Of a stretch of DNA of 53,986 nt, positions 1 to 53,986 are shown one piece after another; position 1 is the first letter of the stretch; every line of letters starts with the position of its first letter. Made by a program: the position numbers and the translations under genes. Location: positions 1 to 53,986 of IMG/VR virus record IMGVR_UViG_3300042311_001046; one strand, 5' to 3'. This stretch comes from a virus (lineage: Duplodnaviria > Caudoviricetes). The notes beneath the pieces were generated by a model that was not told where the DNA came from, did no database searches, and saw nothing but the letters and a program-made list of their open reading frames with translations.

Positions 1-3000
1 TCTAATGAGCCAAAATACATTTTAAAGTTTGTTGGGTCAAACAAAACTTTTGCCTTTGTATCTCCAGAAGATGCTGAAAAACTTAAACTATCAACGTCTT
101 TGTACTCTGAATCCAAAATTTCGGTTCCGTCTTGACTATAAGAGTAATATCTTAAAGATGCGGAATCTGAAGAAATATCAAAAGGATTATAAGTTAAATT
201 AAATGAACCTATAACAGTAATTGTATTAGTTTTTGTTGATGTTGGAGTATTAGTATTGGTAGGTGTCACAGTTGAGGTATTAGTGTTAGTAGGTGTTGCA
301 TTTGGAGTCTTCGTTATAGTTGGAGTATTTGTAGAAGTCTTTGTTACAGTTTGAGTTGGTGTTGGTGTCTGAGTTGGACTTACTTGAGGTTGAAAATCTA
401 TATTCATGCAACCGGCAAACAATAATTGAGACGCCCCGTACATATTCGAACCTGCAACATTTGGGTTTCCGAATAAAGATACAGGTGAGTAAGGTGATTC
501 ATTTGGAATTTGGTATAAATCTGAGTAACCTGCTAAAATTTGAGTAGAACTTTCAAGAAGTACAAACCCACTATTCTGCACAATAGGATTTGATACCTGA
601 AAATCGACCTCAAATTCACTTGTGTCATAATCATATTGTGTTATGTAAAATGTTTCTGGTGTACTATTTATGAAGTTTGGTATAATTAATTTTGAGTTAT
701 CATTAAGTATAAAGTTAGAACCTGGTGATACTTTTCTTCCAGTTGCCAAACAGAATAGTGGTGTAACGGAAATGTTATTAGGGTCAGTTATATTCATTTG
801 AATAAAACAAGAAGTTGTTGTTCCTGTTGCGGCAATAATTGTAAAGTCGTCTATTGCAAGAATACCTGGTCCTATGTTAAAGTTTAAAGATATATCTTGT
901 GAATATGTTGCAACAAATGGAGATAGTGTTATATCCCAAACTCTTAAATAATTGTAGTATGGACCAACAGGGCCTCCTTGTTTAAACTGAGTAAATAATT
1001 TTCCTTCAGTATGTGTTAAATCACCGGCGGACACACTTAAATTAGGTACTACTAATTCTGCCGACTCATTAGGACTACTAAAACTATATTTGTAAATTCT
1101 ACTCTCAGCTCTTACTAATGCATCACATAAACCTACTGAAACTGGTGTAAGTTCTACAGGTAGACAACCAACATTGTATTTTTGTGATGCACCATATATA
1201 TCGGAAATTGCCGTTGGGTTACCAAATAAAGTTAAAGGACTATACGGAGAATTGAGAGGTACATTATAAATGTCATTTTTACCAATTAAAAGTTGCGTTT
1301 CACTCTCTATTATTACAAAATTATTAAAAGTTGTATTTCCTTCGGATGCAACTAAGACATCTTGTTCCTCAAAACCTGTTGTATAATCAAACTGAGTTAA
1401 ATGATATGTAATTGGGCTAAATCCGTCATCGTGTGTGTTTGACACAATTAATTTACCATTGTCCGTTAAAATAAAATTAGACCAACGAGAAACTTTTCTA
1501 TTTGGTGATAAACAGAATTTATCTGTAACACCTATATATACTGGGTCAGTAATGTCTATTTCAATAAAACAAGAAGTTGTACTACCTGTTGAGACTATTA
1601 ATGTTGTGTTACTAAGAGCAAATATGCCCCATCCTATTTCAAAATCTAAACTAATGTCTTCTATGAAGTCCGCACCAAACGGAGATAAGTTTAAATCCCA
1701 AACTCTTATTGAATCTATTATTGTATTTGAAGTACTACCGAATTGGGCAAATAATCTTGTTTCAGTATGTGTAATATCTGCTGGGGTAATAGTTAAATTA
1801 GGTATAACAAGTTCTGTTGATGTGTCTGGTGAGTTTGTGTCGTACTTATAAAGTTTTGATTGACCTCTTAATAAAATTTCACAGCTAGTTACTACTTCAG
1901 TGTTTGTTGTAAATCCACTTCCTACAAGACCGCAATCATCAAAAATTGGAAGTTTAGTAGGAGTTATAGTTGGTGTTGGTGTCGGAGTTGAGGTCGGGTT
2001 AATACATCCACAACTTCCAGTATAAACTATACCATTTCCAGACAATCTGATTACATCAAATGCGCATAAAGATGAACCGTACTGAGTTGAATACATGGTA
2101 AATTGATTTACTTGTATTTCACTTGTTGTATTGTCACAATAGGTTACCTCAAAATTACTTCCACCTGTTTGGGTTCCCCCGTACATATCAAAATTAAAAC
2201 AACATCTTGTTGGAGAAGGTGTTGGTGTTTTTGTTAAAGTTGGTGTTGGGGTCTTGGTTCTTGTTGGTGTTGGTGTTGGAGCGCAAGGGTCGATTTCAAT
2301 AAAACATGTTAAATCACATGGATTAAATGTATATCCATCAGGACAAGAATATCCACTAGAAGTGTAATTTCCCGTTAAAGTTTGAACCGTAGTGGCGCTC
2401 GTTTGTCCGCTAGATGAAAATAAAATATTCAAATCAGACAAATCAGTTGCCGATATTAATTCTTCAGCTGTATTATCATAAATTTCACATCCAAATCCCG
2501 CCGCGGAAGGAGTTACACCATCACCCAAAAAAGTTCTGTTTAATCCATATAACTCAATTACATGGTCACCTACCGATAGATTTACTGGATACACGTGCCA
2601 ATAGATAAACCCTAGATTCCCCCCCGAGGGGCAACAATATGGGCCGGAAAAAGTATTAACAAACTCAACTCCGTCTACAACAAATCTAAAACTATTATCC
2701 GCACCTAACCCAATCCAATAAGTTTTAGTTTCAGGAACAGTAATACAAACACTAAATCCTAACCAAGTAAGTATTGGAAAATTAACAGCGTCTGTTGCCC
2801 ATATACCACTTCTATTTAATGGTCCATCGGAAGAGCTGGTATTCTTCCAAACTGAGTTAGTATCCAATACCGCTAAGTAAATATTACCAGGGCTAGTACC
2901 ATTAGGATTAAATGGGTCATGAATTATTGTCCCCATCAAAGTATTAACATCATTTCCAATACCATTTGATGAAACATTAACAATCGCATCGGCAGATGGG

Positions 3001-4472
3001 GGAGTTGCCTCAATTGTAACAATTGTTGTAAAACAAATTGTTGGTGTCGGTGTTGGAGTGGCAGTTCCTGATGGTGTGGGTAATAAAGGTGTTATTCTAA
3101 AACTTTGTTTAAAGCAGTCAGTTAATTGAGACGTTCCATTAATTCTTTCGTTTATGTTAGTTTCAAAAGTTATATTATAAGGATAATTTAAATCCATAGA
3201 ATAACTCTGACCATCAGAACTGTTGTTTACAACAAATATGTTATTATCAAAAGAATATAAACCGGCAGGAGATGGAACCGTACTTGTGATATTAATTTCA
3301 ACTTCTGGCCCTTCAGTTAAGTCATATTGATTAACAAAGGTGTTACCTTCGCCGTCTTGATTTGTTATAAGTAGTTTATTACTAGAATTATATGAAATGT
3401 CTCCAGTTACAAATCTTCCGTTAGTTAAGAAAAATAAACTAGATGGTACACCTGTGTTTGTTGTAATATCTAATAATAAAATTTCATCTGGAATATTAGG
3501 TACATCTGAACTTCTTGATATAACTAACGTAGTGTCATTAATAACTCCAAGACCATTACCAACATTTATGTTTGGTAGTTCTATTAGACGAGAATATTCA
3601 ACACTAAACGGGAAAAGTGATACTATATCCCATTCTTGTATATGTGTTTCCCCAAGTAACCAAAGAGTCTCTTCTGTATGTGCAATATCCAAATTATAAT
3701 TAGATATACTTGGACCAATAAAAAATGAAGTTAGATTTAATGACGTATTTGTAACCGGGTTAAACGCATAAACTTGTCCTGACTTAGTCACATAAAGTAC
3801 ATCACATTCATTAATATATGGAAATCTAGTTGGAGTTGGAGTGACAGTTGGAGTTCTTGTTGGTTTTGGTGTTTTATTTGGTGTTCTTGTTACGGTTGGA
3901 GTTGGAGTTGGTTTTTGCGTACTTCTTGGTGTCCTTGTTACTGTTGGAGTGGATGTAGGTCTTATTATTGGACATCTACCATCTATACAAGGTCCAACAA
4001 GTACTGAAGTCACATATGAAGATGCTGTAAACGCATTTGGTGACATACAAAGAGGCTCTGAACTATTATTGTCTATCGTAGTTTGAGTAAAATCACCTTT
4101 GCAATCATAATATTTTAATTTTCCATCATTACCTGTATTGTTTATAAAAGTATAACAAAAACAAACTGAAGTTGGTGTAGGTGTAGCCGTTTTGGTTGGG
4201 GTCCTTGTCGGAGTTAGTTTAGGGTTAGTTCTTGTTGGTGTAGCGGTTTTGGTTGGCGTAGGTGTTGGGGTTGGACAGGGTATTGAAAAATCACAGGTTT
4301 CATTATATTCTGGAAAATATAAGGTATAAGTACCAAAATAGTAGTCGGCTTCGTAGTTATAAGGTATTGTGACATAACCTATTGTAATTGTACCACCTGT
4401 ACACGGATAAAACGTGACTAAGGCAATTTGACCCTCAAAATTTTCTGACGTTATTTGAACTACTTCTGGCAT
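1..4472 (-). CDS. Large modular Pro/Thr-linker protein (at least 1490 aa, runs off the window's left end); putative virion surface or fibre protein
   Basis: Absent from the ORF track, consistent with no stop codon inside the window. ATG at 4472 gives MPEVVQITSENFEGQIALVTFYPCTGG...; the same frame was confirmed at ~2620, ~1890 and position 3 (..DPTNFKMYFGSL). Contains PT linkers, Cys modules and three copies of a ~245-aa beta-rich domain. Confidence 0.85.
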   Translation of the reverse strand, partial: MPEVVQITSENFEGQIALVTFYPCTGGTITIGYVTIPYNYEADYYFGTYTLYFPEYNETCDFSIPCPTPTPTPTKTATPTRTNPKLTPTRTPTKTATPTPTSVCFCYTFINNTGNDGKLKYYDCKGDFTQTTIDNNSSEPLCMSPNAFTASSYVTSVLVGPCIDGRCPIIRPTSTPTVTRTPRSTQKPTPTPTVTRTPNKTPKPTRTPTVTPTPTRFPYINECDVLYVTKSGQVYAFNPVTNTSLNLTSFFIGPSISNYNLDIAHTEETLWLLGETHIQEWDIVSLFPFSVEYSRLIELPNINVGNGLGVINDTTLVISRSSDVPNIPDEILLLDITTNTGVPSSLFFLTNGRFVTGDISYNSSNKLLITNQDGEGNTFVNQYDLTEGPEVEINITSTVPSPAGLYSFDNNIFVVNNSSDGQSYSMDLNYPYNITFETNINERINGTSQLTDCFKQSFRITPLLPTPSGTATPTPTPTICFTTIVTIEATPPSADAIVNVSSNGIGNDVNTLMGTIIHDPFNPNGTSPGNIYLAVLDTNSVWKNTSSSDGPLNRSGIWATDAVNFPILTWLGFSVCITVPETKTYWIGLGADNSFRFVVDGVEFVNTFSGPYCCPSGGNLGFIYWHVYPVNLSVGDHVIELYGLNRTFLGDGVTPSAAGFGCEIYDNTAEELISATDLSDLNILFSSSGQTSATTVQTLTGNYTSSGYSCPDGYTFNPCDLTCFIEIDPCAPTPTPTRTKTPTPTLTKTPTPSPTRCCFNFDMYGGTQTGGSNFEVTYCDNTTSEIQVNQFTMYSTQYGSSLCAFDVIRLSGNGIVYTGSCGCINPTSTPTPTPTITPTKLPIFDDCGLVGSGFTTNTEVVTSCEILLRGQSKLYKYDTNSPDTSTELVIPNLTITPADITHTETRLFAQFGSTSNTIIDSIRVWDLNLSPFGADFIEDISLDFEIGWGIFALSNTTLIVSTGSTTSCFIEIDITDPVYIGVTDKFCLSPNRKVSRWSNFILTDNGKLIVSNTHDDGFSPITYHLTQFDYTTGFEEQDVLVASEGNTTFNNFVIIESETQLLIGKNDIYNVPLNSPYSPLTLFGNPTAISDIYGASQKYNVGCLPVELTPVSVGLCDALVRAESRIYKYSFSSPNESAELVVPNLSVSAGDLTHTEGKLFTQFKQGGPVGPYYNYLRVWDITLSPFVATYSQDISLNFNIGPGILAIDDFTIIAATGTTTSCFIQMNITDPNNISVTPLFCLATGRKVSPGSNFILNDNSKLIIPNFINSTPETFYITQYDYDTSEFEVDFQVSNPIVQNSGFVLLESSTQILAGYSDLYQIPNESPYSPVSLFGNPNVAGSNMYGASQLLFAGCMNIDFQPQVSPTQTPTPTQTVTKTSTNTPTITKTPNATPTNTNTSTVTPTNTNTPTSTKTNTITVIGSFNLTYNPFDISSDSASLRYYSYSQDGTEILDSEYKDVDSLSFSASSGDTKAKVLFDPTNFKMYFGSL

Positions 4473-4516
4473 CTTTTTTAAAATAAATATCTTTACTTTT
4501 TTATTATACTAATTTT

Positions 4517-4858
4517 TTAATTAGTTATATTGTATTCTATATCACAAACTGGAACTTCAACAATTCCATAATCAATGTCACAAGGAGGAACAAATATTGT
4601 TACTCCTGAAATATCACAGTCAGGAACATTTATTTCTTCAGTGTAAATGTCTATTGGGGGGATGTCTATTACCTTTGGGAAGGTCCTGTCAATACTTGGT
4701 ATGTAAAAATAAAATGTACCGGCTAACTGGTCTGTTGTATATTGGAAAGGAAAAGTACCTGAACCTAAATCTATTCTTGTATTTGAGTCATACTTTGAAT
4801 ATTGTACTTTTATCGCCTGCCCTAAAAATGTTTTACTTATAAATCTATAGGTTATCAT
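4517..4858 (-). CDS. Small putative structural protein with three PxCDI repeats
   Basis: 113-aa ORF overlapping the stop of the upstream gene (ATGA). N-terminus resembles those of both neighbours; C-terminus has VPDCDI/VPPCDI/VPVCDI. Confidence 0.65.
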   Translation of the reverse strand: MITYRFISKTFLGQAIKVQYSKYDSNTRIDLGSGTFPFQYTTDQLAGTFYFYIPSIDRTFPKVIDIPPIDIYTEEINVPDCDISGVTIFVPPCDIDYGIVEVPVCDIEYNITN

Positions 4859-5391
4859 GGTATTTCTACAACAGTTATATCATTTATGGTTCCACCAGTT
4901 GCGCAGTTTGGACATCTTGGGTCAAACATTTGGAATTTAGTTTTGAGTAAATCAAAGTTGTGTACAATTTCAGAGGCATTTAATGGCTCCACATACATTC
5001 TAAATTGACTTATTCCACCATCAAAAGTACCTGCAAAATTTGGTTCAATTAATATATTGGTTGTAAGTGCCGATAAACTTGTTCCTGATAATGTTTGATT
5101 TGGCATTACTTCAGGGTCTTGTTGATATGGAGCGTCAAATGTGTAAGTTATTGGACCTGGTATTGGTGGGGTAAATACTGGTAAAGTTTGTCCCGAAATA
5201 ATTGAAAAGGAACAAGAATAATTAAAACCTGTAAAATTTAAAATATATTCTCCGTAAAAATAGTCTGTAGAATAGTTGTAAGGTATTACTTGAGAGCCCA
5301 CATTAACTGTTCCTCCTGTATCGGGGTTATATGTTATTACAGCGGTTTGACCACTATAATTATTACTACCAATTTTAACAGTTGCCGGCAT
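4855..5391 (-). CDS. Protein carrying the C-terminal strand of a LamG/ConA-like domain
   Basis: FDGGISQFRMYVEPLNASEI matches the LamG_3 terminal motif FxGxIxxxRxYxxxLxxxEI. The N-terminal 65 aa are paralogous to the ORF starting at 4472. Confidence 0.7.
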   Translation of the reverse strand: MPATVKIGSNNYSGQTAVITYNPDTGGTVNVGSQVIPYNYSTDYFYGEYILNFTGFNYSCSFSIISGQTLPVFTPPIPGPITYTFDAPYQQDPEVMPNQTLSGTSLSALTTNILIEPNFAGTFDGGISQFRMYVEPLNASEIVHNFDLLKTKFQMFDPRCPNCATGGTINDITVVEIP

Positions 5392-5414
5392 CCAAAAACT
5401 TTATTTAATAAATA

Positions 5415-6047
5415 TTAAAGTTGTTGGAAATACTTTTGTATTCTTTGACTTAATCTAACTCTTGGGTCATTTTCACTTCGACCGACAACATCATATGGAA
5501 CAATAAAACCAAAACTTAAAAAAACTCTTCTTGAGTTAAACTCGTTTGTCCAATGTTTATAAAGAGATGCTTCAAACCCATAAAGGTCAGTTTGTTCAAT
5601 ATTAATTGAATCATCACCAATGAATAAATCATAATTTTCAGATAATACACTAATATTACATTTGTAATTAATGTAACCGTTAATAGATGCATCATAATGT
5701 GGATTAATTTTTCCACCTTTATTCATATCTACCGCTTGTAGAAAAATATTATCTTTTGGAAAATTAAATTCCTTTGAGATTCTATCAATTATATTATAAA
5801 TGAACTCAGGTAATATATCTTGAGATACATCTGAAATTGATTGGAATTTTGTGATGTAGTTGGTAAGGGGTGTATTTGAAATATCAAAAATGCAAGACTT
5901 TCCTTTTAGTTCTTTGGATAATTCTGATAAATGATAATTACTATCATTTCCTGTGTGATTAACAGAATCAATCCAATTTACTATTTGGTGTACTTCATCT
6001 TTTGAGATAAACTTTTTTTTTATCTTATAGGTTTCCGTGTTTTCCAA
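5415..6047 (-). CDS. 2OG-Fe(II) dioxygenase (prolyl hydroxylase-like fold)
   Basis: HxD (INPHYD), distal His (YKHWT), Arg-x-x-x-S strand (RVFLSFGF), N-terminal KKFISKDE motif. Confidence 0.75.
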   Translation of the reverse strand: MENTETYKIKKKFISKDEVHQIVNWIDSVNHTGNDSNYHLSELSKELKGKSCIFDISNTPLTNYITKFQSISDVSQDILPEFIYNIIDRISKEFNFPKDNIFLQAVDMNKGGKINPHYDASINGYINYKCNISVLSENYDLFIGDDSINIEQTDLYGFEASLYKHWTNEFNSRRVFLSFGFIVPYDVVGRSENDPRVRLSQRIQKYFQQL

Positions 6048-6285
6048 TCTTTTTCAAATTGTGTTTTGCCAAAAATTCCTTTGGGTTCATTGCCTCAATT
6101 ATTGTTAGTTCGGCTGAGTCCATAAGTTCTTTTGCCCTTTCTTCGGGAACCGCCATAACACATAATTTATGAGTTGCCGGTAATTCTCCTGTTGGTGACA
6201 AACTTATTTTTAAGATGTTGTCATTTTTCATTTTTTCTCTTGCTTGTGAAACTTTTGATTCTTCACATAATATACAAATTCTCAT
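6025..6285 (-). CDS. Hypothetical protein
   Basis: 86-aa ORF packed co-directionally between its neighbours. Confidence 0.65.
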   Translation of the reverse strand: MRICILCEESKVSQAREKMKNDNILKISLSPTGELPATHKLCVMAVPEERAKELMDSAELTIIEAMNPKEFLAKHNLKKIGKHGNL

Positions 6286-6291
6286 AATTTT

Positions 6292-9200
6292 TTATTCATT
6301 AATATTTTTTATTGTTAGTGTATCACTTGAATCGTAATATGATAATCGTTTGTTTCCTCCTTGTCTTTCAAAAATCTGACAAGTGTAAGTTTCATAAACA
6401 GATGGATTAACACTAATACCTGTAACAGTAATGACAACATCGTCAGCAGGAGTTGCTCCACTTATTTGAGTCCCTAATATCGTTATTGTATTACCGGTTT
6501 GGTATAATCTACCATCAGAAAATCCACTAACACCTATTACCGCTCCACCCGAAACCTCAACATCAAAAGTTGCTCCTGTACCAATTCCATTTGTAGTGCC
6601 AGATAAATCAGTATAAACGGCATCAGTTCCGGTTGTCCCATTAGCAACATATGTAACCCCTGTTATGTTTCCATAATTTGTTGTAAAATCAGTGTTATTT
6701 ATAACTGTGTTAACAATGTTCCACTGAAAATAATCTCCTATGGTGTTGTTCTCAAAATTATCAGCAATTGTATTGTTATAGAAATACTCACCTATTGTAT
6801 TATCAACAAAATAATTACCTATGGTATTACCTTGTGGTTCGCCACCTCCGTTTCCAAAATTTTCACCTATTGTGTTATTACTAAAACCGACACCGATATT
6901 GTTATTGGCAAAATTATTACCAATAGTGTTTGAAAAGACACCACCTTTAAATGTATTTTGGTAAACATCACCCAAAAAGTCATTACTATCAATATTGGGT
7001 CCGAAGGTATTCTGACTACAATACCCACTAATTTGATTTCCTCCAAATCCCCAATCTAATCTATTTTGGTAAAAACTATCATACGTTATATTGCCCTTAA
7101 ATTCGTTGAATATTTGGTTATCATAAAAATCACCATATATTGTATTGTTTTCAAATTGTTCACCGATTCTATTTGTGGATGTCTCTCCACTTATTGAATT
7201 ATTATTGAATCCAGAAGCAATTTCATTTTTATTGAAGTCATTTATAATTTCGTTATTTTGAAAATCAAAACCAATTTGATTATCTTCGAAATTATCACCT
7301 ATGATATTATCTTCGAAATTATTACCAATTACATTATTTCTAAAATTATTACCATTATTTGTTTGTGTGTAAATTGAGTTCCATTCAGTATCCTGCGGTG
7401 AAACGCTAGAATTCCACGACCCCTCTGTTGCAATATTATAAATACCATCTGAATCACCCCTAGTTATTTCAACAACGCCTTCAACAATAATGTCAACTTC
7501 AGACCCATAATTAGTTTTTGTAAAGGTAACTGCTGAACCTATATTATTACCGTTAGAATCAATTTCTTGTCTGTCATATTGGAATCCACCCCCATTATTA
7601 CTTTGTGTCCATTGAGTAAATTTAATTTTAAAGTATTGTGATGTTGAAATTATTTTCATCACTAATTCTTTACCTAATACTTTATTATCTAAATCACCGC
7701 TAACAGCGTCATTAAAAAGCTCGTAATTTCTTGTTGACAGTGTTGATAAATCATTCCAACCAAATAGAGTATAGTTATAAGGTCTATTATCTCGAAAATC
7801 TATCCCTACATTGTTTTCATTAAAATCGTAGCTAACTATGTTATTGTAAAAATAATAACCTGTGCTATTATTATAGAAATCATCATATACCTTGTTATTA
7901 TTGTACCCATTACCAATATTATTTAGAGCAAAATAATCACCAGTTTGATTATTATTAAAACCATTTAATATTGTATTACCAATAAATTCACCATTTATGG
8001 TATTATCTTGGAAATTAGTCCCTATTTGATTATTTTGGAAATCTTCTCTTATAGTATTATTATTAAAATTATTACGAATGTAATTTCTGTAAAATACATT
8101 CTCAGTTAAGTTACCAAAATCACCAATTGTATTATTGTTAAAACCATCTAATATTTCATTTTTATAAAATCTAGAATAAATAATATTATTATTAAAACCG
8201 TTACCAATTATGTTATCCTCAAAATCATCATCATTTTCAGCTAATAGTTGGTTATTGTTAAAATCATTTCCAATATGGTTATCGGTTATATTGGTATTTA
8301 TTAGGTTATCGTGAAAATAATGTCCAATTATGCTATCATCTATATCGTTTGTTGAAACGTTATTATAACAGTAATCACCCCAAGTATTATTTCCATTATC
8401 AGTACCCCAAGTATTATTATAACAATAGTCTCCAAATTTATTACTTTCGTATTCACCTTGTATAAACACATTATTTGCTAATATAAATGTTCCATCCGAT
8501 ATGTTTGTGTAGTTGTTTGCGTAATTACCTACATAGTTATTTTTGGCATAATTTTCAGATATGGCGTCACCAAATGTTGTGTATTCTATAAAATCATCTG
8601 TTTTAACATTTGTTCTTTTGTAACTAAAATATCCTCCATATTCATCATCATTAGTAATCTCCTCAACAGCTAAATAAAACGCTGAACCTGCCCCAGCAGT
8701 AGCTATTGTATCACCAGAAACCGTCATTGTCACATTATCATCAATAGTAACAATTTCATAATAACTAGGGTCGGCATTAGGTATATAAACAACATCACCA
8801 ACGGTTAACGCTGTAAAAGATGTGTTATTACCCTCAACAGTACCATCATTTAATAACTCTATGGTACCATTTAAACGTAGTCCTTCTCTATTAGTATACA
8901 AACGATATCTTTTGAATAAAATCGTTCTATGGTCATAATCTGTTCTGTTATTGAACTCATCAATTCTTTCAGTAATCCTACCTTTAGCAGGACCTGATGT
9001 TACCTCTGTTAGGTTCCAACTTATATCATAAGATATTTTATCTTGTGGATATAGTGTTGAATAAACTGTAGGTGAAAACCCTGTTGTTGATGTTGCCAAC
9101 AATAATATAGGTTCTGTTGTCCCTGTTTTATAGTTGCCCGTTGTTATTGGAGTACTATCACTATTATAGTTTGGTTGGTCATAACAAGTTTGATAATCGG

Positions 9201-9399
9201 TCATCAAGTAAAATATACCAGACGTTAATGTTCCACCTGTATATAATGAATATAACTCGTCATATGTTACCTCAACTGTTGAGTTAGAAGTAATTGCTGA
9301 AATTGCTCCTTGATATGTTGTTCCTTCATCAACAAATGGAAATGTACTTGTTGAAGTTAGATTCCCTAAAGGTAATTCTGAAATTTTTACGTTAGCCAT
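6292..9399 (-). CDS. Asn-rich beta-helix repeat protein; putative tail fibre or spike
   Basis: N-terminal VKISELP motif typical of phage fibres; dozens of 9-10-aa NxIGxxFxN repeats; beta-rich C-terminal GTGATFDVEVSGG domain. Confidence 0.7.
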   Translation of the reverse strand: MANVKISELPLGNLTSTSTFPFVDEGTTYQGAISAITSNSTVEVTYDELYSLYTGGTLTSGIFYLMTDYQTCYDQPNYNSDSTPITTGNYKTGTTEPILLLATSTTGFSPTVYSTLYPQDKISYDISWNLTEVTSGPAKGRITERIDEFNNRTDYDHRTILFKRYRLYTNREGLRLNGTIELLNDGTVEGNNTSFTALTVGDVVYIPNADPSYYEIVTIDDNVTMTVSGDTIATAGAGSAFYLAVEEITNDDEYGGYFSYKRTNVKTDDFIEYTTFGDAISENYAKNNYVGNYANNYTNISDGTFILANNVFIQGEYESNKFGDYCYNNTWGTDNGNNTWGDYCYNNVSTNDIDDSIIGHYFHDNLINTNITDNHIGNDFNNNQLLAENDDDFEDNIIGNGFNNNIIYSRFYKNEILDGFNNNTIGDFGNLTENVFYRNYIRNNFNNNTIREDFQNNQIGTNFQDNTINGEFIGNTILNGFNNNQTGDYFALNNIGNGYNNNKVYDDFYNNSTGYYFYNNIVSYDFNENNVGIDFRDNRPYNYTLFGWNDLSTLSTRNYELFNDAVSGDLDNKVLGKELVMKIISTSQYFKIKFTQWTQSNNGGGFQYDRQEIDSNGNNIGSAVTFTKTNYGSEVDIIVEGVVEITRGDSDGIYNIATEGSWNSSVSPQDTEWNSIYTQTNNGNNFRNNVIGNNFEDNIIGDNFEDNQIGFDFQNNEIINDFNKNEIASGFNNNSISGETSTNRIGEQFENNTIYGDFYDNQIFNEFKGNITYDSFYQNRLDWGFGGNQISGYCSQNTFGPNIDSNDFLGDVYQNTFKGGVFSNTIGNNFANNNIGVGFSNNTIGENFGNGGGEPQGNTIGNYFVDNTIGEYFYNNTIADNFENNTIGDYFQWNIVNTVINNTDFTTNYGNITGVTYVANGTTGTDAVYTDLSGTTNGIGTGATFDVEVSGGAVIGVSGFSDGRLYQTGNTITILGTQISGATPADDVVITVTGISVNPSVYETYTCQIFERQGGNKRLSYYDSSDTLTIKNINE

Positions 9400-9459
9400 T
9401 TTTAATTTTATTTATAAATATCTTTTATTTTATTAGTTATGTTTTTTATTTGTCTTTAT

Positions 9460-12204
9460 TTAACATGCTCCTGAAAATGTTAATGGGAATTGACACGGGA
9501 AAGCAACACCACCGCCAGGTCCTGTAAATACGTATGTATAAGTTCCGTCTGAAGATACAATTCCAACAAAACTTGTTGCCCCAATATTATCTGTTATAAC
9601 ATCATTCACTTGTATTTGTAAAGTTTCTGAAGTCTGAGTTAATTGAAGTGTATTACTGTTTATACTAGTCGCACCATTCCATAATGTTGGAACAACTATT
9701 TGACGAACACAATTTGGGGTAAATGACGGAGTTGGGGTTATTGTTGTTGTTGGGGTTTGTGTTGGAGTTTCAGTTGGCGTTGGAGTTTGTGAAGATGTTA
9801 TTGATGGTGTTGGGGTTTGTGTTGGAGTTTCAGTTGGCGTTGGAGTTTGTGAAGATGTTATTGATGGTGTTGGCGTGGGAGTAGGTGTTGATGTATTTGT
9901 TGGAGTTGGGCTTACACAAGTATTAATTTCAGATATAATAAAATCCCCTTCTTCTGTTAGAATGAAATTACCAAGTTCATCAGTTAGATATTGAACACAA
10001 GGGTTAGTTGATGTTGGAGTTGGAGTAGGTGTAATACAAGGATTACGTTCTGAAATAATATAATCACCGCTTTCAGTTAAAATAAAATTACCTAATTCAT
10101 CTGTTAAGTATTCCACACAAAGGTTAGTTGGAGTTACTGTTTGAGTTGGGGTTAATGTTGGGGTAGATGTAAATGAAGGAGTTGGTGTTGGAGTAAGTGT
10201 TGAGGTTTGAGTAACTGATGGTGTTGGAGTTGGAGAAATGAACTCTGACTCGAAAGTAAAATCGATGTTATTACTTATAGAAGATGGGGACACAACCAAA
10301 TTTTCAAACGAACTTGACCCGTTCAAAATGTTAAAATCTTCACCCAATGTTACAAGTGTATTCCCACTTATACCGTTTGGAGGTATTGAAACTGAAGAGG
10401 TTACTAAAATGTTATTTCCTGTTGTAGTTCCAAGTATATGAGTAAACTCAACGGTTATTGTGTCATTAATTGGAAACTCCGTATTTAAAATATATTCTAA
10501 CTTTATCGAACCTGAGCCTATTATAACAAGTAAGTTTAAACCAATCTCAACACCATAAGCAATGTCGCAAGCAGGTTTTGGGTCAAATGTTAAACTCTCT
10601 CTAAGACCTTGTGTTCCCCCACCCCAAGATATGTTAAATGGAACCCCAAGTTGTTTTTCCTTCTCAGCATTTAACCCTCTTGGAATTATTTCCTCAAATC
10701 CATTAATTACATAGAATAATTTTCCATTAACGTAGATTTTAAGGGCTCCAAGTCTATCTGATTTTTCTATTAACCATCTTTCATTTAAATTAACAATCTC
10801 AACTTGGTCAGGTGCAGGACTACCTGTGTGAGTAACAGGAGGTTCAATTAAATTGACCGTATTATTAGATAAACTATCAACGTATTTAAAGTTGGTAATT
10901 AATCCAAGACCTCCTCTGTAATATAAATCACAAGTATCAAACCAAGTATTTCTTTCCCAAACTGCATCAATTAAAACCCAATGTTCTTCAGTCAAAAAAT
11001 CAGGACCATTTACATCACAGTAATCATATATGTTTGATTCTGAACAATATTCTGTAACAGTATAACCCGTTTGATATGTTATCCCAGTAGTTGGAGTTGT
11101 TCCTGTAACAACACAATCGCCAGTAAACTTTAAAACTTTAACACATACCTTTGGATTTGACGGGTCTCCGTCTAATCTTAAAGAAAGTGCGTTTGACATC
11201 GAATCATACAATGGGTCTTTGTCAGGGTTCATAACTGTATTGTTATTACAACCACAGTTACAATCAATATTGTGTTCTACCGTATATTCTATTGGGTTAT
11301 AAACTTCAATACATCTTGAGTTTGTTACACCCGTATTATCACAAGCACAAGTCTTTAGAATACCTTCTAATGCTTGTGTTACTCTTGTATATCCACTATC
11401 AGATGCTGGTGAGCCTGAGGCATGGTGATAAAATTTATTTTCACCTCTTGCTCCAAAATAAAAAAATGTATTTTTATTTTCAGGGTAAACTAAGTTTAAA
11501 GTTGTTTCACCCGATTCAGGACCGAATTCATCAGACAATCTTGGTCTAATAATCATTTCAACAGACCAACCTTTATTTACTCTATTTGGAAAAGTTTCAT
11601 AATCATATCCAAATAATTTGAAAAACCCTTGATAAAAACCACCGTAAAGTTGGTTATATGTTCCAATTTGACTGTTTGTTTTGGAAACTATTTCATAAAC
11701 TGTCCTATCTGTATTTCCTGAAAATCTTTCATTAGGAGGGTCAGTATAACCCGTAACCTGAAACATTTTAAATCTTCTGTCAAAAGAATATCTATTAAAC
11801 TTGTCAACATCATCTAATAATCCCATAGTGAAAGAAATACTTTCACCTGACATTATATCCACAAGTCCATTATCAATAGCGGTTAATCCAATATCACATA
11901 AAGTGGATGCGGTAAACATATCCAAATTTTCATCATTTGGATTATAATAATTTAAAGAAACAAGGGTATTTGCCGAGTTATATATTCCATAGTTTAAAAC
12001 AAATAATTGTGATGACCCTGAATTATTTAAGTCAAAATAAATTGGTAATCTATTACCGTCATTTTGAGCAATTAAATTAGGTGAAAAAACAACTTCTTCG
12101 TTATAGTCCCTTTCATCTGATGCAAGATTTACATCAAGATTTTGACCCGCAGGTCTTAGAAACCATTTTTTATAATTATATTCTCTAATATTCTGTTGCG
12201 ACAT
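9460..12204 (-). CDS. LamG-like structural protein lacking the terminal strand, fused to Pro/Thr repeats
   Basis: LamG-like strands [26 protein letters not shown] and ISWGGG, followed by a beta domain, PT linkers and two [21 protein letters not shown] repeats. Confidence 0.7.
9748..9873. repeat. Perfect 60-bp tandem duplication in a PT linker
   Basis: 9751-9810 is identical to 9811-9870; each unit encodes [20 protein letters not shown]. Confidence 0.95.
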
Positions 12205-12210
12205 CTTACA

Positions 12211-12237
12211 ATAAATACAAGTTTCCGTGTATTTATA
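12211..12237. promoter_or_regulatory. Divergent pair of TATTTAT motifs (putative late promoters)
   Basis: ATAAATA at 12211-12217 (TATTTAT on the minus strand, before ATG 12204) and TATTTATA at 12230-12237 (before ATG 12251). Confidence 0.6.
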
Positions 12238-12250
12238 GATAAAAAACTAT

Positions 12251-13129
12251 ATGCTTTATAGGAAAGAATATTATAAACATCCGTATTACTTTTTCTTGAA
12301 AGAGGGAAAGGAAACTATTACTTTATATTTTAGTGTTCAGAACACTTTATCTGAAGCAAGAAAAAAGGATGAGAAAATTTCTTTCAACAAAAAAGACAAA
12401 AAATATGTTGAAAAGGAGCTGACCAAAATATTCCAAGAGAAAAAAGCCAAATCAACAGAAGATGTTAAGAAAAAACTAGAAAAGGTTAAATCTGAAATAG
12501 AAGAATTAGTAGATTATGACGGAACTTTTTTAAGTTCAAAAGTACCAATTCTTAACCCAAAATTAGCTCCAAAAGGAACTATAGACCAAGAAGTGGTACA
12601 GAATAGACAAACAAATAATCCTGTAACAAGAGGTTATAGAGTTTATTGGGGTGAAAGTGAAGATGAAGAGGGCGATGTGGTATCTGAAATTGATTTAAGT
12701 GACACATTTGGTGGTCCTGAAACTCAGGATTTGAACGGCCCTGAAACATTTAATAAATTTTTTAAAGAGTTTGAATTACCCGCAGAAGAAGCCGCTGAAA
12801 GAACAAGACAACAAGGTAAAGAACCCGACCAAAGAGAACATAAGAAAAAACTTAAAAGAGTTCCAAAAAAAATTAGAAAGAAAAAAAATTATATAGATAC
12901 ATTAACGCTTGTTGAGAGAAGAAAAATAGAAGAGGAGAGAAAAGAAAAAATGCGTAAAATGGTTGAGGATATGGTTTTGGGTAAAAAATCAAATGATAAA
13001 GAAGTTAATAAAAAAAATTCCGCAATGAGTAAACTATTGACAAAAAATTTGGAGTCGATAAAAAAAATTGCAGAGAAGGAAGGAATATCAGTTTCTGAAT
13101 TAATCAAAATACTTAAAAAAGGTGAATAA
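12251..13129 (+). CDS. Hypothetical highly charged protein (putative virion or head-associated)
   Basis: 292-aa Lys/Glu-rich ORF, first gene of an operon preceded by TATTTAT. Confidence 0.75.
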   Translation: MLYRKEYYKHPYYFFLKEGKETITLYFSVQNTLSEARKKDEKISFNKKDKKYVEKELTKIFQEKKAKSTEDVKKKLEKVKSEIEELVDYDGTFLSSKVPILNPKLAPKGTIDQEVVQNRQTNNPVTRGYRVYWGESEDEEGDVVSEIDLSDTFGGPETQDLNGPETFNKFFKEFELPAEEAAERTRQQGKEPDQREHKKKLKRVPKKIRKKKNYIDTLTLVERRKIEEERKEKMRKMVEDMVLGKKSNDKEVNKKNSAMSKLLTKNLESIKKIAEKEGISVSELIKILKKGE

Positions 13130-13571
13130 AGATTTATACGGAAAAGAATACGAGGTACCTTCTGACGTTCTTGAAAATTTAAACAGTTTCAGGGGTGAAA
13201 AAACTATTGAAAATATAATTAATAATAAAAAAATATCTTACTCACTACTCAAAAGATTAAAAAACAGAATGGAAAATGGTGAAATAGATAATTTAGGTGG
13301 AGAAAATTTTAAAAATTGGGTTGAACAAAAATTAGGTGAGGATAGAAGAGCAATACACACATCAAAAGATGTAAAAAGAAAAAGTGGCGTTGCAAATGCT
13401 TTTATAAGACCTCACTCTAAAAAAGATTTAATTAGACCCAATCAAAGACATAGAAAAGCATCCGAAAGACACGATACTTGGAGTGACAACAGTAGTAATT
13501 TTAACTTAAAACTCGAGTCTCGTATTATTGAGGAACTTCAAATAATAAACGAAATAATAAAAAAAATGTAA
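13122..13571 (+). CDS. Hypothetical protein
   Basis: 149-aa ORF overlapping the upstream stop codon. Confidence 0.7.
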   Translation: MNKDLYGKEYEVPSDVLENLNSFRGEKTIENIINNKKISYSLLKRLKNRMENGEIDNLGGENFKNWVEQKLGEDRRAIHTSKDVKRKSGVANAFIRPHSKKDLIRPNQRHRKASERHDTWSDNSSNFNLKLESRIIEELQIINEIIKKM

Positions 13572-13572
13572 A

Positions 13573-13860
13573 ATGGCAACTTTCGAACCGTTAGATTTCA
13601 ATCAACCTGATAATAAATTAACTCAGGTCGCTCAACAAATTAGAACATCACAACTAGTTAAAAATGACTACAGCAATGAAAATCAATTCAGCTCAACAAG
13701 TCCTGATGCGATTTCAGATGGAGACATTAGAGGTAAAGGTACTGGAACTTTTTTGGACACATCTCAAGGTGGTAATTCTATTGACGTTATGGAAAGAATT
13801 AACAACATCAAGATTAACCAATTTAGTTTCGACAAACCTTACCAAGTTCCTGGAACGTAA
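13573..13860 (+). CDS. Hypothetical protein (putative structural)
   Basis: 95-aa ORF coupled to the next gene by TAATG. Confidence 0.7.
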   Translation: MATFEPLDFNQPDNKLTQVAQQIRTSQLVKNDYSNENQFSSTSPDAISDGDIRGKGTGTFLDTSQGGNSIDVMERINNIKINQFSFDKPYQVPGT

Positions 13861-14252
13861 TGAGACTTTACAATACGATAAAGCAAATTATCTTAGAAAA
13901 GTCCTTTGACCAAATTGCGAACTCTGTTAGAAACAAAAATCTAGTAACAATTTACTACGATGGAGAAGACAACGGAGGTAAAGGTTTAAGGGTTATAGAA
14001 CCATTTTGCTTTGGAGTATCAAAGGCCGGAAACGCAGTTATAAGAGCATGGGAACGAGAGGGGGCTTCCTTTACTGCACAAAAAGGGGAGCAACCTCTAC
14101 CTGGTTGGCGTCTTTTTAGGGTGGATAGAATTGGTAGTTATAATGTAGACCCAAGGGACTCATTTAATGAACCAAGACCACTTTACAACCCTAACGACAA
14201 AGGAATGAGTAGTATTAAACTTTGTGCAAAATTTGAATTAGAGGGAACATGA
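13860..14252 (+). CDS. Stand-alone WYL-domain protein
   Basis: VTIYY..RVIEP..G...IRAW...WRLFRVDRI signature; no HTH domain. Confidence 0.85.
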   Translation: MRLYNTIKQIILEKSFDQIANSVRNKNLVTIYYDGEDNGGKGLRVIEPFCFGVSKAGNAVIRAWEREGASFTAQKGEQPLPGWRLFRVDRIGSYNVDPRDSFNEPRPLYNPNDKGMSSIKLCAKFELEGT

Positions 14253-14827
14253 CAGACGATTTTATAAAAAAACTTATGGTGTCTAAGCAGATTATGGATA
14301 GACACAACGATATTCCAAGAGGAAATGCCCAAGGTGGTATTACTGAAAGTATTACATCTCCGTCACAAATAGATGTATACGAGCCCAAACCCGTGGCAGC
14401 AAATTATAATATTCCACAAGAGTATCTTAGTCAACAACCATCAAAACCAATTACCCCTCCTGTTGTAACTGAAGATAAAATAAAAAATTCCAAACTTCCT
14501 GATGCAATAAAGGAGTTAATGATGAAACATCCCATTAAACAACCCGAATCATATTCTCCAAGTTTATCCGAAGATATTATAGAAAGGGCATCAAGATTAA
14601 TGGGTGAAAATAAGAGTATTACTCAAACATCAAACAAAGTTAATCCTAAACCAAGCCAATCCTCTAATGGAGATTTAAAAAAAATAGTGAAAGAAACTTT
14701 GGAAGAACTCCTTATTGAGCACGGGATTATTTCTGAATCCCAAACAAAGACAGATGAGATTTTTCAGTTTAAGGTTGGCAAACATCTTTTTGAAGGTAAA
14801 GTTACCAAAATAAAAAAATTAAGATAG
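14249..14827 (+). CDS. Hypothetical protein
   Basis: 192-aa ORF followed by a terminator hairpin. Confidence 0.75.
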   Translation: MTDDFIKKLMVSKQIMDRHNDIPRGNAQGGITESITSPSQIDVYEPKPVAANYNIPQEYLSQQPSKPITPPVVTEDKIKNSKLPDAIKELMMKHPIKQPESYSPSLSEDIIERASRLMGENKSITQTSNKVNPKPSQSSNGDLKKIVKETLEELLIEHGIISESQTKTDEIFQFKVGKHLFEGKVTKIKKLR

Positions 14828-14832
14828 ACACT

Positions 14833-14859
14833 AACCCTCCAATCGGAGGGTTTTTATTT
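14833..14859 (+). terminator. Rho-independent terminator
   Basis: AACCCTCC-aatc-GGAGGGTT followed by a T-tract, just after the stop at 14827. Confidence 0.85.
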
Positions 14860-14868
14860 CTATATCCC

Positions 14869-14900
14869 TTGAAAGAGGTGAAAATTTGACTTATATTTAG
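14869..14900 (+). promoter_or_regulatory. Putative host-RNAP (sigma70-type) promoter for the glycosylation cluster
   Basis: TTGAAA-N17-TATATT(TAG); the -10 also resembles the Bacteroidota -7 element TAnnTTTG. Confidence 0.5.
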
Positions 14901-14943
14901 TGGACTTGGAGCTATAAACTTAAAATTTCCAAGTTATTTTTAT

Positions 14944-16158
14944 ATGTCAAAAATTAAAGTATTAGTTGTTCCTTCTGACAGGACAGGTGTAGGTAAATTT
15001 CGTTCTATAGACCCTCATATTTTTTTACAAAAGCTATATCCTGATGATTTTCATGTTGATATTATCTTTGACTTAGATTTTAATGATATAAGTTTTTGGA
15101 AAGATTATCAGATTGTTCATTTTCATAGAAGTATCGGTCCTGATATGGATGGCTCAATTCGATTTATACCGTTTCTAAACTCTTTGGGTATTATAACCAT
15201 ATGTGATATAGATGACTATTGGTTACCTACAAAAGAGCATCCACTTCATCAACTTATTGTACAAAATAAAATAAATGAAAAGATTGTTGCTAATATCAAA
15301 GCTGCTAGTTATGTTACGACAACTACTGAACTTTATGCCGATGAAATAAGTAAAATTAATAGAAACGTAATTGTTCTACCAAATGCGATTGACCCTAATG
15401 AAGCTCAGTTTAAAGAAAAAACTGAAGAAAGTGACAGACTAAGAGTTGGGTGGCTCGGAGGCTCATCTCACTTGCACGACCTTATGTTACTTGACGGGAT
15501 GGTTGCAAAACTAACGGATATTAAAGATAAACTTCAATTTGTGGTTTGTGGGTTTGATACGAGAGGCACAATGACTGAAATTAATCAACAGACAGGAGAA
15601 CAAAAACAGAGGCCAATTAAACCACATGAAACTGTTTGGTATGAATATGAAAAAATATTCACTGACAATTACAAAATTGTAACTCCTGAATATAAAGATT
15701 ATCTAGAAAAATTTATACAGGACCCATTTGAAAATGAAATAAGTGAAAACTACCTTCGAGTTTGGACAAAACCTGTAACATCTTACGCTAAAAACTACTC
15801 AAAATTTGATGTATCTTTGGCACCAATTAAACAACACATTTTTAATAAGGTTAAATCTCAATTGAAGGTAATTGAGGCTGGATTCTATAAGAAAGCGCTT
15901 ATCGCATCAAACTATGGTCCTTACACAATTGACCTTAAGCATTGTTTAAAAAATGGAGAATTTGTAGATGGAAACGCTTTATTGGTTGATGAAGTTAGAA
16001 ACCATTCAGATTGGTCAAAATATATTAAAAAGTTACAGCAGAACCCAAATATGGTTAAAGACATGGGAGAAAGATTATACGAACACGTATCACAAAGATA
16101 TGACCTAGCAATTGTAACAAAAACACGAAGTGAATTTTATAAATCATTAATAAAATAA
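14944..16158 (+). CDS. Glycosyltransferase, GT-B fold (GT4-like)
   Basis: CDIDDYW, VLPNAID, VGWLGGSSH, FDVSLAP..FNKVKSQLKVIEAG motifs. Confidence 0.85.
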   Translation: MSKIKVLVVPSDRTGVGKFRSIDPHIFLQKLYPDDFHVDIIFDLDFNDISFWKDYQIVHFHRSIGPDMDGSIRFIPFLNSLGIITICDIDDYWLPTKEHPLHQLIVQNKINEKIVANIKAASYVTTTTELYADEISKINRNVIVLPNAIDPNEAQFKEKTEESDRLRVGWLGGSSHLHDLMLLDGMVAKLTDIKDKLQFVVCGFDTRGTMTEINQQTGEQKQRPIKPHETVWYEYEKIFTDNYKIVTPEYKDYLEKFIQDPFENEISENYLRVWTKPVTSYAKNYSKFDVSLAPIKQHIFNKVKSQLKVIEAGFYKKALIASNYGPYTIDLKHCLKNGEFVDGNALLVDEVRNHSDWSKYIKKLQQNPNMVKDMGERLYEHVSQRYDLAIVTKTRSEFYKSLIK

Positions 16159-16162
16159 TTTA

Positions 16163-16615
16163 ATGAAGTTAGATAGCAAAAAAGTAATAGGATTTACTGC
16201 GGGTAATTTTGACCTACTACATCCTGGTTATATATACACGTTTGAAGAAGCCAAAAGACATTGTGATTACTTTATGGTTTTTTTACAGAGAGACCCCTCC
16301 GAGTCTAGATACACTAAATATAAACCTGTAATCCCACTTTATGAAAGATATAAAACTTTAATGTCGGTTAAGTATGTCGATGAGGTTGTAACATATCAAA
16401 CAGAAGAAGACTTAGTTAAATTAATAGAGTTTTATAAACCAGACATAAGAATTTTAGGTGATGATTATATTGGAAAAAGATTTACTGGAGACCATTTACC
16501 AATAAAAGTTATTTACACAACTAGGTCACACGATTGGTCTACCACCAAAATAAAAGATTTAATTACTATACAGACAATTAGACAAAATCCAGAAATAATT
16601 GAAAGGTCAAAATGA
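16163..16615 (+). CDS. Cytidylyltransferase-family protein (TagD/RfaE-like)
   Basis: GNFDLLHPGY (HxGH variant), ER...VDEV, GDDY and STT motifs. Confidence 0.85.
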   Translation: MKLDSKKVIGFTAGNFDLLHPGYIYTFEEAKRHCDYFMVFLQRDPSESRYTKYKPVIPLYERYKTLMSVKYVDEVVTYQTEEDLVKLIEFYKPDIRILGDDYIGKRFTGDHLPIKVIYTTRSHDWSTTKIKDLITIQTIRQNPEIIERSK

Positions 16616-17337
16616 TAAACTTACCATTAAATAAAATACTTTTTATTGACATTGAAACTGTTGGTATTTCATCAACGTTTGAAAATTTTAAGTCGGACTA
16701 TCCTGAACTTTATCATCAATACATAAAGTATTATGATTGGTTTTTGAAAAGATTTCCTGAGGATGATACAACAGTTAGTAATAGTGAACTTGCCGATAAG
16801 AAACAAGAAAGAATTTTTGAAAGTAGGTCGGCTTTAGTTCCTGAATTTGCCAAAATTATTTGTGTATCGGCAGGAGTTGTTGATAAAGAAGGGGAACTCA
16901 AGAAAATGTCTTACTTTAATTCTGATGAAAAAGTATTACTTGAAGAAGTAAATAAACTACTTGGCAGAGTTAATGGACCAGGATTTTCAATTTGTGGACA
17001 CAATGTTAAAAACTTTGATATCCCGATGCTTGCAAAAAGAATGATTATTAATGGGATTAAACCATCATCAATCCTGCCAAGTTATGATACCAAGCCTTGG
17101 GAAATTAGAGCAATTGACACAAAAGAAATTTGGCAATATGGGCAGTTTGGAGCACTGTCAAGTTTAGAACTTATGTGCATTTCAATGGGAATTCCAACAC
17201 CAAAAAGTGATGAAATATCGGGAGATAAAATACACCATTTATTTTGGAATGAAAACAAGTATGATTTAATAAAAGAATATTGTGAAAAAGATGTGGATAC
17301 AGTATTTGAGTTAGTTAAAAAAATTAAAAATTTATGA
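16612..17337 (+). CDS. DnaQ/PolB-like 3'-5' exonuclease
   Basis: ExoI FIDIET, ExoII GHNVKNFD, ExoIII YCEKD. Confidence 0.85.
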   Translation: MINLPLNKILFIDIETVGISSTFENFKSDYPELYHQYIKYYDWFLKRFPEDDTTVSNSELADKKQERIFESRSALVPEFAKIICVSAGVVDKEGELKKMSYFNSDEKVLLEEVNKLLGRVNGPGFSICGHNVKNFDIPMLAKRMIINGIKPSSILPSYDTKPWEIRAIDTKEIWQYGQFGALSSLELMCISMGIPTPKSDEISGDKIHHLFWNENKYDLIKEYCEKDVDTVFELVKKIKNL

Positions 17338-17906
17338 GCGGAAAAAATATACACGATGAATTTGAGGAGTTAAAAAAAATGTTATTGTTTGAAGAACCAA
17401 CTAATGATTACACGGAACTTCTCGATAAATTAGGATTAGATATGAAAACATTAGAAGAAAATTCTTTCTCTTCTGTTGAATTAGAGTATAAAAGTGAAAC
17501 GGGTAAAGAACTGTCTTATGTGTACCCAACCGATAGCGGATTTGATTTATACGCTTCAGAAGAAGTTCATTTATTACCTTTTGGCAGAGCTTTAGTACCT
17601 ACAGGAGTTAGATTTAATATTCCTCCGTTTTATGAAATACAAGTTAGGTCAAAAAGTGGACTTGCAATAAACAAGGGTCTTATGGTTTTAAATTCTCCTG
17701 GCACAGTTGACCAAGGATACACAGGTGAAGTTAAAGTAATTGTTTTTAACGCGAGTGACTTGTCTCAAACAATAGAGAAGGGTACAAAAATAGCTCAAGC
17801 GGTTCTCTCTATTTGTATTCCAGGTAAGTCAGTTAATTTAAAAATGGTTGAAGCAATAAACAATAAAGACCGAAATGAAAACGGTTTTGGGAGCACAGGA
17901 ATATGA
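17334..17906 (+). CDS. dut: Trimeric dUTPase with an N-terminal extension
   Basis: SGFDL, RSKSGLA, GTVDQGYTGEV, KIAQ and RNENGFGSTG motifs. Confidence 0.95.
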   Translation: MSGKNIHDEFEELKKMLLFEEPTNDYTELLDKLGLDMKTLEENSFSSVELEYKSETGKELSYVYPTDSGFDLYASEEVHLLPFGRALVPTGVRFNIPPFYEIQVRSKSGLAINKGLMVLNSPGTVDQGYTGEVKVIVFNASDLSQTIEKGTKIAQAVLSICIPGKSVNLKMVEAINNKDRNENGFGSTGI

Positions 17907-19321
17907 TTACAATAGGATTTAGTACAAGAAAATCAAACCCTCAGTATGTTGAAATTTTAAAGAAGTCTTGTGGGTTAAAAAATGTTGAGGTTATCGAAAT
18001 CGTAAATGATGGAATAATGTCATTACCCGAAGCTTACAATAAAATTCTTAGTGAGTCATCAAACAATATTGTTGTTCTATGTCATGATGATTTAGAATTT
18101 GATACCAATAATTGGGGTAGTAAGTTATTAAAGCATTATAGTAAAAACCCCGAATTCGGGGTAATTGGTCTTGCCGGTTCAAAGTATTTACCTGACTCTG
18201 GTAAATGGTGGGAGATACCGCAAACAATGTACGGAATTGTTAATCACAAAAATGAAGGTAAAAAATGGACCAGTACTTATTCTAAACATATAAATAATAA
18301 TATCGAGGAAGTTGTTTTAATAGATGGATTATTTATGACCTTGGATAAAACCAAAATCAAACATAAATTTGATGAAGAGTTTAAAGGATTTCACTTTTAT
18401 GATTTGTCTTTCTGTGTTCCAAATCACATAGATGGTATTAAAATAGGAATTGTTACTGACATTAGAGTTACTCACTTGTCTATTGGTATGACCAATCAAT
18501 CATGGGAGGATAATAGAGTATTCTTTTCAGAAAAATTTAAAAAAAATCTGCCTTTAGACATTACAAACAACGGTGTTTGTGAAACGTTTATTTTCTGTCA
18601 TAACCAAGATATAATTTTAGATTATGAAAAATCAGGTAAATTTAAAAACCTTAAAAAATATAGATACGTATTTTTAGGTAATGGAGACACTGATAAAATA
18701 GATAATAATTCAAATATTATTATTGCAAAAAATTTACCTAATAATATTGAAGATTACCCTAATATAAATGCCTATACAGGGTGGTATGCGTTGTGGAAAA
18801 ATAATTTTATTACCACACCTTATATTAATCTATTTGAATACGATGTCATCCTTAATCCTAATTTGGAACAAACTATGGATAAATTTATGTATGACGGTCA
18901 AAAAATGATTGGGTATATCCCGTTTCTTTGTTCAAATTATCATTTTATAGATAATAAAGATTGGGTTGAGGAATTGTTTGTTGCAATAAAAAAAGTTTAC
19001 AAAATAGACTTAGAAAAAACTATAAGATTATACATGAAACAAAACCCCAACCTTGGTTGGTCAACTACGAGCAATTGTACAATGGAGGTTTCATTTTTCA
19101 ATGATTACATGAAGTGGTTTGAACCTCTCGCTGATTTGATTAAACATTCTAAAACTGCCGGTCACGGACACGAAAGGTCAATTACTTTTTTCTGTTTAAT
19201 GTATAAACACATCCCAATTCTTACTCAAGGGTTTATAAAACATCTTCAAATGAATTCTCACGGAACTCAAGACCATTACGTTGATTATGATAAAAACATT
19301 AAGGAATTAATTGAAAACTAA
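17903..19321 (+). CDS. Two-domain glycosyltransferase (GT-A N-terminal domain plus a second GT-A-like domain)
   Basis: LCHDD, GVIGLAG, LIDGLFM and FDE..GFHFYD in the N-terminal domain; the C-terminal domain is paralogous to the next ORF. Confidence 0.8.
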   Translation: MITIGFSTRKSNPQYVEILKKSCGLKNVEVIEIVNDGIMSLPEAYNKILSESSNNIVVLCHDDLEFDTNNWGSKLLKHYSKNPEFGVIGLAGSKYLPDSGKWWEIPQTMYGIVNHKNEGKKWTSTYSKHINNNIEEVVLIDGLFMTLDKTKIKHKFDEEFKGFHFYDLSFCVPNHIDGIKIGIVTDIRVTHLSIGMTNQSWEDNRVFFSEKFKKNLPLDITNNGVCETFIFCHNQDIILDYEKSGKFKNLKKYRYVFLGNGDTDKIDNNSNIIIAKNLPNNIEDYPNINAYTGWYALWKNNFITTPYINLFEYDVILNPNLEQTMDKFMYDGQKMIGYIPFLCSNYHFIDNKDWVEELFVAIKKVYKIDLEKTIRLYMKQNPNLGWSTTSNCTMEVSFFNDYMKWFEPLADLIKHSKTAGHGHERSITFFCLMYKHIPILTQGFIKHLQMNSHGTQDHYVDYDKNIKELIEN

Positions 19322-19347
19322 TGAAATATTTAGTAAAAATATAATAT

Positions 19348-20091
19348 ATGAAAATACAATCATTTGTTTTTGTACACGACCAAGAAATTATTTTGGAATA
19401 TCTAAAAGTTAATAAATTTTCAGAGTTACCAAATTTAAAGTATGTTTTTTTAGGAAAAAATCCAACAGACAAAGTTGAAATTTTAGAAAATGTTATCATT
19501 GCAAGAAATTTACCTCAAAATATTGAGGAATATCCTCTTTTTACCTCTTTTACTGGTTGGTATTGTTTATGGAAAAATAATTTAATTGACTGTGATATTA
19601 TAAATCTATTTGAATATGATATTGTAATTAATAATAATTTTACGGAAATACTAAAAAATTTATTGATTGATTATGATTTTATTGGGTATTTACCTTATAC
19701 GATGAGTATGAACTATATACAAGAGGTCCGTTGGATTGAGAATATAGTACCCTCGATTGAAAAAAATTATAACGTCAACATTATAGACATTGTTAATGAG
19801 CAGCTTAAAAAAGATGGTAATTCCGTGTGGTCGTCTACTAGTAATAGTACATTTACCATATCAACATTTATGGAATACATGAATTGGTTTGAAAAACTTA
19901 TTGATGATTTAAAAAGTTCTACTTTTTGTGGTCACTCTCACGAAAGGTCAATAAGTTTTTTTCATCTGATAAATAATAAAAAAATTTACTACTTATCAGG
20001 GTTTATACGACACTATCAGCTAGATTCTCACGGTACACAATCAATAAACGCAGACATGAAATTTTTTATAAAAGAACTTACAAAAAAATGA
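19348..20091 (+). CDS. Putative glycosyltransferase, paralogue of the C-terminal domain of the upstream gene
   Basis: Shared YVFLG, IIAxNLPxNIExYP, TGWYxLWKNN, NLFEYD, GHxHERSI and SHGTQ. Confidence 0.65.
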   Translation: MKIQSFVFVHDQEIILEYLKVNKFSELPNLKYVFLGKNPTDKVEILENVIIARNLPQNIEEYPLFTSFTGWYCLWKNNLIDCDIINLFEYDIVINNNFTEILKNLLIDYDFIGYLPYTMSMNYIQEVRWIENIVPSIEKNYNVNIIDIVNEQLKKDGNSVWSSTSNSTFTISTFMEYMNWFEKLIDDLKSSTFCGHSHERSISFFHLINNKKIYYLSGFIRHYQLDSHGTQSINADMKFFIKELTKK

Positions 20092-20918
20092 AAAAAATTC
20101 TTTTTTTTAATGATTGGCATAATGGGGATATACATATGTCAAGAGAATATGTAAAGGACTTGATTAACATATTCCAACCTTCGGAGAGTCATTATTTTCA
20201 TGTTAATAATTCAAATATTTTATTTGATTTATCTAATATAACACATACTAATGTTAAAAATGGAGATTATGATTTAATAATTAATACTTGGATAGGACAG
20301 TATTGGCACGTAAATAATAATTTTAACGGATGTAATTTTCCAAGTTATTATAATGTAATGAAAGAACTATATACTAAACTATCTATTTTTGATAATCTAA
20401 AAGGTATAGAAAATTACATACCATCAATTGACTACACAAAATTTAATTTAAAAAGTTTTAACGAAGATAAATTAAAAAATAAAAAAAATGTTCTTTTTTG
20501 TAACAATTTTGTTAATTCTAGACAATCTGAAAATTTTAGTTTTAGTGAAATAATTAATAATTTAGGTGAAAAATTTAAAGATATAAATTTTATAATAACA
20601 AATTATGAATCAGGAATTATTATTAAAGAAAATGTTTTTTATACTACTGATATAATTACAGGTTTTAATAATTTTGATTTGAATGAAATTTCTTATTTGT
20701 CAACTAAATGTGACGTTATCATTGGTAGGTCGTCGGGTCCTTATAGTTTTTCTATAGTAAAAGAAAATATTTTAAATAGTAAAAAAAAGTTTGTATGTTT
20801 CACTAACGTAATTAATGATGCATGGTTTTTGGGAGATATTGTTGATTTAACTTGGAGTAATAATTATTCTCACTCATCGATGATTAATTTAATAATAAAC
20901 GTTCTAGAAAAAATATAA
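20088..20918 (+). CDS. Putative GT-B (GT9-like) glycosyltransferase
   Basis: N-terminal HNGD and C-terminal CDVIIGRSSGP resemble GT9 motifs; lies within the cluster. Confidence 0.5.
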   Translation: MKKILFFNDWHNGDIHMSREYVKDLINIFQPSESHYFHVNNSNILFDLSNITHTNVKNGDYDLIINTWIGQYWHVNNNFNGCNFPSYYNVMKELYTKLSIFDNLKGIENYIPSIDYTKFNLKSFNEDKLKNKKNVLFCNNFVNSRQSENFSFSEIINNLGEKFKDINFIITNYESGIIIKENVFYTTDIITGFNNFDLNEISYLSTKCDVIIGRSSGPYSFSIVKENILNSKKKFVCFTNVINDAWFLGDIVDLTWSNNYSHSSMINLIINVLEKI

Positions 20919-21844
20919 TGAAAAAAGTTTTAATCACTGGCATAATGGGTCAAGATGGAACAATATTAAATGAAATACTAAAAAACGAATACGAAGTACA
21001 TGGTGTTTGTCGAATTGATTCTGAAGAAATAAAATTAGAAAATTTTAAAAAAAAGTATTGTAAAAATTTACATTTAATAGATTTATCTAAAAAAAATGAG
21101 GTTGGGGAGATAATAAAAAAAATTGACCCTGAAATAATAATTAATTTTGCCGGTGAAACAAATGTTATTAACCCATGGGAAAACGTAAGAGAAACTTTTG
21201 AACAAAATTTTTTTATAGTCTCAAATATTTTAGAGGAGATTAAAAAAATAAACACAGATATTTTTTTCTTTCAGTCATCTTCGTCACTAATGTACGCTAG
21301 GTCCAATGAGATAAAAATAGATGAAAATTCTAATTTCTCACCAATGTATCCATACGGTATATCAAAATTGTCATCTCACCTTTTGGTAAATGAATATCGA
21401 AAAAAATTTAATATTAAGTGTTCATCAGGTATTTTTTTTAATCACGAATCACCATATAGAAATGAAAAATTTTTAAGTAAAAAAGTTTCTAATTTTGTTA
21501 AAAAAATTCTTTTGGGAGAAGACTTGAAAATAAATCTTAATAATTTAAATATATATAGGGACATAAGTCATGCTGAAGATTTTATGAAAGGGGTTAAAAT
21601 TATTGTAGAAAATAAAGTTAATGAAGATTTTATTTTTTCAAGCGGAGAGTTAATTTCTATGAAAAAATTTGTTAATTTATTTTTTGAAATGTTTAATTTA
21701 AATTTTGAAGATTACTTAATTTACAGTGAAGAAAATAATGAAACTTATAAAATTTATGGTGATAATTCTAAACTAAAATCATTAGGTTGGAATCCTGAAT
21801 TTAGAATTGAAGACTTAGTCAGACAAATGGTAGAAATAAGTTAA
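20918..21844 (+). CDS. GMD-family extended SDR; possibly an NDP-4-keto-sugar reductase
   Basis: ITGIMGQDG, YGISK, FNHESP and RD motifs; SSSSLMY where GMD has SSSEMF. Confidence 0.8.
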   Translation: MKKVLITGIMGQDGTILNEILKNEYEVHGVCRIDSEEIKLENFKKKYCKNLHLIDLSKKNEVGEIIKKIDPEIIINFAGETNVINPWENVRETFEQNFFIVSNILEEIKKINTDIFFFQSSSSLMYARSNEIKIDENSNFSPMYPYGISKLSSHLLVNEYRKKFNIKCSSGIFFNHESPYRNEKFLSKKVSNFVKKILLGEDLKINLNNLNIYRDISHAEDFMKGVKIIVENKVNEDFIFSSGELISMKKFVNLFFEMFNLNFEDYLIYSEENNETYKIYGDNSKLKSLGWNPEFRIEDLVRQMVEIS

Positions 21845-21918
21845 TATATTATTTAAAAATAAACTATTTTACTTATTATTTTAAATAATAAACTATTTTA
21901 TTTAAAATTTTAGCACAA

Positions 21919-22548
21919 ATGACAGAACAAAGATTTTTTGGTCAATTTAGCCCGCCGGTTGATTTTCACATAAGAGAGTATTTTAAAAATGAAGAAGAAG
22001 GAGTCTGCATCGAAATAGGCGCTGTAGATGGACATTATTTAAGTAATACTCTTCATTTTGAATTGAGTGGGTGGGATTGCTTATGTATTGAACCTATACC
22101 ACAATATTTTGAAAAATTAAAACAAACTAGAAAAAAATGTCTAAACTATGCAATATCAAGTGATGAAAAAGACAAAGTTAAATTTAATTTAATTACAATA
22201 GGTCACAATTTATCTTCTATAAGTGGATTAGACTTAGATTATAGACTAATTGAAACTCATAAAAAATTGGGGTTGAATCCGATTATAGGAGAAATTGAGG
22301 TTCAATCTAAAAGGTTGGATTGGTGTATAGAAAACTATTTTAACCATGAAAAAATTGATTTTATATCTATCGATACTGAGGGCAGTGAGCTCGATGTTTT
22401 GAAAAGCTTTGACGTAAACAAATACAATATTAGATTATTGGTAATTGAGAATAATTACAATGACAGTGATATTGAAAATTACTTAAACAACTTAGGTTGG
22501 ATAAAAGATAAAAGAATTGAAGTTAACGATTTTTATATTAAAAAATAA
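21919..22548 (+). CDS. FkbM-family methyltransferase
   Basis: IEIGAVDG, CIEP, IDFISIDTEGSELDVL. Confidence 0.85.
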   Translation: MTEQRFFGQFSPPVDFHIREYFKNEEEGVCIEIGAVDGHYLSNTLHFELSGWDCLCIEPIPQYFEKLKQTRKKCLNYAISSDEKDKVKFNLITIGHNLSSISGLDLDYRLIETHKKLGLNPIIGEIEVQSKRLDWCIENYFNHEKIDFISIDTEGSELDVLKSFDVNKYNIRLLVIENNYNDSDIENYLNNLGWIKDKRIEVNDFYIKK

Positions 22549-22552
22549 CATT

Positions 22553-23767
22553 ATGCAGGAATTATTTAGTTTGGGTAATCTATATGTTTCAGATTTTATA
22601 GAAAAAAACTCAAAAAAAGAAAAGGAAAAGTTTGAACTAAAGATGATGCTAGACGAAAGTACGGGTGTTGTTCGTTTAGAAAAGTCGGCTCCCCTACATT
22701 CAATGTATGGTAAATACTGGTATCGTTCAGGTATTAATAATACAATGAAAATGGAATTAAAAGATATTGTAGAATCAGTACAAAATGTTTTTAAACTTAA
22801 AGAAAATGACGTGTGGGTTGACATTGCCTGTAATGACGGCACATTACTAAGTTACGTTCCAAAAAATTTGATTAGAATTGGTGTAGACCCCGCTGACGAT
22901 TCTTTTGTAAACGAATCAATTAATCATTCTAATCTCATAATACAAGATTATTTTACTTATGATGGATATGAGAAAAGTAAATTTGGTAGTCTTAAAGCAA
23001 AAGTAATTACATCAATAGCAATGTTCTATGATTTGGAAAATCCTGAAAATTTTGTTAATGATATATACAAAACTTTAGATGATAATGGTCTTTGGGTTTT
23101 GCAACTATCATATACTCCTTTAATGTTAAAACAACTGGCCTTTGATAATATCTGTCACGAACACATTTATTATTATTCATTATTTAACCTAAAAAAAATG
23201 TTTGATAAATGTGGATTTGATGTTGTTGATGTACAGTTAAATGACATTAATGGGGGTTCATTTAGAGTTTATTGTATGAAAAAAAATGCGGATAAAACTA
23301 AATTTTCTACCCAACCAAACAGAGATGTATGTGATTTTAGAATAAATTCACTTTTAGAGTATGAAAAAAAGTTAAATTTAGATAAAACAGAGACTTGGGT
23401 TGATTTTTACAATCAAATTAATGAATTAAAAGAAAAAACTGTTAATTTTATTAAAACAGAAAAAGAAAAAGGAAAGAAAATTTGGGCTTACGGAGCATCA
23501 ACTAAAGGTAATACTCTCTTACAGTATTTTAATTTAGATAATACTTTAATTGACGGAATTGCGGAAAGAAGTATATATAAATTTGGATTAAAAACTATAG
23601 GTACTAATATACCAATATATTCAGAAGATGAAATGAGAAAAGAAAATCCTGATTATTTGTTAGTTTTACCTTGGCATTTTATAAATGAGTTTGTAGAGAG
23701 AGAGTCTGAATATTTAAAAAACGGAGGTAAATTTATAGTACCTTGTCCAAAATTTCAAATAATATAA
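22553..23767 (+). CDS. NDP-hexose C3-methyltransferase family protein
   Basis: YWYRSG, DIACNDGTLL, FDNICHEH, NGGSFR, YGASTKGNTLL and PDYLLVLPWHF. Start moved from TTG 22517 to ATG 22553. Confidence 0.9.
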   Translation: MQELFSLGNLYVSDFIEKNSKKEKEKFELKMMLDESTGVVRLEKSAPLHSMYGKYWYRSGINNTMKMELKDIVESVQNVFKLKENDVWVDIACNDGTLLSYVPKNLIRIGVDPADDSFVNESINHSNLIIQDYFTYDGYEKSKFGSLKAKVITSIAMFYDLENPENFVNDIYKTLDDNGLWVLQLSYTPLMLKQLAFDNICHEHIYYYSLFNLKKMFDKCGFDVVDVQLNDINGGSFRVYCMKKNADKTKFSTQPNRDVCDFRINSLLEYEKKLNLDKTETWVDFYNQINELKEKTVNFIKTEKEKGKKIWAYGASTKGNTLLQYFNLDNTLIDGIAERSIYKFGLKTIGTNIPIYSEDEMRKENPDYLLVLPWHFINEFVERESEYLKNGGKFIVPCPKFQII

Positions 23768-23791
23768 AATTAAAAATTAAAAATTATAATA

Positions 23792-24391
23792 ATGTATAAC
23801 GCTGAATTTAATACTGACAAATATATCAGAGAAACTTTTTTTTCTGATTTTGATTATAAAGGCACCATGATTGAGGTTGGCGCTGGTCCCACTACTTTTT
23901 TTAGTATGTCTAAACATTTTAGAGATACTGGATGGAGGTGTATATGTATCGACCCTAATCCTAAATTTGTGGAGGCACATAAAAAAATAGGTAATGAAAT
24001 TTACCAATTAGCATGTTCAAATTTTGAAGGGACAAATAATTTTAAAATTGTCTCCACTGGTTGGCCTGAAGAAAATGACGGAATAAGTTATTCTTCATTA
24101 GAAATAAAATACGACATGCCAAACCATCCTTTCCAAGAAATTACTGTCAATGTAACCAAATTAGATACTCTTTTGGAGAGTTTAAATGTAAATAAAATAG
24201 ATTTTGTTTCTATAGACGTTGAAGGTTGGGAATTGGAGGTAATGCAAGGGTTTTCTCCTGAAAAATACACTCCAAAAGTAATTTTATTAGAGAATTATAC
24301 TCACAAAAATGAATACATAGAATATATGGATTCTATTGGATATACTTTAAAAGAAAAAATTAAATATAATTATATTTTTGAAAAAAGATAA
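23792..24391 (+). CDS. FkbM-family methyltransferase
   Basis: IEVGAG, CIDPNP, IDFVSIDVEGWELEVM. Confidence 0.85.
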   Translation: MYNAEFNTDKYIRETFFSDFDYKGTMIEVGAGPTTFFSMSKHFRDTGWRCICIDPNPKFVEAHKKIGNEIYQLACSNFEGTNNFKIVSTGWPEENDGISYSSLEIKYDMPNHPFQEITVNVTKLDTLLESLNVNKIDFVSIDVEGWELEVMQGFSPEKYTPKVILLENYTHKNEYIEYMDSIGYTLKEKIKYNYIFEKR

Positions 24392-24394
24392 AAA

Positions 24395-24646
24395 ATGGAG
24401 ACATTAGGTAATTTAATCGACAAACTAACTATTGTGAATCTTAGGATATGGATGGCCGAGGATATAAAAAGAGACCCTGAAGCCTCCGACTCTAAAATTG
24501 CAAATGCTACAAAATTAACAAACATTGCCAATTCACAAAGAAATGATTTAATTCAAGAAATTGATGAATTGATAAATAATATTGTTATATCTGAAAAACC
24601 TCAAAAATTATACAAACAGGGTGACACTAAAATGTACGGAAAATGA
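24395..24646 (+). CDS. Small helical protein, DUF4254-like
   Basis: ETLGNLIDKLTIVNLRIW and QRNDLIQEID motifs. Confidence 0.6.
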   Translation: METLGNLIDKLTIVNLRIWMAEDIKRDPEASDSKIANATKLTNIANSQRNDLIQEIDELINNIVISEKPQKLYKQGDTKMYGK

Positions 24647-25626
24647 AAAAATGTTTAATTACCGGTATAAATGGTCAAGACGGTTCTTATTTATCAGAAT
24701 TTTTATTAGAAAAAGGATACGAAGTTCATGGTATTTTAAAAAGAAATTCTGTATCTGAAAACCAAACATATAGACTAAATAATATTTACGATAAAATAAA
24801 TTTGCATTACGGAGACTTAACAGATATGTCATCTTTGATTTCTGTAATACAAAAAGTTATGCCAGATGAAATTTATAATTTAGCGGCACAATCACACGTT
24901 AGAATTTCATTTGACCAACCAATATACACCGCAAATGTAACTGGATTAGGTACTTTAAATCTGTTAGAGGCGGTAAAATTAATAAAACCAAATACTAAAA
25001 TATATCAAGCATCTTCATCAGAAATGTTTGGTAATTCTATCGATTTAGATGGGTTTCAGAGAGAAACTACTCCAATGAATCCTGTTTCACCATACGGATG
25101 TGCTAAAGTTTTTAGTTACAATATTTGTCGTAATTATAGAAATTCTTACGGTATGTTTATCTCAAATGGTATTTTGTTTAATCATGAGTCTCCAAGAAGA
25201 GGAACAAATTTTGTTACAAATAAAGTTTGTAAAGAAGCGGTTAAAATAAAATTAGGTTTATCTAATGAATTAAAATTAGGTAATCTAGATGCAACTCGAG
25301 ATTGGGGTCACGCTAAAGATTATGTAAAAGCCATGTGGGAAATTTTACAATTAGATGAACCAGACGATTTTGTTTGTTCAACAGGAGTTTCCCATTCTGT
25401 AAGAGAACTTGTAAATTATGTTTTTACTAGATTAGGATTACATTGGTCTGAGTATGTTAAACAAGATGAAAAATTTTTGAGACCTGAAGAATTACACGAC
25501 TTAAAAGGTGATAGTACAAAATTAGTTAACACAACTGGATGGTCACACGATTACACCTTTGAAACTATGCTAGATGAGATGATTGACTATTGGAAATTTT
25601 ATTATTCAAATAGTAAAAATATTTAA
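24643..25626 (+). CDS. gmd: GDP-mannose 4,6-dehydratase
   Basis: ITGINGQDGSYL, NLAAQSHV, QASSSEMFG, SPYGCAK, LFNHESPRRG, RDWGHAKDYV. Confidence 0.95.
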   Translation: MKKCLITGINGQDGSYLSEFLLEKGYEVHGILKRNSVSENQTYRLNNIYDKINLHYGDLTDMSSLISVIQKVMPDEIYNLAAQSHVRISFDQPIYTANVTGLGTLNLLEAVKLIKPNTKIYQASSSEMFGNSIDLDGFQRETTPMNPVSPYGCAKVFSYNICRNYRNSYGMFISNGILFNHESPRRGTNFVTNKVCKEAVKIKLGLSNELKLGNLDATRDWGHAKDYVKAMWEILQLDEPDDFVCSTGVSHSVRELVNYVFTRLGLHWSEYVKQDEKFLRPEELHDLKGDSTKLVNTTGWSHDYTFETMLDEMIDYWKFYYSNSKNI

Positions 25627-25638
25627 GTTATTTAACAG

Positions 25639-26028
25639 ATGATGAAATTAGTTGATTGCACTGAAGAACATTGGGAATTTGTCAGAAAGTTAAGGACAGA
25701 CAAAAACAATTCAATATGGTTTTATACCCAGATTGAAATTACCCCAAGTCAACAAAAAATTTTTATGGAAAATAATTCTTATAAATATAAAATTTGTTTG
25801 CTTGATGAAAAACCAGTCGGGTACATTGGAATCATGGATAACAATGAAATTACATATTGTGTTGACAATTTTTATAAGAACAGAGGAATTGGCACATTTA
25901 TGGTTTCTAAATTTATTGAGAAATATGATGAGGTTAATGCATTCGTGATTCCTAGTAATAATTCAAGTATCAGAGTTTTTGAAAAACTTGGATTTGAGAA
26001 ACACATATTTTTTAAGTATAAAAAATGA
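25639..26028 (+). CDS. GNAT N-acetyltransferase (PseH/RimJ-like)
   Basis: Acetyl-CoA-binding motif YKNRGIGT; N..SIRVFEKLGF. Confidence 0.8.
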   Translation: MMKLVDCTEEHWEFVRKLRTDKNNSIWFYTQIEITPSQQKIFMENNSYKYKICLLDEKPVGYIGIMDNNEITYCVDNFYKNRGIGTFMVSKFIEKYDEVNAFVIPSNNSSIRVFEKLGFEKHIFFKYKK

Positions 26029-26771
26029 AATTATTAAAATTTGAAATAATTTTACTTTATTATAAAAGACCTGAGATTGTAAAAAATTCTTTAGACTCAA
26101 TTAAAAAATCTAGTTACAATAATTGGCATTTGACATTTATAGATGACTCAGGAGATAATTCATTTGAAAAAAATTTAGATGAATTTGGTTTTGATAAATC
26201 TAAAATAACTTATGTGCCGATAATGATGTCTGATGATGAAAAAATAAAATTGCAAGGTTCCCTTAATGGGAAATATATGAACGATGCAATTTACCTCACA
26301 GATGCTGACATCATCATACCGATTTGTGACGATGATGCGTTAGTTAGTGATTATATGGAAAAATTAAACGAATATTATAACAAAAATGATTCAGTAGTGT
26401 GGTCATATTGTTATTTAAATTTTTATGACCCATATAGAGAAAGTTACTTAGAGTCTAAATCTGAATCTGAAAATCCGGCGCTTAACTACCCTTATTTAAA
26501 TGACCACAAAAGTCCTTTAAATCCTTATATGTGCAAAGATTTTTCCCAAGTTACTTTCAGAAAAAATGCATTAGTAGAAAAAGAAATAAAATACTTGTAC
26601 CCAAAAAACCACGATTTGGACGCCGCAATTTTTAACGATTTTTTTGAAGTGTGGGGACCGTGTCACTTTAATGGGCTCAGAGGTCAACACAAGGGATGGC
26701 ATGAAGAACAATTAGGAGTAAGAATAAGAACTGGCAGAGGACATTTTTTTTCTCCACAAAAATACCTATAA
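26025..26771 (+). CDS. Glycosyltransferase family 2
   Basis: YKRPE..SLDSI, FIDDSG and ICDDD (DxD) motifs. Confidence 0.8.
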   Translation: MKLLKFEIILLYYKRPEIVKNSLDSIKKSSYNNWHLTFIDDSGDNSFEKNLDEFGFDKSKITYVPIMMSDDEKIKLQGSLNGKYMNDAIYLTDADIIIPICDDDALVSDYMEKLNEYYNKNDSVVWSYCYLNFYDPYRESYLESKSESENPALNYPYLNDHKSPLNPYMCKDFSQVTFRKNALVEKEIKYLYPKNHDLDAAIFNDFFEVWGPCHFNGLRGQHKGWHEEQLGVRIRTGRGHFFSPQKYL

Positions 26772-26784
26772 TTAACTAAAAAAT

Positions 26785-27516
26785 ATGACAAGAAGAAAAA
26801 CACAAAATAAAGATATTCTTTCAGAGAATATTGAATATAGACAAAAGATTTCAAAAAAAGACCAAATTTGTAACATAATTAAAAAAACAAAGGACAAATT
26901 TTTAACTCAAGGTCAAAGAAAATATTATGACACACTTAGACATAATCAAATAACCATTTGTTCAGGACCCGCAGGTGTTGGTAAAAGTTATATAGCCATG
27001 AAAGCGGCTGTTGATTTATTATCTGACCCTGATAGTTCTTATGAAAAAATAGTAATAGTTAGACCAGCTGTTGAGGCTGAGGAAAAACTTGGTTCTCTTC
27101 CAGGTAATATGGAAGAAAAACTTGACCCATATATTTTCCCTTCTTATTACCTTTTAAATAAAATAATCGGTAAAGAAGCGAGAGAAAAACTTAAGCAAAT
27201 GGAAGTTGTTGAAGTGTTTGCCTTGGCATATATGAGAGGTATGAACATTGACAATACTATTTTAATTTTTGAAGAAGCCCAAAACGCAACTCCAAAGCAA
27301 ATGAAACTTTTGTTAACAAGAATTGGCACAAATTCTAAATTCTTTATTTCAGGTGACTTAGAACAAACCGATAGATACAAAAATATCAAAGATTCAGGTT
27401 TGTATGACGCAATTGAGAGACTAAAAAATGTTTCTGAAATAGGAATTCACGAATTTGGAGAAGAAGATATCGTAAGGAACGCTATTATCGGAGACATTTT
27501 AAAACGTTACGAATAA
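26785..27516 (+). CDS. phoH: PhoH-family ATPase
   Basis: GPAGVGKS, RPAVEA, LGSLPG, AYMRG, EEAQN, LTRIG, SGDLEQTD. Confidence 0.95.
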   Translation: MTRRKTQNKDILSENIEYRQKISKKDQICNIIKKTKDKFLTQGQRKYYDTLRHNQITICSGPAGVGKSYIAMKAAVDLLSDPDSSYEKIVIVRPAVEAEEKLGSLPGNMEEKLDPYIFPSYYLLNKIIGKEAREKLKQMEVVEVFALAYMRGMNIDNTILIFEEAQNATPKQMKLLLTRIGTNSKFFISGDLEQTDRYKNIKDSGLYDAIERLKNVSEIGIHEFGEEDIVRNAIIGDILKRYE

Positions 27517-28184
27517 TGAAAATTGCAATTGAAATAAATGGAGTCCTAAGGGACACTATTGAAAAATTCAAGCAGGTATATGAAAAACATATGATTGATG
27601 AAGATTTAGATGAATCTTATGTTTTACCAACTACTTTTAATATAGATGAATCAGGTAATACTGAGTATAATGAAGTCGAAAGAAAATTTGAATACAGAAT
27701 TTTGGGAGAAGTGACAAGCTTGGATTTATCTGAACATTTTTCATTTAGGTCAAAGGAAGACTATTTTTCTTTTATGTACGAAGAATTTCCTATGAATATA
27801 TTTGGGCATGCTCCTTCTACTGAAATGACAACCTTTAATGATTTAAATGATTTCTATAATGAATTTAGGGATGAACACGAAATTACCATCATATCTGATG
27901 AAATGGGTAAAAGTAAGCCAGCCTCACTCTTTTTCTTATCTAAATTTGGATGTTTAGTCGAGAATATCATTTTCTATAATTCAGTAACAAAGGATAAAGT
28001 ATTATCTTCTTTTGATTTAATAGTTACTTCTAACCCTGAATTAATTATTAATTATTCTAATAAAGTATCTGTGATTAAATACAATACTTCATATAATAAA
28101 CAAGTTGATGCAAAAAATTCAATTTCAAGATTGAGGGAACTTGCAGACACAATAAAATCAATTGCTAATGTTGAAATTATTTAA
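27516..28184 (+). CDS. HAD-fold 5'(3')-nucleotidase-like protein, probably catalytically degenerate
   Basis: IAIEINGVLRD in place of the usual IAIDxDGVLxD; C-terminal YN motif. Confidence 0.55.
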   Translation: MKIAIEINGVLRDTIEKFKQVYEKHMIDEDLDESYVLPTTFNIDESGNTEYNEVERKFEYRILGEVTSLDLSEHFSFRSKEDYFSFMYEEFPMNIFGHAPSTEMTTFNDLNDFYNEFRDEHEITIISDEMGKSKPASLFFLSKFGCLVENIIFYNSVTKDKVLSSFDLIVTSNPELIINYSNKVSVIKYNTSYNKQVDAKNSISRLRELADTIKSIANVEII

Positions 28185-28434
28185 CGAAAACTATTTTATT
28201 GATATTAATGAGATAGAAAAATTTGTTAATCTTGAAATTGTTGAGATGTCAGGAGGCACAAGTGAACAACAAATAAAGTATGTAAAGTACGAAATGGTGA
28301 AAATAATGATGGAGGTTTTGATGACTGAAAGAGAGGACGCTGACGAAATGTTAGGTAACAAATCAGCAGTTTCAATACCATTTAAACTAGCATTTAACAC
28401 ACTACTAAACGAAAATATATTAAAACAATACTAA
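28168..28434 (+). CDS. Hypothetical protein
   Basis: 88-aa ORF from ATG 28168, within the operon. Confidence 0.7.
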   Translation: MLKLFNENYFIDINEIEKFVNLEIVEMSGGTSEQQIKYVKYEMVKIMMEVLMTEREDADEMLGNKSAVSIPFKLAFNTLLNENILKQY

Positions 28435-28437
28435 TTT

Positions 28438-29502
28438 ATGAACGAATTAATTAAAAAATTAGAACAATCAATCGAAAACCTCAAAGAAAAAAAATCAAGG
28501 GTTTTCTTCTTCGTACAAGATACGAAAGGAAATGCAAGAGCATCTATTAGATATACCTATCAAATGGCAATGTCTCTGAAAAATTCAGGTTATGATGCCA
28601 TTATTTTACATGAAAAACCTGATTACTTTGGTGTACAGGATTGGCTTGGTGGAGACTATATGGAAAAACTTCAACACATTTCTGTTGAGGGACAAAATTT
28701 GGAGGTAGCTCCTGAGGATACAATTGTTGTTCCTGAGTTATACGGATATGTAATGTCCCAACTTGCTAATTTGCCATGTGCTAAAATTGTTTTATGCCAA
28801 TCATATGATTACATTTTTGAAACATTACAGCCAGGTCAAACGTGGAGTCAGTTTGGGTTTACAAAGTGTATTACAACATCTGAAAAGATGAAAGAATATA
28901 TCTCCCAAGTAATGAGAGGAACGTCAATTGATGTTATTGAACCAAACATTTCTAAAAATTTCAGTCCATCTAAATTTCCACCAAAACCAATGATTGCAAT
29001 TCATTCAAGAGAACAAAGAGATGCTATTAATCTAATCAAATCTTTTTATGTAAAATACCCTCAATACAGATGGATAGCATTTAGAGACATGAGAGGAGTT
29101 TCTGAAAATGAATTTGCAGCTAATTTAAGAGATTGTATGTTATCAGTTTGGATGGATGAGAAAAGTTCATTTGGAACTTATCCTATCGAATCCATGGCGA
29201 GTGGAGTTCCTGTTATGTCAAAAGCTCCCAATTTAATTCCTGAGTGGATTACCGCTGAAAATGGACTATGGATTGACGATACTATGAAACTTCAAGACTA
29301 CATTGCTGAATTTGTTCAAAATTGGCTTGAGGATAATATCTCTGAAAATCTTTACAGGACGGGAATTGAAACCGCTGAAAAATATTCTAATAATAACAAA
29401 TTTACAGAAAACGTTGTAACTAAGTTTGAAGGGTATAACACAGTAAGATTAGATTTATTTCAAGAAGAATATAATAAACACGTAGAAACACAAAACGCAT
29501 AA
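28438..29502 (+). CDS. Glycosyltransferase, GT-B fold
   Basis: IVVPE, SSFGTYPIESMASGVPV motif. Confidence 0.8.
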   Translation: MNELIKKLEQSIENLKEKKSRVFFFVQDTKGNARASIRYTYQMAMSLKNSGYDAIILHEKPDYFGVQDWLGGDYMEKLQHISVEGQNLEVAPEDTIVVPELYGYVMSQLANLPCAKIVLCQSYDYIFETLQPGQTWSQFGFTKCITTSEKMKEYISQVMRGTSIDVIEPNISKNFSPSKFPPKPMIAIHSREQRDAINLIKSFYVKYPQYRWIAFRDMRGVSENEFAANLRDCMLSVWMDEKSSFGTYPIESMASGVPVMSKAPNLIPEWITAENGLWIDDTMKLQDYIAEFVQNWLEDNISENLYRTGIETAEKYSNNNKFTENVVTKFEGYNTVRLDLFQEEYNKHVETQNA

Positions 29503-29503
29503 T

Positions 29504-30307
29504 ATGGAAACGAATTTTAATATCTCAATTATATTACCTGTAAACTCATCAAAGGTTAAAGATTTTAGTGACTTTTTTGGAAAGGCAGTTGAATCAGTTA
29601 AAAATCAATTAGTTAAAGTAAATGAACTTGTAATTGTTCATACAGATGAAGAAGCTTTAATTGAATTTTTAAATGGTTTTGATTTTTCTGATTTGAATGT
29701 TAAAAAAGTTTTAAACACTGGTAAGTCGGATTACGCATCTCAAATTAATTTGGGAGTTAAAGAAAGTAGTTCTGCATGGGTTTCTTTTTTTGAATTTGAT
29801 GATGAGTACTCTCAAATTTGGATTAAAAATGTTCAAAAATATTCAGAGATTTACTCAGATGTAGAAGCATTTTTACCTATTGTTGTCGATGTTAATGATA
29901 AATCTGTATTTGCAGGTTTCACAAACGAGGCCACATTTGCCGCAAGTTTTGCGCAAGAAATGGGAATCCTCACAAATGAGATGCTCCACAACTATCAGAA
30001 TTTCCAAAGCTCCGGAATGGTAATTAAAAAGTCAGTGATTGAGTCTTTCGGAGGATTTAAAGAGAGTATAAAACTAACTTTTGTTTACGAATTTTTACTT
30101 AGAATGACTTATAACTCTGTTAAAATGATGACTATACCAAAAATTGGTTACAAGCACATGAATATGAGACCTGAGTCAATATTTTGGGATTTAAAATTTG
30201 GTAATGATAAATTGACTGAAAACGAAAGTAAGTTTTGGATTTCTACCTCAAAGAAAGAGTATTTTTTTGTTGACGATAGAAACATAAAATACACAGAAAC
30301 AGTTTAA
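29504..30307 (+). CDS. Glycosyltransferase family 2-like
   Basis: ISIILPV, INLGV..S..WVSFFEFDD, FGGFKE, EFLLR. Confidence 0.8.
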   Translation: METNFNISIILPVNSSKVKDFSDFFGKAVESVKNQLVKVNELVIVHTDEEALIEFLNGFDFSDLNVKKVLNTGKSDYASQINLGVKESSSAWVSFFEFDDEYSQIWIKNVQKYSEIYSDVEAFLPIVVDVNDKSVFAGFTNEATFAASFAQEMGILTNEMLHNYQNFQSSGMVIKKSVIESFGGFKESIKLTFVYEFLLRMTYNSVKMMTIPKIGYKHMNMRPESIFWDLKFGNDKLTENESKFWISTSKKEYFFVDDRNIKYTETV

Positions 30308-31053
30308 TGTCCCCAAATGGAGAGTCTAACCCAAATAAAATAATTAAAACTAAAAAGGGAAAAAGCTCCCAAGGTGAGAATTATTTTGATGTAAGAGAAG
30401 AGATGGCGGTGAGGATGTTCCTCACCGCAACTACTTATGATGAAAAAAATAAGATTTATAACGAATATCTTAGATATCCATTAGATAAAATGATTTCATC
30501 AATTATTCGTCGTTACAAACTTTACAGAAAAGATATGGATTTTTTAGAAATCCATACAGATACGCATTCTTTTTTAATGACAAAAGTAGACAAATTTGTG
30601 CCGAGTAAAGAAAAAAAGGCTTACTCATATTTTGGTACAATTTGCAAGAATTATTTGATGGGTCAGATACTCAAAGACCAAAAAGAATTTAATAGAAAAA
30701 TTTCATATGAAGATATATCGTCAGATTTAGAAAATAATATCAATATGACATATTATATTGATATTGAGCCAGAAAAAACTGATAACATTATTCCTAATTT
30801 AATTAAATCAATTAAAGATATACTTGAATCTGAGGACCTAAATGAAAATGAATATAAATTAGGTTTAGCATTAAGTGATATTTTTGATAAGTATGAAATT
30901 ATATTCCCCGCAACAGACAATAATAAATTCAATAAGAATTTTATTTTGTTATCATTAAGGGAAATTACTAATATGTCAACTAAAGAAATTAGGTCGTCTA
31001 TGAAAAAGTTTAAAAAGATTTATTTGGGTTTAATCTCACCAGACGAATCATAA
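30307..31053 (+). CDS. Phage sigma factor (T4 gp55-like late sigma)
   Basis: Region-2-like KVDKFVPSKEKKAYSYFGTICKNYL; short length; located at the boundary with the structural genes. Confidence 0.7.
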   Translation: MSPNGESNPNKIIKTKKGKSSQGENYFDVREEMAVRMFLTATTYDEKNKIYNEYLRYPLDKMISSIIRRYKLYRKDMDFLEIHTDTHSFLMTKVDKFVPSKEKKAYSYFGTICKNYLMGQILKDQKEFNRKISYEDISSDLENNINMTYYIDIEPEKTDNIIPNLIKSIKDILESEDLNENEYKLGLALSDIFDKYEIIFPATDNNKFNKNFILLSLREITNMSTKEIRSSMKKFKKIYLGLISPDES

Positions 31054-31077
31054 ATAATAAATTTTATATTTATTGTT

Positions 31078-31440
31078 ATGGCAAAACCAAAAAGAAAAGA
31101 AATTAATTTTACTAAAGATTCAATCCTGACATTAATGCAGGAAATCTATAATGAATTAGTTGAGCAAAGGTCAACAGCAATTAGAATTCAAAATAAAATG
31201 ATTTCTATGATGAAAGAACCTGAAGATATGACCGTAATTGGCCCTGTGATTGAAAAACAACAAAAAATTATAAACGATTGTGTTGAAAAAAAATTAAGTC
31301 TTTCTAAACTTCAGTCGGGAATTTGGGAAAAACAAAATTCTAGAGAGGAGGTTTTTGATATTACTGAAATGGACGAATCTATTTTACAGGGTCTGATTGA
31401 GAAAGACATACAATCAGGTGAAGAAAAGTTTGAATTATAA
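31078..31440 (+). CDS. Hypothetical helical protein
   Basis: 120-aa ORF preceded by TATTTAT. Confidence 0.75.
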   Translation: MAKPKRKEINFTKDSILTLMQEIYNELVEQRSTAIRIQNKMISMMKEPEDMTVIGPVIEKQQKIINDCVEKKLSLSKLQSGIWEKQNSREEVFDITEMDESILQGLIEKDIQSGEEKFEL

Positions 31441-33341
31441 TGGCATTAGACTTAGATAATAGTTACAAAAAATCACAAGATAAACTAAGAGCTTTAAAAA
31501 CTTTTAGTGAGGTGAAGTCTGGAGTTAATAAAGCTATTGCTCAGACTGAAACTAATACTACACCTAATTTTGATTTATCGTCATTTAATTTAGATGAGGC
31601 GGAAATACAAAGACAAATCAAAAAGAAGATGGAATCACAATTTGACCAGCTTCTTAAATTGGTTCAGTCAAATAGAGGTTCGGGGCCGGCAACTGGACAA
31701 TTTTTAATAAAAAAATTCGTACAGGCCATAAAAATTCTTAATAAAAAATTACCCGACATTTTAGCGAGAGAAATCATAAAGGCCTTAGGTTGTGATTTTG
31801 AACAAACATTTACAGGTGGTCAAGAAGTTTGGGTAAAAATGAAATCAATAGATTTATCCAAACTTTTGTTTGTAAATCCTGATTCGAAAGTAGGTAGATT
31901 AAAATATGAGAGGACCCCATATACCACCACTAATATTCCGAGTTCTATTAATAGAATGTTATATGAAAGAACTCAAAATGAAGGAGAATCTTTATCTGCT
32001 GCATATGGGTCACCATTATTAGGTAACTCTACTAATCCGTTATTTGATATCACATATGAACAAGTATATTTAACGGATGTTACAGGATGGTTCAGGGTTA
32101 ATTTGAGCAACAGACCAGGGGTTGCACCTGGCTCACAAATAAAAGTTTCCGAATTTTTAACAGACTATTATAAAACAATAAAAGTTTTAGACTTTAAGGC
32201 ACTTACAGCTGCATTATTGGATTTAGTGTTGGGGGCAGTATCCATAAAATTAAGAATGGCACAAGGTACTATAGACGACTCTACTCGATTTGGATTGTTA
32301 GTACAAAGAATTTTAGGAATGTGTTTTGACGAGGGGGACGAAATCTCAATCGCCGGACAAGCAAAAACACCAGAACTTGATGATACAACTGACACTTTTT
32401 TCGAAATGACAGATGTTGATTTCGGTATAATTGAACAGCGTACATCTCAAATATTAAAGGGAGTTGTTTCATTTGAAACCTGTGATAATGTAGAACTACC
32501 TGTTGATGCCGAGGTGATTTTAGACTTAATTGAAGAAAATTTAAACAAATTTGAGGAAGGTGAAGGTTTAGAAGAAACTCTAAATGCAATATCAACTTAC
32601 TTATCGAACGACCCAAATTGGTCATTAGCATTTCCTTTCCCTGACCAACTAAAAATTACCTTAGATTTTAGTTTTATAAAACAACTACCTCAAGCAGTTG
32701 TTTCATGTGGGTTAGGTCCAAAGGTAATATTGCCTTTTATGATTATGATTAAAGCTTTAGGAATACCTTATGATGAAGATTCTACAGGACTTGCCAATTT
32801 TATAAGGAAAAACAGAGCTCTGATGAATCAACTAATTTCACAAATTGGAGCCGAATTTGTAAGAATACTTTTTGAGGAAATAAAAAAAGATATAAGAAAT
32901 CTAATAAGAGCTATTATCACGGATATTAGTAAAGATGAGAGTGGTACTACAGCGGCTATGATTGATAAATTAATTAGTATTGCACTTATAGTGGTAACAA
33001 TCATAAAAGATTATCGAAGATGTAAAAGTGTAATAGATTCAATATTGGCACTTTTAAACTTTATACCATTAAAAAGGCCAAGTATTCCAATACCATTATT
33101 ACAATTCTCAGCCTTACTTCCTGGTTATTCCCCTAATAAAGCCTTCATTAATGCAATAGAAAAAATGCAACAACTAGGTTTACCAACAGGGCCATTACCA
33201 GATGGAAGTCCTAACTTGGGATTACAAGCAATATACTCACAGATGAAAGGGGCAGATACTGAACAAAAAGAAAATGGAAAATTAGAACTTACTGTGACAA
33301 CTCCATTTGGAGTATTTAAAGGAAACGGAAAATCAGTTTAA
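31440..33341 (+). CDS. Hypothetical protein, probably structural (baseplate/tail region)
   Basis: 633-aa ORF, TAATG-coupled, upstream of the spike gene. Confidence 0.7.
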   Translation: MALDLDNSYKKSQDKLRALKTFSEVKSGVNKAIAQTETNTTPNFDLSSFNLDEAEIQRQIKKKMESQFDQLLKLVQSNRGSGPATGQFLIKKFVQAIKILNKKLPDILAREIIKALGCDFEQTFTGGQEVWVKMKSIDLSKLLFVNPDSKVGRLKYERTPYTTTNIPSSINRMLYERTQNEGESLSAAYGSPLLGNSTNPLFDITYEQVYLTDVTGWFRVNLSNRPGVAPGSQIKVSEFLTDYYKTIKVLDFKALTAALLDLVLGAVSIKLRMAQGTIDDSTRFGLLVQRILGMCFDEGDEISIAGQAKTPELDDTTDTFFEMTDVDFGIIEQRTSQILKGVVSFETCDNVELPVDAEVILDLIEENLNKFEEGEGLEETLNAISTYLSNDPNWSLAFPFPDQLKITLDFSFIKQLPQAVVSCGLGPKVILPFMIMIKALGIPYDEDSTGLANFIRKNRALMNQLISQIGAEFVRILFEEIKKDIRNLIRAIITDISKDESGTTAAMIDKLISIALIVVTIIKDYRRCKSVIDSILALLNFIPLKRPSIPIPLLQFSALLPGYSPNKAFINAIEKMQQLGLPTGPLPDGSPNLGLQAIYSQMKGADTEQKENGKLELTVTTPFGVFKGNGKSV

Positions 33342-33342
33342 A

Positions 33343-33537
33343 ATGAAAGAAGAAGTTTTAGAAATAATAAAAGATTTTAAAAATAGACCTAGTAAAGATT
33401 TAATAAAGGCCATGGATTTACTAAGTCAAGATTTTGAGTATACTAAAAATACTGTAATAGAATTGACTAAACATTTAGATAAACTAGAGTATACATATAA
33501 TCAAATATTAAAAGAATTTAATGGTAGGAAAAGCTAA
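33343..33537 (+). CDS. Small coiled-coil hypothetical protein
   Basis: ATG at 33343, right after the upstream stop. Confidence 0.65.
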   Translation: MKEEVLEIIKDFKNRPSKDLIKAMDLLSQDFEYTKNTVIELTKHLDKLEYTYNQILKEFNGRKS

Positions 33538-35164
33538 ACTATTTTACTACGGTATAGTAATTGACAATCAGGACATTTATGGACTTAATAGGGTAAGAGT
33601 TTTTCCCGAAACAGAGGATGCCATAAGATTAATTTTGAAAAAAACTAAACCTGAACTTTTAGATAACATTGAAAGTCCTACAGATATTATAGAGGAAGCT
33701 TGGTATACACTAAATGACCCTTTTGCCTTTTACCCCTTATTACCACCTTATCTAAGTTTTATCCCCAAAATAGGTGAAATGGTTTGGGTCGTGTATTCAA
33801 TGCTCGGGGACAAACAACAGAGGAAAGAACAGTTTTATATACCAGGCCCAAAAACAAGTCCATTTAATATTGCTTTTGAGGAATATAATAACTCCAAGGT
33901 AAACACATCACAAGGTTTTAATACTAGAATAAAACCACCTCTTAAATCAGTTACAATTAATGGCCCTGGATTAAAACCTTGGTCTCCTACTCATTTATAC
34001 GGTATTTGGGCCGAGCCAGGTGATAATGCAATTTACGGTCAAGGTACGACAGATTTAATTTTAAAACGTGATGAAATTTTACTAAGGGCGGGTAAAAAAT
34101 CTACCATGCAACCTAATGACATTCCAAATGATGAAGACAAGAGGAATTTAAATTTAGGATTTTTACAAATTTCTAATTATAGAACTAAACCATTTACTTT
34201 AGCGGAGGAAAGTACCACAACAGATGAAATTGACGAATCTCCTTTAAAATTTTTAATAGAATACGAATTGATAAATCCTGAAAATGCTCAAGATGTATAT
34301 AGTGGTATAATAACATTGTTAGAAATTTCTAAGGCGGCTGAAAAAAACAATAAATTTACTGCGGGTACTCCAGTGAACCCAAATAATGTAAATCAATATT
34401 GGAGTTATCAATTTAATCTTGAACCTATGACAAATGTTGTTAGAATAATTAACGATGTTATTAATGGTTTAAATAAAGGAAAGATTGTAATATCAGGAAC
34501 TACTACCAGTCCTGAATCAACTCTTATATTATGTGACGATGTTGACGCAAATGGTGAATGCGGATATTGTGGAAGATGTTTTCCATTTTACTACCGACCC
34601 ACAGCTAGAATGAGGACAATATTAGGAAAATTACCTGATTTTGCAGATAATCCCTACGCATACGCTGAACTATACAGTGTTAGTAGTATGGTTACACAAG
34701 TAAGGTTTACATACGCATTTTTAGATGTAAATGGTGACGGGCTAGTGTCAAAAAAAGACAAGTTTGGACCATCAAAAAAGAAAAAGAAATATAAAAATAT
34801 ACCACAAGTTTCTGAAGTTAAACCAAACAGTGTTTCTATTTTAGGTAGTAACAAAATAATTTTATATTCACAAGATTCTCAAATTGATGACAAAAAAATA
34901 AATTTAAGTGGAGATTCAATATATGGACTTAGTCAAAATACAATTTTTAAAGAAGTATTACCTAAAACAGACGCAATGGTAAGAGGAGATAAACTAAAAG
35001 AATTTTTGACTCTTCTTATGAGATTTACGTTAACCCACTGCCACGCATATCACGGATTACCTCCAAATCCTACATCATTTTCACAAGTTGAAATTGCTCA
35101 AATTGAACAAGAGTTTCTAAACTATGATTCTAAAGTATTAAATCAAAACATTCGAATTAATTGA
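33521..35164 (+). CDS. Baseplate central spike/hub (gp5/gpV-like)
   Basis: N-terminal OB-fold pattern GIVIDNQD..GLNRVRV...PLLP...PKIGEMVWV; C-terminal HCH (HxH metal-binding tip). Confidence 0.7.
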   Translation: MVGKAKLFYYGIVIDNQDIYGLNRVRVFPETEDAIRLILKKTKPELLDNIESPTDIIEEAWYTLNDPFAFYPLLPPYLSFIPKIGEMVWVVYSMLGDKQQRKEQFYIPGPKTSPFNIAFEEYNNSKVNTSQGFNTRIKPPLKSVTINGPGLKPWSPTHLYGIWAEPGDNAIYGQGTTDLILKRDEILLRAGKKSTMQPNDIPNDEDKRNLNLGFLQISNYRTKPFTLAEESTTTDEIDESPLKFLIEYELINPENAQDVYSGIITLLEISKAAEKNNKFTAGTPVNPNNVNQYWSYQFNLEPMTNVVRIINDVINGLNKGKIVISGTTTSPESTLILCDDVDANGECGYCGRCFPFYYRPTARMRTILGKLPDFADNPYAYAELYSVSSMVTQVRFTYAFLDVNGDGLVSKKDKFGPSKKKKKYKNIPQVSEVKPNSVSILGSNKIILYSQDSQIDDKKINLSGDSIYGLSQNTIFKEVLPKTDAMVRGDKLKEFLTLLMRFTLTHCHAYHGLPPNPTSFSQVEIAQIEQEFLNYDSKVLNQNIRIN

Positions 35165-35183
35165 TATTTATCTATAAAAGATA

Positions 35184-36662
35184 ATGTCAGTACATTTTTC
35201 ATATTTTAGTAGAAATAATACATTACTCTCCGGGAGTTACACAAACACCGGAAGAGCTCCGTATACTCAGTTATATTTTGGAGCGTCTCTCGACACATTA
35301 GCCAATTCAGCATATAGTAGATTTATTTTTGATTTTGATTTAACTGATTTAATTCAAAAATTCTCAGACGGTACCATATCCACAGGATGTACAGGATTTA
35401 GTGGTATTACTCATAAATTAAAAATGATTAATACGTCTTCTTTTGATAGAGCACAATTAAGAGCCACTTCATTTGATTTAAACTTAATTAGAATACCTCT
35501 AACATCAGGCGATACAGGAACAGTACAATCTTGGGATGAAGGTGTTGGTTATGATTATTATGACGTTAAAAAAACAATAAATACCCAATTTGCACAGCTT
35601 TCCCCAACAAATTTTACAGATGACCTTTCACTGTCTAATAGACCGTCAAACTTTTACGAAAGAACCACTTTATATACTTGGAGCGAACCTGGTATCTACT
35701 CAAATATTAATACAGGAGTTACCCCATTTTCATCAATGACAATAATTGACACCCAACATTTTGAGGAGGGTAATGAAAATCTTGAGTTTGATATGACAAG
35801 TGAAATTAATTCAATTATTGAGGGTACAATTACCGGAAATACTGGATGGATTATATCATTCCCTCCTGAGCTTGAATTAATCACGGGTCTTACTGAAAAC
35901 TACTCTGTTGGATTTTTTAGTCGGAACACTCAAACTTTTTACGAGCCTTATTTGGAAACAACTTATGATGATTTAATCGAGGACGATAGAAATACTTTTT
36001 ACAAGAATAGAATAAATAAACTATACCTTTATTCGTATATCGATGGTGATTTAGTTAATTTAGACACACCTCCATCTACAATAATTGTTGACTCATCTGA
36101 TAATATAATCCAAGGGCCAATTACTTCTTGTTTAAAAACAAAAGGAGTTTACGAGATAACAATATCGGCAATCACATCCACAACACTTGCAACTAATTGT
36201 ACACTATATGATATATGGTCAGGAATAACTTATAATGGAGTTACTCTTGATAATATCACAAATCAACTTGTACTTTTACCATATAACAAATCAATACAAC
36301 TCGGACCTGATAGTCAAGACCCAATACTTTATGGTTTTGATTATTATGGTATTAAACAAGATGAAAAAATAATCAATACCGACATAAGGAAAGTTGGGGT
36401 TATTGTTAAGAAAGCATATTCTACAAATGAATCTATACAAAGAATAAATGTATATTATAGAATATACGTTAAAGAAGGCCAAACTGAAGTTGATGTCCAA
36501 GAATGGACAAAAGTGAATAGGTCGTATAATCAATACTATTTCTTGTTTGACACAAGAGACAAACTTCCAAACGAATATTACATCGATTTAAAAGTATATT
36601 CTGATGGAACCGCAAATACTTATAAAAAACAAATTAAATTCCAAATAGTTAATAGGAAATGA
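35184..36662 (+). CDS. Beta-rich putative virion structural protein
   Basis: SRFIFDFD, SWDEGVG and FYEPYLE motifs; Ig-like C-terminus; preceded by TATTTAT. Confidence 0.65.
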   Translation: MSVHFSYFSRNNTLLSGSYTNTGRAPYTQLYFGASLDTLANSAYSRFIFDFDLTDLIQKFSDGTISTGCTGFSGITHKLKMINTSSFDRAQLRATSFDLNLIRIPLTSGDTGTVQSWDEGVGYDYYDVKKTINTQFAQLSPTNFTDDLSLSNRPSNFYERTTLYTWSEPGIYSNINTGVTPFSSMTIIDTQHFEEGNENLEFDMTSEINSIIEGTITGNTGWIISFPPELELITGLTENYSVGFFSRNTQTFYEPYLETTYDDLIEDDRNTFYKNRINKLYLYSYIDGDLVNLDTPPSTIIVDSSDNIIQGPITSCLKTKGVYEITISAITSTTLATNCTLYDIWSGITYNGVTLDNITNQLVLLPYNKSIQLGPDSQDPILYGFDYYGIKQDEKIINTDIRKVGVIVKKAYSTNESIQRINVYYRIYVKEGQTEVDVQEWTKVNRSYNQYYFLFDTRDKLPNEYYIDLKVYSDGTANTYKKQIKFQIVNRK

Positions 36663-37156
36663 AAAAAATAACATTAACAGAATCACAATTAGTGTCTTTA
36701 ATCCAAAGAATGGTTAATGAAGCCATGTCAGATATAGATATAATTCTTGATAAAATAAGCCAAGAAGGTATGGAATCTTTAACTCAACAAGAAAAAGAAT
36801 ATTTAAGACATTATTCAACAACAGGAGAATATATGGATATTGAGGATGAAGATGAAATGGAGACTTCATTTGAAGGTGAAACATTTAAAGACAGAATAAA
36901 AGACGCACCTGTTAGTTTCACATATGAAGTAACTGAAGAAACAGATAAGGGTATTATACACGCAGGATATTTTACAATCTATGAAGATGAATACTATGGT
37001 GAAATTTTCTGTGATGGTGACGGAACATTTATGTTTGCCAATTTTGAATCACCTGAAGGAACTGAGCTATTTGAAGACTATAATGAAATACAAGGAGAAT
37101 TGGAAATGTTTCTCCAAAATGTTTGTGAAAACCTAAAATCAGACCCAACAACTTAA
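36659..37156 (+). CDS. Acidic protein with a DUF6576-like helical motif; putative internal head protein
   Basis: Leader MKKITLTESQL..IQRMVNE; IDIILDKISQEGMESLTQQEKEYL. Confidence 0.65.
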   Translation: MKKITLTESQLVSLIQRMVNEAMSDIDIILDKISQEGMESLTQQEKEYLRHYSTTGEYMDIEDEDEMETSFEGETFKDRIKDAPVSFTYEVTEETDKGIIHAGYFTIYEDEYYGEIFCDGDGTFMFANFESPEGTELFEDYNEIQGELEMFLQNVCENLKSDPTT

Positions 37157-37160
37157 AAAA

Positions 37161-37634
37161 ATGAGAAATATAGATAGTTTAATTAGAAAAGTTATTAAAG
37201 AACAATCAGATAGATATATGTTCTTTTCAAACTTAGAACAAATGAGAAGACAATGTGACCTATTGTTAGATTTAGAACGTGATATGGTCGATTCAATACT
37301 TGACAACGGTCACGATTGGGCTCAGGACCATATTGCTGAAGCCAAAAACAATTTAGACCAAGTGTTTGATTTCTTAATGAATGAAACAAAAAAGGATGGT
37401 ATGGAATTATCTATGAATATTGATGATAAAGAAATGGTTATGTCGGAAGGTCGTAAAAAGACTGGAACAAAATTGTGTGCCAGAGGGTACGCAGCTGCCA
37501 AATCAAAATTCAAAGTTTTTCCCTCAGCATATAGCTCAGGCTACGGAGTTCAAGTCTGTAAAGGTAGAATGCCAGGATTAGATGGTAAAAAACGTTGTTC
37601 ACCACCATATTGTGGTTCAAAAAAGAAGAAGTAA
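37161..37634 (+). CDS. Putative internal head protein with a basic Cys-containing C-terminal domain
   Basis: Leader LIRKVIKE; AKSKFKVFPSAY motif of a kind seen in T4-like phage proteins. Confidence 0.6.
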   Translation: MRNIDSLIRKVIKEQSDRYMFFSNLEQMRRQCDLLLDLERDMVDSILDNGHDWAQDHIAEAKNNLDQVFDFLMNETKKDGMELSMNIDDKEMVMSEGRKKTGTKLCARGYAAAKSKFKVFPSAYSSGYGVQVCKGRMPGLDGKKRCSPPYCGSKKKK

Positions 37635-37661
37635 TAATTTTTTAGAACTAAAGTTTCGTAG

Positions 37662-37669
37662 TATATTTG
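37662..37669 (+). promoter_or_regulatory. Bacteroidota-type -7 promoter element
   Basis: TATATTTG (TAnnTTTG) 15 nt upstream of ATG 37685. Confidence 0.45.
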
Positions 37670-37684
37670 TAAAAAAATACCACT

Positions 37685-38131
37685 ATGAGATTCTTAAAAC
37701 GATTTTACCTTAAAATGCGATTAGCGTATCGCAAACAGTACTACACACAACAGAACCAAGAGAAGTACCAAAGAGCTCCACTCTTTATATGTATGAAATT
37801 ACTTAAAATTGAGGACTCTCTTTTACTTATCGCACCTGTTTCCGATGACAAGTACATATATAACGAAAGACTCGGTATATTGGTCTCTTTATTAGGTCAT
37901 CGAGGGTCTATTATCGATAGAACATATTCATACGATATTAACCTATCTAACAAAGATTGGGATAAATTGGATAAGTTGTTTTCTAATGAGATGCAAAAAC
38001 GCACCAAGAAGATTGAGGAACAAATTGTATCTAATGTAAAACACTCATTAGATAATATATACAAGAGAATAAATAAGGATATGAATAAATCTCCGATTAT
38101 GAATTTATCATCGGTTAGTGAACTTAATTAA
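37685..38131 (+). CDS. Hypothetical protein
   Basis: 148-aa ORF. Confidence 0.7.
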   Translation: MRFLKRFYLKMRLAYRKQYYTQQNQEKYQRAPLFICMKLLKIEDSLLLIAPVSDDKYIYNERLGILVSLLGHRGSIIDRTYSYDINLSNKDWDKLDKLFSNEMQKRTKKIEEQIVSNVKHSLDNIYKRINKDMNKSPIMNLSSVSELN

Positions 38132-38516
38132 AAATCTTTTTATGTAATTTCGGGTGGGATTTAATGAATTTTTTTGTTATCTCACCCGATTTTTCATTTG
38201 CAAAATCTTCGGCCTTACCACCAACTTCTTTTCTGTCTTTAATTTTAAGTTTTTGGTGGTCATAACAATGAGCCCATTCGTGAGATAAAGTTCTAAGAAT
38301 ATCGGCAAGCATTCTACCCTTAGATAAGACTTTAATCTCATTAGTTTTATTTTTAAATGACCCTGTTGTCATTTTACCCTTTCTTTCACTCAAAAATTTA
38401 ATTGTTAAATCTCCTGTAAGAGTGAGTTTTTCTTGCAGAAGAAGGATAAAACTTTTGATAATATCAATTTGATACTTTTCTAAAGTACCCTTTTCAAATT
38501 TCAGACAGAGTTTCAT
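38124..38516 (-). CDS. Small HExxH zinc metallopeptidase-like protein
   Basis: ILRTLSHEWAH with downstream E..AN. Confidence 0.7.
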   Translation of the reverse strand: MKLCLKFEKGTLEKYQIDIIKSFILLLQEKLTLTGDLTIKFLSERKGKMTTGSFKNKTNEIKVLSKGRMLADILRTLSHEWAHCYDHQKLKIKDRKEVGGKAEDFANEKSGEITKKFIKSHPKLHKKIFN

Positions 38517-39529
38517 TTGTTTTTTAAATGTTCTATCAAAGTTTTAATTATAATTGACTCGTTTTTACTTTTTTTCTTTGGTTTGTAAGAAGTCATTGTT
38601 GGGGCATTCCCTGTACCAGATTTTGGTTCTTTCTTTTCTGCTCTTCTTTTCTGACTACAAGCCGCACTTTTTTGTGTGTCTGTCATTTTAGCCGCAACTC
38701 CAACTGCTCTACATTTTGGGTATCCTTTAGAATCTGCCTCAGGTCTACCACATGGAGGGTGTCCACCACCTTCTTTTTTTCTACATATATTAACCCAAGG
38801 ACCTTTTGGTTGTTTACTACCTTTTGGTTTTTTCTTAGTTCCAAACCAAACCGCAAGGTCTTCTTTAATTGTATGGGTATCCTCTGTTTCTATATTATAA
38901 GTTCCGTCTTGACCCTTTTCCCACATGCCAACAGTTCTTTTTATATTATTTTTTAACTTACTTTTAATTTTTTTCTTATTAATTTCACTTTTAACTTGTT
39001 CAGTATATGCTCCCAACTCTGATTTTTTCCATTTTTTCATCCCTACCTCAATTGGTCCACTATATTCACCAGCAGAAATAGAAGTATCAGACTCATGAAT
39101 TTTAGTGAATGGTGCCGAATAATGCGATTCGTCTTTTATTCTTGGTTTTTTTCCTGACTTATCTCCTTTTTTTCTATAAGATGGTACTAAAACTTTAAAA
39201 GGAGCCTTTGTATACTCATCATCACCTTCAGCTGGTGCATCCTGTTTAAAATCATTATTTTGTATTTCTTTTGCTATTCTTTCTTTTTTTGAAATTTTGT
39301 TTTTCGGGGTAGATATATGGCCGTCAAGTGAATCGTAGTTTAATTCGGCATCAACATAATCGGAAATAGGATTAACAAATGGTTGTAAATCTTCAGGGTC
39401 CCAATAAGTAAGTCCCGGTCTAATAGGTGGTTTATATGAACCCCTAGCAATACCTGAACTTGTAACCTCATTTAATTTTTCAGCACCAATATATTTGGTA
39501 TATAATTCTAAAAAATTTGGTTTTGGCAT
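38513..39529 (-). CDS. Basic putative head protein
   Basis: EDLAVWF..WVNI..HPPCGR..YPKC motif of a kind seen in T4-like phages; internal repeat (SSGIARGSYKPPI / TSISAGEYSGPI), each copy following an xxE site. Confidence 0.65.
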   Translation of the reverse strand: MPKPNFLELYTKYIGAEKLNEVTSSGIARGSYKPPIRPGLTYWDPEDLQPFVNPISDYVDAELNYDSLDGHISTPKNKISKKERIAKEIQNNDFKQDAPAEGDDEYTKAPFKVLVPSYRKKGDKSGKKPRIKDESHYSAPFTKIHESDTSISAGEYSGPIEVGMKKWKKSELGAYTEQVKSEINKKKIKSKLKNNIKRTVGMWEKGQDGTYNIETEDTHTIKEDLAVWFGTKKKPKGSKQPKGPWVNICRKKEGGGHPPCGRPEADSKGYPKCRAVGVAAKMTDTQKSAACSQKRRAEKKEPKSGTGNAPTMTSYKPKKKSKNESIIIKTLIEHLKNK

Positions 39530-39565
39530 GATTTATAACTATATTTTTCTATAAATATCTTTTAG

Positions 39566-39817
39566 ATGGAAACAAACGCAGATTTACAAAAAGAATTGGA
39601 ACAAAAATTAGAAGAATTAACACCAAAAGGAGCTCTTTTTGAATCAATAACTTACTATAACGAAGAACAATTAAATTTGTTTTTGTCTAATATGACACAA
39701 GAACAGGCAATTTACTGTTTAGTTGAGGCGGTTAAAATTGCATACAGAAGAGGTTCATATAGTTTAGAGGAGTCTGAAGCAATCTCAAAATCTCTAAGGG
39801 TGATTGGTGGTCAATAA
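39566..39817 (+). CDS. Hypothetical protein
   Basis: 83-aa ORF ending at the bidirectional terminator. Confidence 0.7.
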   Translation: METNADLQKELEQKLEELTPKGALFESITYYNEEQLNLFLSNMTQEQAIYCLVEAVKIAYRRGSYSLEESEAISKSLRVIGGQ

Positions 39818-39842
39818 AAAAGGGGACCTAAGTCCCCTTTTT
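39816..39842. terminator. Bidirectional Rho-independent terminator
   Basis: AAAAAAGGGGAC-ctaa-GTCCCCTTTTT between convergent genes. Confidence 0.9.
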
Positions 39843-39861
39843 AATTTATTCATTAAATTGA

Positions 39862-41706
39862 TTATCTCAATTCATTCAAATCAAATGTACGTACACCGTC
39901 AACGATGATACGTCCGAAGAAACGGTTGTTAACCATTTTCTTAGCGTAACGAGTCATAATACCCTTGATAGGTGTAAAGTTGAATGGGTTGTACATAGTT
40001 GGAGTTAATTGAAGTGGTACATATGGTGCGTAGATGTAACCAGTGTCAAGAAGTGACGTACCTTTGTGACCCAACAACACAGTGTTTGGTGGGAAGTAAG
40101 GGTCACGATACACTTGGTAACGACCTGCTAATGTACCTACTCTTTCAATACCCATGTTATACTGGTCTTGCTCAGCAGCTGCGTTAGAAACGTGGAAATA
40201 TTGAAGGTCATCAAAAATTGCTGAGATTTCAGATGATACAACAATCCAGTTTGCTCCACCTCTCAACGTAGATTTGTGAATCTGTGCAGAGATTTGGTTG
40301 ATTGCGGTGATAAGAGTTTGGTTCCAGTCCTTCTGAGTGTAAGGAGTAGATTGGTTGTTCAGACGCTTCCAACCGTTGTAATCCCAACGAAGTGTCCAAG
40401 CCGCACCTTTACGAAGGTCACGGAGGATTTCACGGTCGATTTCAGCTGCCACTTGTTCAGACAATAAAGCCGTTAATTCAGCCTCAGCGTCGATGTTGTG
40501 GAATGCCGCAACGTCTTGTGCAAGTTCTGGTGACCACTGTGCTCTCAACTTTCTTTCAGTTACAGAAACTGTTACTGACTCAAGGTCGAAAGAAACTTCA
40601 CCAATCTTGTCTTCGAATTCAAGTTCCTTATATCTCTTAAAATAAGCAATAAATGGGTTACTAGCTGAGGAACCAGATACTGCAGATTCGAAAGTTGTAC
40701 CTGAGTATCCATCAGGAGTTGATTGACCACAAGCAATACAAGCTGGAACTTGTAAGTCTACTTCCAAATAGATTATACCATTTGGTGTACAAATATCAAA
40801 ATATGTACCACCGTTACCACCACCTGTGTTTGTACCAGGATAAGAAGCTGTTGAGTATGAACCATACTGAACAATGCTCTTAGCATATTTCTGTGTTACA
40901 ACACGGAACAAAAGAGGTGCAGTTGTTGAGAAAGTTACACCACCAATAGTTCCTTGTGATGGAAGAATTGTAAGGTCTGAAAGGAATGCCTCAGTATCCA
41001 TTTCTTGTCCGTCAGGACCGATAAGTTTACCAGCACCTGAGTTAGAGAAACCTGACAATGCAATTAAAATTTTACGATATTCGCCAGCAGGGTAACCTGA
41101 AAGTATTAAATTACCGCTACTCCAAATAACTGTGTTTGTAATTGCCGACAACCAAGTGAATGCACCCTTAGAGTAGTCGAACAAACCTGGAGGATTTAAA
41201 CCTGGCTCGTTACCTTCATAAAATGCATCATAAAGGTTCTTAGAGAATGCATTTGCATTTGGTGGATAACCATCACCGATAGCGGTTTGGTTACTACCAG
41301 GTGCTCCAAATGGAGCGTAGTGGTCATTATCATTACCTTGAGCAATAGCAACTGGAGTATTTCCAGTATAACCTTGAATGCGCGGTACAAAGTAGAACAA
41401 CTTACCGATAGGAAGGTTCATAGCTTGTACTGATACGATTTCATTAGCTAAAAGTTTAGAGAATACACGACGAATGATTGGGAATACGACAGTTTCAAAT
41501 GAACCTGAATCTGCAGTAGACGCCGCTTCGTTAATTAAGAATGAAGCTTGGTTTTCATATAACTGAGCTACGTTCTCTTTTAGGTGACCACGAAGGCCTT
41601 CAAGGAACCCTAATTTGTCCCATTTGTTGATAGTATCTTCCTTGATAACTTTAAGGTGCTTAAGACCTATGTTACCAACGAGACCTGATTCTAATAATGC
41701 TCCCAT
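39862..41706 (-). CDS. Major capsid protein (T4 gp23-like)
   Basis: VSVQAMNLPIGKLFY, RKLRAQWSPELAQD, EIDREIL, YAPYVPLQ, FTPIKGIMTRY. Confidence 0.97.
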   Translation of the reverse strand: MGALLESGLVGNIGLKHLKVIKEDTINKWDKLGFLEGLRGHLKENVAQLYENQASFLINEAASTADSGSFETVVFPIIRRVFSKLLANEIVSVQAMNLPIGKLFYFVPRIQGYTGNTPVAIAQGNDNDHYAPFGAPGSNQTAIGDGYPPNANAFSKNLYDAFYEGNEPGLNPPGLFDYSKGAFTWLSAITNTVIWSSGNLILSGYPAGEYRKILIALSGFSNSGAGKLIGPDGQEMDTEAFLSDLTILPSQGTIGGVTFSTTAPLLFRVVTQKYAKSIVQYGSYSTASYPGTNTGGGNGGTYFDICTPNGIIYLEVDLQVPACIACGQSTPDGYSGTTFESAVSGSSASNPFIAYFKRYKELEFEDKIGEVSFDLESVTVSVTERKLRAQWSPELAQDVAAFHNIDAEAELTALLSEQVAAEIDREILRDLRKGAAWTLRWDYNGWKRLNNQSTPYTQKDWNQTLITAINQISAQIHKSTLRGGANWIVVSSEISAIFDDLQYFHVSNAAAEQDQYNMGIERVGTLAGRYQVYRDPYFPPNTVLLGHKGTSLLDTGYIYAPYVPLQLTPTMYNPFNFTPIKGIMTRYAKKMVNNRFFGRIIVDGVRTFDLNELR

Positions 41707-41734
41707 TTTTTATTTTGGTTTTTATTTTTATTAT

Positions 41735-43207
41735 TTATTTTGCAATTTTACTCATGATGTCTTTCATTCTAAGGAACTGAGGATTCTCATATGTCTTAGA
41801 TTCAATCAAGTTAATTGCGGAACCTGATTGTGGCTCACGGTCAATTACTCTTTCAATTGATTCTGTAATTGGTGTCGCTTTTGTGCCTTGTGAAAGTTCA
41901 TCTTTAATTGTTTTATATAATGCCTTTGATTCCTTGAGAGTTTCAGCAGAGTCAAATCTTCTAAGAATGTTAATTTTTTCATGTTTAGAAGTTGAGTGTT
42001 CAGTGAAAAGTCTTGTAGCATAAGCCAAATTTGAATTAAAGATTGCTACCTCATTTAATTTATCTCTAAATAAATTAAGTGCCTTTCTGTATTCTTCATT
42101 TTTGGTTCTCAACATTTGTAATTCTTCCATAACTTCAACACTTTCAGCAACGTTTTTGCCGTATTCGTAGTTTCTGTTAGGAGTAATTCCTTTTCTTAAA
42201 CCTCTACCTGATTTTGAACCCATTCCATAAGTGCGTGATGCTTCTTTAGCTTCTCCTTTAGAAAATTTCTTGGTCTTGCTTGGCATTTCCATTACTTCTC
42301 CCTCTTTGAATTCAAACTTAGGTCCTTTACCTAGTCCAACAGTTTTACCTTGTTTTTTCTTTTCGTTGAAACCGCCTTTTGATTTCTCATAAGAAAAAGT
42401 AGGTTTACCTGTTTTACCTTTAGAGCCGACTTTTGGTTTCATACCCTCTTTGGTTTCCATTTTCTTAGCTTTTTTAGCTTCCATCATTGGTTTGTAACTT
42501 TCATTGTCTTCAGCATCCTCATATGAACCTTCTTCGAGTTCGAATTCGTATTCTTCCTCTTCAAGTTCATCAGCAGGAGTGTCATCGATTTCAATTTCGT
42601 ACATAACCTCTTCTTTTTCTTCTTCTGGTTGATATGATGCGTCTTCATACATTTCTTCTTCCATCGCCTGATAACCTTCTTCCGTTTCATCATCTTCTTC
42701 CTCTTCCTCTTCACCTTCCATTTGTAAAAGGTATTCGGCTTCAGTTTCGTCATCAGAAATTTTAGTGTAGTCACCATCAGGAACTACGGTTACAGTGTCA
42801 GAATTTTTCATGTTTTTGAAAACTTTAAAAACTTCTTCGAAGTCCTCTTCACCTGTAAGGTCAGCGACTGGCTCGTCATCCATGTCCATCATATCAGACA
42901 TTTCATCGTCCATGCCCATCATACCAGGCATTTCGTCGTCTTCCTCTTCGTATTCTTCGTCCTCTTCAGATTCCTCTTCTTCAGATTCCTCTTCGTCTTC
43001 GAATTCTACTTCGGTTTCAAGCTCATCTTCTTCAGCTTCTTTCATTTCAACCTCTTCGTCAGTCTCTTCTTTCATAGACTCTTTTACTAGTTCGCTAATT
43101 TCTTCCTTCATTGTCGAAGCAAGTATTTCTTTTGCGTTTTCATTAATTACTTCTTCCAAATTCTGTATTTGGAGAAGTGTTTCGTTAACTAAATTTTTTT
43201 CAGCCAT
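41735..43207 (-). CDS. Prohead core/scaffold protein (gp22-like position)
   Basis: Very acidic with a coiled-coil C-terminus; lies between the protease and the major capsid protein. Confidence 0.75.
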   Translation of the reverse strand: MAEKNLVNETLLQIQNLEEVINENAKEILASTMKEEISELVKESMKEETDEEVEMKEAEEDELETEVEFEDEEESEEEESEEDEEYEEEDDEMPGMMGMDDEMSDMMDMDDEPVADLTGEEDFEEVFKVFKNMKNSDTVTVVPDGDYTKISDDETEAEYLLQMEGEEEEEEDDETEEGYQAMEEEMYEDASYQPEEEKEEVMYEIEIDDTPADELEEEEYEFELEEGSYEDAEDNESYKPMMEAKKAKKMETKEGMKPKVGSKGKTGKPTFSYEKSKGGFNEKKKQGKTVGLGKGPKFEFKEGEVMEMPSKTKKFSKGEAKEASRTYGMGSKSGRGLRKGITPNRNYEYGKNVAESVEVMEELQMLRTKNEEYRKALNLFRDKLNEVAIFNSNLAYATRLFTEHSTSKHEKINILRRFDSAETLKESKALYKTIKDELSQGTKATPITESIERVIDREPQSGSAINLIESKTYENPQFLRMKDIMSKIAK

Positions 43208-43271
43208 TTAACTTTTTTTTAATAAATATATTAAGAAGCTAAAAAAATAAGTTTTTCTTGATTTATAAATG

Positions 43272-43296
43272 AAAAAAGGGGACAAATGTCCCCTTT
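43272..43296 (-). terminator. Rho-independent terminator
   Basis: Minus strand AAAGGGGAC-attt-GTCCCCTTTTTT, downstream of the ORF ending at 43321. Confidence 0.85.
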
Positions 43297-43320
43297 GGTA
43301 AAGTTTGATATGAGTATATA

Positions 43321-43530
43321 TTACTCTACTACTTCATTAATTTTACTCTCAACAATCGCGGTAATTCTCCAATCCTGAGAATATGATTCAAAAAGCTTTG
43401 TTACTTTAGCCTCAACGTCAGTCGGGCTAAATCCTTTGACAAGTTTTTCTTCTTTTGTTTTTTTGATTTTTCCTGACTCTGAGTCAACATCATCGATTGT
43501 AATTTTTGCTACAAAATATTTTTCGTCCAT
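43321..43530 (-). CDS. DUF4494-like small protein
   Basis: YFVAKI...GKIKKTKEEKLVKGFSPTDVEAKV...ITAIVESKINEV resembles one half of Bacteroidota DUF4494. Confidence 0.65.
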   Translation of the reverse strand: MDEKYFVAKITIDDVDSESGKIKKTKEEKLVKGFSPTDVEAKVTKLFESYSQDWRITAIVESKINEVVE

Positions 43531-43535
43531 ATTAA

Positions 43536-44255
43536 TTATTTTGATAAATAATCGGTGAGTTTTTTCATTAAATCAAGTGAGCTACCCATTTCTCTTTGTT
43601 GTTTTAATTCTTTTTCCTCTTGTAAGTTTTCTTCATACTTGTATCTGTCTTTTTCGTCCTTAAAAAGGTACGCGCCAGGTGTTGATGGAGAAGAAACAAG
43701 GTCAAAACAAATTAGTTCAAAATCTTCTTGGACTTCATTCTGTTCTCCTCTTTTTGCAAGTGACCCAACTCCTCTTGAGGATATACCAAGAGTAACACCT
43801 TGTCTTAAAAGATTTGCGGCTTGGTCTCCTTTAGTTGAAACTATCCCTCTCTCGTGAAATCCTGGAGAAGTTAATAATCTAAGTTTACCAAGAAGAACAT
43901 TTTTGTCCCACCACATATCAGTTATAATGTGTGATACTCTATCGAGGTCAATTAAGGATGATTCAGGGTGATTAAGTTCAGATAATGAGGTTCCTCTCTT
44001 AATATAGTTTTTAGTGTAATTGTCGGCTTCTCTTCTTAATATTTTCTCAGGATATATTCTACCGTTTCTATTTGGGGTATCGTACTTTTGTAGTACGGCA
44101 TAAAATTCAAATGGCTTAGAGTGGTCTGTAGTATTAAAATTTTCTTTTATTACTCTATCATTAGAGAATTCAGTAGGTGATACATAACCTGCATCATACT
44201 CGATAAGAATTCCTCTACCTGACTCTGTCGGTCCTAAAATTCGTAAGTTTTGCAT
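43536..44255 (-). CDS. Prohead protease (T4 gp21-like)
   Basis: NRNGRIYP, ELNHP, VSH, LGISSRGVGS, FDLVSSPSTPGA. Confidence 0.95.
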   Translation of the reverse strand: MQNLRILGPTESGRGILIEYDAGYVSPTEFSNDRVIKENFNTTDHSKPFEFYAVLQKYDTPNRNGRIYPEKILRREADNYTKNYIKRGTSLSELNHPESSLIDLDRVSHIITDMWWDKNVLLGKLRLLTSPGFHERGIVSTKGDQAANLLRQGVTLGISSRGVGSLAKRGEQNEVQEDFELICFDLVSSPSTPGAYLFKDEKDRYKYEENLQEEKELKQQREMGSSLDLMKKLTDYLSK

Positions 44256-44276
44256 TTAATATTTTCTTTATAAATA

Positions 44277-44732
44277 TTAAACTACAACCAAATTTTTTTC
44301 TTTGTCATTTTTTGTTAAATGAAAATCGAATAATTCAGATTGTTGGAATATATCTTTTTCTACATAAGATATAATTCTTTTTATCTCATTCTTTAATTTA
44401 ATTGATTTAAAATCAATTTCCGTTTTAATGTAAAAGGTCATTTCCAAATTCATAAAAGACCTTTTTCCTAATGTTATCCCACTTGTCCTTAAATCTAAAT
44501 CAACAATGAATTTACTGTGAAAAATAAATTTATCTGATATCTCTAAAAGAAGTTGTTTAATTAACCTATTCAAACAGGATACCTCTCTACCCCAATTTTC
44601 TAAAGATTTTTTTGGCTCTACCCAAGACTGTATGTTTATGTATATTGACTTTAAATTTTTTGAATCTACCGTTCCATAAGAAGTTTTAAAATTTTTATAT
44701 CCCTTCAGCACACAAGATTTCCCTTTTTTCAT
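44277..44732 (-). CDS. Hypothetical protein
   Basis: 151-aa ORF divergent from bS21; upstream TTGACT-N16-TAAATT on the minus strand. Confidence 0.75.
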   Translation of the reverse strand: MKKGKSCVLKGYKNFKTSYGTVDSKNLKSIYINIQSWVEPKKSLENWGREVSCLNRLIKQLLLEISDKFIFHSKFIVDLDLRTSGITLGKRSFMNLEMTFYIKTEIDFKSIKLKNEIKRIISYVEKDIFQQSELFDFHLTKNDKEKNLVVV

Positions 44733-44796
44733 TTAACTTTGCATAATATCCGTTTATTTATATATTAAATTTAATAAAAAAAAACCAATAGTCAAA

Positions 44797-44982
44797 ATGT
44801 TAATTATTGAAGTTAAAAAGGGTAATGTTGAGGGTGCTCTTAAACAATTTAAATCTAAAGCAATTAAAACAAAACTTGTTTCACAATTACAAGATAGAAA
44901 AACATACAAAAAAAAATCTGACGTAAAACGTCAGATTAAGAAAGATGCAATTTACAAACAAAAGAAATACTCAGACAATTAA
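44797..44982 (+). CDS. rpsU: Phage-encoded ribosomal protein bS21
   Basis: MLIIEVKKGNVEGALKQFKSK...LQDRKTYKKKSDVKR...AIYKQ; 61 aa, basic, Bacteroidota-like MLII start. Confidence 0.9.
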   Translation: MLIIEVKKGNVEGALKQFKSKAIKTKLVSQLQDRKTYKKKSDVKRQIKKDAIYKQKKYSDN

Positions 44983-45678
44983 ACCTTTGTGTAATTGTTC
45001 GAGTTTGATAAATTCTTTTTTATCAAATTTTGTTGATTGTATTTTATTCTTTGTTTCAAGTAAAGTTTGTTTAATTTCTTCATCTGATTCTGAAATTAGT
45101 TTTTCTAATTTTTGAATTGTCGATTCTTTAATTGTCTCAAACTCTTCTTTTGTTGGTTTCTTTTTCAAAGAAGAGATTACCTCTTCTCTATCAGATTCGT
45201 TAAGTTCAGATAGAGTCTTTTCAATATTGTTATTTGCAATTTTCAACATTGTACTTATCGGAACTACTTTTTTAGATTCCTTTATGGTTGGTTTTTTCAT
45301 AAGGGATTCTACAATATTCTTTTTAGCCATTGATTTTCTCTCAGGGTGTAATTCATTACCGTAAAATAAATCATCAATTGTAGTGTAGTTATTTTCTTTA
45401 ATTATACCTTTTGTCCACTTCAAAATTTTATTTGTAAAATTCTCAGTAAGTTCAATTGACTTAACCTCTTTTGATAAATCATCCACCATATATTCGGCAA
45501 TTTCTTTATCCAAAGATTTATTTTCTTTTAATGTATCATAAATAAAATATAGTCTTTTAAAAGATTTATTCTCCAATAGTTCGTTCTTGAAGAATTTCAT
45601 ATCCTTGTCTAATTTTTTGTCGACAAATGATTTAACTAATTTATTCTCTACTAAAGTTTTAATTATACCGAATTTCAT
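44971..45678 (-). CDS. Hypothetical protein, putative prohead core component
   Basis: 235-aa helical protein directly downstream of the portal; several [IL]xE sites. Confidence 0.7.
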   Translation of the reverse strand: MKFGIIKTLVENKLVKSFVDKKLDKDMKFFKNELLENKSFKRLYFIYDTLKENKSLDKEIAEYMVDDLSKEVKSIELTENFTNKILKWTKGIIKENNYTTIDDLFYGNELHPERKSMAKKNIVESLMKKPTIKESKKVVPISTMLKIANNNIEKTLSELNESDREEVISSLKKKPTKEEFETIKESTIQKLEKLISESDEEIKQTLLETKNKIQSTKFDKKEFIKLEQLHKGLIV

Positions 45679-45700
45679 ATTAGTGTTTTCTGTATAAATA

Positions 45701-47524
45701 TCAATCTTTTAGTAAGCTGTTTAGTTTTTGTTCCATTTCACCTAAAGATTTTTTTGCTTTAGATAAATCAATCATTTCATTGTCTCCAAACATATTACTC
45801 TCAAGTAGGATATTCATATCTCTTTCTAACGACTCTGGAGTTACTCCGGCCTCACCTCCTGGTTCGGGACCAGGTGCTGGAGGTGCTGGCAATTCACCAG
45901 GTGGTTCAGACATCATTCCTCCTCCACCTTCCTCAGGAGGTGCTCCTCCTTCTGTAGGAGTACCAGCAGGTTCACCTTCCTTCTTACCATATAGTTTATC
46001 CAAATTATCAAATAATCCTGTATGAGTAATAACCTCAGCAGTTTTCTTGAGTTCTTCACCAACCGCTTTTTCAATACGCTGTTGTTGTAGGTCAAGTTTA
46101 ATTTCTTCATCAGAAAATCCTAAAATATGTTTCTTAGCCCAAGACTGAGAAACTGCAGCAATTCCTGAACCAGGGTCTGCAACCATATCTTTATATAGTA
46201 AAACCTTTTCTTTCCAAACGTCGATTCGTAAAAGGTCAGCTTGAGTAGATGGATTAGTTAGAGACAAAGTAAAGTTTCCAACCTCTTCTTCGAATCCTAA
46301 TACAAACAAGTGAATGATTGCAATTTTATTCAATTCTTGAATCATATTCTTTTGAATACGATTTATAGTTCTTGCAAAACGAATATCTTGTAGGGATAAA
46401 TTTTTTCCGTCTCCTACAGTCTCCTCAAATCCAAGAAATGCTTTCGGCACACGTAATGCCGTTAAAAGTTTCTTTTGTATATATTCAATATCAGCAATTT
46501 CTGATAGGTTTTGAGCACCTGCAAGAGTTTCAATAGGAGAGGCTTGAGCTGGGTCACGAACAGGGACAAAATAATCTTGGTCAACAGCCATTTGATTAAA
46601 TCTCATGTCCACATTTCCTGTTTTATGGTCAACAACTTGGTCTCTCTTGAATTTGTTTGCAAATCTTTGGATATATGGCTCAACATCAGCGTCATCCATA
46701 TTTCCAACAAATACTTTAAATATTCTTCTCTCAGGTGCTCTTGATGTTCTATAAATTAACATCGCATCTTCAGACAGTAAAAGTTGTTTCCAAATACGTC
46801 TTGCCTTTTCAAGCATAGATGTACCGTAAGGAAGTCTTCTATCGTCTCCAAGTAATCTAAAGTGAGCAATTTCCCAAGTATTAAATTCAAGGTCTTTTTG
46901 TTTCCACTTAAACTTTGTATGTTTTTTTGTTGGATTAGTTTCAGGTTCGGCAGATTTACCCCCCATTCCTGCTTCCAATCTTTCAATTTCAACAATTGGA
47001 AGTTGCATACATCCTATAATTCCTTTTTCGGGGTCAAGTTTAAGAAACACAAAATTATCACCGTACTTGCAAGTGTTTCTTGTCCACATTGGAAGGTTGG
47101 TATTAATATCTAAACTATTATTGAATAGGTCTGCAAGTATTGATTTAATTCTTCTTGATTCAGAATAAATCTGAAGCATAAATCCATCTTGATTAATAGT
47201 TGTAGATTCTTCAGCGTATATATCTAAAGCTGCTCCAATTTCAGGAGTAAACTCCATAGATTCATAATCATAAAATGAAGATAATCTTGTTGGTTCGTAA
47301 TATGTTGCTTGAGTATATAGATTATGCTCAATCTTTGACCACTGATTTGCAAGATAATAATTTTGTTGAGCCTGTAGTTTTTCTCTATTATACTCTTGTT
47401 TTGAGGTTGTACGGAGAAGTTCTTTTTTATCGTACTTGTATGTAGGGTAATCTTGACCTAAAAGTGAATTAGGACCAAACGCTTGGGATAACCTTTGCCA
47501 TACTGTTAACTTGTTATTTTCCAT
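45701..47524 (-). CDS. Portal protein (T4 gp20-like)
   Basis: PEIGAALDIYAEE, CKYGD, EDAMLIYRTSRAPERRIF, DYFVP, IETLAG, ALRVP. Confidence 0.96.
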   Translation of the reverse strand: MENNKLTVWQRLSQAFGPNSLLGQDYPTYKYDKKELLRTTSKQEYNREKLQAQQNYYLANQWSKIEHNLYTQATYYEPTRLSSFYDYESMEFTPEIGAALDIYAEESTTINQDGFMLQIYSESRRIKSILADLFNNSLDINTNLPMWTRNTCKYGDNFVFLKLDPEKGIIGCMQLPIVEIERLEAGMGGKSAEPETNPTKKHTKFKWKQKDLEFNTWEIAHFRLLGDDRRLPYGTSMLEKARRIWKQLLLSEDAMLIYRTSRAPERRIFKVFVGNMDDADVEPYIQRFANKFKRDQVVDHKTGNVDMRFNQMAVDQDYFVPVRDPAQASPIETLAGAQNLSEIADIEYIQKKLLTALRVPKAFLGFEETVGDGKNLSLQDIRFARTINRIQKNMIQELNKIAIIHLFVLGFEEEVGNFTLSLTNPSTQADLLRIDVWKEKVLLYKDMVADPGSGIAAVSQSWAKKHILGFSDEEIKLDLQQQRIEKAVGEELKKTAEVITHTGLFDNLDKLYGKKEGEPAGTPTEGGAPPEEGGGGMMSEPPGELPAPPAPGPEPGGEAGVTPESLERDMNILLESNMFGDNEMIDLSKAKKSLGEMEQKLNSLLKD

Positions 47525-47580
47525 TAGTAAAAATTAATCTGTTTTGTATAGATTATAAATAGTTAGGAAAATTAGTTTTG

Positions 47581-50500
47581 TTAAGCAGTAGTTACGGTCC
47601 AGTTATATGGAGCTGCAATCAAAATATTTCTACAAAATGTTCCACTATTTGTCGTTATAGCTTGCCCTGTAGCCGCTGCGGAGCCAATATTTCCGTTTGT
47701 TCTATTATAACTAAAAGTATTTGCACCCGGCCCTGCATTTATTGTATATGTACCATCAAAAATGGCATCAACACCACTAACAACTACAGTTTGTCCTGCT
47801 AAGAAATTATGTGCAACTGAAGTTGTTAATGTTGCAACGTTAGCGTTTAATACTTTGTTAGTAATAGATATAAATCCGCTAGGAGCTGAGTTAAGAGCTG
47901 CCGTGGGAGTCGCAATAGTATTATTTATTGATATTGTTCCAGCGGTTCTAGGGTTCACTCCAAAATTGCCGACCACACTGTCTTTTATGCTACAAATAAT
48001 TAAATCAACGCCAGTTCGAGATATACCACAATTTTGTAAATTTAGTGTTCTTAAATTAGTTGCTGTTATAAAAGACTTATTCCAATTAGAAAAGAAAAAA
48101 TTGTTGGCGTTCGTAACGTCATTTGTCGTCCCATGAGTGCTTGAAAGATTCAAAGTTCTTAGACTTGATGGCCAGTTTCCAGAACAAACCGCATCTGCTC
48201 CTCCTCCGACTGACGCATACGTGCTTGCCGCAGTTACATTTGCCGGCCCATTGTTAGCGGCTATTATATTATAAGTAAAACTAGTTGTAGTAGGGGTTGA
48301 TATAATGGTATAAGTTCCATTATATGTTCCATTTTGATTAATAAACACTGAAACTTGTTGACCGGCAGTAAAATTGTGTGCAGTTGTTGCAGTTAGAGTC
48401 GCAACATTAGATAATATTTGTACTCTTTGTATTTGTACAAAGAGCCCACCAAACTGATTTTGGAGCGAGGTTATTGTTTCTATATTTGAGTGGGTTGAAA
48501 GATTTAAAAATCTATTGAAAACTCTGCTGGTTCCTGCCGTCTGTCTTTGGTTGGTTAAAGTTTTAAGAGCTGGAAACAAACTAAAATCAAAAACAGATAC
48601 TACATTACTACTGATAGTTAATGATGTCATCCCAAGTCCTTGAACATTAATTTGGGTTAATGAGCTGTTACTTGAAACATCTAAAGTGTGCAAAGAATTA
48701 GGAAAATTATTTGTAAAAATAGTAATTGGATTTGTACGAAATTGATTAACAGCACTTCGTTGTAGATAAAGTTCTCTAATATTTGTTGGTAATAAATTAT
48801 TGTTGAATGGTCCTGAAAGTCCATTTCCATCGAACTCAATATATTCTGTACTATTTGGGAAAATTGGAAACGTTGTCAGAGCATTATCCGACAATATCAC
48901 ACGTCTTAATTGTGAACAATTTATAATTTGTGAAGTAAATTGGCTTAAATTTACATTACTCTCTACGTTAAGTTCCCTTAGTTCTGAATCTATTGGAATA
49001 GTTGGATTAAAATTAGTTATTCTATTTCTAGCACCTGACCCGGGTCCTTCTGTGGTGTTATCGAGGTTCAAAATTCTAAGTGATTTAGGTAGGGTTACGT
49101 CAAAGACTCTAAGGGCCGAATTAGATAGATTTAAACCTGTTAAACTTGTTAAATTTAATGGATTTAAAATTGAAAACGTAAATCCTGCCGGTTGATTAGG
49201 TCCAGAGGCGAGGGTTAAATTAAAATCTCTAAGAGACGACGGCCCATTTAATGTTACGCTCTGAAAATTTGGTTGGAGGGTGCTTGTACTACTATTGTTA
49301 GTGTAGGATATTGTTATTGCGGTTAATGAGGTAAATGTTGACAAATTAGGTTGGAAAACTTGAATTGGTATATTTGTCATTTTAATTGACTTTAAAAGAG
49401 AACCATCAGATGGGTTAAAGTTCAAAAATGGTGTAAAAATACCATCCGCCGTTGAATTTATCATTTCAAGCTCATCAAACGCCCCTAAACTTATGTTAAA
49501 ATTTGTTAAACGTGATGAACTGATTGTCATTTTAGTTGTGTTAGGAAAACTAGATTGTTGGAAAATTAAAGGTCCTCCTATACTTGAAATTCTTGTGAAC
49601 TGCACTTCACCTAAAGCCCCAAAATTTGAAACGTTACTTAATTTTGCAACAAAGGAATTGTTTGCATAAGTTTTAGGAAAATTTGTTCCTGTCCCGGTAG
49701 CATCCCAAGTTGCAGATTGATTAGTACCATCCCCCCAATCGAGTGTACCCGTTGATGACCCTCCAATGGTCCTTAAATTAAAGACTAAAGGATTGGTGCC
49801 AGGTATGTTTCCAATTTCCAAAACTGGATTCGGTGTTTGTGATGGGGTTTGAGTCACAGTCGGAGTTTGTGTTTGTGTTGGTGTGGGACCAGGTATTGGA
49901 CCGCAGTATGAAAGTTCAGTGACATTACAAGAACCGTCTAAGGTTGATAGGGTCCATCTTATAAACCATGCACCTGAAGTTGGCGTTGGTAATTGTGTTG
50001 GGTCTGTGTAATTAACCAAACCAGTTCTACTACCTGGATTTGGACAACTACATCCATTACCCTGACTATTGTTAAACCACCTTCTTTGATTCAACACCGC
50101 CCCACTAAATGAAACAGGGTCATAAGGTAATGGATAAGATAATCCAAGAACGGCACCATTAATGGGGTCAATATAAGCACCATTAACAATGTCATTATTA
50201 TATCGAGAACAAGCCTGTGCTGCGCTTGACAACCCTGCGGCATTCGTTATGAATCCTCCTGGTGCATTTGCTAGGTAAGCGGCCTCAGAAACCCATAGAT
50301 TTTGAGCAATTCTAACTGATTGTACTGTTGGTTTCACACAACAATCTAAACTTTGTGTAATTACACAGTTTACTATTCTTATTAAAGTTGCAGTTCGAGC
50401 GTTATTATCAAGATTTACCCAATAAAATCCATTTGGTATGTTACACAAACAACTAGTTCCTGTATTATTATATACTCGTGTATTAATCTCAAGAGACCCA

Positions 50501-52602
50501 CCTGAAGTTCGGAAATTAAATCCTTGAGTTGCACATACTAAACTAGTATCATACCTTGACAAGAAATAAGTTTCTAATTCAGAACAGGCCGTTGCGGTTG
50601 TAAAATTCACTGTTGCAGGTGAACCACATCCCGCTCCACTATTATAAGTGTAAGCGGATACCCCATTGATTGACACCAACCCACTAGGAGCGGCACATGA
50701 AGGTGTGTTAGTTTGTGTTGGAGTTTGAGATTGGGTATTTGAAGGAGTTTGAGTGTTTGTTTGAGTTTGAGTTGGTGTAACACCATCTATAGTTGGTGTA
50801 TTAGTATTAGTATTTGTTGGTGTATTTGTTGGTGTTGGTGTAAGGGTTGGAGTTTGTGTTTGTGTTGGTGGTGGAGGTGGGGCGGCACAGAAGTATATAT
50901 CAACTATTTCACAGTTTAATACTGTAATTATATTAATACCTTCTGTTTTATTGACATCATTGTTATAGTCAATAGCGTTAACCCAATATCTACCATTTTC
51001 TAAATTACAAAGACAAGAAGTGTTTGCGGTATTATATACTTTTGCACCAATACTAAAAGCGGTAACTTGAATTGCTAATCCAACGTTTGCTGGTGAAATA
51101 TTATTAACGTATTCCTCGGTATAATTAGCGCATCCTTCATTATTATCGAGTCCAGTAATAATCCACAGGATACCTTGTCCAACGCTGGGGCCTGTCCAAT
51201 ATCTTTCTACGACAGCAATTTGTATTAGACCGCCTGGTTTAGCACAAGTCTTTGTTGGCGTTTGAGTTGTGGTATTTGTAGGAGTCGCGGTATTTGTAGG
51301 AGTCGCGGTATTTGTAGGAGTTACAGTATTTGTTGGTGTTTCAGTTATGGTCGCAGAAGGAGTTACAGTATTTGTTGGTGTTTCAGTTATGGTCGCAGAA
51401 GGGGTTGCAGTATTTGTTGGACTTATTGAAGGGGTAGGAGTTATAGTTGGACTTTGTGTCGGAGTAGAAGTATTTGTTGCCGTATTTGTTGGGGTTTGTG
51501 TCTTTGTTGCCGTGTTAGATGGTGTATTTGTAGGTGTAGAAGTATTTGTTTGAGTTGGTGTTTGAGTAAATGGGGGACATCCTGGTAAATCAGCACAGAA
51601 TCCCAAAGGGGATGCAATTAATATATTTGCATCAGTAGATGAGACCGATTGGGCACAAAGGTAAGTAAATCCAGGCGGTGCTAATTCAAAAGGATAAAAA
51701 ATCGCATTACAATCCCTTTTTACATAAGGGACATTTCCACCAGATGTATTATTTAATTCCCAACAATAGCAAGGACCAGGTGTTCCTGTATTAGTCTGAG
51801 TATTTGTTGTAGTATTTGTAGGAGTTACAGTATTTGTCGGAGTTTGAGTAGGAGTTTTTGTATTTGTCGGAGTTTGAGTTGGTGTTCTTGTAGTGGTCGG
51901 AGTTTGAGTTTGAGTTCTGGTATTAGTTTGAGTTTGAGTTCTTGTTGGAGTATTTGTTCTTGTAGGAGTTTGGGTTCTAGTTGATGTTTTAGTAGTTGTG
52001 GGGGTCTGAGTATTAGTTGGGGTATTTGTTCTTGTAGGGGTTGGAGTTTTAGTTTGAGTTCTTGTTTGTGTTGATGTTCTTGTATTAGTGGGGGTTTGAG
52101 TTCTAGTGACAGTGTTAGTAGGAGTTTGTGTTGGAGTTGTAGTGTTAGTAGGAGTTTGTGTTGGGGTTGACGTACTTGTTCGAGTTGGAGTTTTAGTAGG
52201 AGTTGGAGTTTTAGTTTGAGTTCTAGTAGGAGTTGGAGTTTTAGTTTGAGTTCTAGTATTAGTAGGAGTTTTAGTTTGAGTTCTAGTATTAGTAGGAGTT
52301 TTAGTTTGAGTTCTAGTATTAGTAGGAGTTGGAGTTGGTGTTTTGGTATTTGTAGGCGTATTAGTATTAGTAGGAGTATTAGTGGGCGTCTCAGCAATTG
52401 TCGGAGTGTTAGTGGGTGTTGTAAAAGGGGTAGGAGTGTTAGTTGGAGTGGGTGGTGGGATGGACGCAACACCAGGTGCAGGGGCAATTTTAAAAATCGT
52501 GACAATAGCCTTTAAGAAGGTTTTTATACCGTTATTAATTACATTGATTTTCGAACCGTCGAATAATCTGCCCGCTCTTTGTGGTCTGTTTTGTAAACCC
52601 AT
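47581..52602 (-). CDS. 1673-aa modular protein: mucin-like Thr/Pro tracts, Cys-rich repeats, PKD-like domain, LRRs and two beta-barrel inserts
   Basis: TPT tracts; three CxxP...CxC modules; LDWGDG; LxxLxLxxN repeats; two ATLT...AHNF.AGQ.V...GTYTI...F.Y units. Confidence 0.85.
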   Translation of the reverse strand: MGLQNRPQRAGRLFDGSKINVINNGIKTFLKAIVTIFKIAPAPGVASIPPPTPTNTPTPFTTPTNTPTIAETPTNTPTNTNTPTNTKTPTPTPTNTRTQTKTPTNTRTQTKTPTNTRTQTKTPTPTRTQTKTPTPTKTPTRTSTSTPTQTPTNTTTPTQTPTNTVTRTQTPTNTRTSTQTRTQTKTPTPTRTNTPTNTQTPTTTKTSTRTQTPTRTNTPTRTQTQTNTRTQTQTPTTTRTPTQTPTNTKTPTQTPTNTVTPTNTTTNTQTNTGTPGPCYCWELNNTSGGNVPYVKRDCNAIFYPFELAPPGFTYLCAQSVSSTDANILIASPLGFCADLPGCPPFTQTPTQTNTSTPTNTPSNTATKTQTPTNTATNTSTPTQSPTITPTPSISPTNTATPSATITETPTNTVTPSATITETPTNTVTPTNTATPTNTATPTNTTTQTPTKTCAKPGGLIQIAVVERYWTGPSVGQGILWIITGLDNNEGCANYTEEYVNNISPANVGLAIQVTAFSIGAKVYNTANTSCLCNLENGRYWVNAIDYNNDVNKTEGINIITVLNCEIVDIYFCAAPPPPPTQTQTPTLTPTPTNTPTNTNTNTPTIDGVTPTQTQTNTQTPSNTQSQTPTQTNTPSCAAPSGLVSINGVSAYTYNSGAGCGSPATVNFTTATACSELETYFLSRYDTSLVCATQGFNFRTSGGSLEINTRVYNNTGTSCLCNIPNGFYWVNLDNNARTATLIRIVNCVITQSLDCCVKPTVQSVRIAQNLWVSEAAYLANAPGGFITNAAGLSSAAQACSRYNNDIVNGAYIDPINGAVLGLSYPLPYDPVSFSGAVLNQRRWFNNSQGNGCSCPNPGSRTGLVNYTDPTQLPTPTSGAWFIRWTLSTLDGSCNVTELSYCGPIPGPTPTQTQTPTVTQTPSQTPNPVLEIGNIPGTNPLVFNLRTIGGSSTGTLDWGDGTNQSATWDATGTGTNFPKTYANNSFVAKLSNVSNFGALGEVQFTRISSIGGPLIFQQSSFPNTTKMTISSSRLTNFNISLGAFDELEMINSTADGIFTPFLNFNPSDGSLLKSIKMTNIPIQVFQPNLSTFTSLTAITISYTNNSSTSTLQPNFQSVTLNGPSSLRDFNLTLASGPNQPAGFTFSILNPLNLTSLTGLNLSNSALRVFDVTLPKSLRILNLDNTTEGPGSGARNRITNFNPTIPIDSELRELNVESNVNLSQFTSQIINCSQLRRVILSDNALTTFPIFPNSTEYIEFDGNGLSGPFNNNLLPTNIRELYLQRSAVNQFRTNPITIFTNNFPNSLHTLDVSSNSSLTQINVQGLGMTSLTISSNVVSVFDFSLFPALKTLTNQRQTAGTSRVFNRFLNLSTHSNIETITSLQNQFGGLFVQIQRVQILSNVATLTATTAHNFTAGQQVSVFINQNGTYNGTYTIISTPTTTSFTYNIIAANNGPANVTAASTYASVGGGADAVCSGNWPSSLRTLNLSSTHGTTNDVTNANNFFFSNWNKSFITATNLRTLNLQNCGISRTGVDLIICSIKDSVVGNFGVNPRTAGTISINNTIATPTAALNSAPSGFISITNKVLNANVATLTTSVAHNFLAGQTVVVSGVDAIFDGTYTINAGPGANTFSYNRTNGNIGSAAATGQAITTNSGTFCRNILIAAPYNWTVTTA
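51271..51402. repeat. 18-bp and 42-bp tandem repeats in a PT tract
   Basis: GGTATTTGTAGGAGTCGC x2, then a 42-bp unit at 51316-51357 repeated at 51358-51399. Confidence 0.9.
52201..52330. repeat. 30-bp tandem repeat (about 4 copies) encoding TNTRTQTKTP
   Basis: AGT(T/A)GGAGTTTTAGTTTGAGTTCTAGTA(GG/TT) units head-to-tail with no spacers. Confidence 0.92.
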
Positions 52603-53986
52603 TATCTATTTCCTCCGAATAACCAATTATAGTTCATATAATCATTTTTTGTAGGCTGATTATTAACTTGTTTTACATCAGATATTGTCGGATTAAAATA
52701 ATCTGAATGACTTCTTGTATTTGTGTTAACTTGCCAAGATTCTAACATTGCTTTTGTATGTTGTGTTACTTTTGATATTGATGTAAATGAAGATTCTGAA
52801 ACATAAGTACACATTGATACTGACATAATTAAGTCATCGTGATGTCCTTTTTGGTGGTCGGGTCTTCCATTAATATATATAAAGGTTCCCATTTCATTTA
52901 ATAATCTTGATGAATAAATTTTAAATCCGTGCCTTAAATGCTCCTCAAAAGAGGCAATAATCTGAACTCTTTTATTATTGAAGTTAATTCCAGGTATTTT
53001 ATCTTGAGTTTTTGGGTCATATTTCCACTTATTAAAATGGTCTACACCATCAACATATAAATCTTTATATCCAAGTTCTTGTAGTTTCCTTGCGGTTGTT
53101 ACACCCATTCCTCCTGTTATATCAATAACTATAAACGCTGAGTACATATTTCCCCATTTGTAACAAATTTCAGCTAAAGTATCTGGTGGCATTTTTCCAA
53201 CATATTCAAATACTTGTTCCCTTTCATCAAAGTCAATAATCTGAATTGATGAAAAGTCCTCAGAATCCCCACGACTAACATCGACCCCCATTATATATTT
53301 GTGTCCTATTACAGGTTCTTTCCATATCCATATTGAACCTCCCATCATTTTGTTTGATGGTTCCTTAATCATATTCTCTCTATAGTTTTGGAGCATTTCA
53401 GCATCAAATACGTTGTCACCAGACCCAAGGAATTTACACTCTAATTCTTGGTTAACTTTTCTTCTGTCGTACTTGAGTTTTTTAACCATCGACTCATACC
53501 AAGAAGAGGTAGGTTTATATCCTTTAGAAATTAAATCTTTAACATCTTCAAAATTTCTTTCTTTAAATGGAATCATTGAATAGTCGACAGATTCCACTTC
53601 AGGATATTCATCTCTATTTAAATAAAAATGTATTACATCATTAACTTTAATAAGAGATAAATCTTTAGCATATCTTGGGTCTTTAAACCACACCATCTCT
53701 GAAACCTTAAACTCATTCATATTACGAAGAGCTTGGTCATAGATTTCATAATAAATTGGGTCAAATCCGTTTGGAGTTGAAATTACTATTACTTTACCTC
53801 CTGTTGAGAGGGACGCCATACAAGCTGCCCAAAAGTCAGAATCGGCTTCGATATATGCCGCCTCGTCAAATATTAATATGGTTGGGGTATAACCTCTGAG
53901 AGCGTCCTTAGATGTTGCAACGGCTTTAACTTCACATCCATTATTTAATTTAAAGTGTCTTTGTGAGTTTTTCTCAGCGGAAAATC
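52602..53986 (-). CDS. Large terminase subunit (T4 gp17-like), 5'-truncated by the window
   Basis: The frame stays open upstream of Met 53819 (..ALRGYTPTILIFDEAA, Walker B); ISTPNG, QELEC, GVDVSRG and HDDL motifs. Confidence 0.95.
   Translation of the reverse strand, partial: FSAEKNSQRHFKLNNGCEVKAVATSKDALRGYTPTILIFDEAAYIEADSDFWAACMASLSTGGKVIVISTPNGFDPIYYEIYDQALRNMNEFKVSEMVWFKDPRYAKDLSLIKVNDVIHFYLNRDEYPEVESVDYSMIPFKERNFEDVKDLISKGYKPTSSWYESMVKKLKYDRRKVNQELECKFLGSGDNVFDAEMLQNYRENMIKEPSNKMMGGSIWIWKEPVIGHKYIMGVDVSRGDSEDFSSIQIIDFDEREQVFEYVGKMPPDTLAEICYKWGNMYSAFIVIDITGGMGVTTARKLQELGYKDLYVDGVDHFNKWKYDPKTQDKIPGINFNNKRVQIIASFEEHLRHGFKIYSSRLLNEMGTFIYINGRPDHQKGHHDDLIMSVSMCTYVSESSFTSISKVTQHTKAMLESWQVNTNTRSHSDYFNPTISDVKQVNNQPTKNDYMNYNWLFGGNR

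Follow-up and report, generated by a model that had tools for sequence, protein, structure and literature searches.

This locus raises the question of whether two open reading frames lying several kilobases apart in a viral genome are the halves of one gene and, if so, how that gene came to be divided and whether its products still act together. The window, that is, the whole stretch of 53,986 nucleotides analyzed, represents 54 kb of a roughly 300-kb genome, and the source group is that of uncultured lake-water jumbo phages. The initial annotation had described a LamG gene split between a 914-aa and a 178-aa ORF; both ORFs were confirmed at the coordinates below, which also define the parts of the divided gene, termed gene A.

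9460-12204, minus strand: 914-aa ORF
10582-12204, minus strand: N-part of gene A, residues 1-541 of the 914-aa ORF, ending ...GLRESLTFD
4855-5391, minus strand: 178-aa ORF
4855-5127, minus strand: C-part of gene A, residues 89-178 and stop codon of the 178-aa ORF

The N-part is homologous to residues 1-541 of contiguous relatives of 633-641 aa. The C-part, which reads YQQDPE...FDGGISQFRMY...CPNC and matches the C-terminal end of phrog_8510, is homologous to their last ~90 residues. The order N-part, short linker, C-part was found in the contiguous relatives P0009 (641 aa, with terminal residues identical to those of the 178-aa ORF), P0018 and P0023 (639 aa), and P0022 and P0026 (633 aa), and the junction in contiguous full-length homologues lay at most 8 residues from the TFD tripeptide at which the initial annotation had placed the break. 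Given that contiguous homologues of 633-641 aa exist, the split of gene A is far beyond chance and is real.

A survey of 130 fetched loci of related phages, in which some contigs were fetched twice, established how widely the different forms occur. N-part (541 residues) and C-part (90 residues) lay in one frame in 104 loci, joined by 9-33 nt encoding a 3-11-residue linker. Two loci (L103 and L123) carried 207 nt in frame between the parts, giving inserts of about 65 aa in the same loop, and 18 loci, from 13 contigs, were split with both halves present. L003 and L044 were split forms cut by contig ends, and four loci had been fetched solely for an N-dom (see below). The split form of the window also occurs in 13 other contigs, among them the two complete genomes described below, and the 13 contigs with both halves share one gene order, in which the C-half is downstream. 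As a point against the reassembly considered below, linkage alone would hold two neighboring genes together.

A second count, of the 120 best protein homologues, gave 26 split forms with domain X (see below), 86 contiguous forms and 3 more missed by the search pattern, 2 with in-frame inserts, 1 truncated, and 2 without the motif. The span from LTF to QDPE was 172 and 293 residues in P0021 and P0062, respectively, compared with 9-17 in ordinary forms. The loop at the break is therefore permissive, accepting short linkers, in-frame inserts, or a cassette. Two complete genomes (321 and 322 kb) contained gene A solely as two halves, with no intact copy. One RNA-library run yielded short contigs of a relative only.

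Each half has an additional module at the break.

10210-10575, minus strand: domain X, an Ig-like module, residues 544-665 of the 914-aa ORF
5197-5391, minus strand: N-dom (65 aa), residues 1-65 of the 178-aa ORF
5128-5196, minus strand: C-half linker, residues 66-88, which holds the right-hand TFD

The junctions were identical in every split form. Domain X directly followed the break, at the same residue, in every split N-half, and N-dom immediately preceded the C-part in all 18 split loci with both halves. Alignment of the C-halves gave a linker of constant length with gaps in a single column, and all 20 C-half N-doms belonged to one starred clade; of its 23 rows, the remaining three were 49-89-aa fragments. 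Given the common domain-X residue, the near-ungapped linker, and the single N-dom clade, the split architecture arose once. Domain X was found only in split N-halves (at site 541 and, with 38% identity, at a second site in L031/L032), plus weakly in P0096, and N-dom is common to the 178-, 1490-, and 113-aa ORFs and many other fibre-like proteins. The second type of split (L031-L033), at residue ~155, has a similar cassette with domain X in the lead and a C-half without N-dom; hence, a clasp between domain X and N-dom cannot be a general requirement. P0224 is an apparent C-half that starts at MTYQQDPE without N-dom, and C-halves bear variable modules (Peptidase_C1 in P0175 and Fib_succ_major in P0177). 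Taken together, the data support a single gene cut before the last strands of a putative lectin-like domain, with both pieces intact and each carrying a new module.

In the window, the halves are separated by a 5.4-kb block of fibre genes, the contents of which (PT linkers and ORFs of 1035, 86, and 210 aa) were confirmed.

12211-12217, minus strand: TATTTAT motif, 7 nt upstream of the start codon of the 914-aa gene
9715-10209, minus strand: PT-rich linkers and a 120-nt tandem duplication, residues 666-830 of the 914-aa ORF, repeat families D1 and D6
9460-9714, minus strand: C-terminal domain of the 914-aa ORF, residues 831-914 and stop codon
6292-9399, minus strand: 1035-aa repeat-rich, fibre-like ORF with 27-nt periodic repeats
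6025-6285, minus strand: 86-aa ORF, 99% identical to its L045 counterpart
5415-6047, minus strand: 210-aa ORF, 98.6% identical to its L045 counterpart
5408-5414, minus strand: TATTTAT motif, 17 nt upstream of the 178-aa start codon, in the 23-nt gap after the 210-aa ORF

The TATTTAT motif reported before each half was observed 7-17 nt ahead of the start codon not only in the 914- and 178-aa genes but also in the 1035- and 1490-aa genes. In the extension, query residues 288-371, which make up the C-terminal domain of the 914-aa ORF, were matched in L003, L045, and L046, with 95-96% identity in lineages whose gene-A parts were at 57%. Homologues of the 1035-aa ORF, for which neither a Pfam nor a PHROG family was matched, occupy the same place in L035, L045, and L046. 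The PT-linker region varies in length among contigs of public runs, with joints between 9777 and 10211, and split relatives from divergent lineages have 0.86-7.5 kb of differing content between the halves. With respect to the 210-aa ORF, annotated initially as a dioxygenase, a protein-language-model search (a lead only) placed it near 2OG-Fe(II) oxygenases (score of 0.95, 177 shared features), and Pfam gave no match; it probably encodes a 2OG-Fe(II) oxygenase or Asp/Arg-hydroxylase-like enzyme.

The LamG assignment found weak sequence support in relatives but none from Pfam in the window, where neither the 914-aa nor the 178-aa ORF was matched. Laminin_G_3 positions 4-89 matched N-part residues 200-280 of P0049, and positions 105-150 of 151 matched the C-part in L004. 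The cut-off of the family is 27.6 bits, whereas Laminin_G_3 matches scored 18.4 and 22.6; of 32 C-terminal segments, 24 matched this family, all of them below cut-off. A weak hhalign match was obtained (E of 0.0064, probability of 5.9%), and in a language-model search, taken as a lead, 24 of 30 named matches carried the PF13385 family. It is on these sub-threshold Pfam matches, the hhalign match, and the language-model lead that the sandwich fold and the strands missing from the N-half rest, such that the split would lie inside a lectin-like domain.

Both halves are under purifying selection, and the constraint is equal to that on contiguous genes. For the C-part in nine split loci, pN was lower than pS in 36 of 36 pairs, and the median dN/dS was 0.13 (31 finite pairs; 0.03-0.07 in the least saturated) compared with 0.18 for contiguous pairs, dS being saturated (>1) in most pairs. 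Per-site conservation in split and contiguous forms was correlated for the C-part (rho of 0.70), with 24 of the 28 contiguous-invariant columns also invariant in split forms, and similarly for the N-part (rho of 0.79; 138 of 152 columns). On the gene tree, split and contiguous alleles were intermixed, with four changes of the split state, at least three of them forced by supported branches. A single change was found in 0 of 200 bootstrap trees, and an AU test, for a group named after the tree had been seen, rejected one split clade (lnL difference of 538.6, p of 7e-38). Such intermixing points to exchange by homologous recombination, and host range may vary at the population level rather than by a switch.

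The capacity of the two halves to associate was assessed by structure prediction. The binding model scored 0.77, compared with 0.00 for the best of three controls; of 80 solved complexes, 58 attained this mark, as did 2 of 110 mismatched pairs, counts that are rough given that own alignments were used. Since halves of a split domain may pass from the fold memory of the model, the pass is indicative of likeness rather than binding. Model runs agreed in at least 59% of contacts, with a partner pLDDT of at least 67 and an N-half pLDDT in the complex of just 49-51. The lowest-error residue pairs (N-half/C-half) were 213-216/131-137, 219-220/125-127, and 549-551/6-8. In this model, strands of the C-part lie against strands of the N-half sandwich, and the first strand of domain X touches the first strand of N-dom.

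The explanation considered probable is an old, recombining gene fission, most likely working by fold complementation. Completion of the fold in trans, one element of the initial proposals, is the best-supported mechanism given the equal constraint on both halves, the two complete genomes without an intact copy, and a model that passes its controls. Gene A would encode a structural protein of ~640 aa, comprising an N-terminal region and a Laminin_G_3-like sandwich with large insertions, in which a surface loop between ...GLRESLTF and Y.QDPE... would tolerate a 3-11-residue linker, in-frame inserted domains, or a cassette that ends and restarts the frame. In the last case, the N-half (1-541) would be extended by domain X, PT linkers, and a conserved end domain, and may be followed by fibre-like and accessory genes; the C-half would consist of N-dom as a docking-type domain, the linker, and the last ~90 sandwich residues. 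A separate TATTTAT motif stands upstream of each half. The two polypeptides would most likely reassemble without a covalent link, the C-half strand ...GGISQFRMYVEP... pairing with the N-half strand ...GWSVEMII... to close the sandwich and domain X and N-dom touching at the break, and the particle part would thereby gain extra modules. After its single origin, the split has probably passed from lineage to lineage, or been lost, through recombination in the homologous flanks.

The 9-bp repeat near the break could bear on how the cassette entered.

10582-10590: left 9-mer copy, minus-strand ACATTTGAC, reading TFD and straddling the end of homology to contiguous genes
5134-5142: right 9-mer copy, 6 nt on the cassette side of the resumption of homology

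There are exactly two copies of GTCAAATGT in the window, one in each gene and both in frame, encoding the TFD of the 914-aa ORF (residues 539-541) and that of the 178-aa ORF (residues 84-86). This part of the initial annotation is correct, as is the arithmetic of the fusion (541 + 92 = 633 aa), but the repeat is not the junction of the homologues: in a blastn comparison with the contiguous L004, homology extends from 12295 to 10585, a point within the left copy, and picks up again at 5127, past the right copy by 6 nt; in place of the 5457 nt of the window, L004 has 33 nt. Insertion of a cassette fits the present layout, whereas the accompanying target-site duplication finds no support, since the repeat lacks conservation and does not coincide with the homology boundary. 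That the repeat is nevertheless a true footprint of cassette entry into this lineage, by target-site duplication or microhomology, is doubtful. A shared 9-mer was present within 15, 30, and 45 nt of both boundaries, which were defined independently, in only 0.8, 1.9, and 4.2% of other same-strand zones; the left junction of L003 matches the 9-mer in 8 of 9 bases and the right junction of L044 in all 9, and the linkers of L041 and L042 are as short as that of the in silico fusion. However, two copies are ordinary window-wide (0.91 expected; at least two in 26 of 100 shuffles), just 5 of 9 bases are shared between the two 9-mers of L043, the one further contig in which both junctions are present, and deeper split lineages have no repeat, the corresponding tripeptides being TFN/ILD or IPK/DLF. 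In the left copy, T and F belong to the conserved residues of gene A regardless, and an exact footprint should have decayed given that the junctions are the same in all lineages, hence old, and synonymous sites are saturated. The exact repeat is thus probably incidental. An excisable or invertible host-range switch that regenerates the 633-aa gene at the repeat is very improbable even though the repeat is direct and in frame and the fusion linker length occurs in nature, given that a Pfam search of the cassette ORFs and 10 neighbors within the 54-kb window was negative for recombinases, invertases, and homing endonucleases, no long direct or inverted repeats flank the block, the 9-mer varies among split relatives, and the split is stable in divergent lineages. 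No excised form of the cassette was found.

The remaining alternatives concern the origin of the split and the fate of its products. Duplication of the region followed by reciprocal loss, which would lead to the same present-day mechanism, is unlikely: it needs at least three events compared with one for insertion, no intermediate with two C-parts was present among the 130 loci, and the similar cassette at the second site of gene A is more simply an insertion. In its favor, the weak domain-X-like stretch of contiguous P0096 follows a complete C-part, such that an ancestor with the order N-part, C-part, domain X is conceivable, and N-dom genes lie downstream of gene A in contiguous L039-L042. 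It is rather unlikely that the halves are independent, with an N-half that works without its last strands (replaced by domain X, or dispensable) and a C-half re-used, for example, as a small N-dom-anchored protein. The constant position of domain X, the room for a cis solution left by the low-confidence N-half model, and the modules with which C-halves could act alone are consistent with this, but domain X at residue ~155, where no terminal strands are missing, is not a specific replacement, and the invariant columns of the C-part, the constant gene order, and the complex model all argue against it. Covalent joining by a split intein or RNA trans-splicing can be virtually discounted. A conserved Cys does open domain X (KPACDI) in site-541 splits; it is absent at the second site, the extension continues for 370 aa with PT linkers, N-dom is common to many unrelated fibre proteins, no His-Asn followed by Cys, Ser, or Thr precedes the C-part, no Pfam intein or Hint family was found in either ORF at E up to 1, and Rfam finds no intron.

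Gene fission with probable reassembly has precedents among T4-like "genes in pieces". The cases treated by Edgell et al. 2010 (PMC2988022), where Friedrich et al. 2007 is cited, include nrdA of Aeromonas phage Aeh1, split by mobE, the T4 topoisomerase genes 39/60, split by mobA, and the DNA polymerase genes 43A/43B, with reassembly of two polypeptides shown there for NrdA and gp43A/B. As in those cases, a gene contiguous in relatives is cut into two ORFs with foreign DNA between, and two polypeptides would have to reassemble. Gene A differs in being structural rather than an enzyme, in having no homing endonuclease found, in being cut apparently inside a sandwich domain with both pieces gaining domains, and in the coexistence of split, in-frame-insert, and short-linker alleles across many lineages. 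The "fractured genes" described by Dassa et al. 2009 (PMC2677866), with split inteins and a free-standing endonuclease, likewise come mainly from phages and metagenomes. By contrast, the junctions of gene A have no intein motifs and no endonuclease, and its products would stay separate rather than be ligated.

Laminin_G_3/concanavalin A-like lectin domains (PF13385) are widespread in fibre and baseplate proteins of phages. Gene A resembles this family in its motif pattern and partial matches, although no match reaches cut-off and the domain has very large Cys-rich insertions. No Laminin_G_3 member is known to be encoded by two genes, and none is apparent from literature titles. The invertible tail-fibre segments of Mu (G segment, Gin) and P1 (C segment, Cin) similarly join alternative distal modules, which alter host range, to a constant N-terminal part of the fibre, but they need an invertase and inverted repeats, neither of which was found at gene A, where variation is between genomes and not within one. 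In donor-strand complementation of chaperone-usher pili and in split GFP, an incomplete β-sandwich or barrel is completed by a strand of another polypeptide, and the complex model of the gene A halves predicts a similar strand completion. Whereas the pili use a dedicated pathway and split GFP is a laboratory construct, gene A would represent a putative by-product of viral gene fission.

The initial annotation had described a LamG (lectin-like) gene in two halves, joined in frame by a 9-bp repeat encoding TFD. Both ORFs, of 914 and 178 aa, were found as described, with TFD at residues 539–541 of the former and 84–86 of the latter. The parts of this structural gene (gene A), which is whole in most relatives, are as follows.

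9460–12204, minus strand: 914-aa ORF, the N-half of gene A (residues 1–541, the N-part)
10210–10575, minus strand: domain X, an Ig-like module after the break in the N-half
5415–6285: 86-aa and 210-aa ORFs, which with a 1035-aa ORF make up the cassette between the halves
4855–5391, minus strand: 178-aa ORF, the C-half of gene A (residues 89–178, the C-part)
5197–5391, minus strand: N-dom, residues 1–65 of the C-half

A search with residues 1–560 of the 914-aa ORF returned 1400 proteins. Full-length contiguous homologues, which had been sought as support for a single split gene, were found (related proteins P0022 and P0026, 633 aa; P0018 and P0023, 639 aa; P0009, 641 aa). In these proteins, the N-part ends in ...GLRESLTF and is followed by a linker of ∼11 residues and then by Y.QDPE...FDGGISQFRMY...CPNC, the last segment being equivalent to the final 90 residues of the 178-aa ORF. 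P0009 shares 94% identity with the window N-part and has the same terminal residues as the 178-aa ORF. At the DNA level, homology between the window and a contiguous related locus, L004, extends from 12295 to 10585 and then from 5127 to 4904; 33 nt lie between these stretches in L004 versus 5457 nt in the window. The linker of natural contiguous genes is ∼8 residues longer than that of an in-silico fusion of the two halves, and the linkers of loci L041 and L042 are as short as the fusion's. Residues 96–153 of the 178-aa ORF also match the extreme C terminus of a 1348-position PHROGs family annotated "virion structural protein" (E = 2.4e-4). Gene A is thus unbroken in related phages, and the two ORFs are collinear with its N- and C-terminal parts, a feature shared with phage "genes in pieces."

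The distribution of the split state was established in a survey of 130 fetched loci, which include some contigs taken twice. A short linker with 9–33 nt between the parts was present in 104 contiguous loci, and two others (L103 and L123) carried an in-frame insert of 207 nt without a stop. Both halves were present but separated in 18 loci from 13 contigs, at distances of 0.86–7.5 kb; two further split forms (L003 and L044) were interrupted by a contig end, and four loci had been fetched for N-dom alone. Among the best 120 protein clusters, 86 were contiguous with a short linker, as were 3 more outside the search pattern, 26 were split N-halves with domain X, two had in-frame inserts (P0021 and P0062), one was truncated, and two were without the motif. 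In two complete genomes, one of 321,403 bases with terminal repeats and one of 322,372 bases, the two halves are the sole form of gene A. A separate protein, P0224 (875 aa), lacks N-dom and begins MTYQQDPE... exactly at the C-part boundary, with a long PT-rich extension downstream; this protein may represent another kind of C-half.

To place the break relative to the domain, the sequences were compared with the Laminin_G_3/ConA-like lectin family (PF13385), for which the gathering score is 27.6 bits. Neither window ORF matched any Pfam family at E values up to 1, and the gathering score was not reached, sub-cut-off matches being obtained for 17 of 48 full-length relatives and 24 of 32 C-terminal segments. 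Two of these weak matches place the ends of the model: positions 4–89 match residues 200–280 of P0049 (22.6 bits), and positions 105–150 of the 151 match the C-part of L004 (18.4 bits). The start of the model falls in the N-half and its end in the C-half, as expected for a cut inside the domain, all matches being weak. A weak hhalign match (E = 0.0064) was also obtained between the ...ISQFRMY..PL...E..HNF end and the ends of three genuine Laminin_G_3 domains, and a language-model search named Laminin_G_3 in 24 of 30 named matches, at 0.95. Two profile searches of PDB sequences yielded 0 matches and one match at E 0.15. These data, consistent but weak, suggest that gene A appears to be cut inside a lectin-like domain.

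Across 72 codons of the C-part in nine split loci, pN was lower than pS in 36 of 36 pairs. Median dN/dS was 0.13 for the 31 finite pairs from split loci (0.03–0.07 in the least saturated pairs) and 0.18 for 1164 pairs of contiguous genes, figures that are rough because synonymous sites are mostly saturated. Per-site conservation of the C-part in split versus contiguous genes gave a rho of 0.70, with 24 of 28 contiguous-invariant columns also invariant in the split state, and entropy in split genes was 0.57 versus 0.59 ± 0.07 in size-matched contiguous subsets. The equivalent comparison for the N-part gave a rho of 0.79, with 138 of 152 invariant columns kept. By these measures, both halves are kept by selection, and site-by-site conservation is the same in the split and contiguous states.

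Domain X (KPxCDIxxGV...) follows the same residue in every split N-half; elsewhere in the fetched data, it was seen only at a second split site and as a weak stretch in P0096. A word-based search with domain X alone matched only split N-halves, and therefore no donor gene was identified. The C-halves of split loci all begin with the 65-aa N-dom, and in the aligned C-halves the linker is ungapped save for one column. In a tree of 86 N-doms, the 20 from C-halves all grouped within a single supported 23-row clade, whose remaining members are three fragments of 49–89 aa. N-dom has three paralogues in the window, in a 1490-aa ORF (3–4472), a 113-aa ORF (4517–4858), and the C-half (5197–5391), and a library-wide HMMER search located it at the N terminus of dozens of representative proteins of 79–1727 aa; it may be a common fibre docking domain.

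In a tree of the N-part comprising 61 distinct rows (53 contiguous and 8 split), the split state requires four changes, at least three of them forced by supported branches. Holding the split rows as one group, named after the tree had been seen, cost 538.6 lnL units (AU p = 7e-38). The locus nearest to the window is the contiguous L004, and the contiguous P0009 shows 90–98% identity to the window in each 60-residue segment. Sliding identity of the window N-part against 13 close relatives revealed no recombination breakpoint. Taken together, the sequence comparisons argue that the split architecture is of single origin, but that vertical descent alone is insufficient to account for it. The simplest reading is that the whole block is gained or lost through homologous recombination in the gene-A flanks. 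The way in which split and contiguous alleles mingle on the gene tree suggests that lake jumbo phages commonly diversify their fibres by recombinational gain and loss of cassettes.

Cassette content had been proposed as a point of comparison among related phages, and it does differ between split loci. In L055 and L062–L064, only an extension of the N-half lies between the halves, with no separate gene. In L035 and L046–L048, the extension is followed by a fibre-like gene and homologues of the 86-aa and 210-aa ORFs, and L045 has this content plus further DNA. The 86-aa and 210-aa ORFs of the window (5415–6285) are 99% identical to L045 positions 9108–9975, and the flanking gene-A halves are 57–64% identical. 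The mosaicism here is direct, and it suggests that divergent lineages have recently exchanged a portion of the cassette. The 84 C-terminal residues of the 914-aa ORF (9460–9714) are 95–96% identical in L003, L045, and L046, and DNA similarity of 74–83% to the same three loci continues from the end of this ORF into the start of the 1035-aa gene (8902–9399); the end domain may dock the product of the next gene. A language-model lead for the 210-aa ORF (5415–6047), which lies amid PT-rich fibre genes, is a 2OG-Fe(II) oxygenase or Asp/Arg hydroxylase-like protein. Within the PT-linker/repeat region at 9777–10211, contigs from three lake runs contain several joints that skip 179–427 bases, which suggests strain variation in linker length or assembly slippage.

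Not all additions at the break separate the gene. In L103 and L123, a Cys-containing in-frame insert of ∼65 aa lies between LTF and YQQDPE, and larger in-frame inserts in P0021 and P0062 extend the LTF-to-QDPE distance to 172 and 293 residues, respectively. The fold must close around the insert in these four cases, and the loop is best regarded as a permissive display site. Variable end modules were observed on both halves and on contiguous genes, including DUF4874 and DUF4832 (P0106), Fib_succ_major (P0177), and Peptidase_C1 (P0175 and P0086). In L036–L042, at about 10957–11222, ∼264 nt are present where the window has seven codons, between N-part residues 320 and 328, and this stretch may be another in-frame insertion site.

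The second split site of gene A, at residue ∼151–158, was found in L031 (7776–11647), L032, and L033 (7188–11755). Here, the N-terminal piece consists of ∼151–154 residues, a domain-X-like module (38% identity, L031 and L032), and then PT linkers or other modules. The next gene is fibre-like (195 or 326 aa) and starts M..I.IS.L, as does the 1035-aa ORF of the window. The remainder of gene A restarts at its own ATG (MAI or MSR before RFSGNT...), with a contiguous C-part and no N-dom. The similar build at ∼541 and ∼151–158 thus implies that a like cassette entered gene A at two places.

The initial annotation had offered cassette insertion, an excisable switch, and duplication followed by loss as possible explanations for the two halves. 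The 9-mer GTCAAATGT occurs in the window only at 5134–5142 and 10582–10590, in frame in both genes. Two copies are ordinary in themselves, 0.91 being expected window-wide and at least two occurring in 26 of 100 shuffles; a 9-mer shared at independently defined boundaries is nominally unusual, being seen in 0.8–4.2% of control zones. Near-matches are present at the left junction of L003 (8 of 9 bases) and the right junction of L044 (9 of 9), the two junction 9-mers of L043 agree at 5 of 9 bases, and no repeat was found at the junctions of deeper split lineages. The left copy encodes a T and an F that are conserved in gene A, and the junctions are old, whereas synonymous sites are saturated. On balance, the 9-mer is quite probably a coincidence.

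Switches of the Mu G/P1 C type and shufflons depend on a site-specific recombinase and on repeats flanking the segment. As noted initially, no recombinase is visible in the window: none was detected by Pfam in the cassette or ten neighbouring ORFs, the window being 18% of the genome. No repeats longer than the 9-mer flank the block, and together these results weigh against an excisable switch. Contigs from three public sequencing runs (X1, X2, and X8) span both junctions without differences, and no joint between ∼5142 and ∼10590 was present among the 15 listed of 21 joints in public-run contigs, although contigs say nothing about a rare excised form because they drop rare variants. An RNA-library run (X23) gave nine short contigs of 90–99% identity, one over 5183–5436, which does not show transcription. 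Pfam likewise detected no homing endonuclease (HNH or GIY-YIG) in the 1035-aa, 86-aa, and 210-aa ORFs between the pieces, and no endonuclease in the cassette or ten neighbouring ORFs. A split intein was considered and rejected: no Hint/intein family was detected by Pfam, the junctions lack His-Asn followed by Cys, Ser, or Thr, and N-dom is a domain that also occurs in other proteins.

Completion of the fold in trans was assessed by modeling residues 1–665 of the N-half (32 split N-halves aligned) with the 178-aa protein (21 C-halves aligned). The complex scored 0.79, 0.74, and 0.77 (median 0.77) versus 0.00 for the best of three controls, a comparison qualified by the fact that halves of a split domain can pass through the model's memory of the fold. 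Of 80 solved complexes, 58 attained the 0.77 mark, as did 2 of 110 mismatched pairs; these counts are only rough because our own alignments were used. The runs shared at least 59% of contacts, with a pLDDT of at least 67 for the partner and 49–51 for the N-half. The lowest-error contacts join N-half residues 213–220 (GWSVEMII) to C-half residues 125–137 (GGISQFRMYVEPL), so that the predicted pairing agrees with the proposal that the small protein supplies a strand to the sandwich; N-half residues 407–417 and 491–502 also make low-error contacts with C-half residues 136–153. An unexpected contact was predicted between N-half residues 549–551, in the first strand of domain X, and C-half residues 6–8, in the first strand of N-dom. 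Binding of the two halves is thus supported rather than demonstrated by the model.

A combined reading, which we put forward as tentative and rather doubtful as a whole, is that fibre cassettes led by domain X split a virion structural gene non-destructively, with junction domains that clasp, a split hub that acts as a socket, and an allele that constitutes a host-range polymorphism. At least two surface loops would be broken, at ∼541 within the lectin-like sandwich and at ∼155. At the former, the cassette-borne domain X on the N-half and N-dom on the C-half would clasp each other non-covalently next to the restored sandwich. This split hub would then serve as a plug-in socket for more fibres or enzymes (papain-like peptidase, DUF4874/DUF4832, Fib_succ_major), and recombination would carry the split allele among co-circulating jumbo phages.

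The window, a virus record of 53,986 bases, is 18% complete (CheckV) and includes major head and portal genes. Relatives lie on contigs of up to 321–334 kb, and the window is therefore a fragment of a jumbo phage. At least half of the words sampled from the region are present in 22 lake-water DNA runs; the region and both ORFs were without match in 50,697 deposited phage records (megablast, tblastn). Two gene-A relatives found in a scan of genome contigs, L133 and L134, lie on 4.4–4.7-kb contigs binned to a Bacteroidetes and a Tissierella MAG. These are probably mis-binned phage DNA that indicates no reliable host, the contigs being too short for mis-binning to be distinguished from a host signal. 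No Rfam family or tRNA was detected in the window, and scans for sigma-70 promoters (61 sites versus 48.3, S.D. 7.4, in shuffles) and terminators (5 versus 3.0, S.D. 1.6) were not informative. Plus-strand ATAAATA occurs 21 times in the window, and 9 of the 21 copies (4483, 5408, 9414, 12211, 39551, 43222, 44270, 45694, and 47555) precede minus-strand gene starts by 7–31 nt, among them the starts of the portal gene and other structural genes; it is a candidate late-promoter-like motif. A 130-aa ORF at 13860–14252 gives a WYL-domain match of 24.4 bits (cut-off, 21.8) and has cytidylyltransferase-like, exonuclease-like, and dUTPase ORFs nearby.

No description of a split lectin-like phage structural gene was found in a limited literature search. 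The gene-A loop offers a graded natural series, from short linker through in-frame domain insertion to full fission with up to 7.5 kb between halves. Sampled across many lineages and complete genomes, these states provide a test of tolerance to cuts within domains and of the ways in which phages equip a particle component that is already in place with receptor-binding or enzymatic modules. If the halves reassemble, they would constitute a natural split β-sandwich pair that could be reused in protein engineering. For annotation, small ORFs with only the last strands of a domain would be treated as split-gene fragments rather than discarded.

The nearest known parallel is provided by the "genes in pieces" of T4-like phages, in which homing endonuclease insertions interrupt nrdA, the topoisomerase gene, and gene 43, and the pieces reassemble (PMC2988022). 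The "fractured genes" with split inteins are another precedent (PMC2677866). By contrast with both, neither an endonuclease nor an intein was found in the case of gene A, its product is structural, the cut apparently lies within a domain, new modules are present on both pieces, and three allelic states occur at one loop.
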